From positions 1 through 53,631 of the IMG/VR virus record IMGVR_UViG_3300020042_009392: a stretch of 53,631 bases of DNA; one strand, 5' to 3'. Numbering within the stretch: position 1 is the first letter of the stretch; each line of letters begins with the position of its first letter. Positions 1-53,631 of this stretch are shown piece after piece. The translations under genes were made by a program, and so were the position numbers. This DNA comes from a virus (taxonomy: Duplodnaviria; Caudoviricetes). Under the pieces are notes generated by a model. The model was given only the letters and a program-made list of their open reading frames with translations, was not told the DNA's origin and made no database searches.

Positions 1-159
1 GAATTAGGTTATAATGGTATTTTTAATGATATCGATCCTAACCTATTAAAACAAATGGAGTGGTTTGGACATTTAACAAGTGGAAAAACACATCAAGATT
101 TCTTCGCAGGACGCGTGACTAGTTATTCAAAGTCAAACGCAGATTGGTCAGACCTTTAA
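1..159 (+). CDS. nrdB: Ribonucleotide reductase class I beta subunit, 3' end (partial)
   Basis: Frame 1 reads ELGYNGIF...HQDFFAGRVTSYSKSNADWSDL*, the typical R2 C-terminal DFF..R...Y tail, directly upstream of nrdA. Confidence 0.9.
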   Translation, partial: ELGYNGIFNDIDPNLLKQMEWFGHLTSGKTHQDFFAGRVTSYSKSNADWSDL

Positions 160-173
160 AATTAAATTATAAG

Positions 174-1898
174 ATGAGTATACAAGTAGACACCAGTACC
201 TGGGTTAAAGGTAAAGATTTTCCTTCTTGGATGGATGAGATAGCATTAAGTATGATTTCTAAAGGATATTTAATGCCTGATGAAGATGTATTTGGAGCAT
301 TTAAAAGAGTAAGTAAGGCAGCATCACGTAGATTAAGACGTAAAGACTTACAACCAATATTCTATGAAGCAATAGTAAAAAACTGGCTATGTTTAGCATC
401 CCCAGTATTATCAAATTTAGGTACTGAACGTGGAATGCCTATTTCATGTTTTGGTATTGATGTTGGTGATTCTATTGAAGGTATTGCTGATGCAAACTCA
501 GAATTAATGAGATTATCATCTCAAGGTGGTGGTGTTGGTATTGGAGTATCTCGTATTAGAGGTAGAGGTAAATCTATTAGAGATAATGGTGTGTCTGAAG
601 GTGTAGTGCCTTGGTGTAAAATTTATGACTCAACTATTCTTGCTACAAACCAAGGATCAGTTAGAAGAGGTGCAGCAAGTGTTAACCTAAGTATCAACCA
701 CCCAGATATTGAAGAATTCTTACAAATTCGCAGACCAAAAGGTGATGTTAATCGTCAATGTTTAAACTTACACCAGTGTGTTGTTATCGATGATACATTT
801 ATGGATAAGTTAGAAAATAAGGATGAACGTTCTATGCGTTTGTGGGGTGATATACTAAAAACACGTCTTGAAACTGGTGAACCTTATATCATGTTTGAAG
901 ATAATGTTAACAATGCAAACCCAGAAGGATATAAGAAGTTAAATCTTCATGTATCAATGACAAATATTTGCAGTGAGATTTCACTATACACAGACGAATT
1001 ACATTCATTTATTTGTTGTTTATCATCATTAAACTTAACACGTTGGGATGAATGGAAAGACTACAAATTTGAAAATGGTATGACATTACCAGAAGTAGTA
1101 TGTTGGTTCTTAGAAGGTGTATTACAAGAATTTATTGATAGAGCTAAGAACATTAAATTTATGGAAAACACAGTTCGCTCCGCTACTAAAGGTAGAGCAA
1201 TTGGAATTGGTGTTTTAGGATGGCATACATTACTACAATCAAAAGGAATACCATTTGCTAGTATCCAATCATCAGCTTTAACTAGAGTTATATCTGAATT
1301 CATCCAAACAGAAGCTTTAAAAGCATCGCGCGACCAAGCGGAACTATATGGAGAACCAGAATGGTGTAAAGGTACTGGATTAAGACATTCCCACCATTTA
1401 GCAATTGCACCAACGGTATCAAATGCTCATATCTCGGGAGGAGTATCACCATCGATTGAACCAATACCAGCGAATGTATATAACCTTAAAACAGCAAAAG
1501 GCGTATTCATTAAACGAAATAAAATTCTAGAAGAATTATTAGATAAAAAAGGATATAATATTGATAGTGTTTGGGATCAAATCCTAAAAGATCAAGGATC
1601 AGTAATTAATGTTCCTAGCTATATTTTAACTGATGAAGAAAAATCAGTATTCCTAACATTTAAAGAAATTAATCAATTAGAAATAGTAAAACAAAACGCT
1701 ATTAGACAACAATATATTGATCAAGCAATTTCATTAAATTTATGTTTTGATCCGAATGACACTCCAAAATGGATATCTCAAGTACATAAAGAGGCACATA
1801 AAGCTGGTATTAAAACATTATACTACTTACGTACTGAATCAGTATTGAGAGGAGACAATTTACAACGTTTATCTGAATGTGTATCTTGTGAAGGATAA
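174..1898 (+). CDS. nrdA: Ribonucleotide reductase class I alpha subunit, no ATP cone
   Basis: SCF, GGGVG, TNICSEI, APT, KTLYY motifs and C-terminal CVSC; start moved from TTG 144 (inside nrdB) to ATG 174. Confidence 0.95.
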   Translation: MSIQVDTSTWVKGKDFPSWMDEIALSMISKGYLMPDEDVFGAFKRVSKAASRRLRRKDLQPIFYEAIVKNWLCLASPVLSNLGTERGMPISCFGIDVGDSIEGIADANSELMRLSSQGGGVGIGVSRIRGRGKSIRDNGVSEGVVPWCKIYDSTILATNQGSVRRGAASVNLSINHPDIEEFLQIRRPKGDVNRQCLNLHQCVVIDDTFMDKLENKDERSMRLWGDILKTRLETGEPYIMFEDNVNNANPEGYKKLNLHVSMTNICSEISLYTDELHSFICCLSSLNLTRWDEWKDYKFENGMTLPEVVCWFLEGVLQEFIDRAKNIKFMENTVRSATKGRAIGIGVLGWHTLLQSKGIPFASIQSSALTRVISEFIQTEALKASRDQAELYGEPEWCKGTGLRHSHHLAIAPTVSNAHISGGVSPSIEPIPANVYNLKTAKGVFIKRNKILEELLDKKGYNIDSVWDQILKDQGSVINVPSYILTDEEKSVFLTFKEINQLEIVKQNAIRQQYIDQAISLNLCFDPNDTPKWISQVHKEAHKAGIKTLYYLRTESVLRGDNLQRLSECVSCEG

Positions 1899-2088
1899 TC
1901 AATTAAGAAACGGAGTTGATTACTATATAGAAGGTGAGCGCGTGATTTTCACTGCGCTCCCCCACATTAATAGAGGTAGCTGCTGTGGTGATCATTGCAG
2001 ACATTGTCCCTATGAACCAAGAGATACTAAAGGAAGGGTGGTATTGTCAGAGCAGATACTTAAATTCACTCCAAATAAGAAAAAATGA
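1879..2088 (+). CDS. Small Cys-rich protein (DUF5522-like)
   Basis: RGSCCGDHCRHCPY motif. Confidence 0.7.
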   Translation: MYLVKDNQLRNGVDYYIEGERVIFTALPHINRGSCCGDHCRHCPYEPRDTKGRVVLSEQILKFTPNKKK

Positions 2089-2288
2089 ACTTAATAGAAT
2101 TACTAAATAAAGCAGAACAAATCCAAACTAAATTAACAGAAGACGATGTTGATGTTACTTTATTAACTAAAGAGTTAGAAGAAATTATGGACCAAGTTTA
2201 TAGTATTATTGATGATGATAAAAACTGGGAGATAGTAAATCAAACAGAGTTAGACGAATTAAATAACGGAGAAATAGAAAATGAATAA
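2085..2288 (+). CDS. Hypothetical acidic protein
   Basis: ORF overlapping both neighbours; promoter-like motif just upstream. Confidence 0.6.
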   Translation: MNLIELLNKAEQIQTKLTEDDVDVTLLTKELEEIMDQVYSIIDDDKNWEIVNQTELDELNNGEIENE

Positions 2289-2499
2289 TAATATGAAACC
2301 AATTGAACAAGCCTTATACATTGTAGGACTATTAGCTCTAGCAGCTTTACTGTTTGGATTACCTTTACAATTTTTATGGAATCAACTAATACCAAGTATT
2401 TTTGGATTAAGACCTATTGGGTTTTGGGAAGCATGTGGGTTAAATCTAATGGCAGGGATCTTATTTAGATCAAATATTACAATAAAAAAAGATAAATAA
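2281..2499 (+). CDS. Small membrane protein
   Basis: Two hydrophobic segments, LWN..IP.IFGL..IGFWEA pattern. Confidence 0.65.
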   Translation: MNNNMKPIEQALYIVGLLALAALLFGLPLQFLWNQLIPSIFGLRPIGFWEACGLNLMAGILFRSNITIKKDK

Positions 2500-2500
2500 A

Positions 2501-2962
2501 ATGGCAAAGTTTCAATCAACAAAGTTGTTTGACGGTTTCAGTACAGTATTCCGTCAATGGAAAGCAGAAGGCACTCATTGTAGATTCCTTCATGGTTATG
2601 GTATTTCCTTCAGAGTATGGTTTGAAGGTGAATTAGATGAAAAGAATTGGGTATGGGATTTCGGAGGTATGAAACGTGCTAAAGGTAGTATTGATGGAAA
2701 AAATCCTAAAGAATGGATGGATTACATGTTTGATCATACTACAATCATAACGGGAGACGACCCAGCATTGGGTGGATTTAAAACAATGGGTGATCTTGGT
2801 ATTATTCAACTTAGAATATTGCCAGCGGTTGGCGCAGAACAGTTTGCAAAATATATTTTTGAAAAATTAAATACATTTGTTCAAGAAGAAACTAGTGGTA
2901 GGGTTAGTGTTGTAAGAGTAGAATTCATGGAAAACAACAAAAATACTGCTATATATGAGTAA
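2501..2962 (+). CDS. queD: 6-carboxy-5,6,7,8-tetrahydropterin synthase
   Basis: HCRFLHGY, WVWDFGG, FDHT, C-terminal ENNKN; que gene context. Confidence 0.9.
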   Translation: MAKFQSTKLFDGFSTVFRQWKAEGTHCRFLHGYGISFRVWFEGELDEKNWVWDFGGMKRAKGSIDGKNPKEWMDYMFDHTTIITGDDPALGGFKTMGDLGIIQLRILPAVGAEQFAKYIFEKLNTFVQEETSGRVSVVRVEFMENNKNTAIYE

Positions 2963-3242
2963 GAAACTAGATAAAAATCTAGAAAAAGCACGACGCAAAG
3001 CTCTTCGCAAAGAATATGAACAACAACCTCCTTATTATACTGAAGGGCATTGGGAGGAAGGTGTATTGGAAAATAATAGCTACTGGGATATTGATATACT
3101 AAATAAAGCTAATGCTAAAACAAATCAAGGTATTAAGTATTGGAAGGAAAGATACGCTAATGCCTCAGGGAATATGGGTAAGTGGTATTGTCAAATTAGA
3201 ATTGATATATTAAAGAAAAAACTAAAACACTATGAAAATTAG
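2955..3242 (+). CDS. Hypothetical protein in deazaguanine cluster
   Basis: ORF overlapping both queD and the TGT-like gene. Confidence 0.6.
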   Translation: MSKKLDKNLEKARRKALRKEYEQQPPYYTEGHWEEGVLENNSYWDIDILNKANAKTNQGIKYWKERYANASGNMGKWYCQIRIDILKKKLKHYEN

Positions 3243-4017
3243 TCATGAATTACCCTTAGCATTAATGCACTATGCATATAAATGGAATGATTATGATTAC
3301 TGTTTGCCTCATTTAATTGATCAGTACGATCAATATAAAATATTCTTTCAAAAGTCACGTTTAGATAAACGTTTCATTATTATGGATAATGGTTTATTTG
3401 AGGGTGTGTTACATACAACAGAAGACTTATTAGAAAAGATTAATTTAGTTCGTCCTGATATATTCATTGTACCGGATGCTTGGAATGATTCGGCAGCAAC
3501 AATTAGAAATGCTAAAAGTTGGATGATTAATTATAAACAACATTTACCTGAAGGAGTTAATTTAATGGCGGTATGTCAAGGAAAAGACATGGGTGAATTA
3601 ATTACAACATACCAAATATTAGTTGATTTAGGTTATACCCATATTGCATTTAACCATTCAAGCATTGCATACCAATATGAATATGAGGGAGTGGATCATT
3701 TAAAAGCAGCAATGTATGGTAGGATGGAATTTATTAGACGTTTAGTTGCATCCAATGTTATTAGAAAGTCACATTACCATCACTTACTGGGATGTTCATT
3801 ACCACAAGAGTTTATGTCATATAAAGATTGGACATTTATTAAATCAGTAGATACGTCTAATCCTATTTTAGTTGGAGCTGAAGGACAGAGATACACTGAT
3901 GGTGGTTTAACATGGAAACCAAAGGAAAAATTAGAGCATTACTTTGAGAAAGACTTGAGTGGGCAGGTAGAAGATATTATATTCAACGTACAACAATTCA
4001 GAAAATTTATAAAATAA
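3232..4017 (+). CDS. TGT-fold protein, candidate DpdA-like 7-deazaguanine transglycosylase
   Basis: Ordered motifs MDNG, VPD, VCQG, HLLG, SVDTS parallel the TGT/DpdA DSG, QG, HLLG and second catalytic Asp; sits between queD and queC. Confidence 0.65.
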   Translation: MKISHELPLALMHYAYKWNDYDYCLPHLIDQYDQYKIFFQKSRLDKRFIIMDNGLFEGVLHTTEDLLEKINLVRPDIFIVPDAWNDSAATIRNAKSWMINYKQHLPEGVNLMAVCQGKDMGELITTYQILVDLGYTHIAFNHSSIAYQYEYEGVDHLKAAMYGRMEFIRRLVASNVIRKSHYHHLLGCSLPQEFMSYKDWTFIKSVDTSNPILVGAEGQRYTDGGLTWKPKEKLEHYFEKDLSGQVEDIIFNVQQFRKFIK

Positions 4018-4024
4018 AAAAGTT

Positions 4025-4237
4025 ATGATAACAATGATTTCACTTTATGATTATTTAGGCAAACCAGCAGGTTCTGCTTTGGGCAAACAAGTACATGACT
4101 TCTCTAAGATTGTAAACGCGAGACGTGGTACTAAGGTTGTTGCTCATTCCCCATTTAAGAATGGCATTATTATTACCTATGAAAAACCGTTTTTAGATCA
4201 GTTTTTCAAGATTAAAGCATTATTCAACAACGCTTAA
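4025..4237 (+). CDS. Hypothetical protein
   Basis: ORF (SLYDYLGKPAG) in operon context. Confidence 0.6.
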   Translation: MITMISLYDYLGKPAGSALGKQVHDFSKIVNARRGTKVVAHSPFKNGIIITYEKPFLDQFFKIKALFNNA

Positions 4238-4289
4238 ACGGGAGTAAGCGTTTAATAAATAAATACGATCCCAAATAAATTCATTTAGA

Positions 4290-5201
4290 ATGAAAAAAGC
4301 AGTTTTATCATTATCAGGTGGTATGGACAGTAGTTCATTATTGTTACACCTATTAGCTAGTGGCTATGAAGTAACAGCATTAGGTTTCGATTATGGTCAG
4401 AAACACAAAGTGGAATTAGAGCGTGCTACATCATTAGTAGAGTACATCAATTCTAATCCATTAAGAGTATTTCATCATGATCACGCTCCAAACGGGTTTG
4501 AAGAGTTCTATCCAAAAGTAAATTTTCAAATTATTAAACTAGATGGTTTATCACAATTACTAAACTCAGCTTTAGTAACAGGTGGATCTGATGTACCAGA
4601 AGGGCATTACGAACAGGACAACATGAAAGAAACAGTTGTACCTAATCGTAATAAAATATTTGCTTCGTTGATTCAAGCAGTAGCACTTTCACTTGCAACT
4701 AAGAATATTGGAGATGATTGTGCTGTAGGAGATTCAGTAGCAATCGCAATGGGTATTCATGCCGGTGATCATGCAATTTATCCTGATTGCAGACAAGAGT
4801 TCCGCGATGCTGATTTTGAAGCATTCAAAATTGGTAACTGGGATTCTGAATTAGTATACCATTACACTCCATATCTTGAGTTAAATAAATTTGATATTTT
4901 AGAGGATGGGCAAAGATCTTGTGGTATCTTGAATCTCGATTTTGATGAAGTATATAAGCGTACTAATACATCTTATAAACCAATCTTTATTAAAGCTTTA
5001 CTTGATAGTGAAGGAGAAGTTATAGAATGGGGAGGGTGGTATTCTGATTACAAATCAGCTGCATCAGTAGAGCGTATTGAAGCATTCATTAGATTAGGAC
5101 AACCTGATCCTGTAGCATATGCTGACGAAACAGGTCCTGTAACATGGGAAGTAGCTAAGGCTCATGTTGAAGAAGTATTAGCGCAACACAGTAAACAATA
5201 A
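4290..5201 (+). CDS. queC: 7-cyano-7-deazaguanine synthase, variant lacking the C-terminal Zn cysteines
   Basis: SGGMDS, FDYGQKH, VVPNRN, HAGDHAIYPDCR motifs. Confidence 0.92.
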   Translation: MKKAVLSLSGGMDSSSLLLHLLASGYEVTALGFDYGQKHKVELERATSLVEYINSNPLRVFHHDHAPNGFEEFYPKVNFQIIKLDGLSQLLNSALVTGGSDVPEGHYEQDNMKETVVPNRNKIFASLIQAVALSLATKNIGDDCAVGDSVAIAMGIHAGDHAIYPDCRQEFRDADFEAFKIGNWDSELVYHYTPYLELNKFDILEDGQRSCGILNLDFDEVYKRTNTSYKPIFIKALLDSEGEVIEWGGWYSDYKSAASVERIEAFIRLGQPDPVAYADETGPVTWEVAKAHVEEVLAQHSKQ

Positions 5202-5214
5202 ATCAAATATAGTT

Positions 5215-5451
5215 ATGAGTTATCAAACTAAAGTTCGTGCGAACTATTTAAACCGCACAGCAAAATTGTCATTCTTTACTCACCGTCAACGCACTGGTGA
5301 TTTAACAAGATTAGCAGAAGAAACAGGCTATTCAGTTGGCCATTTATCAAACGTAACAAGTTTGAAGCGTAGAGTAAATAATGATATTGCAAACGCAATG
5401 TATAATTTGACTCGTCGTCGTGTTAAAAACACAGAATTAGCAACTGCTTAA
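5215..5451 (+). CDS. Small basic helix-turn-helix protein
   Basis: GDLTRLAEETGYSVGHLSNV HTH-like pattern, Arg-rich. Confidence 0.6.
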   Translation: MSYQTKVRANYLNRTAKLSFFTHRQRTGDLTRLAEETGYSVGHLSNVTSLKRRVNNDIANAMYNLTRRRVKNTELATA

Positions 5452-5463
5452 TTCTACTACCCC

Positions 5464-5506
5464 AACATCTCCCTTGTCTACGGATGGGGGAGATGTTTTT
5501 TATTTT
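5464..5506 (+). terminator. Intrinsic terminator
   Basis: AACATCTCCC...GGGAGATGTT stem followed by a T-run, just after the HTH gene. Confidence 0.75.
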
Positions 5507-5512
5507 AAAACT

Positions 5513-6358
5513 ATGAAAATATTAGTAACTGGAGGAGCTGGATTTATTGGTTCAAATCTAATAGTAAAACTGCTTGAAGAAGGACACACAGTAGTATCTT
5601 TAGATAATTACGATAGTGGATCAGAAGATAACGAAATTGAGGGTTGCCACTATCATTCAGGTGATATTGAGCAAGTATCATTAATGGATAAAGATTTTAA
5701 AATAATCTACCATCTAGCAGCACTAAGCAGAATACAACCTTCATTTGAGAATCCATCAGAAACTTTTAGAGTAAACACAATAGGCACTCAAGCTGTTTGT
5801 GACTTTGCAAAACAGATAGGTGCTAAATTAATATATGCTGGGTCATCTTCTCGATGGCATAACCCACATAGATCTCCATATGCATGTTACAAATACATCG
5901 GAGAAGAAATTTGTAAAATGTATAAAGAGGTTTATGAATTAAATGTTGAAATAGTTAGATTTTATAACGTTTATGGTCCTAAAGAAATTACTGAAGGAGA
6001 TTGGGCAGCAGTTATAGGTAGATGGAGAGGACAGATTAAGAAAAATCATCCAATCACAATTATTGGTGATGGTAAGCAAAAAAGAGATTTTACTCATGTG
6101 GATGATATAGTAGAAGGTCTTTATAAAATAGGTTTAACATATCATAAACAAAACGATGCTTGGGAATTAGGAACAGGTAAAAACTATTCTATAAACGAAG
6201 TAGCAGATATGTTTATCAAAAGATTTAATTGTGTAAAAGTACACATGTCAGATCAAAAAGGAAATTACAGAGAAACTTTACGTAAAAACGATTACGCATT
6301 GGAAAAACTAATATGGAAACCAAAAGATAGATTAGAACAATATATTAAATCATTATAA
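5513..6358 (+). CDS. NAD-dependent nucleotide-sugar epimerase/dehydratase
   Basis: TGGAGFIG, HLAA, YACYK (YxxxK), RFYNVYG, RDFTHVDD; start moved to ATG 5513. Confidence 0.9.
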   Translation: MKILVTGGAGFIGSNLIVKLLEEGHTVVSLDNYDSGSEDNEIEGCHYHSGDIEQVSLMDKDFKIIYHLAALSRIQPSFENPSETFRVNTIGTQAVCDFAKQIGAKLIYAGSSSRWHNPHRSPYACYKYIGEEICKMYKEVYELNVEIVRFYNVYGPKEITEGDWAAVIGRWRGQIKKNHPITIIGDGKQKRDFTHVDDIVEGLYKIGLTYHKQNDAWELGTGKNYSINEVADMFIKRFNCVKVHMSDQKGNYRETLRKNDYALEKLIWKPKDRLEQYIKSL

Positions 6359-6359
6359 C

Positions 6360-6482
6360 ATGCATGAAATAATTCACGTATTAGGATTTTGTGGAGATAG
6401 ACACCCAAATATTATGTTCATTATATTGGAATGGCATAATTTTAATTCTATATTTAATTATATAAAAACAATATTCAAATGA
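6360..6482 (+). CDS. 40-aa small ORF not in the ORF track
   Basis: MHEIIHVLGFCGDRHPNIMFIILEWHNFNSIFNYIKTIFK*; fills the gap, ATGA overlap with queE. Confidence 0.55.
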   Translation: MHEIIHVLGFCGDRHPNIMFIILEWHNFNSIFNYIKTIFK

Positions 6483-7357
6483 GTAAAATTGATCCAAATA
6501 AATTAATGATTAGTAGTGATTTCTACACTATACAAGGAGAAGGTATATCGTCAGGTGTTCCTTCATATTTCGTACGTTTTGGTATTTGCAACTTAACTTG
6601 TGGTATGTCTCGTGCATTCACAAACATGTTAGCTAAAGAACAAAAACTAGAAGATGGAGAGGTATTTGAAGGTGATTTAGTTAAGGAAGGTAAAGCTACC
6701 TGGACTTGCGATTCTACATCTCAGTGGTTATGGAGAGGTGTAGATAAAGATTTCCAATATCTAATTGATAGATGGAAAGAAGAAGGTGTATATGAGGATA
6801 TCTTGAAAGGTGATGTTCATATCATTTGGACTGGTGGTGAACCTACAATTAAAGGACACCAAGTATCTATCGTTAATTTTCTTAAATACTTAACTGAAAC
6901 TTTACCTGGATATCAACCATCAGACTTAGGAAGTTGGTTACCATGTTACAATGCTAATTTTAAGATATTTAATGAAATTGAAACTAATGGTACAATAGTA
7001 ATTGATGAACCTTTATTTGAGGTATTAGACCAAATTAACTGCTCTCCAAAATTAGCTAACTCAGGTATGACTGAGAAACAACGTATTGTCCCTGCTGCTA
7101 TTAAACGTATTATGGAACATGGTAACTATCAGTTTAAATTCGTTATAAGCACCGAAGATGATGTATTAGAATTATTCCGTGACTTTGTAGAACCATTTAA
7201 TATACCGCTTAAAAACGTTGTTTGTATGCCTGGTTTAGATGATGCTGCTGAATTTGAAGAGCGTACTCGATTCTGTTTAGAAATGGCTAAGAAATATCGT
7301 TTCCGTGGTTTAACAAGATTGCATATTGCCGCTTGGGATAAAACAATAAATGTATAA
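6479..7357 (+). CDS. queE: 7-carboxy-7-deazaguanine synthase (radical SAM)
   Basis: FYTIQGEG, FVRFGICNLTC...WTCDS, TGGEP, ETNGT, SPK, RLH. Confidence 0.92.
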   Translation: MSKIDPNKLMISSDFYTIQGEGISSGVPSYFVRFGICNLTCGMSRAFTNMLAKEQKLEDGEVFEGDLVKEGKATWTCDSTSQWLWRGVDKDFQYLIDRWKEEGVYEDILKGDVHIIWTGGEPTIKGHQVSIVNFLKYLTETLPGYQPSDLGSWLPCYNANFKIFNEIETNGTIVIDEPLFEVLDQINCSPKLANSGMTEKQRIVPAAIKRIMEHGNYQFKFVISTEDDVLELFRDFVEPFNIPLKNVVCMPGLDDAAEFEERTRFCLEMAKKYRFRGLTRLHIAAWDKTINV

Positions 7358-7358
7358 T

Positions 7359-7454
7359 ATGGAAATGTTAATTATATTAGGATATGTTATAATAGCTACA
7401 CTAGCTGTGTTTGGTACTATAGATATGATTAGACAAACAAATAAAATAAAATAA
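7359..7454 (+). CDS. 31-aa single-TM peptide not in the ORF track
   Basis: MEMLIILGYVIIATLAVFGTIDMIRQTNKIK*; fills the gap exactly. Confidence 0.5.
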   Translation: MEMLIILGYVIIATLAVFGTIDMIRQTNKIK

Positions 7455-7455
7455 T

Positions 7456-7692
7456 ATGGAAAAAGATCATTGCATGCTTTGTAAGGTAGAAACCGCTTAT
7501 GATAAAGATACTCATATTGATATGAGAATGGGTTATATTGAAGGATTTGGGCAATTGTGTCCTAGTTGTTATGATAAAGGTAGTGTTCATAAATCCATAT
7601 TAGTACCCGAATATATTATTAATGGTACTCCAAATAATAATGAGTTAGGGGCAAAAGTAAGACAATTATATTGGGATGTCAAATCTCTTTAA
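7456..7692 (+). CDS. Small putative Zn-binding protein
   Basis: CMLC...GQLCPSC pairs. Confidence 0.6.
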   Translation: MEKDHCMLCKVETAYDKDTHIDMRMGYIEGFGQLCPSCYDKGSVHKSILVPEYIINGTPNNNELGAKVRQLYWDVKSL

Positions 7693-7716
7693 TTATATTA
7701 AAAATAAAAATAAAAT

Positions 7717-8349
7717 ATGAAATTATTAGAAAAATCAAATGGTAATCTAGCTCGCACACCAGAAGAAATTGAGCAAATGATTGCAAATGCTTCTGAAGCA
7801 TATGCTCAGTTCCTTACAGCAGTTGGATTTGATTATAAGGCTGATCGCCAAACGGTAGATACACCTCGTCGTGTTGCTAAAGCATGGTTAAAAGATTTGA
7901 TTGTAGGTTCTATTACTGATGAACCAAATATTACAGTATTCCCTAACGATGAAGGATATGATGGGTTAGTAATCCAATCAGGTATTCCTATTGTTAGTAT
8001 GTGTGCTCATCACAATTTAGCATTTACAGGTTATGCTACAGTAGCATATGTTCCTGCTGAAAATGTTATTGGTTTAAGTAAATTAAATAGAATTGTAGAA
8101 TGGTTTACTCGCAGACCACAAATGCAAGAATCATTAACAACACAAATTCATGATTACATTGCTGATAAAATGGAATGTGGGTCAGTAGCAGTTAGTATTG
8201 CTTGTAAACATACATGTTGCTCACATAGAGGTATTAAACATGGTTCTGTAATGACCACAAATAAATTTAGTGGTGTATTTATGGAAAAAGACAATTTAAT
8301 TAGAGAAGAATTCTTACACGCAATCGAAGTAAATGGAGCAAAATTTTAA
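7717..8349 (+). CDS. folE: GTP cyclohydrolase I
   Basis: TPRRVAK, SMCAHH, GLSKLNR, RPQMQESLT, HTCCSHRG. Confidence 0.95.
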   Translation: MKLLEKSNGNLARTPEEIEQMIANASEAYAQFLTAVGFDYKADRQTVDTPRRVAKAWLKDLIVGSITDEPNITVFPNDEGYDGLVIQSGIPIVSMCAHHNLAFTGYATVAYVPAENVIGLSKLNRIVEWFTRRPQMQESLTTQIHDYIADKMECGSVAVSIACKHTCCSHRGIKHGSVMTTNKFSGVFMEKDNLIREEFLHAIEVNGAKF

Positions 8350-8359
8350 ATTATAAATT

Positions 8360-8668
8360 ATGAGTTTTATTATTGGGAAATCATGCGTTGACTGTATGGA
8401 TACAGCTTGTGCTAACGCTTGTCCTGTTGATTGTATTCACGGACCTATAACTGTAGGAGGATCAGGAGCGGAAGTAGCAGCACAAGGCAAAGAAGCATTC
8501 CCAGGTGGACAATTATATATAGACCCAGACACTTGTATCAATTGTGGTGCTTGTGTTCCTGAATGTCCTGTTAGTGCAATCTATGAAGATGAAGACATTG
8601 CAATTAAAGCAGGTGATGAAATATCAGTACATAAAAATTATGAGTTCTTTGGTTTAAAATATGCATAA
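8360..8668 (+). CDS. Dicluster Fe-S ferredoxin
   Basis: CVDCMDTACANACPVDCI and CINCGACVPECPV. Confidence 0.9.
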   Translation: MSFIIGKSCVDCMDTACANACPVDCIHGPITVGGSGAEVAAQGKEAFPGGQLYIDPDTCINCGACVPECPVSAIYEDEDIAIKAGDEISVHKNYEFFGLKYA

Positions 8669-9084
8669 TGGTAACGCAAAATACAAATAAAAAATTTATT
8701 ACCTGGGAATACATTGATGCTGCTATAGATAATATAGCGGCTCAAGTATTATCCAGTGATCATCCAATCAAATATGTTTATGGTATGCCTCGAGGAGGAT
8801 TAATTCCAACAGTAATATTATCTCATAAATTAAATATCCCTCTATTTACACCAGGGATGGTATTAAATTATACAACATTGGTAGTAGATGATATTTGTGA
8901 TTCTGGTACAACAATGTACAATTATTGGAAATATAGCATTCCCTTCGCAACAATTCATACTAAATTAACAGCATCTGTTCAACCAACATTCCATTATGAA
9001 GTAGTGGAAGATGATTGGATCGTATATCCATGGGAGAGAGCAGATTCAGAAACAATTCAAGACTATGCAAAAAAAGGAAAGTAA
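8668..9084 (+). CDS. Type I purine phosphoribosyltransferase (Gpt-like)
   Basis: PRGG, PRPP loop LVVDDICDSGTT, WIVYPWE. Confidence 0.9.
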   Translation: MVTQNTNKKFITWEYIDAAIDNIAAQVLSSDHPIKYVYGMPRGGLIPTVILSHKLNIPLFTPGMVLNYTTLVVDDICDSGTTMYNYWKYSIPFATIHTKLTASVQPTFHYEVVEDDWIVYPWERADSETIQDYAKKGK

Positions 9085-9226
9085 AACAAACACACACTTT
9101 ATTCTTAGTATGATTAAAAGTGTTATTAGATTAGGAGCTTGTGTCCTTTTAGGATATAATTTAATACCACAAGCCGCTTTCACATTAGCCTTAGCAGAAA
9201 TGTTAGGCATTATTGAAGAATTATAA
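9065..9226 (+). CDS. Small membrane protein
   Basis: Hydrophobic 53 aa from ATG 9065, ending LGIIEEL. Confidence 0.55.
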   Translation: MQKKESKTNTHFILSMIKSVIRLGACVLLGYNLIPQAAFTLALAEMLGIIEEL

Positions 9227-9236
9227 AATATAAATT

Positions 9237-9773
9237 ATGTTAAACGCAGAACAAATTATTGAGCAAGGACTACTTAAGTTAGAAAACACTAAAGGTAAGC
9301 CTGCTCAAGTAGGTTACGATCTTAGTCTTAAATCAGTACAAAAAGTAGGAAATAAGATTGGGGGTGGAGTTTATAACCTATCAAAAGGTAGTAAAATAGG
9401 TAAAGTATTAAAAGATAAAACCGAATTAACTACATACACCCCTCTAAATACTATAAAATTAGATGGTGCTGAAGGATGGTTATTGTATGAAGGTATATAT
9501 GATGTTACCTTTAATGAAGGTTGTAAAATCCCAAATAATAGAGTAGCATTCATCAAACAACGATCATCATTGTATCGTAACGGAGCAATTATTAATAGTC
9601 CCGTATTTGACCCAGGATTTGAAACTGAAAATATGGGTACTATATTATATGTTTATGAAACAATATTCATTGAACAGGATGCTCGCGTAGCACAAATTTA
9701 TTTCCATAAATGTGACTCTGCCGAAGAATATAACGGGCAGTGGCAAGGCGATAAACAAAGAAGTTCATTATAA
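9237..9773 (+). CDS. Trimeric dCTP deaminase/dUTPase family protein
   Basis: GYDL, RSSLYR, DPGF, RVAQI, YNGQWQ. Confidence 0.85.
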   Translation: MLNAEQIIEQGLLKLENTKGKPAQVGYDLSLKSVQKVGNKIGGGVYNLSKGSKIGKVLKDKTELTTYTPLNTIKLDGAEGWLLYEGIYDVTFNEGCKIPNNRVAFIKQRSSLYRNGAIINSPVFDPGFETENMGTILYVYETIFIEQDARVAQIYFHKCDSAEEYNGQWQGDKQRSSL

Positions 9774-9776
9774 GTA

Positions 9777-9809
9777 ATTGGGGATGTCAAAATCCCCACC
9801 TTACATTTA
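9777..9809 (+). promoter_or_regulatory. Class I phage promoter motif (polB copy)
   Basis: ATTG-N21-TACATTTA with internal CAAA; ATG 12 nt after the T of TA; one of about 10 copies. Confidence 0.6.
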
Positions 9810-9813
9810 AGTT

Positions 9814-12387
9814 ATGTATCAAGCAATTTATTACGATAGGTCTACCTATACATTTAACCTTAGAGATGATAAAACGGGGTGGAGTGAGTTTAAATACAGT
9901 CGCCCTCGATTTAAAATTGATCCTAATGGTGAATACCCTACATTAGATGGTAAACGAGCTAACGCTATAACCAAATATGATTGGAAGGATAATTCTCTAT
10001 ATGAATCTGACTTAGATGCTAGTACAGCTGTATTAATTGATAAGTATAGAGACAGTGATGATGCTCCTGAGTGGCAGAATATAGTTTATTTTGATATTGA
10101 GTGTGAGATTGCAGGTGCATTAACACCTGATCTTATTAAACGTGCTCCTACTAAAATAACATCTATTGCTGTTTATGATAATACTACTAAAAAGTATTAC
10201 TGTTTAATCTTAGATGAGAAGAAGCAACTACAAACTATTAATGAAGATAATAGAGCTGTTATTCCATTCCTTCATGAGCATGATTTACTACATGCCTTCC
10301 TTAATTTATGGGAACAGCTAGATCCAACTATTATTACGGGTTGGAATAGTGAATACTTTGACGTTCCGTTCTTATATTATAGGATAGAAAATCAATTAGG
10401 TGCTGTTGAGGCTTCTCGTATGTCTCCACTACGTAAAATTAAATTTGGAACATACACACATGATTCTCCTGTAGAATTAGCAGGATTGAATCATTTAGAT
10501 TATATGCTTCTGTTTAAAAAATATAATGCTAAACAAGAACCATCTTACAAATTAGGTGATATTGGAGAAAAATATGCTAAGTTATCTAAGATAGAATATG
10601 AAGGTAATCTTGATAGATTATTTGCTGAAGATATAAATAAGTTTATTGAATATAATATTCGTGACGTTGAAATTCTTATTGAATTAGAAAAACGATTTAA
10701 ATTTATTGAATTAACTATTGCTATTTGTCATTTGTGCCATGTGCCTTATGAACAAATTTATTTATCAACGGCATTAAATGATGGCGCTATATTAACATAC
10801 CTGAAACGTCAGGGTATAGTTTCACCAAATAAACCAACCACTACTCGCCCTGCATTATATGATATTAAGGAAGAATATGCTGGTGGATACCTAAAAGACC
10901 CAGTACCTGGACTTTATGAATGGGTTATTGACTTAGACTTTACGTCGTTATATCCGTCTATTATACGCTCGTTAAATATTGGTATTGAAACATATCTTGG
11001 CCGAATAGTTAATAATGATAAATACGATAATCAATGGACATTAGGTGATTTAAAACGAATGAATCCCGAACAATTAATTACTATTGAGCGATTAAAAGAT
11101 GATAAGACAACTAATCAATCACAAGCTACAGTAGGCCAAATTGTTAAATTTATTGAGGATGGAGATATATTAATTGCAGCATCAGGTGCTATGTTTAGAA
11201 CAGATCGCTCATCAGTTGTATGTGATGTATTAACTGATTGGTTTAATAAACGTGTTGAATATAAAAACCTGATGAAGAAAGCATATAAAGCAGGTGATGA
11301 TGTTAAAGGTGAGTTCTATAATAGACGACAACACGCTTATAAAATTAAACTAAATGACCTTTATGGTTGTTATGCTATTAATGGTTGGCGTTATACTGAT
11401 GGTCATAAACTTATATCTAAAGCAATTACATTAACTGGTCAGCGTGTAACACAAGAATCAATTAAGTTTATAAATAAGTGGATGAATAAAGAATTAGGCA
11501 CTACAGATAAAGATTATGTAGTTACATCTGATACCGATTCATTATTTATTGAATGTAAGGATTTAGTATTACAACGTTATCCTGATACTAAAACTAAGGA
11601 CGAATATATTAAAGCAGTATTAGAAATTGCTACAGAAATACAAAAAGAAGCAAATGATAATATTAATTTATTTACTAGAGAATATTTTAATGTTAAAGAA
11701 CGTCCTCACTACTTCGAATTAAAACAAGAGGTAGTTATTGAAAGAGGTTATTTTGCAGGCAAGCGTCGTTATGCAATGTATATTGTAAATAAGGAAGGTG
11801 TTACTGTTGATGAAATGGTAATGATGGGTCTTGATCTAATGAAATCAAATATGACTCCAATGTATCGTAAATTTGGAGAGGAATTACTAAAACAAATCAT
11901 GTTTGGTACTCCTAAATCGGATATTGATAAACGTATACTTGACTTTAAAAAATATGTTAAAGATATTCCTATTGCTGAATTAGCTAAACCTACAGGAGTA
12001 AAACAAGTATCGTCATATATTGATCGCAAACCGGGTATTGGTGAGATATTTAGTACATTGAGATTAAAATGCCCAATCAATACTAAAGCAGCAATATGGT
12101 ACAATGATTTATTACGATTCAAGAAACTAGATAAACAATATCCATGTTTCACTGAAGGTGATAAAATGAAATATATCCAATTAAAGGACAACCCATACAG
12201 AATTGATGTAATTGGTTTCACAGGCAACGACCCAGAATTTATTAACCAATTTATTGATCAATATGCCGATAGAGAGGAAGGATTTGAAGCAACTTTGATG
12301 AATAAATTAGTAGGTATCTATGAGGATTTAGGTTGGGATTTTCCATCGATGCATGAAAATGCAAGTAAATTTTTTAAATTTGGTTAG
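9814..12387 (+). CDS. polB: Family B DNA polymerase with 3'-5' exonuclease
   Basis: FDIE, GWNSEYFD, YNIRDV exo motifs; DFTSLYPS, KIKLNDLYG, SDTDS, KRRY polymerase motifs. Confidence 0.95.
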   Translation: MYQAIYYDRSTYTFNLRDDKTGWSEFKYSRPRFKIDPNGEYPTLDGKRANAITKYDWKDNSLYESDLDASTAVLIDKYRDSDDAPEWQNIVYFDIECEIAGALTPDLIKRAPTKITSIAVYDNTTKKYYCLILDEKKQLQTINEDNRAVIPFLHEHDLLHAFLNLWEQLDPTIITGWNSEYFDVPFLYYRIENQLGAVEASRMSPLRKIKFGTYTHDSPVELAGLNHLDYMLLFKKYNAKQEPSYKLGDIGEKYAKLSKIEYEGNLDRLFAEDINKFIEYNIRDVEILIELEKRFKFIELTIAICHLCHVPYEQIYLSTALNDGAILTYLKRQGIVSPNKPTTTRPALYDIKEEYAGGYLKDPVPGLYEWVIDLDFTSLYPSIIRSLNIGIETYLGRIVNNDKYDNQWTLGDLKRMNPEQLITIERLKDDKTTNQSQATVGQIVKFIEDGDILIAASGAMFRTDRSSVVCDVLTDWFNKRVEYKNLMKKAYKAGDDVKGEFYNRRQHAYKIKLNDLYGCYAINGWRYTDGHKLISKAITLTGQRVTQESIKFINKWMNKELGTTDKDYVVTSDTDSLFIECKDLVLQRYPDTKTKDEYIKAVLEIATEIQKEANDNINLFTREYFNVKERPHYFELKQEVVIERGYFAGKRRYAMYIVNKEGVTVDEMVMMGLDLMKSNMTPMYRKFGEELLKQIMFGTPKSDIDKRILDFKKYVKDIPIAELAKPTGVKQVSSYIDRKPGIGEIFSTLRLKCPINTKAAIWYNDLLRFKKLDKQYPCFTEGDKMKYIQLKDNPYRIDVIGFTGNDPEFINQFIDQYADREEGFEATLMNKLVGIYEDLGWDFPSMHENASKFFKFG

Positions 12388-12410
12388 TCCAAACACTAAT
12401 CGTATATTCA
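12379..12410 (+). promoter_or_regulatory. Class I phage promoter motif
   Basis: TTTG-N20-TATATTCA, CAAA 13 nt before TA, ATG at +12. Confidence 0.65.
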
Positions 12411-12414
12411 CGTT

Positions 12415-12753
12415 ATGAAAATAGTTTACGGTATTATATATGGCCTATTAGGTCAAATAGGATCATTTATGCAGCTTCAAGGTGCAATGAAATTTGGATG
12501 GTATCAAAAATATCTTTGGTTAGTATTATTAGTGAGTATACCTTTAAGTTGGTTTTATATCAAATCAGTAGAATATTTTATAGCAGCATTCAATGGTCAA
12601 TTATGGCCTAGCCGTTTAATTGGATTTGGCTTAGGTATAGTTGTATTTAGTATAATGAGTCATTACTTATTTAAAGAACCATTTACACCAAAAACAATAG
12701 TGTGTATAGGATTAGGATTAACAATTATAGCAATTCAAATACTTTGGAAATAA
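12415..12753 (+). CDS. Four-TM membrane protein (SMR/EamA-like)
   Basis: 112 aa, four hydrophobic helices, LFKEPFT..K..IGL pattern. Confidence 0.6.
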   Translation: MKIVYGIIYGLLGQIGSFMQLQGAMKFGWYQKYLWLVLLVSIPLSWFYIKSVEYFIAAFNGQLWPSRLIGFGLGIVVFSIMSHYLFKEPFTPKTIVCIGLGLTIIAIQILWK

Positions 12754-12754
12754 T

Positions 12755-13477
12755 ATGGAAAAACAATCATTCGTCTCGTTAATTGATAAGTACTACCTAA
12801 ATGGGGTAGGTGAGAAAGTAAGGTGGAGTGTTAAAGATGGTATAGCTACTATCAAAACATTCTCTACTACTAAAGACATGGTAGGGGTAGTAACAGGTGC
12901 TGTTGAATTAGTCGATAGTGAGTTTGTTATATTTGACACAAGTAAGTTTCTAAAGCTTGTTGGTATATGTAACCAATTCCTTACTACGGATATACAATTT
13001 CAAGGCAACATCGCCACTAAACTATTAGTAGCCGACAATGAATACAACTTAGAGTATGCGCTTGCTAATTTAATGTTAGCACCACAAGTAAACTTTACAG
13101 TTGAGGAATTTGAAAGCGATTATTCATTTAGCATTACAAATGAATTTATTGGTAAGTGGATTAAAGCAAAAAAAGCATTAGGTAGTGAATTTTGTACTAT
13201 TGGTTTAACAACTAAAGACACAGGTAATGTAATTAATTTTACTTTAGGTGAGCCCGAAGGTCACTCAAATAAGATTGATTTTGAGGAAGTGCCATTAGAA
13301 TCAAAACATACTATTTATACATCGTTACAATTCAATGCTGAATATTTAAAATCAATATTTGATGCTAATTATGGAGCAGTAGGCACTATGTGGGTAAGTA
13401 ATGAGGGTGCTATGAAATTGGATTTTGAAAGTGAAGATGGACAAAAATCTACTTATGTGATATTAGCAAAAATTTAA
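12755..13477 (+). CDS. Putative DNA polymerase sliding clamp (gp45/PCNA-like)
   Basis: Size, beta-rich two-repeat pattern, FNAEYLKSI...GAMKLDF...STYVIL end; near polB and clamp loader. Confidence 0.65.
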   Translation: MEKQSFVSLIDKYYLNGVGEKVRWSVKDGIATIKTFSTTKDMVGVVTGAVELVDSEFVIFDTSKFLKLVGICNQFLTTDIQFQGNIATKLLVADNEYNLEYALANLMLAPQVNFTVEEFESDYSFSITNEFIGKWIKAKKALGSEFCTIGLTTKDTGNVINFTLGEPEGHSNKIDFEEVPLESKHTIYTSLQFNAEYLKSIFDANYGAVGTMWVSNEGAMKLDFESEDGQKSTYVILAKI

Positions 13478-13484
13478 AAACATT

Positions 13485-13492
13485 ATATTTAT
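13485..13492 (+). promoter_or_regulatory. Class II motif ATATTTAT (candidate late promoter), hsp20 copy
   Basis: Same octamer in intergenic DNA at 17317, 20926, 31801, 32372, 36565, 37290, 48102, 52165. Confidence 0.55.
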
Positions 13493-13575
13493 ACTTGAGA
13501 TACGACAGGTCTCAGTTATGAAATATTAAATTAATGTTTAACCGCTCACCTTAGGGGAGCACAAAATTTAAAAAA

Positions 13576-14019
13576 ATGACACAATTACAACGTTGGGCAA
13601 TGGACCCGTTCGACATCGTTTGGAAAAATTTCCTAGATGTAAATTCAACTTTCAATTCAATTGAAAATAAAATCAACTACCCAGTTGATATTTACGAAAC
13701 AGAAAATGGTTTACGTTTCGAATTAGCAGTAGTAGGTCTCGATCAAGAAGACTTAAATATCCTAGTAGAAGGAGATACTCTTAGAATCACACACGACAAA
13801 AAAGTAGCAGAAGTAGAACGCAACTATATTCAAAGAGGTATAGCACGTCGTTCCTTTGACTTAGCTTACAAAGTAGCAATGAAATTTGACTTGGCTCAAT
13901 TAACTGCTTCTATGGATAAAGGTTTGTTAATTATTGATATCCCTTCATCAGAAGAAAGAGCACCAAAGAAAATTTCAATTAATACTCCACTTGAAGTAAA
14001 ATCAAGTAAGAAAAAATAA
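13576..14019 (+). CDS. Small heat shock protein (Hsp20)
   Basis: YPVDIYE, YIQRGIARRSF, MDKGLLIIDIP, C-terminal ISI. Confidence 0.92.
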   Translation: MTQLQRWAMDPFDIVWKNFLDVNSTFNSIENKINYPVDIYETENGLRFELAVVGLDQEDLNILVEGDTLRITHDKKVAEVERNYIQRGIARRSFDLAYKVAMKFDLAQLTASMDKGLLIIDIPSSEERAPKKISINTPLEVKSSKKK

Positions 14020-14077
14020 GTTTTGAAGCCTTAAAGGCCTGTCGTATCTTCACTTTAGTTATAAAATAAATAAAATA

Positions 14078-14371
14078 ATGAAAATAAATGCGTTGCATAA
14101 TCACGTTGTGATTAAACAAGATGAAAATCAAGAACAAAAGTATGGTAACATCGTTGTTGCCGACTTAGGTAAAGAAAAACCACTACAAGGTACAATTGTA
14201 GAAATTGGTCCTGGTAGATCAACAGAAACAGGGGCTTTTGTTCCAACAACACTTAAAGTGGGGGATGTAGTAGTATTTCCTTCATTTGGTGGTAATAAAA
14301 TTACTGTTGATGATGTGGAATATATTATCATGAAGGAAACAGATTTGTTAATCACACTAGAAAAAGAATAA
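14078..14371 (+). CDS. groES: Co-chaperonin GroES
   Basis: EKPLQGTIVEIGPG, LKVGDVV, YIIMKETDLL. Confidence 0.95.
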   Translation: MKINALHNHVVIKQDENQEQKYGNIVVADLGKEKPLQGTIVEIGPGRSTETGAFVPTTLKVGDVVVFPSFGGNKITVDDVEYIIMKETDLLITLEKE

Positions 14372-14372
14372 T

Positions 14373-15998
14373 ATGAGTAAAATAATCAGTTTCGATCGCG
14401 AAGCGAAAGAAAAACTACAGGAAGGTGTAGACAAAGTCTACAAAGCTGTAGCAACAACAATGGGTCCTTTCGGACGTAATGTGTTAATTGAGAAAGAATA
14501 TGGTCAAGTATCGTCTACTAAAGATGGTGTTACTGTAGCTAAGTCAATTACATTAGAAGATCCAATTGAAAACATGGCTGCAACTGTTATTAAACAAGCA
14601 GCATCAAAAACAGTTGATCAAGCAGGTGATGGAACAACTACATCTACTGTATTAGCTCACTCGATTGCATCTCAAGCACTACAAGCTACAGCATATGCAT
14701 CAACAAATGCTACTCAGGTAAAACGTGGTATTGAACAGGCTGTTAAGGAAGTAGTTGCTGAATTGAAAGCAATGTCTGTAGATATTACAGATGAAGCACA
14801 AATTAAACAAGTAGCTACATTATCAGCTAATGGTGATGAAGAAATTGGTAATATTGTAGCTACAGCTATTGATAAAGTAGGTAGAGATGGAGTAGTAACT
14901 GTAGAGAAATCTCGTACAGGTGAAACAACATTAGAAGTTGTTGAAGGTTTGCAATTTGATAGAGGTTATAAATCGCCTTATTTTGTAACTGATAACAATT
15001 CAATGCAAGTTACATTAAATGATCCTTATATTTTAATTTATGATAAACGTATTAGTGCAGTTAAGGATTTACTTCCATTGCTTGAACGTGTTTCTACTGA
15101 GAGTAAATCTCTTTTAATTATTGCTGAAGATATTGATGGTGAAGCGTTAGCTACATTAGTAATGAACAAAGCAAGAGGTGTATTGCAAGTATGTGCTGTT
15201 AAAGCTCCTGATTTTGGAGATCGTAGAACTGCAATTTTAGAAGATATTGCTACATTAACTGGTGGACAGGTAGTTTCATCTGAGAAAGGTATGACTTTAG
15301 CTAAACTAGATATTAGTTGGTTAGGTAAATCTAGAGTTGTTACTGTTGGTAAAGACACTACTACAATTGTTGATGGTAAAGGTAATATTGATAAAATTGA
15401 AGAGCGTATCTTGAATATCAAGGCTCAAATGGACAAACCAGATACTACACCTTATGAAATTGAAAAATATCAAGAGCGTTTAGGTAAAATGGTAGGTGGA
15501 GTTGCTATTATCAATGTTGGTGGTGGTAATGAAATTGAGATTGACGAGAAAAAAGATCGTATTGATGATGCTTTACAAGCAACTAAAGCAGCACTTGAAG
15601 AAGGTATTCTACCAGGAGCTGGTATGGCTTTAGTTAATGCTAAATTCTCTATTACTAATCGTGATAAAACCGATTTTGGTAAAGGTAAACAAATAGTATT
15701 CCAATCATGTAATACTCCACTTAAGCAAATTTTATCTAATGCTGGTGAATCATATAGTGAGTGGTATCTTAAATTACTAAAAGTTACAGATTCAAAATCT
15801 GTTCCTAATATTAATAATGGAGAAATGGTAGATGCATTTGAATCAGGTATTATTGATCCTACCAAGGTGGTACGTTGTGCCCTAGAAAACGCAGCATCCG
15901 CTGCTGTTACATTACTAATGACTGAATGTGTTATCCATGAAAAACCTAATGAAAAGAAGGCAGATGACATGGGTGGAATGTCAGGATTTGGTATGTAA
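14373..15998 (+). CDS. groEL: Chaperonin GroEL
   Basis: TMGPFGRNV, TKDGVTVA, AGDGTTT, GLQFDRGY, GIIDPTKV, GGM tail. Confidence 0.97.
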   Translation: MSKIISFDREAKEKLQEGVDKVYKAVATTMGPFGRNVLIEKEYGQVSSTKDGVTVAKSITLEDPIENMAATVIKQAASKTVDQAGDGTTTSTVLAHSIASQALQATAYASTNATQVKRGIEQAVKEVVAELKAMSVDITDEAQIKQVATLSANGDEEIGNIVATAIDKVGRDGVVTVEKSRTGETTLEVVEGLQFDRGYKSPYFVTDNNSMQVTLNDPYILIYDKRISAVKDLLPLLERVSTESKSLLIIAEDIDGEALATLVMNKARGVLQVCAVKAPDFGDRRTAILEDIATLTGGQVVSSEKGMTLAKLDISWLGKSRVVTVGKDTTTIVDGKGNIDKIEERILNIKAQMDKPDTTPYEIEKYQERLGKMVGGVAIINVGGGNEIEIDEKKDRIDDALQATKAALEEGILPGAGMALVNAKFSITNRDKTDFGKGKQIVFQSCNTPLKQILSNAGESYSEWYLKLLKVTDSKSVPNINNGEMVDAFESGIIDPTKVVRCALENAASAAVTLLMTECVIHEKPNEKKADDMGGMSGFGM

Positions 15999-16007
15999 AT
16001 TCAATGT

Positions 16008-16373
16008 ATGAAAAAGTTATATTTAGACGATATCCGCATCCCTCGAACAGAGGGATGGGTTATCGTTCGTAACTACGATGATTTCGTAGCGTGGATTAGA
16101 TTAAATGGTGTTCCTGATGAAGTATCATTCGACCATGATTTGGGAGAAGATGTTGCTAAAGAAAAAGTAGAGACAGGAATGTCTAAACGTAAAGCAAGAG
16201 AGCAAAAGAAGGAAGCTAAAAGTGGTTATGACGCTGCAGTATTTTTAGGACGACATTGTCTATTAACCGATACTCCTTATCCAAAATGGAATTGCCATTC
16301 TGCAAATCCTGTTGGTAAGGCAAATATAGAAGCATACATTAATAATGTAATTAAACATCAAAATCAGTTATGA
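16008..16373 (+). CDS. Cyclic-phosphate processing receiver-domain protein
   Basis: LYLDDIR, SFDHDLG, HSANPVG motifs. Confidence 0.75.
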   Translation: MKKLYLDDIRIPRTEGWVIVRNYDDFVAWIRLNGVPDEVSFDHDLGEDVAKEKVETGMSKRKAREQKKEAKSGYDAAVFLGRHCLLTDTPYPKWNCHSANPVGKANIEAYINNVIKHQNQL

Positions 16374-17290
16374 AACAACACACACTCTGGATAGAAAAAT
16401 ACAGATCACAAACATTAGAACAATATATTGGCAACGATGCTGTTAAAGATCGTATTGCTGGTTGTATTGCTAAGAACGATATACCCCATTTCATATTCGC
16501 TGGTAGCGCAGGCACAGGTAAGACTACCCTCGCGAAGTTAATCATAAAGAACATCCAGTGTGATTATCTTTATCTTAACGCCAGCGATGAGAATGGAATT
16601 GATACTATTAGAGATAAAGTAAAAGGATTTGCCTCAACAGCATCATTTCAACCATTAAAGGTTGTGATACTAGATGAGGCAGATTTCTTAACTCAACCTG
16701 CTCAAGCAGCATTACGTAATCTGATTGAGGAATATTCAGCATATACTCGTTTTATATTAACTTGTAATTATGTTGAACGTTTAATTGAACCACTTCAATC
16801 ACGTTGTGAGTTACATATGTTAAAACCACCAACTAAAGGTGCTGTTGCAAAACACATTTGCATCAACATTTTAGATGTTGAAGGTATTACATATGAAATT
16901 GCTGATGTAGCTAAAGTTATCAATGAATTTTATCCTGATATTCGTTCTATAATTAAAGTATTACAATCTAATATTCAGGAAAATAAATTAGTTATTACTA
17001 CTTTGGATGATAATTGGACTAAACAATTGGTTCAAATACTATCTAAACGCGAGAAAAACGCTTGGTATCAAGTACGCCAACTTGTAGCAGACGCTCAAGT
17101 AGACGACTTTCAAACCGCTTATCGCTATATGTTTGAGCATTTAGCCGAATTTAGTTATGGAAATGATGCTCAATTATCAGTTATATTAGATGATTTCATC
17201 TGGAGAGCAGGTGTAGTGCCAGATAAAGAAATAAATGCAATGGCTTGTATTGCTAAGATACTTGAAGCTACTAAGAAACAAGTATTGTAG
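16370..17290 (+). CDS. Clamp loader AAA+ subunit (RFC/gp44-like)
   Basis: WIEKYR, GSAGTGKTT, LNASDE, ILDEAD, LQSRC. Confidence 0.93.
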   Translation: MKQHTLWIEKYRSQTLEQYIGNDAVKDRIAGCIAKNDIPHFIFAGSAGTGKTTLAKLIIKNIQCDYLYLNASDENGIDTIRDKVKGFASTASFQPLKVVILDEADFLTQPAQAALRNLIEEYSAYTRFILTCNYVERLIEPLQSRCELHMLKPPTKGAVAKHICINILDVEGITYEIADVAKVINEFYPDIRSIIKVLQSNIQENKLVITTLDDNWTKQLVQILSKREKNAWYQVRQLVADAQVDDFQTAYRYMFEHLAEFSYGNDAQLSVILDDFIWRAGVVPDKEINAMACIAKILEATKKQVL

Positions 17291-17328
17291 TCCCCGACGG
17301 GGAATATATTCTTCATATATTTATTGAT

Positions 17329-17934
17329 ATGATAGGAATATATAAAATAACAAACCCAAACGGTAAAATTTACATTGGTCAAAGCATTAATGTAAATAGA
17401 AGATTAACGGCTCATAAAAACAGACATTCATCTAAGTGTATACTAGTATACAATTCGATTACTAAGTATGGTAAAGAAAACCATACATTTGAACTAATAG
17501 AAGAATGTGAGAAAGATATGTTAGATGAACGTGAATTATACTGGACTGAATATTATAATGCTTTGCACCCTAATGGGTTAGTATTAAAAGCTGGAGGTGA
17601 ACCTGGAGGAACAGGAATTATGTCTGAAAAAACAAAACAAAAAATGAGTAAATCTCACATTGGAAAAAAGGATTCTGAAGAAACAAAACAAAAGAAAAGC
17701 CAATCTGCTAAAGGTAGAGTAAAAACAGCAGAATGGAGACAGAACATAAGTGATTCCCACCCAACAAAGAAACCAGTAGAGCAATATAATTTAGAAGGGG
17801 CAAAGATAAATGAGTATATTTCAATAAACGAAGCTGCAAGACAAACAGGTGTTAGAGTGGGGGATATAAGTGCTTGCTGTAATGGTAAACAAAAAACAGC
17901 ATTTGGATTTGCTTGGAAATTTAAAAATATATAA
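17329..17934 (+). mobile_element. Free-standing GIY-YIG homing endonuclease with NUMOD3 repeats and NUMOD1-like HTH
   Basis: GIYKITN...IYIGQS, SEETKQK repeats, SINEAARQTG...ISACC...TAFGFAW. Confidence 0.88.
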
Positions 17935-17935
17935 T

Positions 17936-18091
17936 ATGAAAAAAGTATACGCAGTAACAGGAACGTTTCATGGTTCTATCATTTGGGCTCTAAATGAAGG
18001 AGGAGCAAGAAGAATGTTTCATAAAATGTATAATGGAGAAAGCATTACACATGTAAAAGATATTTCAAATCATAACTTATCAAACCTATAA
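17936..18091 (+). CDS. Small hypothetical protein
   Basis: ATG 17936 (MKKVYAV...) right after the endonuclease stop. Confidence 0.55.
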   Translation: MKKVYAVTGTFHGSIIWALNEGGARRMFHKMYNGESITHVKDISNHNLSNL

Positions 18092-18094
18092 CCT

Positions 18095-18316
18095 ATGAAA
18101 CTATACACAGAAGAACAAGTAAAGAAAGCTATTAGTATTGCAGAATATGGAGATTATGAATGCGAACAAATTATTGATGAATTAACACCAATAGAGCTAC
18201 CAAAGGACGAGGATATAGAAAAGAATATTGAAAAGCTATTCTATGGAGAAAAGAAATATTATTTTAAAGCAGGTATTGAATGGACGAAGCAACATATACT
18301 TAACCAAAATAAATAA
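18095..18316 (+). CDS. Small cassette protein (MKLYTE...NQNK)
   Basis: Shares both termini with 18704..18922. Confidence 0.65.
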   Translation: MKLYTEEQVKKAISIAEYGDYECEQIIDELTPIELPKDEDIEKNIEKLFYGEKKYYFKAGIEWTKQHILNQNK

Positions 18317-18319
18317 CCT

Positions 18320-18433
18320 ATGAAAACAATTACTAATAAATTTGGTTTCAAAGCATCAGACTTATGGTGCATACTATTATATTGGGTTGCAGCATTGTTA
18401 CCATTTATATTAGAAATATATTTTAAACATTAA
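18320..18433 (+). CDS. 37-aa single-TM peptide not in the ORF track
   Basis: MKTITNKFGFKASDLWCILLYWVAALLPFILEIYFKH*; starts in the junction repeat. Confidence 0.55.
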   Translation: MKTITNKFGFKASDLWCILLYWVAALLPFILEIYFKH

Positions 18434-18443
18434 ATAAATAAAT

Positions 18444-18707
18444 ATGCAAACAGCAATTGACTGGTTAATGGACCAGTATAAAAAAGATGATGGTAAGTTC
18501 TTAACAGGTGTGTATGAGCAAGCTAAAGAAAAAGAAAAAGAGCAGATAATGGATTCTTATCTACAAGGTAGTTTTGATGATGGACCTAATATCACAAATT
18601 CAGAACAATACTACAACCAAACTTATAACCAAACAAACGTAGGTAATGATGGATTTGAATTTGATAATAGTTCAACAATTCCCCCACCCAAAACAAATAA
18701 CCTATGA
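18444..18707 (+). CDS. Small cassette protein
   Basis: MQTAIDWL...EQAKEKEKEQI...EQYYNQTY. Confidence 0.65.
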   Translation: MQTAIDWLMDQYKKDDGKFLTGVYEQAKEKEKEQIMDSYLQGSFDDGPNITNSEQYYNQTYNQTNVGNDGFEFDNSSTIPPPKTNNL

Positions 18708-18922
18708 AACTATATACAGAAAAACAAGTAACTAAAATTAATTTACAATCAAAAGATTGGGGACACTATGATAATTCTATTTTTGCATTTGAAATATCAG
18801 ATAATGAAAACATATATACAGAACAACAAATAAAAGAAACATTAAAATTAATGGGGCTTGATTTGTTAGTAAATGAATTTTTGAAAAAAGCTGAACCAAT
18901 AGAATTTAACCAAAACAAATAA
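18704..18922 (+). CDS. Small cassette protein (MKLYTE...NQNK)
   Basis: Paralogous termini with 18095..18316; internal second YTEQQI. Confidence 0.65.
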   Translation: MKLYTEKQVTKINLQSKDWGHYDNSIFAFEISDNENIYTEQQIKETLKLMGLDLLVNEFLKKAEPIEFNQNK

Positions 18923-18937
18923 AAAACAAATATTATA

Positions 18938-19183
18938 ATGGACCAACAACAAATGAATCTAAATATTACTTTAGATAAAACAACACCAGTAAAATGTGAT
19001 GCTTGTGAAAATGAAACATTCCAAGAAGTAGTATTACTACGTAAAGCATCTCGATTCGTAACAGGAACACCACAAGATGCTCTTATTCCTATTCCAGCGT
19101 TCGCATGTACAAAATGTGGACACGTAAATGAAGACTTACTACCACCACAATTAAGAAACAATGAACCTACTGAAACTATTTAA
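18938..19183 (+). CDS. Zn-ribbon protein
   Basis: CDAC...CTKCGH. Confidence 0.7.
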   Translation: MDQQQMNLNITLDKTTPVKCDACENETFQEVVLLRKASRFVTGTPQDALIPIPAFACTKCGHVNEDLLPPQLRNNEPTETI

Positions 19184-19412
19184 TAGACGCAAAATGGAAT
19201 TAGAACAACTAAAACAAGAGAATGAAGGTCTTAAAGCACAAATAGTAGGGGTATCGTTTAACCTACAACAAGCAGACCAACAAGTAGTAGCATTGCAAAA
19301 AGAATTAGAAAGATATTCTAACCAAATAAAGAAGTTGGAAGCCGAAGTAAAACATCTTAATATGTTAGGACAAAATTCTAACTATAATAAAAACGATTCA
19401 AGAAACTACTAA
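19161..19412 (+). CDS. Coiled-coil protein
   Basis: Heptad-like L/Q/E/K pattern. Confidence 0.6.
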   Translation: MNLLKLFNRRKMELEQLKQENEGLKAQIVGVSFNLQQADQQVVALQKELERYSNQIKKLEAEVKHLNMLGQNSNYNKNDSRNY

Positions 19413-19786
19413 TGAATATATTCGACCATATTAAGAATATCACTACTAACAAGGGACCATACTTAGGTGATGAAGGATGGAATAACTGGATGATTAATCG
19501 TTATCTCAGTATGGACCCCGATTACTGTGAAGTAGTTAATATTGTTCAGAAGAATACTTGGCAAATGAAAGGTGAGTACCTATACAATCTGTATAAGGAT
19601 CTTATACCTAAACAATACAAGTATCTAAAATATATTAAGGCTAAAAACAAGAAAGAATATAAGGTCGATCAAATAGAGGCTGTAGCTGCTTATTATGAGG
19701 TTAGTAAAAAGGAAGCTAAGGAATATATTGATATGCTATCTAAAGATGAATTAAAAAATATAACACAACAAATTAATGGACAATAA
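19412..19786 (+). CDS. Clamp loader small subunit (gp62-like)
   Basis: WMINRYLSM, IPK..KYLKYIK, YYEVSKKEAKEY resemble T4-like gp62. Confidence 0.7.
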   Translation: MNIFDHIKNITTNKGPYLGDEGWNNWMINRYLSMDPDYCEVVNIVQKNTWQMKGEYLYNLYKDLIPKQYKYLKYIKAKNKKEYKVDQIEAVAAYYEVSKKEAKEYIDMLSKDELKNITQQINGQ

Positions 19787-19997
19787 ATTAGACTCAGTAG
19801 TTACATCTATTATAGAACAATTTACAAAACGTGCTCAATTTGGTAAGGCAAAATACGGTGTTGACCTTGATCGTACAGATTTAACATTACTAGAGTGGAT
19901 TGAACATGCTAAACAAGAGCATATGGACGCCATCCTATATTTAGAAAAAATAAAACAAATAGCCGAGCTTAATGAGTGCCAAGAAAAAGTTATCTGA
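19776..19997 (+). CDS. Small all-alpha phage protein, possibly NTP-pyrophosphatase-like
   Basis: GKAKYGVDLDR...WIEHAKQEHMDAILY. Confidence 0.5.
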   Translation: MDNKLDSVVTSIIEQFTKRAQFGKAKYGVDLDRTDLTLLEWIEHAKQEHMDAILYLEKIKQIAELNECQEKVI

Positions 19998-20916
19998 GAT
20001 AGAGCTCAAAATAAAAAACTACCAGAAGCCTGAGATTAACCATGCATTTCAAAGAAGCGTGTCTTATTCTCAGTTTTCTATGTGGGCATCATGTCCTCAT
20101 AAATGGTACCTTACTTATGTAGAGAACAAACAACCATACCAAGCTAGTATTCATACTGTATTCGGAACAGCATTTCACGAAACAATACAAGATTACATCA
20201 CAGTAATGTATAATGAGAGTGGAGCAGCAGCTGATAGAATGGATTTAATAGCCCTATTCCAGACTAAATTCTCAGAAGTATATGCTAAAGAATATAAAGC
20301 AGCAGGTGCACATTTTACTAATGCTGAGGAAATGGGTGAGTTCTTCGAGGACGCAGTAGCAATACTAAATTTCATTAAGAAAAACCGTAATAAACTATTT
20401 ACTATACGTAAAATGCGCTTACTAGGTATAGAGATACCTCTATTACTAAATGTAGCTAACAACGTATTTTTAAAAGGATTCATTGACTTCGTATTATACG
20501 ATGAAGATCTAGATAAAATTTACATATATGATATCAAAACATCAACACGAGGATGGGGCGATAGAGAAAAGAAAGACGATAGTAAACTTGCTCAAATCTT
20601 ACTATACAAGGAGTACTTTTCAAAACAATTTGGGACGGATGTTGAAAAAATCGAAGTTGAATACTTCATCGTTAAACGAAAAATCTGGGAACAATCTGAG
20701 TACCCTACCCCCAGAACTCAATCATTCAAACCCTCCAGTGGGAAAAATAAGCGTAAACAAGCCGTAGAAAACTTTCAATCATTTATTAAAGATTGCTTTG
20801 ATGAAGGTGGAAAACCTCAATTAAAGTCGTACCTTAAAAATGTAGGTGAAAGCTCATGCAAATGGTGCCCTTATAAAGACTCACCAGAACTTTGCGATAA
20901 AATTGCATCTTCCTAA
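19972..20916 (+). CDS. PD-(D/E)XK nuclease (RecB/Cas4-like exonuclease)
   Basis: SYSQ...CP, GTAFHE, GFID, DIKT, QILLY, CKWCPY. Confidence 0.85.
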   Translation: MSAKKKLSEIELKIKNYQKPEINHAFQRSVSYSQFSMWASCPHKWYLTYVENKQPYQASIHTVFGTAFHETIQDYITVMYNESGAAADRMDLIALFQTKFSEVYAKEYKAAGAHFTNAEEMGEFFEDAVAILNFIKKNRNKLFTIRKMRLLGIEIPLLLNVANNVFLKGFIDFVLYDEDLDKIYIYDIKTSTRGWGDREKKDDSKLAQILLYKEYFSKQFGTDVEKIEVEYFIVKRKIWEQSEYPTPRTQSFKPSSGKNKRKQAVENFQSFIKDCFDEGGKPQLKSYLKNVGESSCKWCPYKDSPELCDKIASS

Positions 20917-20949
20917 TAATCGTATATATTTATATCAAAATATAATATT

Positions 20950-21147
20950 ATGGGAAGCAAAATGCAATTAACAAGCGTGAAAGTTCCTGAAGATTTATTT
21001 GAGCAGTTTAAAATTGCATGCGTAAAGTACAAATTCAGCGTACAAAAATTAACAGAGCGCTGTATGTTCTTATACCTAACAAATGAAGAATTCAGAAAAT
21101 CAGTTCACAATCAATTAGACACACAATTACCTCAAGAAACAGAGTAA
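20950..21147 (+). CDS. Ribbon-helix-helix-like small regulator
   Basis: LTSVKVPEDLFEQFK strand-helix pattern; heads the glycosylation operon. Confidence 0.55.
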   Translation: MGSKMQLTSVKVPEDLFEQFKIACVKYKFSVQKLTERCMFLYLTNEEFRKSVHNQLDTQLPQETE

Positions 21148-21162
21148 AATTAAAACAACGTT

Positions 21163-22623
21163 ATGAAAGAAGGTTATATTCCGCAGGCTCAACGTAAAAA
21201 AATCTTATTACTATGTGACGATATTCGAATGACAAGTGGTATTTCCACTATGGCACGCGAAATCGTCATTGGTACTGCTCACCACTACAACTGGGTGAAC
21301 ATTGGAGGTGCAATTACACATCCAGATAAAGGTAAAAGATTCGACTTAAACGAAGACACAAATAAAAATGCTGGTATTACAGATGCTAGTGTTTATCTTT
21401 ACCCTACTGATGGATATGGTTCTCCAGAATTGATTAGACAAATGATGCAAATCGAAAAACCAGATGCTATTATGATCTTTACAGATCCTAGATATTGGAT
21501 TTGGTTATTTCAAATGGAGCAAGAGATTAGGAAACAAATTCCACTAATATATCTTAATATTTGGGATGACTTACCTTATCCAATGTATAACAAATCATAT
21601 TATGAATCATGTGATACATTACTTGCGATTAGCCAACAAACAGAAAACCTAAATCGTGCTGTATTAGGACCCGAATTATCAGCTGAGAAAGTAATTAAAT
21701 ACGTTCCTCACGGTATTAATGAGAAGTTCTTCTTCCCTATTAATGAATCACATCCTGAATACTTAGCATTACAAGAATTTAAAAAACAATTATATGGGGA
21801 CAAAACTTACGATTTTAACTTACTATATAATGCGCGTAACATCCGTCGTAAATCTGTACCTGATCTAATGTTAGCTTGGAAAATATTCATTGACCAACTA
21901 CCAGAAGATAAAGCTAAAAAGTGTGTACTTACAATGCATACACATATAGTAGATGATAATGGAACTGATTTGAATGCTGTTAAAGATATGTTATTTGGAA
22001 ATGATCCAAAATACAACATCGTATATTCAACAGGTAAGTATCCATCTAATGTAATGAATTTACTTTATAACTCAGCAGATGGTGTAACATTAGTAAGCTC
22101 AAACGAAGGGTGGGGATTATCATTAACAGAAGGAATGATGTGTGGTAAACCAATCATCGCTACAGTAACAGGTGGAATGCAAGACCAAATGCGCTTTGAA
22201 AACGAAAATGGTGAGTGGATTAAATTTACTGAAGAATTCGGATCAAACCATAGAGGCAAATATAGAAAACATGGTAAGTGGGCTTACCCAGTATTCCCAT
22301 CTAATTTATCATTAGTTGGATCAGTACCTACACCTTATATCTTTGATGATAGAGCTGAGCCATTTGATATTGCTACCTCTATTACAGAACTTTATGCTAC
22401 TAAAATGTATGGCCCTGAAGAATATGAGGAACAATGTAAAGCAGCTCATGAGTGGGTTACTTCAGACGAATCAATGATGTCAGCTAGATTAATGTCTAAA
22501 AACGTTATTGATGGTATTGATGAAACATTCGCTAAATGGGAACCTAGATATGCATTTGAGCTAATTAAGGTAGAACCACTTAAACAACCTAAACACTTTG
22601 TAAAACACGTTATCGCAAAATAA
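21163..22623 (+). CDS. GT-B glycosyltransferase (GT4-like)
   Basis: VPHGI, RNIRRK, SSNEGWGLSLTEGMMCGKPII. Confidence 0.88.
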   Translation: MKEGYIPQAQRKKILLLCDDIRMTSGISTMAREIVIGTAHHYNWVNIGGAITHPDKGKRFDLNEDTNKNAGITDASVYLYPTDGYGSPELIRQMMQIEKPDAIMIFTDPRYWIWLFQMEQEIRKQIPLIYLNIWDDLPYPMYNKSYYESCDTLLAISQQTENLNRAVLGPELSAEKVIKYVPHGINEKFFFPINESHPEYLALQEFKKQLYGDKTYDFNLLYNARNIRRKSVPDLMLAWKIFIDQLPEDKAKKCVLTMHTHIVDDNGTDLNAVKDMLFGNDPKYNIVYSTGKYPSNVMNLLYNSADGVTLVSSNEGWGLSLTEGMMCGKPIIATVTGGMQDQMRFENENGEWIKFTEEFGSNHRGKYRKHGKWAYPVFPSNLSLVGSVPTPYIFDDRAEPFDIATSITELYATKMYGPEEYEEQCKAAHEWVTSDESMMSARLMSKNVIDGIDETFAKWEPRYAFELIKVEPLKQPKHFVKHVIAK

Positions 22624-22624
22624 T

Positions 22625-23920
22625 ATGAAACCACTATTCGCTATAAGTTGCCCTATTGATACCTTCTCTGGCTATGGAGCTAGAAGTAGAGACATCGTCT
22701 TATCCCTTATCAAATCAGGTAAATATGATGTTAAAGTATTATCTCAAAGATGGGGTAATACACCATTCGGATTCCTACAAGAAAATAATTCAGATCATAA
22801 ATTGATGCTAGACTGCATCCAACAAACCCCTCAATTACCTCGTCAGCCAGATATTTGGGCTCAGATTACAGTACCAAACGAATTTCAACCAATGGGAAAA
22901 TTTAATATCGGTATTACAGCTGGTATTGAAACTACACTATGTGCTGCTCCTTGGATTGAAGGAATGAATAGAATGAATTTAAACCTAGTATCTTCAGAAC
23001 ATGCTAAAAAAGTATTCCAAGATTCTAGATTTGAAAAGCGTAATTCACAAACACAACAGGTTGAGTCACTAGTTGAATTAAAGGCTCCTATCGAAGTATT
23101 ATTTGAAGGTGCGGATTTAAGTAAATACAAAACTATTGATTTAGATCCTAATAGCCAAATACTAGAAATATTAAACGAAGTACCTGAAACGTTCTGCTAC
23201 TTATTCGTAGGACATTGGATTAAAGGTGATTTCGGTGAAGACAGAAAAGACATTTCTGGATTGATTAAAACATTCCTTGAAACGTTTAGAAACCAAAAAG
23301 CAAGACCTGCTCTAGTAATTAAAACATCTAGTGCGACTTCATCTATAATGGATAGAGAAGACATCTTAGAAAAAATTAGAATCATCGAAGCAACAGTAGA
23401 AGGTGACTTACCTAGTATCTACCTACTACACGGCGATTTAACTGATGGAGAGGTAAATGACCTATATAACCACCCTAAAGTAAAAGCATTCGTGTCATTT
23501 ACTAAAGGTGAAGGATATGGTCGCCCATTATTAGAAGCATCACTAACATCTAAACCAGTATTAGCTAGTAACTGGAGTGGTCATATTGATTTCCTTAGCG
23601 CTGATATGTCAGTACTATTACCAGGACAATTAAGACAAATCCACCCATCAGCAGTAGTACAAGATATGCTAATACCTGAATCTAGCTGGTTCACTGTAGA
23701 TTATAAAGCAGCAGCTGATAAATTAAAAGACGTTTATAAAAACTATAAAAAATATACTGACGGAGCAAAGAGACAAGCGTATCGTTCACGTACTGAATTT
23801 AGTTTAGATAAAATGTCTGAGAAATTACTAGATATATTAGATACTAAAGTACCTGTAAAAGTAGAATTTAAACTACCACAACTAAAGAAAATTGAATTAC
23901 CAAAACTTAAAAAAATATAG
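22625..23920 (+). CDS. GT-B glycosyltransferase (GT4-like)
   Basis: SGYG, DRKD, GEGYGRPLLEA...WSGHIDF. Confidence 0.85.
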   Translation: MKPLFAISCPIDTFSGYGARSRDIVLSLIKSGKYDVKVLSQRWGNTPFGFLQENNSDHKLMLDCIQQTPQLPRQPDIWAQITVPNEFQPMGKFNIGITAGIETTLCAAPWIEGMNRMNLNLVSSEHAKKVFQDSRFEKRNSQTQQVESLVELKAPIEVLFEGADLSKYKTIDLDPNSQILEILNEVPETFCYLFVGHWIKGDFGEDRKDISGLIKTFLETFRNQKARPALVIKTSSATSSIMDREDILEKIRIIEATVEGDLPSIYLLHGDLTDGEVNDLYNHPKVKAFVSFTKGEGYGRPLLEASLTSKPVLASNWSGHIDFLSADMSVLLPGQLRQIHPSAVVQDMLIPESSWFTVDYKAAADKLKDVYKNYKKYTDGAKRQAYRSRTEFSLDKMSEKLLDILDTKVPVKVEFKLPQLKKIELPKLKKI

Positions 23921-23922
23921 TA

Positions 23923-24318
23923 ATGAAAGAACTACTTACAATATGTCCTAAATGTGGTGGTGATGCCTGTCACGAAGCATCAAACGAAAAACTTACTGTT
24001 TGGAGTTGCTTTGGATGTGGATTTACATCTAATTCTACCTTAACAGAAGATAAATTAGAAGAAGTAGAATCAGTAGTACCTCAACTATACAAAGATTTAA
24101 AATTCAAAGATGCAAATGGTTACTATTGGTATCCTAACACAGTAATCTTAGAAGACAAATCAATGGTATTTGCTGATGGTAAAACAACTGAAGATTGGAA
24201 ATGGGCAGCTGTACAAGCTAAAGACAGTAAAGCAGATATGACCACAAAACAAGAATACGAACAACACGACTTTATGGAAGCTTTAGACTATATTGGCTTC
24301 TTCGAAAAACAAAAATAA
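23923..24318 (+). CDS. Zn-finger-containing hypothetical protein
   Basis: CPKCGG...CFGCGF. Confidence 0.65.
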   Translation: MKELLTICPKCGGDACHEASNEKLTVWSCFGCGFTSNSTLTEDKLEEVESVVPQLYKDLKFKDANGYYWYPNTVILEDKSMVFADGKTTEDWKWAAVQAKDSKADMTTKQEYEQHDFMEALDYIGFFEKQK

Positions 24319-24322
24319 TGTT

Positions 24323-24967
24323 ATGCCTTCAATCAGTTATGCAATCACAGCATGTAATGAGCATGTTGAATTAGATAGACTATTAAGTCAATTATTACCC
24401 TCTATTAGAGATGAAGATGAAATCATAGTACAGATGGATGCATCACCACATGATAAATACCATCTCCCTGAAGATAAAAAAAAGGTTCTAGGATATATTA
24501 TGAACCTACAGGAGCAAGGACGTATTCGTGTTGTTCTTTGCCCATTAAATAATGACTTCGCTACATTTAAAAATAATCTTAAAAGTCTATGCACTAAAGA
24601 CTATATCTTTCAAATTGATGCTGATGAATACCTATCAGAAGAATTACTAACATATCTTCCAGCTATATTAGAAGATAACAGTAACGTTGAAATGTTCTCA
24701 ATACCACGTATCAATACAGTTGAAGGATTAACTGAACAACATATTAAACAATGGGGGTGGAGAGTAGATGATAAAGGATGGGTAAATTATCCTGATTATC
24801 AAAATCGTATACTTAAAAATAACCCTGAGATACAGTGGAAAAATAAAGTACACGAAGTATTAATCGGTGCTAGAACTATAACATCACTCCCTCCAGGATT
24901 CGATTTAATACATCCAAAAGATATTAAAAGACAAGAAAAACAAAATGCATTTTATGACCAAATTTAA
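24323..24967 (+). CDS. GT-A glycosyltransferase (GT2-like)
   Basis: ISYAITACNE, IFQIDADE, YPDYQNR, VHE; start moved to ATG 24323. Confidence 0.85.
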   Translation: MPSISYAITACNEHVELDRLLSQLLPSIRDEDEIIVQMDASPHDKYHLPEDKKKVLGYIMNLQEQGRIRVVLCPLNNDFATFKNNLKSLCTKDYIFQIDADEYLSEELLTYLPAILEDNSNVEMFSIPRINTVEGLTEQHIKQWGWRVDDKGWVNYPDYQNRILKNNPEIQWKNKVHEVLIGARTITSLPPGFDLIHPKDIKRQEKQNAFYDQI

Positions 24968-25784
24968 AGTAGGCATTATCGGATTTGGATTTGTAGGTGA
25001 ATCTCAAGCATTTGCCTTTGCACCCGTTGCTGATGTTAAAATATTTGATGTTGACAGAACAAAATCAACACACACAATAGAGGAAGTACTATCTCAGGAC
25101 TTTATATTCGTATGTATTCCAACACCAATGAAAGAAAACGGTGAGCAGGATTTATCTTACATAGAAAACTTCTTTGGAGGTATCGGATTATATAATACAG
25201 AAGCTATATTCATTTTAAAATCTACAGTATTACCAGGTACTACAAAGCAATTAGAAGAAAAATTTAATTTTAATATTGTATTCTGTCCTGAATTTCTAAC
25301 TGAAAAAACAGCTAAACTAGATATGCTAACACAATCTAGAATAGTGATTGGTGGTTCAAATCCTTTAAAAGTACATAAAGTAAAAGAATTATTTGAAGCT
25401 AGATTTGGAAATAAACACTATGTAGTTACAGACTCAACCTCAGCTGAACTTATTAAATACATGGCAAATAACTTCCTAACAGTTAAAATTGCTTTCATGA
25501 ATGAATATTATAATTTAGTTGAAAAAATAGGAGGTGATTGGAATCAGATTGTAGAAGGATTCGCAGCTGATCCTCGTATCGGTAATTCACACACACAAGT
25601 TCCAGGTCATGATGGTAAGAGAGGCTTTGGAGGAACATGCTTCCCTAAAGACATTAATGCTGTAATTGAATTTAGTAAACAAAACGATGTAGAAATGCCT
25701 ACATTAGAGGCAGCTTGGGAAACTAACTTGAAAGTTAGACCAGAACAAGACTGGAAACAATTAAAAGGCAGAGCCGTTAGTTAA
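24954..25784 (+). CDS. UDP-glucose/GDP-mannose dehydrogenase family, short form
   Basis: GFGFVG, PTP, KSTVLPG, PEFL, AELIKY..N, GFGGTCFPKD. Confidence 0.88.
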   Translation: MTKFKVGIIGFGFVGESQAFAFAPVADVKIFDVDRTKSTHTIEEVLSQDFIFVCIPTPMKENGEQDLSYIENFFGGIGLYNTEAIFILKSTVLPGTTKQLEEKFNFNIVFCPEFLTEKTAKLDMLTQSRIVIGGSNPLKVHKVKELFEARFGNKHYVVTDSTSAELIKYMANNFLTVKIAFMNEYYNLVEKIGGDWNQIVEGFAADPRIGNSHTQVPGHDGKRGFGGTCFPKDINAVIEFSKQNDVEMPTLEAAWETNLKVRPEQDWKQLKGRAVS

Positions 25785-25785
25785 T

Positions 25786-26406
25786 ATGAACTTAAGAGCA
25801 ATAACAAATTACTTCTACCCTTATCGTATTTTAGATATTGGAGCTAATGTAGGTCAATTTCATAAAGAATGTAAAGCAACATTTAATGACAGCTATATAT
25901 TCTCAATTGAAGCCTCAGCCGAATGTGAATCATCACTACAACAAATAACTGAAAATTATTATATTGGATTATTAGCTAAGGACAATACTGATTATACATT
26001 CTATAAAAGAAAAAATGATCCAACATCCACAGGTAATTCAATATATAAAGAATTAACCCATTTCTTCTCAGATGACCAATTAGACATAATTAAAACAACT
26101 GGTATTAAATTAGATGACTTGTTTGAAAGCGATTCAGAATTCGACTTAATTAAAATCGATACTCAAGGATCAGAGTTGGATATCATAGAAGGAGGTCTTA
26201 ACTTATGTAATAAGGCTAAAGGTATATTGTTAGAAGTGTCATTAACTCAATATAACGAAAACGCTCCATTATATGATGAAGTAATTGATTATATGACTAG
26301 TCACGGTTTTATAAAAACAGAAATATTAGATGAAGCCCGTAACCACGGCTCATACCAACAAGATATATTATTTATAAATGAAAAACTTATTAATAGGGGC
26401 AATTAG
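25786..26406 (+). CDS. FkbM-family methyltransferase
   Basis: LDIGANVG, IKIDTQGSELDIIEG. Confidence 0.88.
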   Translation: MNLRAITNYFYPYRILDIGANVGQFHKECKATFNDSYIFSIEASAECESSLQQITENYYIGLLAKDNTDYTFYKRKNDPTSTGNSIYKELTHFFSDDQLDIIKTTGIKLDDLFESDSEFDLIKIDTQGSELDIIEGGLNLCNKAKGILLEVSLTQYNENAPLYDEVIDYMTSHGFIKTEILDEARNHGSYQQDILFINEKLINRGN

Positions 26407-27166
26407 TGGTAACTACAAAATTAGTGATGTTAAGGTTTGGGTAGAGTCTTCCAAATTTGAAGGCATTGAACGAGTCTTATTATTATATAATGATGTTAAT
26501 GAAGAAACAGTTAGCTACTTAAAAAGCCAAGATGTCGAACTAATAAAACCAGACTATGGATTTTGGGGAGAACCTAGAACCGAGTTTGAAACTAATACTG
26601 GAAACGTTACATTAGAAAATTCATATGATTTAGTTCATAATATTAGATTCTTCCATATTTGGAATTATTTACTTGATATGGATTACGAAAAAGTATTCAT
26701 TACTGATGTTAAAGACGTTTACTTCAATTCAAACCCATTCAATGGTTTAGAAGATAGAAAACTAACAGCTACAAGCGAAATAATAACATACAGACAACAC
26801 CAGTGGAACAACCAACATTTGATTTCAACTTTAGGAGCTATAGGATACGATATTGTAAATGAACAAGTACTTAATGTTGGAGCGTTTGGTGGTGATATGG
26901 ATTTAGTAAAGAAAATATGTGCTGACATTTATTTAATGGCTGTAGGTAAACCTAAAGTAGCTGATCAAACATCATTCAATTATTTAGTTTATACAAAGTA
27001 TAAAGACGTAACTAATGTTACTACTGATGTAGCAGCTCACTTACACGTTGTTAATGAAGGATTAGTAGATATAGATTTAAAAGCATTATCAAATTATAAA
27101 ATAGTACATCAATATGACCGAATCGACTGGCTTAAAAGACAAGTATTCGATAATTATTCCTTATAG
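26378..27166 (+). CDS. Putative GT-A glycosyltransferase
   Basis: TDVKDVYF, NVG..GG, DQ..FN, VHQYDR. Confidence 0.65.
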   Translation: MKNLLIGAISGNYKISDVKVWVESSKFEGIERVLLLYNDVNEETVSYLKSQDVELIKPDYGFWGEPRTEFETNTGNVTLENSYDLVHNIRFFHIWNYLLDMDYEKVFITDVKDVYFNSNPFNGLEDRKLTATSEIITYRQHQWNNQHLISTLGAIGYDIVNEQVLNVGAFGGDMDLVKKICADIYLMAVGKPKVADQTSFNYLVYTKYKDVTNVTTDVAAHLHVVNEGLVDIDLKALSNYKIVHQYDRIDWLKRQVFDNYSL

Positions 27167-27872
27167 AAATAGAGAAGCACATCTGGAATTATTACTTCCA
27201 CGCTTGCAAGAGGTATTTAAAGATAAAGAATATGAAATTATAGTATCAGAACAAAACGATAACGATAGTTTTAATTTATCTAATACCCAAAATATAGGAG
27301 CTCAATACGCTACAGGTAATATCATCGTATTACACCAGGTAGACTACTACCCTACAGAAGATGTAAGCTATGATATTCAAGATCAACCTGTATTACCTGC
27401 TCGAAGAGGAATATTCGTTAGTAATGACCTTACTAAAAGAGACTACAATGATATTCCTACAGGCTATCGTAAGTGGGAAGATGAAATCGATTCTGAATTC
27501 TATGGTGGCGTAGTGATAATGAGAAAAGAACATTGGGATTGCATTGGTGGATTAAATCCACTATATAAAGGTTGGGGTAATGAAGATGAAGATTTAAGAG
27601 AGCGCTTAAGATTATATGGTTATATCCCTCATAGAAATGAAGTAGGAACATTCTTATGTCTGCACCATGAAGACAATGGTAACATAGCAGCTAAACCTAA
27701 AGAGGAACAAGAAGATTTTATTTTAGGTAGACAAATGTTAGCTAACTTTAAAACATACAAACATTTAGGATATAAAAGTGTAACTGCAGATATTGAAGAA
27801 TTTGAAACTGATATTCCTAACGTAAGATGGATTAAAAATACAAACTACAAAATACATGAAAATATTAATTAA
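27114..27872 (+). CDS. GT7-like (beta-1,4-galactosyltransferase-type) glycosyltransferase
   Basis: IIIPYRNR..HL, EQ...FN, YGGV, GWGNEDEDL. Confidence 0.8.
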   Translation: MTESTGLKDKYSIIIPYRNREAHLELLLPRLQEVFKDKEYEIIVSEQNDNDSFNLSNTQNIGAQYATGNIIVLHQVDYYPTEDVSYDIQDQPVLPARRGIFVSNDLTKRDYNDIPTGYRKWEDEIDSEFYGGVVIMRKEHWDCIGGLNPLYKGWGNEDEDLRERLRLYGYIPHRNEVGTFLCLHHEDNGNIAAKPKEEQEDFILGRQMLANFKTYKHLGYKSVTADIEEFETDIPNVRWIKNTNYKIHENIN

Positions 27873-28707
27873 AGCAATAGGGTTTATAGGTGATAATCTA
27901 TTTGCAACCTCAGTAGCAAAAAAATTAAAATACAAATATGATGGTCTTTGTGAAGTCGATTTACTATTATCAGTAATTCAGCCATTTGAATTAATATCAA
28001 ATGATCCTCACATTGATAATGTTTATTTAGAGATGCCTGACAAACAATATGATGAGATATTTCAATTGTATCCTCTTAACAGACAATCAACACCATGCGA
28101 GCAATTTCAGATTCAATGTGGTGTAGAGAATCCATCTCCTGAATTTGAAATATATACAAACCCTACTATAGACAAATACATAGAACATTGCTTTAAAAAT
28201 AAAGGAAATAGAAAATTAGTTGCTTGGTTATCTAATTGGGAAGAACGTTCATTCTTATTTACTGAAGAGGAATATAAACGTGGGATTGATGTTCCTAATT
28301 TAGGATATGGTGGTAAGCATAGAGATATTTCATATATTATAAATGAATTAGAGAAAAATAATGATATAATTTTAATTGAAGTAGGTAAACCAAATGGTAC
28401 TAATCAATTAAATACAGATATATCTACTGTATCTGAATACAGTTTAACAGCATCTATACTTAAAAATTGTGACTATTTCATAGGTGCTGAAGGTGGATTA
28501 GCTAATTTAGCATCTGGTGTTGGTACTAAAACAATATTGACAGGTGATTTCGTTTGGCAACTATATGGACCGAATGGAGTAATTGAAAAATGTCAAGATC
28601 CAAAATTAGGTCCAACCCATTATTTTGAAGGACATATTAACTTAGACCCATATTTAACAGACGAACAATTAATTAAACAAATAAATAAAATAACATGCCA
28701 GAACTAA
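27856..28707 (+). CDS. GT9-like glycosyltransferase
   Basis: IGDNLFAT, NDPHIDNV, DYFIGAEGGLANLA. Confidence 0.7.
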   Translation: MKILIKAIGFIGDNLFATSVAKKLKYKYDGLCEVDLLLSVIQPFELISNDPHIDNVYLEMPDKQYDEIFQLYPLNRQSTPCEQFQIQCGVENPSPEFEIYTNPTIDKYIEHCFKNKGNRKLVAWLSNWEERSFLFTEEEYKRGIDVPNLGYGGKHRDISYIINELEKNNDIILIEVGKPNGTNQLNTDISTVSEYSLTASILKNCDYFIGAEGGLANLASGVGTKTILTGDFVWQLYGPNGVIEKCQDPKLGPTHYFEGHINLDPYLTDEQLIKQINKITCQN

Positions 28708-29336
28708 AAAAGTTTGGAGTTGCAAGTAAAGATTACCCAAATGCAGAATTAGCAAAAGGAGATACTTACACTCGTTTAGATGGAAGTTTCCCATCAACAA
28801 ATTTAGCTTGTGAAGAAAATCCATATAAAGATGAATTAAAAACAGCTAAATATATTTTAGATTTTGGTTGCGGTGTAGGAAGAAATATTCCTTGGATAAT
28901 GGAAAACACAACAGCAACTTATGTTGGTTTAGATCCAAACACAACAATGACTGATCACATTTGGGATATTAATGATACAAAATATAAGGATAGAACTATT
29001 ATATGTAATAGCTTTGATGAAATACCAAGTGATATAGTATTTGATTATGTCGTATCTACATTTGTATTACAACATTTAGGATATCGATATAATGATCCTT
29101 CAATGAATATTACAGATATAACTCAAGCAATTCTTAAAAAAACAAAACCAGGAACCATATTCTTTCATATTGAACATGATTCTGAAGAAGAATGGATTGG
29201 TCGATGGAAAGAAGAAAGTAATATTGAATTAGATGTTTATATTAGAACTTATAAAGGACTACCTGAATTAGCTGATAGAGATCATACAGCACCTAATGGC
29301 GGTCATCATTTAATGATTTGGAAAAATAAACAATAA
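28695..29336 (+). CDS. Class I SAM-dependent methyltransferase
   Basis: ILDFGCGVGR, FDYVVSTFVLQH, KPG. Confidence 0.85.
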   Translation: MPELKKFGVASKDYPNAELAKGDTYTRLDGSFPSTNLACEENPYKDELKTAKYILDFGCGVGRNIPWIMENTTATYVGLDPNTTMTDHIWDINDTKYKDRTIICNSFDEIPSDIVFDYVVSTFVLQHLGYRYNDPSMNITDITQAILKKTKPGTIFFHIEHDSEEEWIGRWKEESNIELDVYIRTYKGLPELADRDHTAPNGGHHLMIWKNKQ

Positions 29337-30016
29337 TGCATTTAATTTATAGGATATCAGACACTGGCTATAATAAAGTAAAACCAGATTACATTAACAA
29401 TGAAAATTGCTTTAATAATGCACTATTCACATTTAATAAAGCTAATTGGTGGGTTATAGCAGATAATGTAGGAGATACAACTAAAGAATTCTTAAATAGT
29501 AAATTAAAAACAGTAGAATATGTTAGTGTAGGCCACGGAGCTGGAACATTTAATTTAGCTTTAGATATGGCTTTGAAATTATCTGACGATGAAATAGTAT
29601 ACTTTCTAGAAAATGACTATCTACACAAACCAGAATCAGATAAAATATTAGAAGAAGGATTTGAATTAGGATCTGATTATGTAGCATTATATGACCATCC
29701 AGATAAATACATGGATGATGGAAATCCGTTTGTAGAAGGTGGAGGTGAAATAACTAAAGTATTCCTATCTAATAGCTGTCATTGGAAATTAACTAACTCA
29801 ACCACAATGACATTTGCCGCTAAGGTAAAAACATTGAGGAGAGATGAAGCTATACTTAGAAAACACACTTTAGGTAAACACCCTAACGACTTTCAAATGT
29901 TCTTGGAACTACGAGATCAAGGTCGTACCTTAATAACACCACTACCAGGATACGCAACACACGGTGAAACTGCTTGGTTATCACCATTAACAAAATGGAA
30001 CGAACATATATTATGA
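29336..30016 (+). CDS. Putative GT-A glycosyltransferase
   Basis: YFLENDYLH, STTMTF, PGYATH. Confidence 0.65.
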   Translation: MHLIYRISDTGYNKVKPDYINNENCFNNALFTFNKANWWVIADNVGDTTKEFLNSKLKTVEYVSVGHGAGTFNLALDMALKLSDDEIVYFLENDYLHKPESDKILEEGFELGSDYVALYDHPDKYMDDGNPFVEGGGEITKVFLSNSCHWKLTNSTTMTFAAKVKTLRRDEAILRKHTLGKHPNDFQMFLELRDQGRTLITPLPGYATHGETAWLSPLTKWNEHIL

Positions 30017-30801
30017 TAAGTGTAATTATACCAACATACCGCAACCCAAAATGTCTAGACATTTGCTTGGAATCAGCATTACGAACTCAAGAACACCAAA
30101 ACGAAATTATAGTTATTGTAGATGGCTATGCTGAGGAATCTGCTCACATTATAGAAAAATATGATGGTAAGGTTGGTTTTCTCCCCTTAGAACAAAATAT
30201 GGGTATGCAATATGCTCTAAACACAGGAATATATAATGCTGAAAATGAATGGATATTAATCGTTAATGATGATAATGTATTTCCTCAAGGATGGGACACC
30301 ATATTACTACAAGATAAACAAAAAAAATTAGTAATTACCCCTAACCAAATAGAACGTAAACCAAGTATGTTTGGATTTGTGGTTGGTGATTTTGGAGGAG
30401 TAGATGATTTTAGATTAGATGAATATTTAGAGCAGGAGCCAAATACAAGACAACAAACACTAACTAATAATGGAGAAATATTTCCGTTCTTCATGGAAAA
30501 GAAATGGTATATGGTTGTAGGTGGATTTGATATCTGGTATCCATCTCCATTCATATGTGATTGGGATTTCTTCTTAAAATTAGAGATGATTGGTTTAAAC
30601 TTTGTAAGATCAAATAAATTAGCATTCTACCATTTTGGTAGTATGGCTACTAAAAACAGTAATGAAAAAGATAAATTTACACAAAGCGAAGGATTAGCAT
30701 CTCAGATGTTTGAATATAAGTGGGGATTCGGACCTATTAGACACCAAAATAATTCTCACAAACCACAAAATGCAGAAATAAAAGGAGTTAAGTATGAGTA
30801 A
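30013..30801 (+). CDS. GT2 glycosyltransferase
   Basis: ISVIIPTY, VIVDG, VNDD, GGFD, DWDF; start moved to ATG 30013. Confidence 0.88.
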   Translation: MISVIIPTYRNPKCLDICLESALRTQEHQNEIIVIVDGYAEESAHIIEKYDGKVGFLPLEQNMGMQYALNTGIYNAENEWILIVNDDNVFPQGWDTILLQDKQKKLVITPNQIERKPSMFGFVVGDFGGVDDFRLDEYLEQEPNTRQQTLTNNGEIFPFFMEKKWYMVVGGFDIWYPSPFICDWDFFLKLEMIGLNFVRSNKLAFYHFGSMATKNSNEKDKFTQSEGLASQMFEYKWGFGPIRHQNNSHKPQNAEIKGVKYE

Positions 30802-31789
30802 AGTATTAATTACAGGAGTAGCAGGATTACTAGGAAGTAGACTAGCAGACTGGATTATTGAAACACAACCAGGAGTTGAAGTGGTAGGTATAGATGATCT
30901 ATCTGGTGGGTATGAAGAAAATATTAATCCAAAAGTTGAATTTTGGAGAATGAATTTAGTAGAACATCCTATTGAAAACTGCTTCGAAGTACATAACTTC
31001 GATTATGTATTTCACTTTGCTGCTTACGCTGCTGAAGGACTATCTCCATTTATCAGACAATACAACTATGAAAATAATCTAGTAGCAACAGCTAGGGTTA
31101 TAAATAACTGTATCAAGTATAACGTTAAACGTTTAGTATTCACATCAACATTAGCTGTCTACGGACACGGAAATTATGGGATATTCGATGAAACTCAAAT
31201 ACCAAAACCAATTGATCCATATGGCGTAGCAAAGTATGGTTGTGAAATGGATATTCAGATAGCTAATGAACAACATGGCTTAGACTATTGCATTATTAGA
31301 CCTCATAATGTGTATGGTACTAAACAAAACATCTGGGATAAGTATCGCAATGTATTAGGTATCTGGATGTACCAACATATGAATGGCGAACCAATGACAA
31401 TATTTGGAGATGGAACCCAAACACGAGCATTCAGCTATATCGATGATTCACTTAAATCGTTATGGAATGCTGCTGTATTGCCTCAAGCATCTAAACAAAT
31501 AATTAATCTAGGCGGTATTGAAGAATATTCAATCAATCACGCCTGTGAAGTATTAAGAGATGTAGTTGGAGGTGGAGAGATAATCTATAAAGAAGCAAGA
31601 CACGAAGTAAAACACTCTATCCCAACATACCAAAAATCAATTGACATTTTAGGATTTGAACATAAAACATCATTAAAAGACGGATTAAATGAAATGTGGA
31701 AGTGGGTCCAACAACAACCCACCCGTGATCGCTTCGTTTGGCCTAGTTATGAACTAGATAAAGGAATATATAGCTTTTGGAAAAGATAA
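30794..31789 (+). CDS. NAD-dependent nucleotide-sugar epimerase/dehydratase
   Basis: TGVAGLLG, HFAA, PYGVAK, RPHNVYG, RAFSYIDD. Confidence 0.9.
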   Translation: MSKVLITGVAGLLGSRLADWIIETQPGVEVVGIDDLSGGYEENINPKVEFWRMNLVEHPIENCFEVHNFDYVFHFAAYAAEGLSPFIRQYNYENNLVATARVINNCIKYNVKRLVFTSTLAVYGHGNYGIFDETQIPKPIDPYGVAKYGCEMDIQIANEQHGLDYCIIRPHNVYGTKQNIWDKYRNVLGIWMYQHMNGEPMTIFGDGTQTRAFSYIDDSLKSLWNAAVLPQASKQIINLGGIEEYSINHACEVLRDVVGGGEIIYKEARHEVKHSIPTYQKSIDILGFEHKTSLKDGLNEMWKWVQQQPTRDRFVWPSYELDKGIYSFWKR

Positions 31790-31822
31790 AAATATAACTT
31801 ATATTTATCAAAAAATACGTTT

Positions 31823-32365
31823 ATGTCAAGAGAGCGCCGTTCCAAACTGGATCCGTTAAGTCGAGTTATAACATTGGGGTATATTGATGGCATAACAGTT
31901 AACGAGATCATACAGGATATATATGAGATTAATGCTGAGGACGCTAAAAAGCAAATAGTAGAACCGATAAAACTCATTATCAACTCACCTGGAGGAGAGA
32001 TATATAATGGGATGGCTTTAATTGATGTAATTGATTCTTCGCAGACTCCAATCCACACAATATGTCATGGTCATGCAATGTCGATGGCATTAGTGGTATT
32101 TGCGTCGGGTCATGTTAGACAGGCTAGCAAATATGCTACATTCATGTACCACGAGGGTAATTATGAGGTTGAAGGTAAAGTAGCATTTCATAAACAAGAA
32201 TTAGCTGAGTGTTTACGTATTGATAAGGCGTGTGATACTTACTTCATGTCTAAAACAAAATTCACAGATAAGATATTAAAACCACATAGGGATAGACAAG
32301 CTGAATGGTATTTCGATGTTAAAGTAGCACAGAGATATGGCTTAGTAGATGAGATCCTTGAATAA
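31823..32365 (+). CDS. clpP: ClpP-family protease subunit
   Basis: INSPGG, AMSMA (Ser), MYHE (His), YGLVDEI. Confidence 0.85.
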   Translation: MSRERRSKLDPLSRVITLGYIDGITVNEIIQDIYEINAEDAKKQIVEPIKLIINSPGGEIYNGMALIDVIDSSQTPIHTICHGHAMSMALVVFASGHVRQASKYATFMYHEGNYEVEGKVAFHKQELAECLRIDKACDTYFMSKTKFTDKILKPHRDRQAEWYFDVKVAQRYGLVDEILE

Positions 32366-32394
32366 CTTCACATATTTATATATAAACGCATATA

Positions 32395-32715
32395 ATGGCA
32401 ATCAGTCCTAAACTTAAAGTAGACGTAAATCACAACCCAACTAAAAAGGGTATTAAGGTACAATTCGTATTACCTCAAGCAATTGAAGGTGATGCTAAAG
32501 CAACTGCTACTCAGAAATTACAATCAAAGTTAAACGCAGGTTTATCTCAATACAACTTAACAGTATCTCAAGATACAGACGTTCCTTATTCAAATGTTAT
32601 TGGATTCTTAATCCCAATCACGGATATTAAATTATTCATTAAGAACGCTATTAGTGGTGGTACTGGAGAAGCTGCTCCCGAAGCACCAGCAACAGAGGCT
32701 CCACCAGCGATATAG
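32395..32715 (+). CDS. Hypothetical protein with Ala/Pro-rich tail
   Basis: ORF behind an ATATTTAT motif. Confidence 0.65.
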   Translation: MAISPKLKVDVNHNPTKKGIKVQFVLPQAIEGDAKATATQKLQSKLNAGLSQYNLTVSQDTDVPYSNVIGFLIPITDIKLFIKNAISGGTGEAAPEAPATEAPPAI

Positions 32716-32718
32716 TTT

Positions 32719-33036
32719 ATGATTAAAACTAAAAAAATGAGGAGAAAAGTACCTGTATTCAGAGTAAATTTGCCTCCAGATATTCCGTATACCCAACTTA
32801 CGGAAGTACCTGAAATAAAGCAAGTGGTTATGGAAGAGGTAGTTTACGCTATCAAGGAAGGAATTACTAAAAATAGAAAAATTATCTCACTATTTGAAGT
32901 GGGTAATTCAGAATATACGGTTGAATTAGAAAAAGATAAATGGCAAATCTCACTTGAGACAGCTATCGAATATTATGCTGAAAAGGAAGAATACGATAAA
33001 TGTATAGAGTGTAGAGATTTGATCACTAAAATTTAA
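32719..33036 (+). CDS. Hypothetical protein with UVR-like C-terminal motif
   Basis: EKEEYDKCIECRD; similar layout to 36577..36906. Confidence 0.6.
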   Translation: MIKTKKMRRKVPVFRVNLPPDIPYTQLTEVPEIKQVVMEEVVYAIKEGITKNRKIISLFEVGNSEYTVELEKDKWQISLETAIEYYAEKEEYDKCIECRDLITKI

Positions 33037-33039
33037 GTT

Positions 33040-33459
33040 ATGGACGAACACGCTAAAGGAGTACAACAATCAATAGAATCTATTATTGGTGCAGACACAA
33101 TTTTAAAACGTAGAAAGAAGACAGAAGACGACATTAATAGAGATATATTTGAAAAAATAATAATAGCTCTAGAACAAGCAAACGTCAGATCATCTATTAT
33201 AGGAGGTGACTTTAAATTAGACTTTACTTCATATGACGAAACATTCTATGAAATAATTGATAACCTAATACTAATGCAGTTTGGAAAAGAAGCATCTGAA
33301 GTTATATTCTTCTATGTCTATGAAAGAATAAATCCAGATGGTACTGTAAACGAATTAGCTGATCAAGATAATAATGTAGTTGCTCTTAATAGCCCAACTG
33401 ATTTATGGATGTTAGTTAACCATATAAAAAATAAAACTAACAAAACAAAGAAAAAATAA
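33040..33459 (+). CDS. Hypothetical protein
   Basis: ORF in operon. Confidence 0.6.
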   Translation: MDEHAKGVQQSIESIIGADTILKRRKKTEDDINRDIFEKIIIALEQANVRSSIIGGDFKLDFTSYDETFYEIIDNLILMQFGKEASEVIFFYVYERINPDGTVNELADQDNNVVALNSPTDLWMLVNHIKNKTNKTKKK

Positions 33460-33462
33460 GTT

Positions 33463-34065
33463 ATGCCTGCTACTAAACCTATATCTAGGGAGGATGTCCT
33501 ACGCGCAATGCGCTTTACAAAATCCAATCGAGCTGCAGCCAAATATCTAGGCTGCTCATACCAACACTATAAGCCATTTGCTAAAGTGTATAAAGTAGAT
33601 GAAAGCGATCACAATTCACCTTCACTATTTGATACCCACAAGAACCAAAGTGGTAAAGGCATTCCTAAATTCCTACCTAACAGACGTAGGGAACCAAATG
33701 TCAAAAACATAGTTGAGACTGGTACAGGATGGGAATCATTCACACCTGAAAAGATCAAAGCAAGATTGATAGCTGAGAGCTATTTAAAAGAAGAATGCTA
33801 CGCCTGTGGATTCTGCGAGCGTAGAGTTACTGATTATAAGATGCCTCTACTATTAAATTTTAAAGACGGTTATAAGAATAACTACCTACTAGACAATCTA
33901 GAATTGCTATGCTACAACCACTACTATCTACTAGTAGCTGACCCACTAACACCAGACCAGATACGCCACGTTGAAGACAATACAGGTGTTAGAGCCGTAG
34001 CGCACGATTGGGACCTAGACGAAGCTCAATTAGAGAACATGAAAGCATTAGGATTGTTGGATTAG
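33463..34065 (+). CDS. HTH plus degenerate HNH-like protein
   Basis: AAAKYLGCSY; CYACG...LNFKDG..NN..DNLELLCYNH. Confidence 0.6.
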   Translation: MPATKPISREDVLRAMRFTKSNRAAAKYLGCSYQHYKPFAKVYKVDESDHNSPSLFDTHKNQSGKGIPKFLPNRRREPNVKNIVETGTGWESFTPEKIKARLIAESYLKEECYACGFCERRVTDYKMPLLLNFKDGYKNNYLLDNLELLCYNHYYLLVADPLTPDQIRHVEDNTGVRAVAHDWDLDEAQLENMKALGLLD

Positions 34066-34087
34066 GCAAAATAAGGTCGTACATTTA
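34056..34087 (+). promoter_or_regulatory. Class I phage promoter motif upstream of the RNA island operon
   Basis: GTTG-N20-TACATTTA with CAAA 13 nt before TA. Confidence 0.6.
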
Positions 34088-34107
34088 CGGTATAAATAAA
34101 TAAAAAC

Positions 34108-34401
34108 ATGAGTTACGAATTAGCACAAAAATATGCTGAGTTTGAAATCCCAAAAGATATTAAAGCAGCGTACAAATCAGGAGTACAACTAGTAGGATCA
34201 CTAGGATTCACTAAGATAATGATGTTTGCAAATGAAAATCAAATCACAAATGATGATATTGATTATTATATGAATCAAAAAGCAATGCGTGGTGAAGATG
34301 AAACGTTTGAAGAATATAAACAACGTTCTAGATTCGCAAACGTACTATATAAGTACAGAAAATACTTATACGATTATTCAGTATACGAAAAACAAAATTA
34401 A
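34108..34401 (+). CDS. Hypothetical protein
   Basis: ORF behind a promoter motif. Confidence 0.6.
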   Translation: MSYELAQKYAEFEIPKDIKAAYKSGVQLVGSLGFTKIMMFANENQITNDDIDYYMNQKAMRGEDETFEEYKQRSRFANVLYKYRKYLYDYSVYEKQN

Positions 34402-34407
34402 TAAAAC

Positions 34408-34644
34408 ATGGGACAGTATTTCAATGTAAAAGTTCAATTTAGAACTGAAAGCGACAATGGTAAAGTAAAAAAAGAAACAGTAAATTATCTAGTTGATGCA
34501 ATGTCAGTAACAGAAGCAGAAGCTAGAACAGTTGAATATTTATTGAGCCGTGACGAAGAGGCGTTTGAAGTAAAAGCAGCATCTGAAGCTAAGATTGCTG
34601 AAGTAATTTTAGCTGACACTGCAGAAGTAGCTTCTATCGACTAA
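34408..34644 (+). CDS. DUF4494-like protein
   Basis: F.VKV...GKVKK...YLVDAMSVTEAEAR, a Bacteroidetes-associated family. Confidence 0.75.
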   Translation: MGQYFNVKVQFRTESDNGKVKKETVNYLVDAMSVTEAEARTVEYLLSRDEEAFEVKAASEAKIAEVILADTAEVASID

Positions 34645-34701
34645 GGGTTAGGTCACTTCCCTTTCACGGAAGTAATACGGGTTCGAATCCCGTTGGAAGT
34701 A
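34630..34701 (+). tRNA. tRNA-Glu(TTC)
   Basis: GCTTCTA/TGGAAGT acceptor, CTTCC-CTTTCAC-GGAAG anticodon arm, GTTCGAATC T loop; no encoded CCA. Confidence 0.92.
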
Positions 34702-34703
34702 CA

Positions 34704-34808
34704 AGGTTGATTGGAATGTACCCTTTAACTGTAGGAAGGGCGGGTACCTCGCGGTTAGAAATGCCAATCGTAAAAGTAGATGTCCACGCACCCATCTTCT
34801 ACTTTCCT
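34704..34808 (+). ncRNA. Unknown structured RNA A with possible pseudoknot
   Basis: TGATTGG/CCAATCG, GTACCC/GGGTAC, AAAGTAGA/TCTACTTT, crossing TTAACTG/CGGTTAG. Confidence 0.55.
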
Positions 34809-34814
34809 AAAATA

Positions 34815-34894
34815 ATCAGTCAGCAGGGGATTTGTAAACCCCATTGTATAAATGACAAACACAGGTCAAAACTGATGCAATATGCTGAATTGAT
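34815..34894 (+). ncRNA. Unknown structured RNA B
   Basis: ATCAGTCAGCA/TGCTGAATTGAT closing stem, GGGG/CCCC, ATTGTAT/ATGCAAT, TGAC-AAACACAG-GTCA hairpin. Confidence 0.55.
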
Positions 34895-34900
34895 CAAATT

Positions 34901-34964
34901 TAAGGAACGTTGGGGTTACGGATTCCGTCCTCTCACGTTTAAACAACTAATGAAGGTGTCCTTA
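34901..34964 (+). ncRNA. Unknown structured RNA C
   Basis: TAAGGA/TCCTTA closing stem, AACGT/ACGTT and ACGG/CCGT inner stems. Confidence 0.4.
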
Positions 34965-34967
34965 TAC

Positions 34968-35040
34968 TCCAGAATAGCTCAGTTGGTAGAGCAACTGATT
35001 TGTAATCAGTAGGTCGTAAGTTCGATTCTTATTTCTGGAT
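34968..35040 (+). tRNA. tRNA-Thr(TGT)
   Basis: TCCAGAA/TTCTGGA, GCTC/GAGC D arm, ACTGA-TTTGTAA-TCAGT, GTTCGATTC. Confidence 0.93.
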
Positions 35041-35043
35041 CAA

Positions 35044-35144
35044 AGATGAGTGTTGACGAAACCCTATTCACCCGTAACTGTCACGTGTAACTCGAGGTGA
35101 GAGCAAGTAGTAACTTTGTTTAGTTGGCCGCTAAACCTCATCTG
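35044..35144 (+). ncRNA. Unknown structured RNA D with acceptor/T-arm-like geometry
   Basis: 7-bp AGATGAG/CTCATCT directly adjoining the GTTTAG-N7-CTAAAC hairpin; TCACC/GGTGA. Confidence 0.5.
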
Positions 35145-35149
35145 TTTAT

Positions 35150-35288
35150 AGTTAGGTGGCGAAAATTCAGTTGGCTCGGACCCAGCTGACGGCAGACGCT
35201 ATGAGAAGAACACAGCCTATCCCGATTTGCGTGGAACACAGGTCAATACTAAAGTGCGTTCATACAGGTTCGAATCCTGTCCTGACTA
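35150..35288 (+). ncRNA. tRNA-shell RNA 1 (no anticodon arm, inserted domains)
   Basis: AGTTAGG/CCTGACT+A, Leu-type D arm with inserted hairpin, ACAGG-TTCGAAT-CCTGT T arm. Confidence 0.7.
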
Positions 35289-35306
35289 CAGCCTCTCATC
35301 TATTGC

Positions 35307-35421
35307 TGTGAAGAGAACTGATGAGTATCGTTGGAGGACACAGACCTCACGAATGATGGTTTAGGGCGAAGATAGCATCCCTATCACGAAGAGTACCAAC
35401 TTAATTGTAAAGCTCTTCACA
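35307..35421 (+). ncRNA. Unknown structured RNA F
   Basis: TGTGAAGAG/CTCTTCACA 9-bp closing stem, GAGG-ACACAGA-CCTC hairpin, GATAG/CTATC. Confidence 0.55.
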
Positions 35422-35422
35422 T

Positions 35423-35580
35423 AGTCAGGTGGCGGAATTGGTAGACGCTAATGGAGTTATACTATCAAACACAGAGGGTGAGGCGTAGATGGGAACTACT
35501 ACATTATTTCTTGGACGCAAGAAAGCAATATAACCCTAACCATTTGGTATAACATACAGGTTCAAATCCTGTCCTGACTA
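35423..35580 (+). ncRNA. tRNA-shell RNA 2 (paralogous shell, different insert)
   Basis: AGTCAGG/CCTGACT+A, TGGCGGAATTGGTAGACGC D arm, ACAGG-TTCAAAT-CCTGT T arm, about 100-nt multi-hairpin insert. Confidence 0.7.
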
Positions 35581-35586
35581 CACAAA

Positions 35587-35688
35587 GCGGAGTAGTATAC
35601 CGCCTACCATAGACCGAATCCCAATCCATGCATGGATAGTCCGAAGTAACACTTCAATGGGGACACGACCTAGAGATGGTGCTAGGTT
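35587..35688 (+). ncRNA. Hairpin-rich spacer H
   Basis: GCGG/CCGC, ATCCATGCATGGAT palindrome, GAAGT/ACTTC, ACCTAG/CTAGGT. Confidence 0.35.
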
Positions 35689-35692
35689 AAAC

Positions 35693-35777
35693 GGAAAGAT
35701 GGCAGAGTGGTTGAATGCACCAGTCTTGAAAACTGGCAACTGTAATAGGTTCTGGGGTTCGAATCCCTGTCTTTCCG
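35693..35777 (+). tRNA. tRNA-Ser(TGA)
   Basis: GGAAAGA/TCTTTCC+G, CCAGT-CTTGAAA-ACTGG, long variable arm, GTTCGAATC. Confidence 0.92.
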
Positions 35778-35846
35778 CTGGTAAGAGACTTGTTCTCTCG
35801 ATCTCAATACCTAAAGTTGAGCAGCCAGTCTACGGGACTGGCATTT

Positions 35847-35917
35847 TGCCCTTTAGTATAACGGTAGTACAACGGTTTTTGGTACCGTTTGTTGTGGTTC
35901 GAATCCATGAGGGGCAA
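35847..35917 (+). tRNA. tRNA-Gln(TTG)
   Basis: TGCCCTT/AGGGGCA, ACGGT-TTTTGGT-ACCGT, GTTCGAATC. Confidence 0.9.
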
Positions 35918-35932
35918 CTAAAATTAAATTAT

Positions 35933-36157
35933 ATGTTAGTAACTTATTATCTTATATGCGTTGCATATTGCTTCTATCAATTATTTAAAAATATGAATAA
36001 TAGATACAGTGATGACCCAACAGGTGGATCACCTGAACTAGATACCATCATGGTGATAGTAATGGCTTGGGTATTAGCTCCTATTGACGTATCTTTAACT
36101 TGGATACGTTGGTATAAAGCAGCTGAGGAAGCAAGAATAAGACAATCAAAACTGTAG
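35933..36157 (+). CDS. Small two-TM membrane protein inside the RNA island
   Basis: 74 aa from ATG 35933; the longer track ORF runs through two tRNAs. Confidence 0.65.
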   Translation: MLVTYYLICVAYCFYQLFKNMNNRYSDDPTGGSPELDTIMVIVMAWVLAPIDVSLTWIRWYKAAEEARIRQSKL

Positions 36158-36310
36158 GGTGGTGAAATGGCTCTAGAGCTTGGTAGACACTCCCTCTCGT
36201 CTCGAGGGTACAGATTATGAAATAGATAAATGGTATGGGTTGACCACAAAGCCGGCTTATCTGCCATTTATTGAATCACTGTGTGTTGGTTCGACTCCAA
36301 CCCCTACAGC
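36152..36310 (+). ncRNA. tRNA-shell RNA 3 (atypical loop, giant variable arm)
   Basis: CTGTAGGG/CCCTACAG, D arm with inserted hairpin, CCCTC-TCGTCTC-GAGGG, about 75-nt variable arm, GTTGG-TTCGACT-CCAAC. Confidence 0.7.
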
Positions 36311-36313
36311 AAA

Positions 36314-36364
36314 CCGTCGAAAGCTCATCTGGCCCGAGTGAGATGGAAACGCGGATATCGGGCC
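36314..36364 (+). ncRNA. Small pseudoknot-like RNA J
   Basis: CATCT/AGATG hairpin whose loop GGCCCGA is complementary to downstream TCGGGCC. Confidence 0.45.
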
Positions 36365-36368
36365 TTAT

Positions 36369-36454
36369 GCCTTGGTGGTGAAATAGGTAGACACGCAGGA
36401 CTTAAAATCCTGTTCGCCGCAACGCGAGTGCGAGTTCGATTCTCGCCTGAGGCA
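36369..36454 (+). tRNA. tRNA-Leu(TAA)
   Basis: GCCTTGG/CTGAGGC+A, CAGGA-CTTAAAA-TCCTG, variable arm TCGC/GCGA, GTTCGATTC. Confidence 0.93.
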
Positions 36455-36455
36455 C

Positions 36456-36563
36456 AAATACACTGCTCCGAAAGGAGGACTGGACGGACGCTAAGAATGA
36501 AGAAAACGCTCTGCTACGATAAAGGTAGTATTGAGACAGTTTAACAGTACAGACAGTGTATTT
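36456..36563 (+). ncRNA. Unknown structured RNA K
   Basis: AAATACACTG/CAGTGTATTT 10-bp closing stem, CTCC-GAAA-GGAG, TGCTAC/GTAGTA. Confidence 0.55.
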
Positions 36564-36576
36564 AATATTTATCGTT

Positions 36577-36906
36577 ATGGCATGTCACTGTTTAATGTTA
36601 AAGGATCAACGTGAGTTCCTTCAATTAATGAAGGAAAGGGACAGTGATTTGATTCTTAAAATGGTTAAATGTGTACTTAGCGCATATAAACGAAATAAAG
36701 ACGGCATTGATATATTTGATATCACATTCAAGGATACAAGTGGAATGGTATTTAATATTGAAAAATCGCAGTATACCGAATTATTATCCAATTGCTTAGA
36801 CGATTTAATTGCAATTGAAGAATATGAACTGTGTGCCGATATTAAGAAAATATTAGATAAGAAGTCTAAAAAAACATCTGGGGATGTTCCGGTATTTGAT
36901 CAGTAA
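36577..36906 (+). CDS. Hypothetical protein with UVR-like motif
   Basis: AIEEYELCADIK; ATATTTAT-N4-ATG start at 36577. Confidence 0.65.
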   Translation: MACHCLMLKDQREFLQLMKERDSDLILKMVKCVLSAYKRNKDGIDIFDITFKDTSGMVFNIEKSQYTELLSNCLDDLIAIEEYELCADIKKILDKKSKKTSGDVPVFDQ

Positions 36907-37256
36907 TCTGAAGGTAGTACCACACGCGGACAAAGTAAGATAAGTCCTTAAAACCTTACGAAACAATAACTGTAGAATTATCTACTATGACCTTTGATTC
37001 TCTTATGAGTTTCATCGGTGCTGACGAGTACGCATACGCTGCTTAGTCACATCCCGTACCACTCATGGGACTTTAAAAAGAAGTGGCTAAACCGGTTTTC
37101 CTAGTTATGTCAAAACTAGGTGGTGGATATCGCTAAGACCAAAACCTTGCGACCCTATACCTCATGCACTGGGGTTAATCAGTGAGCTAAGCGTGTGAGA
37201 CGTTGGTATTATTGTTCATTATTGAGACACGAGTTCGACTCTCGTCATCTCCACCA
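36880..37256 (+). ncRNA. ssrA: tmRNA
   Basis: GGGGATG/CATCTCC-ACCA acceptor with G3.U70, GTTCGACTC T loop, tag frame 36972..37046 VELSTMTFDSLMSFIGADEYAYAA*. Confidence 0.95.
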
Positions 37257-37259
37257 ATT

Positions 37260-37286
37260 AGAGCAACCGTAGCTGGTTGCTCTTTC
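37260..37286 (+). terminator. Intrinsic terminator after tmRNA
   Basis: AGAGCAACC-GTAGCT-GGTTGCTCT followed by pyrimidines. Confidence 0.7.
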
Positions 37287-37322
37287 TCTATATTTATAGT
37301 TAACCACATTAAAAATTAAGAG

Positions 37323-37973
37323 ATGCAACAAAAACCAGTTACAACGGCCACAAGCCTAAGCGAAAGGATTGCGCAGGGCGTATTATACCTATTCGGAGCG
37401 CTTATAATCACGGGGCTAGCAATACAATTATACTTCGTATATTGTCAATTCTTTAAATCTTACGACGAAAATTTACAAATGGCTAATGCAATTAGTCATA
37501 AAATTGATGGGACATTTAAAAATAGTCCTGGTAATATATGGTACGATGCAGATGAACATATCTGGGTTCAAAGTGTAACTAACAAAGTAGTTATAGGTAA
37601 ATTAGCAGGTAACCGCAATTTAGAGTTTGGCGTTAAAAATGTATTAGAAGAGTATTTACAAGAGAAAGGATTGAACCTATCTCCAGACGCTGAAAACAAA
37701 TTAAAAGTAGAAATCGTTTATTTAGATGTTCTAACTACTAAAAAGAACGTATCTGTATTTCATAAAAACGAACAAGAAGTCGTTATTCGCTTAAAAGGTA
37801 TATTATACAAAGACGGAATTAAGGAAAAAGAGGTTATAGTTGAAGAAAGTTCATCTGAAATCTCCATGTCAACTTTGATAGTAGATGAAGGTGGTAAATT
37901 TAATCAAACAAGTCTAAGCAATGCGCTTAAGAAAGGTTGTGACAAATTAATCACTAAACTATTCGAAAAGTAA
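37323..37973 (+). CDS. Membrane-anchored protein with TolB-N/CsgG-like alpha/beta domain
   Basis: N-terminal TM; FGVKNVLEEYL parallels LGVANITLEYL of 43869..44585; terminal helix SNALKKGCDKL. Confidence 0.5.
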   Translation: MQQKPVTTATSLSERIAQGVLYLFGALIITGLAIQLYFVYCQFFKSYDENLQMANAISHKIDGTFKNSPGNIWYDADEHIWVQSVTNKVVIGKLAGNRNLEFGVKNVLEEYLQEKGLNLSPDAENKLKVEIVYLDVLTTKKNVSVFHKNEQEVVIRLKGILYKDGIKEKEVIVEESSSEISMSTLIVDEGGKFNQTSLSNALKKGCDKLITKLFEK

Positions 37974-39608
37974 ATGAAAAAATTATTACTAATTATTGGG
38001 ATACTAATAGTATCTATAACAACTAACGCCCAGATAATAGCAAATCAATCGATTTCTGCTGGACCTTATAAAGTAGGTGACACAGTTACTGTGACTTATA
38101 CAGTTGATAAGGGTACAACTAAGCCACGTTATTTCTGGTTGAGATACCAATTTAACAACAAGGCGTTAACATACATATCTACTACATTCTCACAAGGTAG
38201 TCAAGCTCAAACGTATTATACTGGTTGGACTAGCTATAAATTTACACCTAAGACAAACGTAAGTGATACATCATTATATGGTCAATATCAAGCTACACCT
38301 TGGTCGTATGCTGTAAACGCAGATTGGAATGTTGGTCAATTAGCAATTCAAAGAGCTGATCAATCAATTAACGGTGTAATAGCAACTCAAAAGTATATTC
38401 TTAAAGACCAAAATGTATATGAGAATTTCCACGATTTAGACTTATCATACGCACTAGATAGTACAACTGGTAACAACATTCCATTTGTAAAAACAACAGC
38501 AGGTCCTTTATCAATCACCGGAGTAAGTGGTAATACATCTTTCTTTAAAGTAAGAGTATTATTCCCATCTGGATATAATATTGGTGACCACTCAATTCAA
38601 TTAATGGCACTTAAAACTGATGGTAGTGGTGATATTGATTGGACTAAACAACCAATAGCACAAAAAGTACTAGATGGTAGTGGTGAAGCATTATTCACAT
38701 CAGGCATTAAAGTTGGTGATAGTTTAGGTGTATTTGTATCACCTGCTAACCAAAAAACATGGATGAATAATATTATTACTGTATCAGATGCTTACAAAGC
38801 ATTCTTAGGTGTATCTCAAACTGACATTAATGGTGCAACAACATTCTTTACTAGACCAGTGTTAGAAAAGAAAGTAGGTTTAATCACATTAGGTAACTCT
38901 ACATTTGGTGAAAGTGATGCTTACCATATATTTGCACACGTAATGGGTATAGATGTATCTTCTAAAGCATCAATTCCTAAATCAACATCTACATCAGTAA
39001 GATACTATAGTGGATTGTTAAATCAAAGTTGGTTAGATGGTGTTACTAAAAATAGAGTATATGTAACAACCCCTGCACAAACTGTAGACGCTGTGTTTGC
39101 TTGGGGTGGTGACTTAGATTGGTCACATTCATCTCATCCTGATACAGTTGCTGCTAGAATATCAAGTGGTGTCTTTACAAATTCAGCTAATATGAGTGAA
39201 ACTGTAAAAATTAGTACTATGTCTTATAAAGCACCAATACTAGAAAAAGCAACATTAAGTTTAACTTCAACAATTGAAAATAATAAAGTAACATTATCAG
39301 CAAACTTAACTAAAGCTGATTTAGCTGGTTTAGAAGTTATTATGCAATATGACAGTACTAAATTAACATTAACAGATGTTGTATTTGATGCTGGTAGTAC
39401 AATTACAAACTTCTCAACACATGATAATGGTAGATTAACATTTGGTTCAATTGACCAATTAAAAACAGCTAGAATTAAAGTTGGTACTCCATATAAATTA
39501 ATATTCACACCTAAGGTACCTTTAAGTAACACTGCAGGTTTATTCTATACAGTATTAGCAGATGCAGTTGATGCGACTGGTAAAAAGATAGAATTAATAG
39601 TTGAATAA
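37974..39608 (+). CDS. Exported protein with cohesin-like and dockerin-like modules
   Basis: Signal peptide then Q; KVGDTVTVTY..LRYQF...L and AGLEVIMQYDSTKL cohesin-like; ITVSDAY and ESDAY dockerin-like; GDLDWSHS. Confidence 0.65.
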   Translation: MKKLLLIIGILIVSITTNAQIIANQSISAGPYKVGDTVTVTYTVDKGTTKPRYFWLRYQFNNKALTYISTTFSQGSQAQTYYTGWTSYKFTPKTNVSDTSLYGQYQATPWSYAVNADWNVGQLAIQRADQSINGVIATQKYILKDQNVYENFHDLDLSYALDSTTGNNIPFVKTTAGPLSITGVSGNTSFFKVRVLFPSGYNIGDHSIQLMALKTDGSGDIDWTKQPIAQKVLDGSGEALFTSGIKVGDSLGVFVSPANQKTWMNNIITVSDAYKAFLGVSQTDINGATTFFTRPVLEKKVGLITLGNSTFGESDAYHIFAHVMGIDVSSKASIPKSTSTSVRYYSGLLNQSWLDGVTKNRVYVTTPAQTVDAVFAWGGDLDWSHSSHPDTVAARISSGVFTNSANMSETVKISTMSYKAPILEKATLSLTSTIENNKVTLSANLTKADLAGLEVIMQYDSTKLTLTDVVFDAGSTITNFSTHDNGRLTFGSIDQLKTARIKVGTPYKLIFTPKVPLSNTAGLFYTVLADAVDATGKKIELIVE

Positions 39609-39609
39609 T

Positions 39610-41898
39610 ATGAGAAAAATATTAGTTACATTATTTTTATTGATATCATTTTTAGGGTTCGGACAGAGTGTATCTGCTCCGGACTCTAAATCATTTTTAC
39701 AATCTACAACTGGACAAGATGCTAGTGGGTTTGTATTAAGTGGATTTAGCGCAACATCAACTTTATTAACATCAATAAGTTTAGTTAACCCACCATCAGG
39801 AACAACATTTTATTTAAACGATACAAGAGGTTTAATTGCAGCAAGTGGATTTATATTAACGGGTAACAAAACTCGTTTAGTAGTAATGGGAACTATGTCT
39901 GATATTAATACAGCATTAGCATCATTAAAAATAAATACAGGTTCAATAAAAGGTAATATTGCATTATCAGTAGCAGCAACTGTAAACCCAGCTGGATATT
40001 TCTATAATGGTGTAAATGGTCACTTTTATAGACCAATATCAACAGGTGCAACTTATACAAACGCAAGAGCAGCATCACTATTAACAACATTTAAAGGTCA
40101 GCAAGGATATTTAGTAACAATTACTTCCGCAGATGAAGATGCTTTTATATTTGCTAATGTTCCACAATCTAGTATTTGGTTTGCTTTAACAGATGAGGCA
40201 AGTGAAGCTAGATGGACAATAGATGCAGGACCCGAAGCAGGAACTCTAATTAAAATTAACAACGGACAACTAAACGGAAATATTCCAGGTCAATATAATA
40301 ATTGGGCAGGTGGTGAACCAAACAATAGTGGTAACGAAGATTACGCAGTAACTAAATGGGGTGGTGGTTCTCAATGGAACGATTTACCCAATCATTTTAG
40401 TTGTGCTTATGTAATTGAATATGGAACTTGGACTAATCCAGATGATGCAACATTTACTGAATTTTATACTAATAGTGTAACGCATTCAAATGGTGAAGTA
40501 TTAACAGCAAGATTTAATATTGATTTTGGCAGTAATATAGATGAAACTAAATTCTCAGCTAAATCCTATACATACACAAGCAATACTTGGAATGAAGTAA
40601 GTAATACAACTAGACCATTAAGTGGATTAGGTAAAGTTGATTTAACTAGTGTTTTAGATACTAACAAAGTAAATAGTGGTGGAGTTAAAGCATTAACAAC
40701 CACAGGACAAGTTGAATGGTGCGTGATTTATGAATATGAAGCACAAAACGGAAGATATAGAATTGGAATTGATAGTAGAGAGGTAAATAATATCCTATCA
40801 GATCCATCATCAATCAGTAACTTACAACTATTTGATTTATGGAACGGACCTGTAACATATGGTAGTTATAATCCTAATGGTTGGACAGAGGTTTATGTTT
40901 ATACAAATACACAATTCAACTTTGCAGGCTCATCTTTCTCATCGTTTATTAGAGCTGGAAATGGATTCTATGGTTTAAGAGCTGAATTTATATTCTCACC
41001 AATCCAAAACTTTAAACAACATGGAATTGATATAATAGCTAATTCACAAACTGAATTAAATACATTATATAACAGTATAGTAACTGTATCAGATGTGTTT
41101 ATAGCATTTAAGGAATTATCAAATGGTGGTATATTCGGAAATGAAACTGGCAATGAATTTGGATATGGGGTTCAATATATGAATGCCGATGTAGACGGAA
41201 ACGGTGTATTTAATGAAGCAGATACTTATAGACTATTACAACATCTAACAGGAGTAAAATCACTTACTGAATATTCAACATTAACATACTTAATGAAACT
41301 ATATGGTAAATCAGATTATGATGCTATAACTAAATCAAATTGGAATACACAATTTAACTATACAAGAAGTTTATACCCATTCAACTTAAATACAGGTACA
41401 CTTAACAACACATATAATGTAGATGTAACTTGGGTTGGTGATGTAAACTTATCACACTCAGCAATCCCAACACAAACAGTTGCTAGTAGTAATATAAGAA
41501 CAATGTCTGTAGGTACTATGTCTGTATCAAATGAAATTAACGCTTCAATCATTACTGAGGTAAGTGATAAAATATATGCCTACATTACTTTAGATCCACT
41601 ACAACAACAAGTAGTGGGAACTCAATTTCAATTAAATTATGATAATTCAGTATTGAAATTTGAAGGTGTAGAGTTTAAAACTAAAGGCAGTCCGATGAAT
41701 TATGGTACTAATAAAAATAGCTTTATAAACTTAGGCTCGTTAATTAGTGATGGTAGTACTACATTAGATAATACTACTGAATATAAAATTACATTCACAT
41801 CAACAACTAAGCTTGACAATATATTAGGTTTAATATCAATAGGTGCTACTGATGCTGTAAATAAAGCAGGCGTACAATTAAAAGTTAAAGTAAAATAA
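39610..41898 (+). CDS. Exported C-type lectin + dockerin + cohesin protein
   Basis: Signal peptide then Q; YLVTITSADE...WAGGEPNN...EDY...WND lectin; ADVDGNGVFNEAD dockerin; GTQFQLNYDNSVL cohesin. Confidence 0.75.
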   Translation: MRKILVTLFLLISFLGFGQSVSAPDSKSFLQSTTGQDASGFVLSGFSATSTLLTSISLVNPPSGTTFYLNDTRGLIAASGFILTGNKTRLVVMGTMSDINTALASLKINTGSIKGNIALSVAATVNPAGYFYNGVNGHFYRPISTGATYTNARAASLLTTFKGQQGYLVTITSADEDAFIFANVPQSSIWFALTDEASEARWTIDAGPEAGTLIKINNGQLNGNIPGQYNNWAGGEPNNSGNEDYAVTKWGGGSQWNDLPNHFSCAYVIEYGTWTNPDDATFTEFYTNSVTHSNGEVLTARFNIDFGSNIDETKFSAKSYTYTSNTWNEVSNTTRPLSGLGKVDLTSVLDTNKVNSGGVKALTTTGQVEWCVIYEYEAQNGRYRIGIDSREVNNILSDPSSISNLQLFDLWNGPVTYGSYNPNGWTEVYVYTNTQFNFAGSSFSSFIRAGNGFYGLRAEFIFSPIQNFKQHGIDIIANSQTELNTLYNSIVTVSDVFIAFKELSNGGIFGNETGNEFGYGVQYMNADVDGNGVFNEADTYRLLQHLTGVKSLTEYSTLTYLMKLYGKSDYDAITKSNWNTQFNYTRSLYPFNLNTGTLNNTYNVDVTWVGDVNLSHSAIPTQTVASSNIRTMSVGTMSVSNEINASIITEVSDKIYAYITLDPLQQQVVGTQFQLNYDNSVLKFEGVEFKTKGSPMNYGTNKNSFINLGSLISDGSTTLDNTTEYKITFTSTTKLDNILGLISIGATDAVNKAGVQLKVKVK

Positions 41899-42233
41899 TG
41901 AAAAAATTACTAATTATATTACTACTATTATCAGCTTGTAAAAAGATAGATGTACAACCACTACCACCAACGGTACAGAATATATTCAGCGTTGCTGAAT
42001 CAACCGTGTCTAATGGTGATGATATTTACTTTGATTTGAAAGCAGCAGGTATATATACCTTAACAATGCTAGACGAAAACCAAAACGTAATCACAAGGGA
42101 GCGCATTAGTGGTAAAGTTGGCCAAAACAAATTAAAAATATACACTAGTTCGCTACCAGTCAAATATTTATATCTGGTATTGGAAGATCAATCCCGTACT
42201 CAAATAGGTAAAACCACCATTAAAATTAATTAA
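41898..42233 (+). CDS. Lipoprotein with small Ig-like (T9SS CTD-like) domain
   Basis: Lipobox LLSAC; YTLTMLDENQNVI...GQNKLKIYTSSLP..YLYLVL. Confidence 0.6.
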   Translation: MKKLLIILLLLSACKKIDVQPLPPTVQNIFSVAESTVSNGDDIYFDLKAAGIYTLTMLDENQNVITRERISGKVGQNKLKIYTSSLPVKYLYLVLEDQSRTQIGKTTIKIN

Positions 42234-42235
42234 AG

Positions 42236-42610
42236 ATGAACGCAATGAAAAAAGTATTAGCAATTGCAGCTATCCTATTTGTAGGATGTACTAAAGTGGA
42301 TGTACCAACACCACACCCCCCAGTAACAAACGCTGAATTAAAAATAGCTAGCGCAGTAGGTATTAAACTACAATCACCATTCGTAACAACAGAAGTTGCT
42401 ATGAATGTTAAAAGTGATGTAGCGCAGCCAGTTACAATCAAAATATTTGATATCTCAAACAGAGTAGTATCAAAAGAAACAGTAAACGTAAGCGTTGGTG
42501 ATAATATCTTAAAAGTATATACATCAGCATTACCACCATCAGCATACAGAATTGGATTATTCGATACTAATGGTAATCAATTAGGAATCACAGATTTTAA
42601 CAAATTATAA
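42236..42610 (+). CDS. Lipoprotein with small Ig-like (T9SS CTD-like) domain
   Basis: Lipobox FVGC; SPF, IKIFDISNRVV, GDNILKVYTSALPPSAYRI; paralog of the previous gene. Confidence 0.65.
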   Translation: MNAMKKVLAIAAILFVGCTKVDVPTPHPPVTNAELKIASAVGIKLQSPFVTTEVAMNVKSDVAQPVTIKIFDISNRVVSKETVNVSVGDNILKVYTSALPPSAYRIGLFDTNGNQLGITDFNKL

Positions 42611-42621
42611 AATTAAATAAC

Positions 42622-42933
42622 ATGTCAGAAGAAGTAGAACAAGAATCAACTGGTAAATCGTTTAAAAACATTATCATTGGTCTAGTAAGTACAGTTACAT
42701 TAGGTGTAGGTGGATTTATCACAAACAAATTAACAGGTGGTGGTGATGATGAAAAACCAGCAGTACAACAAGCAGCTCCAGTAATTAATATTACTAACAG
42801 CAACCAACAATCTCAAGCAGCAGGTGGTAAAACTGTAATCATTAAAGAAAAAGCAGCAGAACCAGCTAAACCAGCAGCTCCAGTTAAGAAAAAAGACGGT
42901 GACGAATTTAAAGAAGAAGCACCAAAGTGGTAA
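42622..42933 (+). CDS. Single-TM membrane protein
   Basis: Hydrophobic helix then Pro/Ala/Lys-rich tail. Confidence 0.65.
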   Translation: MSEEVEQESTGKSFKNIIIGLVSTVTLGVGGFITNKLTGGGDDEKPAVQQAAPVINITNSNQQSQAAGGKTVIIKEKAAEPAKPAAPVKKKDGDEFKEEAPKW

Positions 42934-42950
42934 TAAATAAAAAATAAAGT

Positions 42951-43559
42951 ATGCAACAAGCAGATGGATTTAAGCAATTATTAAATAAGATGATGGCCCG
43001 TAGATGGTACATCACAGCAATGGTATTAGGTGGATTTATGTTTATCATAGGGGGTATGTTTGCCGCTATTGCTGCTAAGACAGAAATAGCAGGTGAATGG
43101 AAAGAATTAATATTATTATTACTAGGTGCCTTTATTGGTAGCTATGGTAAGATTATTGACTACTGGTTCTCTGATACTGACAAGGATAAGATGTTAGTAC
43201 AGAAGATGGATGAAGAAGATGGTGTTGCTTTAGGTCATACCAATGACATGAAGGAAACTAACAAGCCACTTACCCCATTAATCCCAGATGCCTTCGTTCA
43301 AGGTGCTCAAGCAGCTAGAGAATTAGCTGTAGTTGAAAACAAGCAAAAGTTTGAGTTGAAAAAAGATCAACAAGAACACGACCAAGCTTTAGAAGTAGAC
43401 GAACAAGAGCATGAGCAAGAAATGGAAAAATTAAAATTAGAACACGAACTTAAAGCACATAGATATTGCCAACATGAATGGGGTGACTCAGATAATGACG
43501 GTGAACTAGAATGCCAAAAGTGCGGGTTATTAAAAGACGCTTACGATGAATCTCACTAA
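42951..43559 (+). CDS. Two-TM membrane protein with coiled coil and C-terminal Cys motif
   Basis: Two TM helices ending IIDYWF, QEH repeats, CQHEWGD...CQKC. Confidence 0.7.
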   Translation: MQQADGFKQLLNKMMARRWYITAMVLGGFMFIIGGMFAAIAAKTEIAGEWKELILLLLGAFIGSYGKIIDYWFSDTDKDKMLVQKMDEEDGVALGHTNDMKETNKPLTPLIPDAFVQGAQAARELAVVENKQKFELKKDQQEHDQALEVDEQEHEQEMEKLKLEHELKAHRYCQHEWGDSDNDGELECQKCGLLKDAYDESH

Positions 43560-43577
43560 CCAATAAAAATTAAAAGT

Positions 43578-43817
43578 ATGAATTTCAAACAGTGGGTTAT
43601 TGACCTTTTCAAAGATGAAAGAGGATCAACTTCGGTAAAACCAGTTATAGCATTTGTGGGTGCAATGTTCTTATGTGTTACAATGATGTTAAATTCATTC
43701 TCACACGCAGATTTCGCTCCATCAGCAGAACTAGTAAATGCAGTAATGATTATTACTGGTATTGGAATGGGTGCTGATACATTCGACAAATTCTCTCATA
43801 AAAAGAAAGAAGATTAA
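43578..43817 (+). CDS. Small two-TM protein (holin-like topology)
   Basis: DERG..S.K, two TM helices, charged tail. Confidence 0.55.
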   Translation: MNFKQWVIDLFKDERGSTSVKPVIAFVGAMFLCVTMMLNSFSHADFAPSAELVNAVMIITGIGMGADTFDKFSHKKKED

Positions 43818-43827
43818 AAACAAAACT

Positions 43828-43853
43828 AAAGGGAACTTCGGTTCCCTTTTTTT
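43828..43853 (+). terminator. Intrinsic terminator
   Basis: AAAGGGAAC-TTCG-GTTCCCTTT plus T-run. Confidence 0.85.
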
Positions 43854-43868
43854 AAATTAAATTTATGT

Positions 43869-44585
43869 ATGAAAAATTTATTGATATTATTAGGTCTATT
43901 ACTGACCATAAATGCGGGTGCCCAAACTGTCGGATCAACGAAGACAGAACAATTCAAAGCTTCATTCGAAACCAAAGTAGACATTAGTCAATTTTTAAAT
44001 TATGAAGGCAAAACAATACCGATTCAGATTCTCAAATGCGGTATTGGTGATGATCTTTATGAGTCATATCCTGAACTCAAAGAAAAGAAAGTGGGTTTGG
44101 GTGTGGCTAACATCACGTTGGAATATCTTGAAAATCTTAACCGCTTTACATTTACAGAAGACAAAACGGAAATTAAAAACAGAATGGTAAAGCAATTCCA
44201 AGCATCACAATCTGGAATTAGTCAAGATAAATTAGACGGTAGAGGTAAAATTAGATTAGCTCATTATTTCGTTGAAATTGAAGTATATGACTGGTCAGTT
44301 TCAGATGACGAAGAAGTAAACTTAAAAGACGGAATCAAAAATACAATGGTTACACGTTTAGGTTTACAAGTACGCTTTACCGATGCTGAGACAGGAGAAA
44401 TTATAGCAGCATCAGGTTTAGGTGAAGCTAAAACAACAAGAGAATTAACATTATTATCTGACGCAACAATAGACCCAGTTAAATTTAATCAGTCAACAGT
44501 TAGTATTGCGACTAAGAAAGCATTAGATATTGCTTGTGCTCGTATACTACCTCGTATGATTAAAAAGGGTGTATTTCCAAACTAA
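43869..44585 (+). CDS. CsgG/HfaB-family exported protein
   Basis: Signal peptide then Q; L...NRF...E, LQVRFTDAETGEII..SG.GEA, terminal helix ATKKAL. Confidence 0.7.
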   Translation: MKNLLILLGLLLTINAGAQTVGSTKTEQFKASFETKVDISQFLNYEGKTIPIQILKCGIGDDLYESYPELKEKKVGLGVANITLEYLENLNRFTFTEDKTEIKNRMVKQFQASQSGISQDKLDGRGKIRLAHYFVEIEVYDWSVSDDEEVNLKDGIKNTMVTRLGLQVRFTDAETGEIIAASGLGEAKTTRELTLLSDATIDPVKFNQSTVSIATKKALDIACARILPRMIKKGVFPN

Positions 44586-44590
44586 TTATT

Positions 44591-45439
44591 ATGAAAAAAA
44601 TTTTATTGATTACTGGTTTAGTATTAACACTAGTATTATTCTGTACAATTATATTGTATTCACAAACTAGCACTTGGAGAGGTGCTACATCAACACCTAG
44701 AGTATCAACACAATCATCTCAACAATTAATCCCACAACGGAATGTTAGTAGTTGGAGAAATGAATCACCAAGAGAATTTAATAGACCAGTAAATACAAAA
44801 CCAGGTTCAAATATTATTGTTAATGATCCTTGGTTAGGAAATAACTGGGGTTGGGGATGGAATAGATGGGATATGTGGGGAGCTCCAATGTTTGGTTGGA
44901 ACTACTGGTCTCCAATGTGGTATATGAATGATTGGGGTTATAGACAACCTGCTAGAATCTACATATATGATAATGGTAAGAGAGATACTATTAAAGGTAA
45001 AAAACCAATCATCAGCTTTGGTATTCAGGGAACAACAGATGATCAAGTTGGTGGTTTCTTTACAATAGGAAATAAAGGATATTTTATAGTAGAATATACA
45101 GCAAGCAATCTAAGAGATAATTCAACATTCTTTCCTTTTGGAAATATAACTCAAGTTGATTTTCCAATAGTAAATGACTTAATTCAAAGACAGAGCTTTT
45201 ATGTTGGTGTTGGTAAGCGAATTAAAAGAACAGGTATTCATATGATGGTTGGAACTGTAAGTGAAGACGCTAAATGGAGAGGTAAAGATGATTTAGGCTA
45301 CATAACATTTCCTAAGTACTTAGATAGATTTACAACAGTAAAGATAGGTGCACTGCACGACTATAAAAACTTTACAATAAAGTTTGATTATGACCCAATA
45401 ATCAATAATAGAACTTTTGGATTGGGTGTTAATTTCTAA
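44591..45439 (+). CDS. Putative outer-membrane beta-barrel with Trp/Gly-rich N region
   Basis: Signal peptide then Q; WGWGWNRW segment; alternating strands; C-terminal TFGLGVNF. Confidence 0.65.
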   Translation: MKKILLITGLVLTLVLFCTIILYSQTSTWRGATSTPRVSTQSSQQLIPQRNVSSWRNESPREFNRPVNTKPGSNIIVNDPWLGNNWGWGWNRWDMWGAPMFGWNYWSPMWYMNDWGYRQPARIYIYDNGKRDTIKGKKPIISFGIQGTTDDQVGGFFTIGNKGYFIVEYTASNLRDNSTFFPFGNITQVDFPIVNDLIQRQSFYVGVGKRIKRTGIHMMVGTVSEDAKWRGKDDLGYITFPKYLDRFTTVKIGALHDYKNFTIKFDYDPIINNRTFGLGVNF

Positions 45440-45440
45440 G

Positions 45441-46868
45441 ATGAAAAAATGGTTAGTAAGTATATTATTAATCGTTACATGTTTATTCGCTAAAGTAGCG
45501 AACGGACAAGTCTATACTCAAACATTTATTGACAAATGCACTGGCCAAACTAAAGTAGCTACAACTACAATGGTTAACGGAAACGCTATCGTTTCATTCT
45601 ATGGTCAAATCAAGACATTTACACCAGCGCAAGTAACAAACGGAGAATTACAAGCTTGGCTTCAAGCAACGTATGTATCCTACAATTCACTAGCATGTCC
45701 AGTATCAACTCCCGTAGTAACACAGACAGTGACTCAGGCAGTGTCGCAGGCAGCATCACAAGCAGCTTCATCAGCAGCAGCTTCAGCCGCTTCATCAGCA
45801 GCATCAAGTGCAGCAAGTGGAGCAGCTTCAGGAGCAGCAAGCGGAGCAGCAAGTGGAGCAGCATCAAGCGGAGCAGCAGCTTCAAGTGGTGCTTCAGCCT
45901 CAAGCGGTACAGCAGCATCCTCGAGTGGATCTTCATCCCAATCATCCTCGGGTTCGTCTTCTTCTTCATCTTCTGGTTCGTCATCCTCATCTGGGGAATC
46001 ATCTTCATCAAGCTCATCTGGAAGCAGCAGCGAAAGCAAATCAGAAACAAAAACAGAAACAAAATCTGAGTCTAAATCTGAAAGCAAATCTGAAGAGAAA
46101 AAAGAAGAAACTAAATCAGAAACTAAAGAAGAAAAGAAAGAAGATAAAAAGGAAGAATCTAAAGAGGAAAAAAAGGAAGAGAAAAAATCAGATAAGAAAG
46201 AGGAAAAGAAACAAGCCAAAATGAACCCTGTAATGATAGGTTCAGACCTAACAGTGGCTCAGAATCCATCAGGTGGATTTACGCCAATCATATCATTAAG
46301 TATGTCTCAAGCATCTGCTACAGGCGAATCAAGTTGGGGTGTATCAAGTATGGTATGGGCTGATTTAAAATCATTCGCTTTATCTGCGAATAAAAGCGAT
46401 ATGAACTTTAAGAACGGAGTACTCAAATCAATAGATGCTTACTCATATACCGTCGCTTACGTCGCAGGTACGCATATGACTTTCGGTGGTTATACTCACA
46501 TTATACCACATCCAAAACACGGTACGTTCGGCTACAACTTGTCTGTTATCAATATTAAATTGAAAGAAGCTGTTGGATACTCATACTCAATGATGTCATC
46601 AACAACCGCATTCTGGACTAAACCATATCAAATAAGTAGAAAATCAACATTATCTCCAGGTGTATTCTTAATGGCGTCACCATACACGTACAACAGCAAA
46701 TCAGGTAGTACCTGGAATTACAATGTAATGGGTTTGGTGGGCACAGGATATAGTTTTAAATTGAGTAAACGATTTGGATTTAATATTGACTATAAAGCAA
46801 GTTTATCAACAGTACCAGGTACACCCATACTTAGCTTCTTCCTTGTAGGTTCAAGATTACAACTATAA
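45441..46868 (+). CDS. Exported protein with Ser/Ala and Glu/Lys linker and C-terminal beta-barrel
   Basis: Signal peptide then Q; low-complexity linker; amphipathic strands ending LVGSRLQL; start moved to ATG 45441. Confidence 0.7.
   Translation: MKKWLVSILLIVTCLFAKVANGQVYTQTFIDKCTGQTKVATTTMVNGNAIVSFYGQIKTFTPAQVTNGELQAWLQATYVSYNSLACPVSTPVVTQTVTQAVSQAASQAASSAAASAASSAASSAASGAASGAASGAASGAASSGAAASSGASASSGTAASSSGSSSQSSSGSSSSSSSGSSSSSGESSSSSSSGSSSESKSETKTETKSESKSESKSEEKKEETKSETKEEKKEDKKEESKEEKKEEKKSDKKEEKKQAKMNPVMIGSDLTVAQNPSGGFTPIISLSMSQASATGESSWGVSSMVWADLKSFALSANKSDMNFKNGVLKSIDAYSYTVAYVAGTHMTFGGYTHIIPHPKHGTFGYNLSVINIKLKEAVGYSYSMMSSTTAFWTKPYQISRKSTLSPGVFLMASPYTYNSKSGSTWNYNVMGLVGTGYSFKLSKRFGFNIDYKASLSTVPGTPILSFFLVGSRLQL
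45750..46215 (+). repeat. Low-complexity coding repeats (AASG/AASS, poly-Ser, EEKK)
   Basis: Imperfect 12-nt gcagcaagtgga-type repeats followed by gaa/aaa-rich repeats. Confidence 0.85.
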
Positions 46869-46869
46869 A

Positions 46870-46901
46870 TTTGGTTCGGTCAAAATTAGGTTGTATATTT
46901 A
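46870..46901 (+). promoter_or_regulatory. Class I phage promoter motif
   Basis: TTTG-N20-TATATTTA with CAAA 13 nt before TA. Confidence 0.65.
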
Positions 46902-46926
46902 AGTATAATAAAACAAAAATTACATT

Positions 46927-47088
46927 ATGAAAAAAGTAATTGCAATTTTCGCAATCGCTACATTGGTAGCATGTGGTGGTGCTTCAACTGAAGTAGCAAC
47001 AACAGATTCAACTGCAGTAGCAGTAGATTCAACAGTAGTAGCAGCAGATACAACTACAGCAGTAGTTGATACAACTGTAACTAAGTAA
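46927..47088 (+). CDS. 53-aa lipoprotein with four D(S/T)T sequons, not in the ORF track
   Basis: MKKVIAIFAIATLVAC-GGASTEVATTDSTAVAVDSTVVAADTTTAVVDTTVTK*; own promoter motif and downstream hairpin. Confidence 0.85.
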   Translation: MKKVIAIFAIATLVACGGASTEVATTDSTAVAVDSTVVAADTTTAVVDTTVTK

Positions 47089-47095
47089 GTTATTA

Positions 47096-47120
47096 TGGCC
47101 CTTCCAGTTTGGTAGGGCCA
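47096..47120 (+). terminator. Hairpin after the lipoprotein gene (terminator or stabiliser)
   Basis: TGGCCCT.CCA-GTT-TGG.AGGGCCA; no clear T-run. Confidence 0.45.
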
Positions 47121-47143
47121 AATTACTGCTTTAAATTAACATT

Positions 47144-47509
47144 ATGTATAGAATTAAAGAATATATTAGAAAAATTAAAAACCTAATTAGATGGGCTCCT
47201 ATTATATGGAAAGATCGTGATTGGGATTATTATTTCATCTACGAAATATTAAAGCACAAACTTACATTTACTGAAAAGTATATTCGTGAGAAAGGTATTC
47301 ATATGTACAATACTGAGGATGCTGATAGTATTTTAAAAGCAATCGATTTAATAGATAAAGTACAAACCGAATATCATCTTGATAAGTATTTATCAGAGGT
47401 TACAGAATGGAATAGAGAGGGTATAGATAAAGCAGTAGAAGATCATGATAAAGTAAAACAGGAATTATTTCAACACTTAAACGACAACATAGAAAAATGG
47501 TGGGACTAA
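47144..47509 (+). CDS. Hypothetical protein
   Basis: IWKDRDWDY...IEKWWD. Confidence 0.65.
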   Translation: MYRIKEYIRKIKNLIRWAPIIWKDRDWDYYFIYEILKHKLTFTEKYIREKGIHMYNTEDADSILKAIDLIDKVQTEYHLDKYLSEVTEWNREGIDKAVEDHDKVKQELFQHLNDNIEKWWD

Positions 47510-47640
47510 TTATATCAATTGCAGTAGCAGTTATTGTATCTATACTTTGGGTTAGAGGTATAGACAATATGAAAAACAATCATCCAAAATATAAGGGTGA
47601 AGATTTATTTGATGAAGACGATAAAAACCATATATTATGA
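47497..47640 (+). CDS. 47-aa single-TM protein not in the ORF track
   Basis: MVGLIISIAVAVIVSILWVRGIDNMKNNHPKYKGEDLF...; ATGA overlap with the next gene. Confidence 0.6.
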   Translation: MVGLIISIAVAVIVSILWVRGIDNMKNNHPKYKGEDLFDEDDKNHIL

Positions 47641-47897
47641 AACAATACATTAATCCAATACTAACAGCATGTTCGTTATTAGCACTATTAACAACAATAT
47701 ACTTTCAGAATGAAAGAATTAATCAATTTAAGGTTAAAGTAAAAACATTACAAACAACAGTAGATAGTTTACAGCACGAGGTGTTTGTAACTCAAAATAT
47801 GTTAACTAAGTATGAAATAACTTTAAATCAGTTAGAAAAAGTTAATCCTAAAGAAGCATTATGGTTTGTAAACTTCATGAACCACGAAACGGAATAA
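47637..47897 (+). CDS. Membrane-anchored coiled-coil protein
   Basis: N-terminal TM then heptads. Confidence 0.6.
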   Translation: MKQYINPILTACSLLALLTTIYFQNERINQFKVKVKTLQTTVDSLQHEVFVTQNMLTKYEITLNQLEKVNPKEALWFVNFMNHETE

Positions 47898-48100
47898 TGA
47901 AGTTAAAAGACAAACTAAATTCAGGCCATTATTTAGAAATGATGGATCGTCTTCATATCATAATGGAGAATTTAAACGACCATGTAATACAACATCCCGT
48001 AGCTAAAGTTAATAAGAAACTAAATGCTAAATTAAATACGGCATTAGAAAACTTATGGGATGCTTATCAAATAGCAGGAAATTTAGAAAACGAAGATTAA
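47897..48100 (+). CDS. Hypothetical protein
   Basis: ATG 47897 coupled by TAATG overlap. Confidence 0.6.
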   Translation: MKLKDKLNSGHYLEMMDRLHIIMENLNDHVIQHPVAKVNKKLNAKLNTALENLWDAYQIAGNLENED

Positions 48101-48107
48101 TATATTT

Positions 48108-48347
48108 ATGCCTATGGTACGTACAGTTTATGTCAAAGGCAAAGAATATTACGTTATAACTACAACGTTAGAGGCTGGTAGGGTTAGTCCATCAGTACAA
48201 ATTCACATTAATGTTAGTGAATTGTCAACTGAAGATAAAATATTAGTCCAAAAACACGCTAATCTATTATTAAATCACACTCTTAAAGTACCATTACACC
48301 CAAAACCAAAATCTAAGGTAGAAAAACCGTGGTATAAATTTTGGTAG
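48108..48347 (+). CDS. Hypothetical protein ending KPWYKFW
   Basis: C-terminal KPWWKFW-type amphipathic motif. Confidence 0.6.
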   Translation: MPMVRTVYVKGKEYYVITTTLEAGRVSPSVQIHINVSELSTEDKILVQKHANLLLNHTLKVPLHPKPKSKVEKPWYKFW

Positions 48348-48371
48348 GGGCAAAATAGTTACGTAAATTTA
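48340..48371 (+). promoter_or_regulatory. Class I phage promoter motif
   Basis: TTTG-N20-TAAATTTA, CAAA 13 nt before TA, ATG at +12. Confidence 0.65.
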
Positions 48372-48375
48372 GGTT

Positions 48376-49116
48376 ATGAAAACAGTTATCATTGGAGACA
48401 TCCATGGCCACGATTCGTGGAAACAAATCATTGAACAAGAACAAAACGCCGACAGATTTATATTTGTAGGTGATTACTTCGATTCATTTACAGTTCCTGG
48501 ATTAGTGCAATGCCAAAATTTTCAAGACATTATTGAGTTTAAAAAAACATCTGATAAAGTAGTAGTGTTATTGGTTGGTAATCACGATTATCATTATTAT
48601 CCTGAAATTGGAGATAGTAATACTTCAGGTTATCAAGCTAGAATGGCTCCCACTATTCAACACATTATTAGTACTAATAAAGACCATTTACAATTAGCAT
48701 ATCAATTTGATGATATATTAGTTACACATGCTGGTGTAAGTAGTGTATGGTTAGATGATATGATTACAATGTGGGATGTACCTAACTTAGCTATGTACTT
48801 GAATGATTTATTTAAATACCAACCTAATAAAGTAGGATATCGTTCATATAAACAGGTTGGAGACCAAGTATATGGTGCTGGTGGATTTGGAGATGAAACA
48901 TTCCAAGGTCCAATATGGATTCGTCCTCGTTCATTAATGAACGCTAATTATGATACACTACGTACTCAAATTAGACAAGTAGTAGGTCATACAACCAGAA
49001 AACAAATCGATATTGAAGGTAAAGCTACAGGTGGTAGATATTACTTCATTGATACAATGCCAAGAGAATACTTAATAATAACCGATGGTAAAGTAAGCCT
49101 AGGAACAATAAACTAA
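48376..49116 (+). CDS. Calcineurin-like metallophosphoesterase
   Basis: GDIHG, GDYFD, GNHD, THAG, VGHT. Confidence 0.92.
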   Translation: MKTVIIGDIHGHDSWKQIIEQEQNADRFIFVGDYFDSFTVPGLVQCQNFQDIIEFKKTSDKVVVLLVGNHDYHYYPEIGDSNTSGYQARMAPTIQHIISTNKDHLQLAYQFDDILVTHAGVSSVWLDDMITMWDVPNLAMYLNDLFKYQPNKVGYRSYKQVGDQVYGAGGFGDETFQGPIWIRPRSLMNANYDTLRTQIRQVVGHTTRKQIDIEGKATGGRYYFIDTMPREYLIITDGKVSLGTIN

Positions 49117-49120
49117 CGTT

Positions 49121-50734
49121 ATGTCAAGAATAGACGAATTAAAAAAACAACACCCACTTTACTCTTTAAGCGCTATTGATATCTATAAAATGATATCACC
49201 AGGTCAAACTAATAAGTACGTTGAAATACTTATTAAATTAGATAAAAATACAGAGTATGATTACCCAGGTGATCATCGTGCTCGATTAATAGAGGAAATG
49301 ACAGGTGAATGGGGATTAGACTATAACTATCTTGAAACGTTTGATTTAGAAACATTGATATTTCTAGTTCATAGTGTAAATAGTTTAATGCAAGGGAAAA
49401 TTTCATTATTCACTAAATTCGCTTCATTAAATGAACGTAAATTAATTAATAATAACGACGTTACAACTTACTCAACGTGGGATGAAATTGTGCAAGCAGT
49501 TGCATTAGCTGAACTTAAATTAATAGACAAGGAAACAGCTAAACAAATTAAAAAGATATACGAGGACGATGAATGGTTATCATTAAGACCACTATCACTA
49601 GAGGCATCTATAAAATATGGTGCTAACACTAAATGGTGTACTACAACTGAATCAGGTCAGTATTATGCTCGTTATTCATCTCGTGGTATATTAATCTATA
49701 ATATTAATAAGAAAACAGGCTATAAAGTAGCTTGCTTTAAAAATTTAAGCCCAGATCATGATAATGAATTTTCATGGTGGGATGTTACTGATAAGAAAAT
49801 TGAGGCACTAGAATCAGAAGCACCATCTGCAGTATTAGAAGCAATTAGAAATGAAATCAAAACCACTACTGTTTCTAACCAGATGTTAATGACTAAAGCT
49901 GAAAGTGATAAGTTAGAAGCTTATAAGGAAGGAAATAAATACAGAGCAGAACAGCCAGAAGACCCTAGACTTCACATAACAGGCGGATTAAATTACTACC
50001 CAGGTTCAACCACTACTAATACTCTAGTATTTAATCCATCAACATCTACTTCATCAAACACATTAACATATAACACAAGTGGTAATGTAGGAATAGGCAC
50101 TATAAACCCAACAACACAATTATCAGTTAACGGTGGTAATATTGAAGTTAATGATGGTGATGTAATACTTAGATCAGATGGGGTTGAACGAGCACGATTA
50201 ACAGCTAATGGATTAGAATTTACACCAGGCCGACAATATAATCACTATGATCGTCCTTTAACTAATGAAGATCAATTAAGAATTATTAGAGAATTAGCTA
50301 GTGAATTAAATGATGATGATAGAATAAGTGGAGACGCACAACAACGCCTTGATGATGCAATGGCTGAGCAATTAGCTGAAGCAAATGAACGTGTAGCTCA
50401 AAAACACCTATCACTATTAGAAAATATTGAGTTAGGAACATTAGGTATGGATGCAATTCAGAGAATGCAACGTTTAGCTGGTGTTGAAACTTTAGAACAA
50501 CGATTAGCAAGATTAGATGCTGAACGAGAAAGAATGATAAGCGATGCAAGACGAACTGATGATGAGGATGCTGAGCAATGGAAAGCAGAGCGAAAAGCAC
50601 TAACAGAAGAAGTCAATGTGGCAGAACAACCAGTCGTACATTCTAAACACAATTGGATAGATAAAATAAAATCAGGTTATGAGAAAATTAAAGTATATAT
50701 TACACGATCTAAGATGGCTAAAGATACTAAATAG
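49121..50734 (+). CDS. Multi-domain hypothetical protein (YG..TKWCT domain, GNVGIGT segment, coiled coil)
   Basis: PLSLEASIKYGANTKWCTT; GNVGIGTINPTTQLSVNG; helical C-terminus. Confidence 0.7.
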   Translation: MSRIDELKKQHPLYSLSAIDIYKMISPGQTNKYVEILIKLDKNTEYDYPGDHRARLIEEMTGEWGLDYNYLETFDLETLIFLVHSVNSLMQGKISLFTKFASLNERKLINNNDVTTYSTWDEIVQAVALAELKLIDKETAKQIKKIYEDDEWLSLRPLSLEASIKYGANTKWCTTTESGQYYARYSSRGILIYNINKKTGYKVACFKNLSPDHDNEFSWWDVTDKKIEALESEAPSAVLEAIRNEIKTTTVSNQMLMTKAESDKLEAYKEGNKYRAEQPEDPRLHITGGLNYYPGSTTTNTLVFNPSTSTSSNTLTYNTSGNVGIGTINPTTQLSVNGGNIEVNDGDVILRSDGVERARLTANGLEFTPGRQYNHYDRPLTNEDQLRIIRELASELNDDDRISGDAQQRLDDAMAEQLAEANERVAQKHLSLLENIELGTLGMDAIQRMQRLAGVETLEQRLARLDAERERMISDARRTDDEDAEQWKAERKALTEEVNVAEQPVVHSKHNWIDKIKSGYEKIKVYITRSKMAKDTK

Positions 50735-51290
50735 CCCGTTTAAACCATTTAAAATTGGTTTCTACGCTGGTAAAACACAGGTGGGTATTCCATACTTCCT
50801 ACCTCGTAAATGGGTTAAAGCAACACCAGAACGAGCATATAAAGAAGCTAGTGATGAAATTGAGCGTCAAGAAAAATGGAATAAACTCAATCCAGAACAT
50901 GCACGTAAAGTAAAATTAATTGGTGAAGTATTTCAAGAGAAACTAAACTATAGATTTGCAGTACCACTTAAAGTTGGATTTAGCTACTGTGGTTTAGGAT
51001 GGAAAACAAAATGGACATCTGAGGACTTCAGACATGAGTGGAATCCAGTATTATCGTTCGTATTTTTCGGATATCAAATTGCATTAACAGTATACAGTCC
51101 TTATCATTCTCACTATTGGGAACCATGGTTATACTATGAATATGCAACAGATAAAACAAAATCAAAGCGTGAGCGAATAGAGCAATGTAGGAAAGAAGCT
51201 CCACAAACATGGACTTCAAGCAGACATAATGAGGAACCAGTAACAACAGATTACTATACTAAAATACTTAAATCAAAATATCTAAAATGA
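50679..51290 (+). CDS. Hypothetical protein
   Basis: 203-aa aromatic-rich ORF. Confidence 0.65.
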   Translation: MRKLKYILHDLRWLKILNSPFKPFKIGFYAGKTQVGIPYFLPRKWVKATPERAYKEASDEIERQEKWNKLNPEHARKVKLIGEVFQEKLNYRFAVPLKVGFSYCGLGWKTKWTSEDFRHEWNPVLSFVFFGYQIALTVYSPYHSHYWEPWLYYEYATDKTKSKRERIEQCRKEAPQTWTSSRHNEEPVTTDYYTKILKSKYLK

Positions 51291-51586
51291 AACGAGTAGA
51301 TAAAAATAAACTGATATTAAAGGAACTAATCGATAAGATGTTTGAAATAGCAGGTCATCCTCTTAAATTTGAAGACGTTGAAGGTAGAACTGATAATTGG
51401 TTTCAACAACACACAATGACTGAAGCTCAAAATGAGGAGTGGCGAGAGTGGGGTATTAAACTTATAATGAAAAAGCGACGTTATAATAGGTATTTAGCTG
51501 ATCGTGAAATAAGAATGTTAGATTTATATTGTGGATTAAAAATATCAGATTCAAAATATGGTAGGGAAGAAACAACCGAAGCGTAA
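51287..51586 (+). CDS. Hypothetical protein
   Basis: ATGA-coupled ORF. Confidence 0.65.
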   Translation: MKRVDKNKLILKELIDKMFEIAGHPLKFEDVEGRTDNWFQQHTMTEAQNEEWREWGIKLIMKKRRYNRYLADREIRMLDLYCGLKISDSKYGREETTEA

Positions 51587-51761
51587 TTGGTTCATTGTAA
51601 TGAACTCACAACTAGAATACTTTAGTGGATTAATGTATGGTGGTCAGTTAGTATGGTGTAGCGACTATAGCGAAGCAAAACCACTAGACGACGAAGCTAA
51701 ATTTAGAACGTTGCAAATGCTTTGCTTAGGCGAGGAACTGGTCTTAGATTACATTAAATAG
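51558..51761 (+). CDS. Hypothetical protein
   Basis: ORF in operon. Confidence 0.55.
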   Translation: MVGKKQPKRNWFIVMNSQLEYFSGLMYGGQLVWCSDYSEAKPLDDEAKFRTLQMLCLGEELVLDYIK

Positions 51762-51766
51762 TAGTT

Positions 51767-51961
51767 ATGGAAGACGAATATATGAAACGCGTTCGAGAAC
51801 GCTTCTATAAAATAGTAAGGGAAACAAATTGGGGCGCTGATGAAGAACGTGTATGTAAAGCTAGAGGCCGCAAACCAAAACCATATATCAGATACGAATC
51901 TCAACCTAGAACACCATTTGAAAAACAATCACTTAAACAATCTAAATATAATTGGCTATGA
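51767..51961 (+). CDS. Small basic protein with AT-hook-like RGRKPK
   Basis: KARGRKPK. Confidence 0.55.
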   Translation: MEDEYMKRVRERFYKIVRETNWGADEERVCKARGRKPKPYIRYESQPRTPFEKQSLKQSKYNWL

Positions 51962-52164
51962 GTAACAAGTATGAAGCATTAGGTAGTAATCTATTCGGAT
52001 TTGAAGTATTCGAAGAAGTATTTAAAGTAATCAATGAGCGTGGAATGGGAAATCAGGAACAAATGTTTAAAGCAGGTGTAGCAAGTGCTGAAGCCGCTGT
52101 TAGACGTTTACGTGAAGAATATTACGAAACATTGAAATTCCTAGCTGATGAATCAGTAGCGTAG
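51958..52164 (+). CDS. Hypothetical protein
   Basis: ATGA-coupled ORF. Confidence 0.55.
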   Translation: MSNKYEALGSNLFGFEVFEEVFKVINERGMGNQEQMFKAGVASAEAAVRRLREEYYETLKFLADESVA

Positions 52165-52176
52165 ATATTTATCGGC

Positions 52177-52809
52177 ATGAAGAAATGCCTAATATCCCTA
52201 CTATTAACACTAGTAGCCGTTATATCTTACAGTCAAGATGTAGTTATATTAACACATAAATCGTACACAACGCACTATAGCAAGTCAAAACACTACCCCG
52301 TTAAGGTGGAATGGTGGATTACCAAATCATCATTAACGTGTCCTGTTAAGGCTAAACGTAGCGATAAATTTATTGCTGATCCTAAATCACCATCTGAAAC
52401 AAATCTACAATCAGACTATACAGGTGCTGGATTCGATCGTGGACATAATTTTCCAGCCGCTGACGCTTCATGTGATCAGATAGCAAATGACGAATCATTT
52501 TACTTCAGTAATATGACTGCTCAATATCCATCACTCAATCGTGGTGATTGGAAAACATTAGAGATGTTATCTCGTGAATTAGCACTTAAAGACGATTCAA
52601 TTAAAATATGGTGTGGATCAGTAGGTGTAGCAAATAAAATAGGCACTACATCAGTACCAACTCAATGTTGGAAAGTAGTTTATGTTAAGAAGACAAAGGA
52701 ATACATGGCATTTATATTTGATAACAATACAACTAAAGCGGACGGATTAAATAATAATAAGGTCGACTTAGCTAAAGTTGAAAAATTAACAGGATTTAAG
52801 TTTAAGTAA
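52177..52809 (+). CDS. Exported DNA/RNA non-specific endonuclease (NucA/EndG family)
   Basis: Signal peptide then Q; DRGH, FYFSNMTAQ..LNRG.W..LE, VP..CWKV. Confidence 0.9.
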   Translation: MKKCLISLLLTLVAVISYSQDVVILTHKSYTTHYSKSKHYPVKVEWWITKSSLTCPVKAKRSDKFIADPKSPSETNLQSDYTGAGFDRGHNFPAADASCDQIANDESFYFSNMTAQYPSLNRGDWKTLEMLSRELALKDDSIKIWCGSVGVANKIGTTSVPTQCWKVVYVKKTKEYMAFIFDNNTTKADGLNNNKVDLAKVEKLTGFKFK

Positions 52810-53207
52810 TGTTCGTACCAAATCATCTCCACCTATTAGTAAAGGGCTATATTAATAACCCACCACAGTCAGAAGCAGTATTAAACCAATGGTTTAAAGA
52901 ATTAGTAAATAAAGTCGGAATGGTAGTTGTAGCAGGACCTACCTCAGTATATGTTAGTGAGCCCGGAAACGAAGGTATAACAGGTACTGTAACGCTAGCT
53001 ACATCACACGCCTCAATTCATGTTTGGGATGCAATTCATCCATCAATGTTCCAATTCGATTTATATAGTTGCTCCGATTTTACCCCTGAGCAAGTATTAA
53101 ACCATATCAATGAACACTTCAATTTACAATCAGCAACATGGCAGTTCATAGACAGAAACAGCGATGAATTTAAGTTGATTGATAATGGTAAGTGGGTGGC
53201 AGAATAG
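52809..53207 (+). CDS. speD: Pyruvoyl-dependent SAM decarboxylase-like proenzyme
   Basis: HL, GITG..TLATSHASIHVW, DLYSC. Confidence 0.75.
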   Translation: MFVPNHLHLLVKGYINNPPQSEAVLNQWFKELVNKVGMVVVAGPTSVYVSEPGNEGITGTVTLATSHASIHVWDAIHPSMFQFDLYSCSDFTPEQVLNHINEHFNLQSATWQFIDRNSDEFKLIDNGKWVAE

Positions 53208-53239
53208 AGATTGTATATTCATCTCAAATAAATAAAAAT

Positions 53240-53443
53240 ATGGCATTTCAAACTCGTGACGAAGCGCAAGACAAAGTAAGTAGAAAGTTAGACAGAGTAT
53301 TAAATAAGAAAAAGAAACATGTGCCATTGAGCCAGGAGAGTTGGGATGATTTATTTAGAAGAGGTGCATCATTAGCAGAACAGGAAGAGTGGATAGTGCT
53401 AAGACGCAGACAAAAAGAACGAGACATAAATAACAAAGCATAA
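53240..53443 (+). CDS. Small basic hypothetical protein
   Basis: ATG 53240 behind a class I motif at about 53200-53221. Confidence 0.55.
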   Translation: MAFQTRDEAQDKVSRKLDRVLNKKKKHVPLSQESWDDLFRRGASLAEQEEWIVLRRRQKERDINNKA

Positions 53444-53492
53444 TTTGAGGGGCAAAGCCCCTCACTTATATTCACGGCATAAATTAAAAGCC

Positions 53493-53631
53493 ATGACAGC
53501 AGAATTACAAGTTAGATGTTTAGAAGTTGAGAATTGGACCCGTTCATTAACAATGAGAGGTATGGATAGAGAAGAGGTCGTATATCGAATTGATGAAATG
53601 TATGAGCCTGAATCATTAGATGAAATGGAAG
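53493..53631 (+). CDS. Hypothetical protein, 5' partial at window edge
   Basis: MTAELQVRCLEVENW... open to the end; class I motif at 53444-53474. Confidence 0.55.
   Translation, partial: MTAELQVRCLEVENWTRSLTMRGMDREEVVYRIDEMYEPESLDEME

Follow-up and report, generated by a model that had tools for sequence, protein, structure and literature searches.

The RNA array

The window analysed here, i.e., the whole 53,631-nt stretch of the IMG/VR record IMGVR_UViG_3300020042_009392 (Caudoviricetes), makes up about 32% of the genome of a freshwater phage, roughly estimated at 170 kb. Its plus strand carries an array of RNA genes in which tRNA-Glu is followed by tRNA-Thr (34968-35041), two tRNA-like RNAs with computed folds (shell 1, 35150-35288, scoring 25.6 bits with the Rfam tRNA model, below the cut-off of 29; and shell 2, 35423-35580), tRNA-Ser (35693-35778), tRNA-Gln (35847-35918), a third tRNA-like RNA (shell 3), tRNA-Leu (36369-36455) and a tmRNA; tRNA-Thr, -Ser, -Gln and -Leu were found by both ARAGORN and Rfam. 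Only three coding sequences of the array adjoin a downstream RNA gene, and all three overlap it. The earlier note had placed their stop codons inside the downstream RNA genes, and our mapping bears this out, with overlaps of 15, 5 and 27 nt. It had also put the RNA 5' ends on codon boundaries, which holds for the offsets of 222 and 303 nt at the first and last junctions but not for the middle one, where the RNA start set by covariation (36153) gives an offset of 220 nt; overlaps of 5, 7 and 10 nt seen in relatives are likewise off the codon boundary. A 101-aa ORF (34707-35012) that extends 45 nt into tRNA-Thr is probably no gene; it spans a conserved RNA motif.

A gene (31823-32365, plus strand) located some 2 kb before the array encodes a 180-aa homolog of ClpP-family peptidases, which matches PF00574 (E 5e-26, 86.7 bits against a cut-off of 20.2) and falls in PHROG families of head-maturation and ATP-dependent proteases. 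The ClpP reported in its place by the earlier note should be read as a divergent member of the family, as its scores are far below the cut-offs of the NCBIfam ClpP models TIGR00493 and NF001368 (70.5 against 308.6 and 78.2 against 249 bits, respectively); with the NCBIfam model of the ClpP-related head maturation protease it scores 57 bits against a cut-off of 120. SmpB was not found within the window.

Genes ending inside RNA genes

The first of the three genes (CDS 1, 34408-34644, plus strand) encodes a 78-aa short-form DUF4494 protein, which belongs to PHROG 19572 and matches Pfam PF14902 with 52 bits against a cut-off of 27, though only over profile positions 1-68 of 139. Its TAA (34642-34644) is located inside tRNA-Glu (UUC; 34630-34702, plus strand; ARAGORN, and Rfam RF00005 with 59.6 bits at the gathering score), whose first 15 nt encode A-S-I-D and the stop. 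Among 77 related viral loci, one of them cut off, 75 encode the same short form of 64-99 aa and one has an ORF cut to 49 aa; the protein of the window is therefore not a product of truncation by the tRNA. Nor is the junction an assembly error, since it is reproduced by an independent RNA-library contig (X15 record 1, 34554-34743), for which two differences from the window are listed (34617 and 34721), the one at 34617, in the CDS, being synonymous.

The second gene (CDS 2, 35933-36157, plus strand), with its ATG 14 nt after the end of tRNA-Gln, encodes a 74-aa small hydrophobic protein, in which two hydrophobic stretches can be seen by eye; the only Pfam match, to DUF6814, is weak and below the cut-off, and homologs are present at 39 loci. 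A 166-aa ORF ending at the same stop is an artefact, as it reads through tRNA-Ser and tRNA-Gln. The TAG (36155-36157) coincides with positions 3-5 of shell 3, a 157-nt RNA (36153-36309, plus strand) with full-length homologs of 70-90% identity in many loci. Its minimum free energy fold is a cloverleaf with a 7-bp acceptor stem, a D-like arm with an inserted hairpin, a T arm, an anticodon-like arm with the loop UCGUCUC (C33, U37) and an extra arm of about 75 nt. In an alignment of 18 homologs 90.6% of the cells pair, compensatory changes occur at 28 of the 52 pairs, a level reached by none of 500 shuffles, and the acceptor, anticodon-like and T arms covary; it is the covarying acceptor stem, beginning at 36153, that sets the overlap at 5 nt. 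Shell 3 is thus a real, tRNA-like RNA. It is no standard tRNA: it matches no Rfam family, RF00005 gives no hit at 36153-36309 even at E<=10, ARAGORN is silent, and the loop lacks U33 and a purine at 37.

The third gene (CDS 3, 36577-36906, plus strand) encodes a conserved 109-aa Cys-rich alpha/beta protein without a match in Pfam, PHROG, NCBIfam or PDB; sequence and structure searches revealed no likeness to SmpB or to any RNA-binding family. The label UVR-like, which it had been given earlier, rested on an EEYELCA motif only and has to be dropped, as no Pfam family, including the UVR domain (presumably PF02151), matches 36577-36903 at E<=1. The start MACHCL is conserved across 31 homologs, in whose alignment C3, C32, C73 and C86 are invariant, the core is conserved and the tail is basic. 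The TAA (36904-36906) lies inside the tmRNA (36880-37256, plus strand), whose 5' end encodes the last eight codons and the stop. This RNA-encoded tail is unconserved among the 31 proteins and is predicted to be disordered, given that in the AlphaFold2 model (mean pLDDT 89) residues 102-109 fall below 50. As to the tmRNA, earlier described as the phage's own, it is confirmed by ARAGORN and by a full-length match to Rfam RF00023 (77.5 bits against a cut-off of 47, model positions 1-374), encodes its CCA, has by eye the acceptor GGGGAUG/CAUCUCC including a G3-U pair, and carries the tag frame ADEYAYAA* according to ARAGORN.

Transcription and processing

Directly after the tmRNA there is a terminator-like hairpin with a T-run (37260-37283, plus strand; 10 pairs, 5 of them G-C), probably the end of the transcription unit. 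No convincing terminator was found in the array before it, the remaining terminator-like matches of the plus strand falling within tRNA bodies or straddling the 5' end of the tmRNA, and at the three junctions there is no space between CDS and RNA for either a terminator or a promoter. Sigma-70-like sites, the consensus for which may not be that of the host, are not enriched (7 against 11.8 expected), though a site with 10 of 12 matches lies within CDS 3 (36758-36787), which counts against a single unit. RNA-library contigs bridge two of the three junctions (X15, 34554-34743, and X18, 34452-34781, at the first; X16, 36105-36299, at the second); being assembled, they may include DNA, show no RNA ends and cannot prove single transcripts.

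All three RNAs have the acceptor and T arms of RNase P-type substrates. If RNase P cuts a shared transcript at the mapped 5' ends, it follows from the geometry that the three upstream mRNAs are left without a stop codon.

Junctions in related phages

On the whole the overlaps are not retained among relatives. Of 15 related loci in which a tRNA adjoins the DUF4494 gene, 14 have the stop 4-10 nt upstream of the tRNA, including the closest relative (L002, 90% identity, a gap of 8 nt), and one has it inside the tRNA. The membrane gene (CDS 2) overlaps shell 3 at 3 of 15 distinct junctions, the other 12 having gaps of 0-5 nt, and it never overlaps where it precedes tRNA-Ser (13 loci, gaps of 1-11 nt). 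Hence the outcome that the earlier note had named as refuting its model, homologs ending as a rule ahead of the RNA, is what these two genes show: 14 of 15, and 12 of 14 plus 13 of 13 relatives, respectively, stop before the RNA. For CDS 3 the outcome was divided. The gene adjoins or overlaps a tmRNA in 27 of 32 distinct homologs and is without a downstream tmRNA in five; 12 of the 27 junctions overlap (the window and 11 of 26 relatives), whereas 15 of the 26 relatives keep a gap, of 5 nt in 14 cases and 6 nt in one. The overlap persists across divergence, with protein cores 60-93% identical, and comes in at least three junction forms: -27/-24/-21 nt with '..GD..' tails, -7 nt ('NMG*') and -10 nt ('NMGA*'), the latter two reading through the usual 'TAA AATAT|GGGG' junction. 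The overlaps are sporadic rather than conserved, and have arisen more than once, by way of different junction forms.

A survey of ORFs of at least 65 aa next to an RNA gene in 218 sequences gave 118 unique junctions, of which 68 have gaps of 0-10 nt, 30 gaps of 11-30 nt, one a gap above 30 nt and 19 overlap (10 of 86 junctions with tRNAs and 9 of 32 with tmRNA); it takes in other genes as well, e.g., a 262-aa ORF running 45 nt into tRNA-Thr. Each of the three overlaps of the window is also found separately in relatives. With the states listed in the order DUF4494 / membrane / tmRNA (minus for overlap, plus for gap, in nt), the window has -15 / -5 / -27, the contigs L011+L081 +7 / -5 / -27, L002+L082 +8 / +3 / -27, L022+L090 -15 / +3 / -24, L004+L083 +7 / +3 / +5, and L021+L091 +8 / -5 / +5. 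The overlap states at the three junctions assort independently among the contigs, and such free mixing fits independent drift rather than a coordinated device.

Discussion

We consider that the overlaps are probably the outcome of tight gene packing with drifting stops and not a selected tagging device. The array would be one tightly packed tRNA/tmRNA transcription unit with small ORFs in its spacers, the stops of which, in this phage group, usually precede the 5' end of the following RNA by 0-10 nt. When such a stop is lost by a point change, a small indel or a swap of an array member, translation would read on to the first in-frame stop offered by the conserved 5' part of the RNA (UAA in the tRNA-Glu D-loop, UAG at positions 3-5 of shell 3, UAA in helix 2 of the tmRNA), adding a few residues that are set by the RNA sequence and presumably form a disordered tail. 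Translation of the proteins would take place on the precursor before it is processed, while transcription is under way or soon afterwards, and the RNase P cut would end the useful life of the upstream mRNA, no matter whether the stop precedes the cleavage site by 5 nt or follows it by 5-27 nt. Since the mRNA is ended either way, the position of the stop would be nearly neutral and free to drift. Every such junction would then be likely to yield, as a by-product, a certain amount of non-stop mRNA and of tmRNA rescue.

The E. coli secG-leuU transcript offers a close parallel. There, one RNase P cleavage, located 14 nt past the secG stop, generates the 5' end of the tRNA and frees the mRNA, the half-life of which is then under 30 s (Mohanty and Kushner, 2008, PMC2241853); such rapid decay suggests that mRNAs preceding a tRNA do not last long, irrespective of the position of the stop. 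As in secG-leuU and metT, the phage mRNAs are directly upstream of a tRNA in what we infer to be one processed transcript. Unlike secG, which keeps its stop once freed, the phage genes end 5-27 nt beyond the presumed cleavage site, and the phage array interleaves many RNAs with ORFs.

Bacterial trans-translation, performed by tmRNA-SmpB with ClpXP, targets non-stop mRNAs, and those of the phage would become targets if cleavage occurred ahead of their stop codons. The earlier note had gone further, proposing that RNase P maturation would turn the upstream mRNAs into non-stop messages and so couple RNA processing to tagging and destruction of the proteins; as a selected device, with the tmRNA of either phage or host and with Clp proteases, this would limit protein dosage. 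The geometric premise of the note stands: the geometry is right at all three junctions, all of which overlap in this genome, the phage has a full-length tmRNA of its own and a ClpP-family gene 2 kb upstream, and the tmRNA overlap recurs in several forms. However, the overlaps are not kept at two of the three genes (one of 15 relatives for DUF4494; for the membrane gene two of 14 at shell 3 and none of 13 at tRNA-Ser), the junction states are mosaic, the conservation of the protein cores means that the overlap cannot keep functional protein from being made, the ClpP-family protein is equally compatible with a head protease, and no SmpB was found in the third of the genome represented by the window. 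Moreover, by analogy with secG-leuU, relatives with gaps of 0-10 nt would also soon lose their stop by 3' trimming, so that an overlap would add little. A selected device therefore seems unlikely to us, and compaction, which the same note had named as its alternative, is better supported. Three observations accord less well with simple packing: the tmRNA overlap is tolerated at 12 of 27 junctions and could be favoured there, the gap before the tmRNA, where there is one, is strikingly fixed (5 nt in 14 of 15), for which pure drift provides no explanation, and three overlaps of three in one genome are uncommon (about 1%, a rough estimate from the relatives' frequencies that ignores phylogeny).

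Near-zero spacing could itself be selected, with or without overlap, if terminating ribosomes hold the acceptor stem unfolded and RNase P has to wait until upstream translation subsides, the release of the RNA being thereby timed against protein synthesis. During termination a ribosome covers some 12-15 nt beyond the stop codon, so its footprint would occlude the acceptor strand in gapped and overlapping states alike, and the tight spacing (68 of 118 junctions at 0-10 nt; 5-6 nt in all 15 gapped tmRNA junctions; 0-5 nt in 12 at shell 3) agrees with this. Yet plain compaction predicts tight spacing equally well, and many relatives have long untranslated spacers before RNA genes, e.g., 237-676 nt after DUF4494; such gating seems rather improbable to us. 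About as doubtful is the idea of a single module made up of the Cys-rich protein and the tmRNA, the protein being, for instance, a factor that binds or regulates tmRNA, with the overlap coupling their synthesis in cis. The direct neighbourhood (27 of 32 homologs), the conserved core with four invariant cysteines and a basic tail, and a confident AlphaFold2 fold unmatched in searches speak for it; but with the phages all related and sharing synteny, inherited gene order may account for the adjacency, and against it stand also the five homologs without a downstream tmRNA and the lack of likeness to SmpB or RNA-binding families.

Mitochondria offer another parallel in their tRNA punctuation, where stop codons are incomplete or absent (reportedly described by Ojala et al. 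in 1981). Mitochondrial stops are completed by polyadenylation, which to our knowledge is not expected in bacteria, and the rescue factors are other ones, while in the phage each CDS finds an entire stop codon within the RNA gene. The likeness is in the CDSs abutting tRNAs; in mitochondria, according to PMC9674279, excision by RNase P and RNase Z sets the mRNA 3' ends, and stop-less mRNAs need rescue factors. A phage with a full-length tmRNA beside its tRNA array also has a parallel in the tmRNAs and translation genes encoded by large phages, and the sections of Al-Shayeb et al. (2020, PMC7162821) that we compared describe neither CDS stops inside tmRNA or tRNA nor a conserved small gene fused to the tmRNA 5' end. 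The literature that we searched contained no case of tRNA or tmRNA maturation by RNase P as a programmed source of non-stop mRNA.

In the overlapping lineages (12 of 27 junctions), every RNase P cut that matures a tmRNA might make a non-stop mRNA, so that the new tmRNA would tag the product of its own upstream gene, a long shot in our opinion. If true, a self-referential feedback loop would cap the Cys-rich protein in proportion to tmRNA maturation and, more broadly, phages with ORF-filled tRNA arrays would carry tmRNA to clear the non-stop mRNAs inevitably left by processing of the array.

Organization of the array

The window is a 53.6-kb virus fragment, about 32% complete according to CheckV; lengths of 159-183 kb are found for several related contigs, and the runs in which the stretch occurs come from freshwater, lake or river metagenomes. 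Searches with blastn for distant GenBank phages gave matches of tRNA size only, and a cultured relative is therefore lacking. An array of RNA genes spans 34.4 to 37.3 kb on the plus strand; in it, tRNA-Glu (34630-34702), tRNA-Thr (34968-35041), tRNA-Ser (35693-35778), tRNA-Gln (35847-35918), tRNA-Leu (36369-36455) and a tmRNA (36880-37256) are called by ARAGORN and by Rfam at gathering score. The phage tmRNA on which the earlier note relied is real. Three longer tRNA-like RNAs of the same strand (shells 1, 2 and 3, at 35150-35288, 35423-35580 and 36153-36309) are missed by standard tools or fall below their cut-offs. The spacers house three small conserved plus-strand CDSs: a short-form DUF4494 gene (34408-34644; Pfam 52 bits, profile positions 1-68 of 139), a gene for a 74-aa hydrophobic membrane protein (35933-36157) and a gene for a 109-aa Cys-rich protein (36577-36906).

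Stop codons inside the following RNA genes

All three CDSs were claimed to end inside the RNA gene that follows, and the mapped coordinates of CDSs and RNAs confirm it: the TAA of DUF4494 (34642-44) lies 15 nt into tRNA-Glu, the TAG of the membrane gene (36155-57) occupies positions 3-5 of shell 3, and the TAA of the Cys-rich gene (36904-06) lies 27 nt into the tmRNA. The observation is real. Assembly error is excluded at the DUF4494/tRNA-Glu junction, since the same junction is carried by an RNA-library contig of an independent run (X15 record 1), with two listed differences from the window, at 34617 and 34721, the former, within the CDS, being synonymous. The additional claim that the RNA 5' ends fall on codon boundaries stands for two of the three junctions (expected by chance about one time in four, by our own arithmetic) and fails for shell 3, whose 5' end at 36153 lies one base into a codon; among relatives, too, the overlaps of 5, 7 and 10 nt miss the codon boundary.

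The extra C-terminal residues are dictated by the RNA sequence. The DUF4494 tail A-S-I-D is encoded by GCUUCUAUCGAC of tRNA-Glu, the corresponding tail A-P-I-D of the related locus L022 comes from that locus's own tRNA-Glu, and the Cys-rich tail G-D-V-P-V-F-D-Q is encoded by the acceptor and helix 2 of the tmRNA. We considered truncation of DUF4494 by tRNA insertion and rejected it, because the short form is the norm (64-99 aa in 75 of 77 related loci, covering profile positions 1-68 of 139) and no C-terminal half was found elsewhere in the window; as for the remaining two loci, one has its ORF cut to 49 aa and the other is itself cut off.

The 5' end of shell 3 was established by covariation, with 18 homologs aligned and pairs counted against the cloverleaf that the window copy is predicted to form. 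In this alignment 90.6% of cells pair and both-sided changes occur at 28 of 52 pairs; none of 500 shuffles reaches the real value, and slid controls give 41-50% pairing. The 7-bp acceptor stem, beginning at 36153, is 100% paired and includes four covarying pairs. The RNA is therefore real and starts at 36153.

Conservation of the overlaps in related phages

The comparison with homologs proposed in the earlier note showed that stops mostly precede the RNA at the DUF4494 and membrane genes, the tmRNA junction being mixed (overlap in 12 of 27). Among the 77 related DUF4494 loci, the 15-nt run into tRNA-Glu recurs once (L022); a tRNA lies 4-10 nt past the stop in 14, the next plus-strand RNA gene called by ARAGORN (tRNA or tmRNA) is 91-2354 nt away in 23, and no such gene was detected after the stop within the locus in 39. 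In the closest relative (L002, 90% identity) the 5' end of tRNA-Glu is identical and the TAA lies 8 nt ahead of it. The RNA gene that comes next after DUF4494 varies from relative to relative (Glu, Pro, Gln, Leu, Thr, Phe, Lys, Ser, Arg, Asn, or tmRNA), and hence the junction has often been rebuilt and the head of the array turns over fast. A 200-aa ORF (33463-34065, plus strand) immediately precedes the array and weakly matches an HNH endonuclease (PHROG 14736, E 7e-7); homing endonucleases might help to reshuffle the members of the array.

The membrane gene was found by protein in 39 loci, of which 13 have tRNA-Ser next, at gaps of 1-11 nt and with no overlap (0/13). With shell 3 as the query, 21 distinct junctions were retrieved, 18 of them with an upstream ORF. 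The RNA's own TAG is used, with a 5-nt overlap, in four of these 18 (the window, L081, L091 and L097, the ORF of L097 encoding a different protein, outside the membrane family); gaps are 0-5 nt in 12 and 12-15 nt in two. For the membrane family alone, overlap at shell 3 is seen in 3 of 15 junctions.

The Cys-rich gene directly abuts or overlaps a tmRNA in 27 of its 32 distinct homologs, the tmRNA starts being taken from ARAGORN or, where it was silent, from Rfam. The overlaps measure 27 nt (n=6), 24 nt (n=3), 21, 10 and 7 nt (n=1 each), and in the other 15 the stop lies at a fixed distance of 5-6 nt ahead of the tmRNA. The 7-nt ('..NMG' and stop) and 10-nt ('..NMGA' and stop) forms are read-through of the usual 'TAA AATAT/GGGG' junction, whereas those of 21 to 27 nt belong to a different junction type ('..K-x-GD..'); because the anatomy of the overlap forms differs in this way, we count at least three origins. 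The protein tree, poorly resolved (4 of 28 branches starred), suggests at least four state changes, of which the starred branches force only one.

When loci are combined per contig, the states at the three junctions vary independently of each other. In the order DUF4494/membrane/tmRNA, with overlaps as negative and gaps as positive numbers of nt, they are -15/-5/-27 in the window, +7/-5/-27 in L011+L081, +8/+3/-27 in L002+L082, -15/+3/-24 in L022+L090, +7/+3/+5 in L004+L083 and +8/-5/+5 in L021+L091.

As a background, we counted ORFs of at least 65 aa with an ATG start, not running through an upstream RNA and ending near an ARAGORN-called RNA gene, in 218 sequences (217 fetched loci and the window); some of them may be spurious, including the window's 34707-35012. 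Overlap is found in 19 of the 118 unique junctions. At tRNAs, gaps of 0-10 nt number 54, of 11-30 nt 21 and of over 30 nt one, with 10 overlaps; at tmRNAs the corresponding figures are 14 (0-10 nt), nine (11-30 nt) and nine overlaps. The long overlapping ORFs include one of 262 aa reaching 45 nt into tRNA-Thr and one of 203 aa reaching 21 nt into tRNA-Leu. From these counts it follows that ORF and RNA in this phage group are as a rule separated by close to zero nt, with overlap as the low-frequency tail, except at the tmRNA junction, where overlap is common. The 101-aa ORF 34707-35012 (plus strand) extends 45 nt into tRNA-Thr and at face value makes a fourth 'overlap'; it is probably not a gene, since it coincides with a conserved RNA motif and with a spacer of low conservation.

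Transcription, processing and the fate of the messages

The only convincing terminator-like hairpin (37260-37283) stands just past the tmRNA, and there is zero room between CDS and RNA at the three junctions. A sigma-70 promoter scan showed no enrichment. The Bacteroidota-type -7 motif occurs at 33144, 35111 and 36711, never with a correctly spaced -33 box, a pattern that speaks neither for nor against promoters here. RNA-library contigs, assembled from four metatranscriptome runs, devoid of RNA ends and strand and possibly containing DNA, bridge the DUF4494/tRNA-Glu and membrane/shell 3 junctions and cover 36965-37160 of the tmRNA; their gap over 36484-36899 has no weight either way. Joints listed at 35146-35553 were rejected as splicing and look like tRNAs of other organisms with different middles.

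We suppose that the array is made as one precursor transcript, that its ORFs would be translated ahead of processing, and that RNase P would cut at the 5' end of each RNA. It would thus work like the mRNA-tRNA co-transcript of E. coli secG-leuU, the closest bacterial precedent, in which RNase P cuts 14 nt past the secG stop and the freed mRNA has a half-life below 30 s (PMC2241853). By analogy, an mRNA with 0-10 nt past its stop should be short-lived and soon lose the stop to 3' trimming, so a shift of the stop by a few codons beyond the cut would be expected to change little; its position would then be nearly neutral, in line with the observed scatter. The array also resembles mitochondrial tRNA punctuation, although in mitochondria the missing stops are completed by polyadenylation (PMC9674279).

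The earlier note proposed that RNase P, by stripping the stops, makes non-stop mRNAs whose products are tagged by the tmRNA and degraded by Clp. Some non-stop translation and tmRNA rescue at all such junctions is a plausible by-product; a tuned device for destruction of the three proteins is not supported. Compaction with drifting stops, in our opinion, probably replaces the tagging interpretation for the most part. A selected tagging device, to which the real tmRNA is favorable and the scatter of stops among relatives is not, seems to us improbable. The proposed 'ClpP' (31823-32365, plus strand) does match PF00574 but stays below the NCBIfam ClpP cut-offs (70-78 bits versus 249-309) and scores 57 bits with the NCBIfam model of ClpP-related head protease (cut-off 120); this stand-alone gene neighbours a nucleotide-sugar epimerase, a GtrB-like glycosyltransferase and a methyltransferase-like gene, with no capsid genes. 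SmpB was not found in the window, about a third of the genome. As to the tag, ARAGORN gives ADEYAYAA; the longer frame of the earlier note is open by eye, yet the tag is uncertain. At 36970-37046 inside the tmRNA the frame is ambiguous, ADEYAYAA and a stop being called and the upstream part still open (VELSTMTFDSLMSFIGADEYAYAA by eye), and in the relative L004 ARAGORN calls a 24-residue tag of the longer-frame type. The tags end in YAA or VAA versus the usual LAA.

Slightly less probable still, and to an equal degree, are two other explanations. One is that maturation of the RNAs is gated by translation of the ORFs upstream of them. The other is a specific protein-tmRNA module, for which the frequent adjacency of the Cys-rich gene and the tmRNA speaks; that protein might bind metal and act as a partner of the phage tmRNA.

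Phage tmRNAs are already known (PMC7162821). In the main texts searched, we found no description of phage CDSs whose stops fall within a tRNA or tmRNA gene, nor of RNase P as a programmed source of bacterial non-stop mRNA. If only compaction is at work, it is normal in this phage group, at low frequency (19/118 junctions), for a stop to lie within a tRNA or tmRNA gene, and real phage genes will be truncated or missed by gene callers that allow no overlap of CDS and tRNA. If RNase P does strip stops, such arrays would be a natural and genetically simple setting in which to study how bacteria and phages deal with mRNAs lying within tRNA precursors, and would offer a possible reason for tmRNA carriage by tRNA-rich phages.

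The Cys-rich protein, the tRNA-like RNAs and a conserved motif

Three by-products of the analysis may outweigh the main finding: the family of the 157-nt tRNA-like RNA (shell 3), the Cys-rich protein 'fused' to tmRNA and a 60-nt motif. The Cys-rich protein is 105-110 aa long; its H4 is nearly invariant, its tail is basic, and its predicted alpha/beta structure is confident. Across 31 aligned proteins of this kind the core (residues 1-95) is conserved, C3, C32, C73 and C86 are invariant, and the RNA-encoded tail is unconserved; the AlphaFold model has a mean pLDDT of 89.3, falling below 50 at residues 102-109. The tail thus has the look of a neutral appendage. The protein, earlier called UVR-like, has no UVR domain detectable with Pfam and no match in Pfam, PHROGs or NCBIfam; against PDB, profile searching had no hit below E 0.06 and Foldseek with the model none at E<=0.001, and VIA-align wide gave only generic helical proteins (best Z 5.5).

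Full-length homologs of shell 3, at 70-90% identity, are present in many related phages. Its anticodon-like loop, UCGUCUC, is non-canonical, and a GGGUUGACCACAA stretch is conserved within its extra arm, which measures about 75 nt. The acceptor and T-arm ends of shells 1 and 2 are nearly identical to each other, and their insertions differ; none of the three matches an Rfam family.

The near-invariant motif of about 60 nt (34752-34811, core 34763-34807, plus strand) reads GCCAATCGTAAAAG..GTCCACGCACCCATC..CTTTCC and likewise matches no Rfam family. It folds into a hairpin in which two positions of the stem show compensatory changes (UA/CG/GC and GC/AU). A leader, a small RNA and a promoter element of the phage are all candidate roles. 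RNA-library contigs reach over it their top regional depth apart from the tRNA bins (220 in the X15 set and 133 in X18). The motif occurs once each in 82 IMG/VR contigs, one per locus, inside tRNA arrays and often 5-10 nt ahead of a tRNA.
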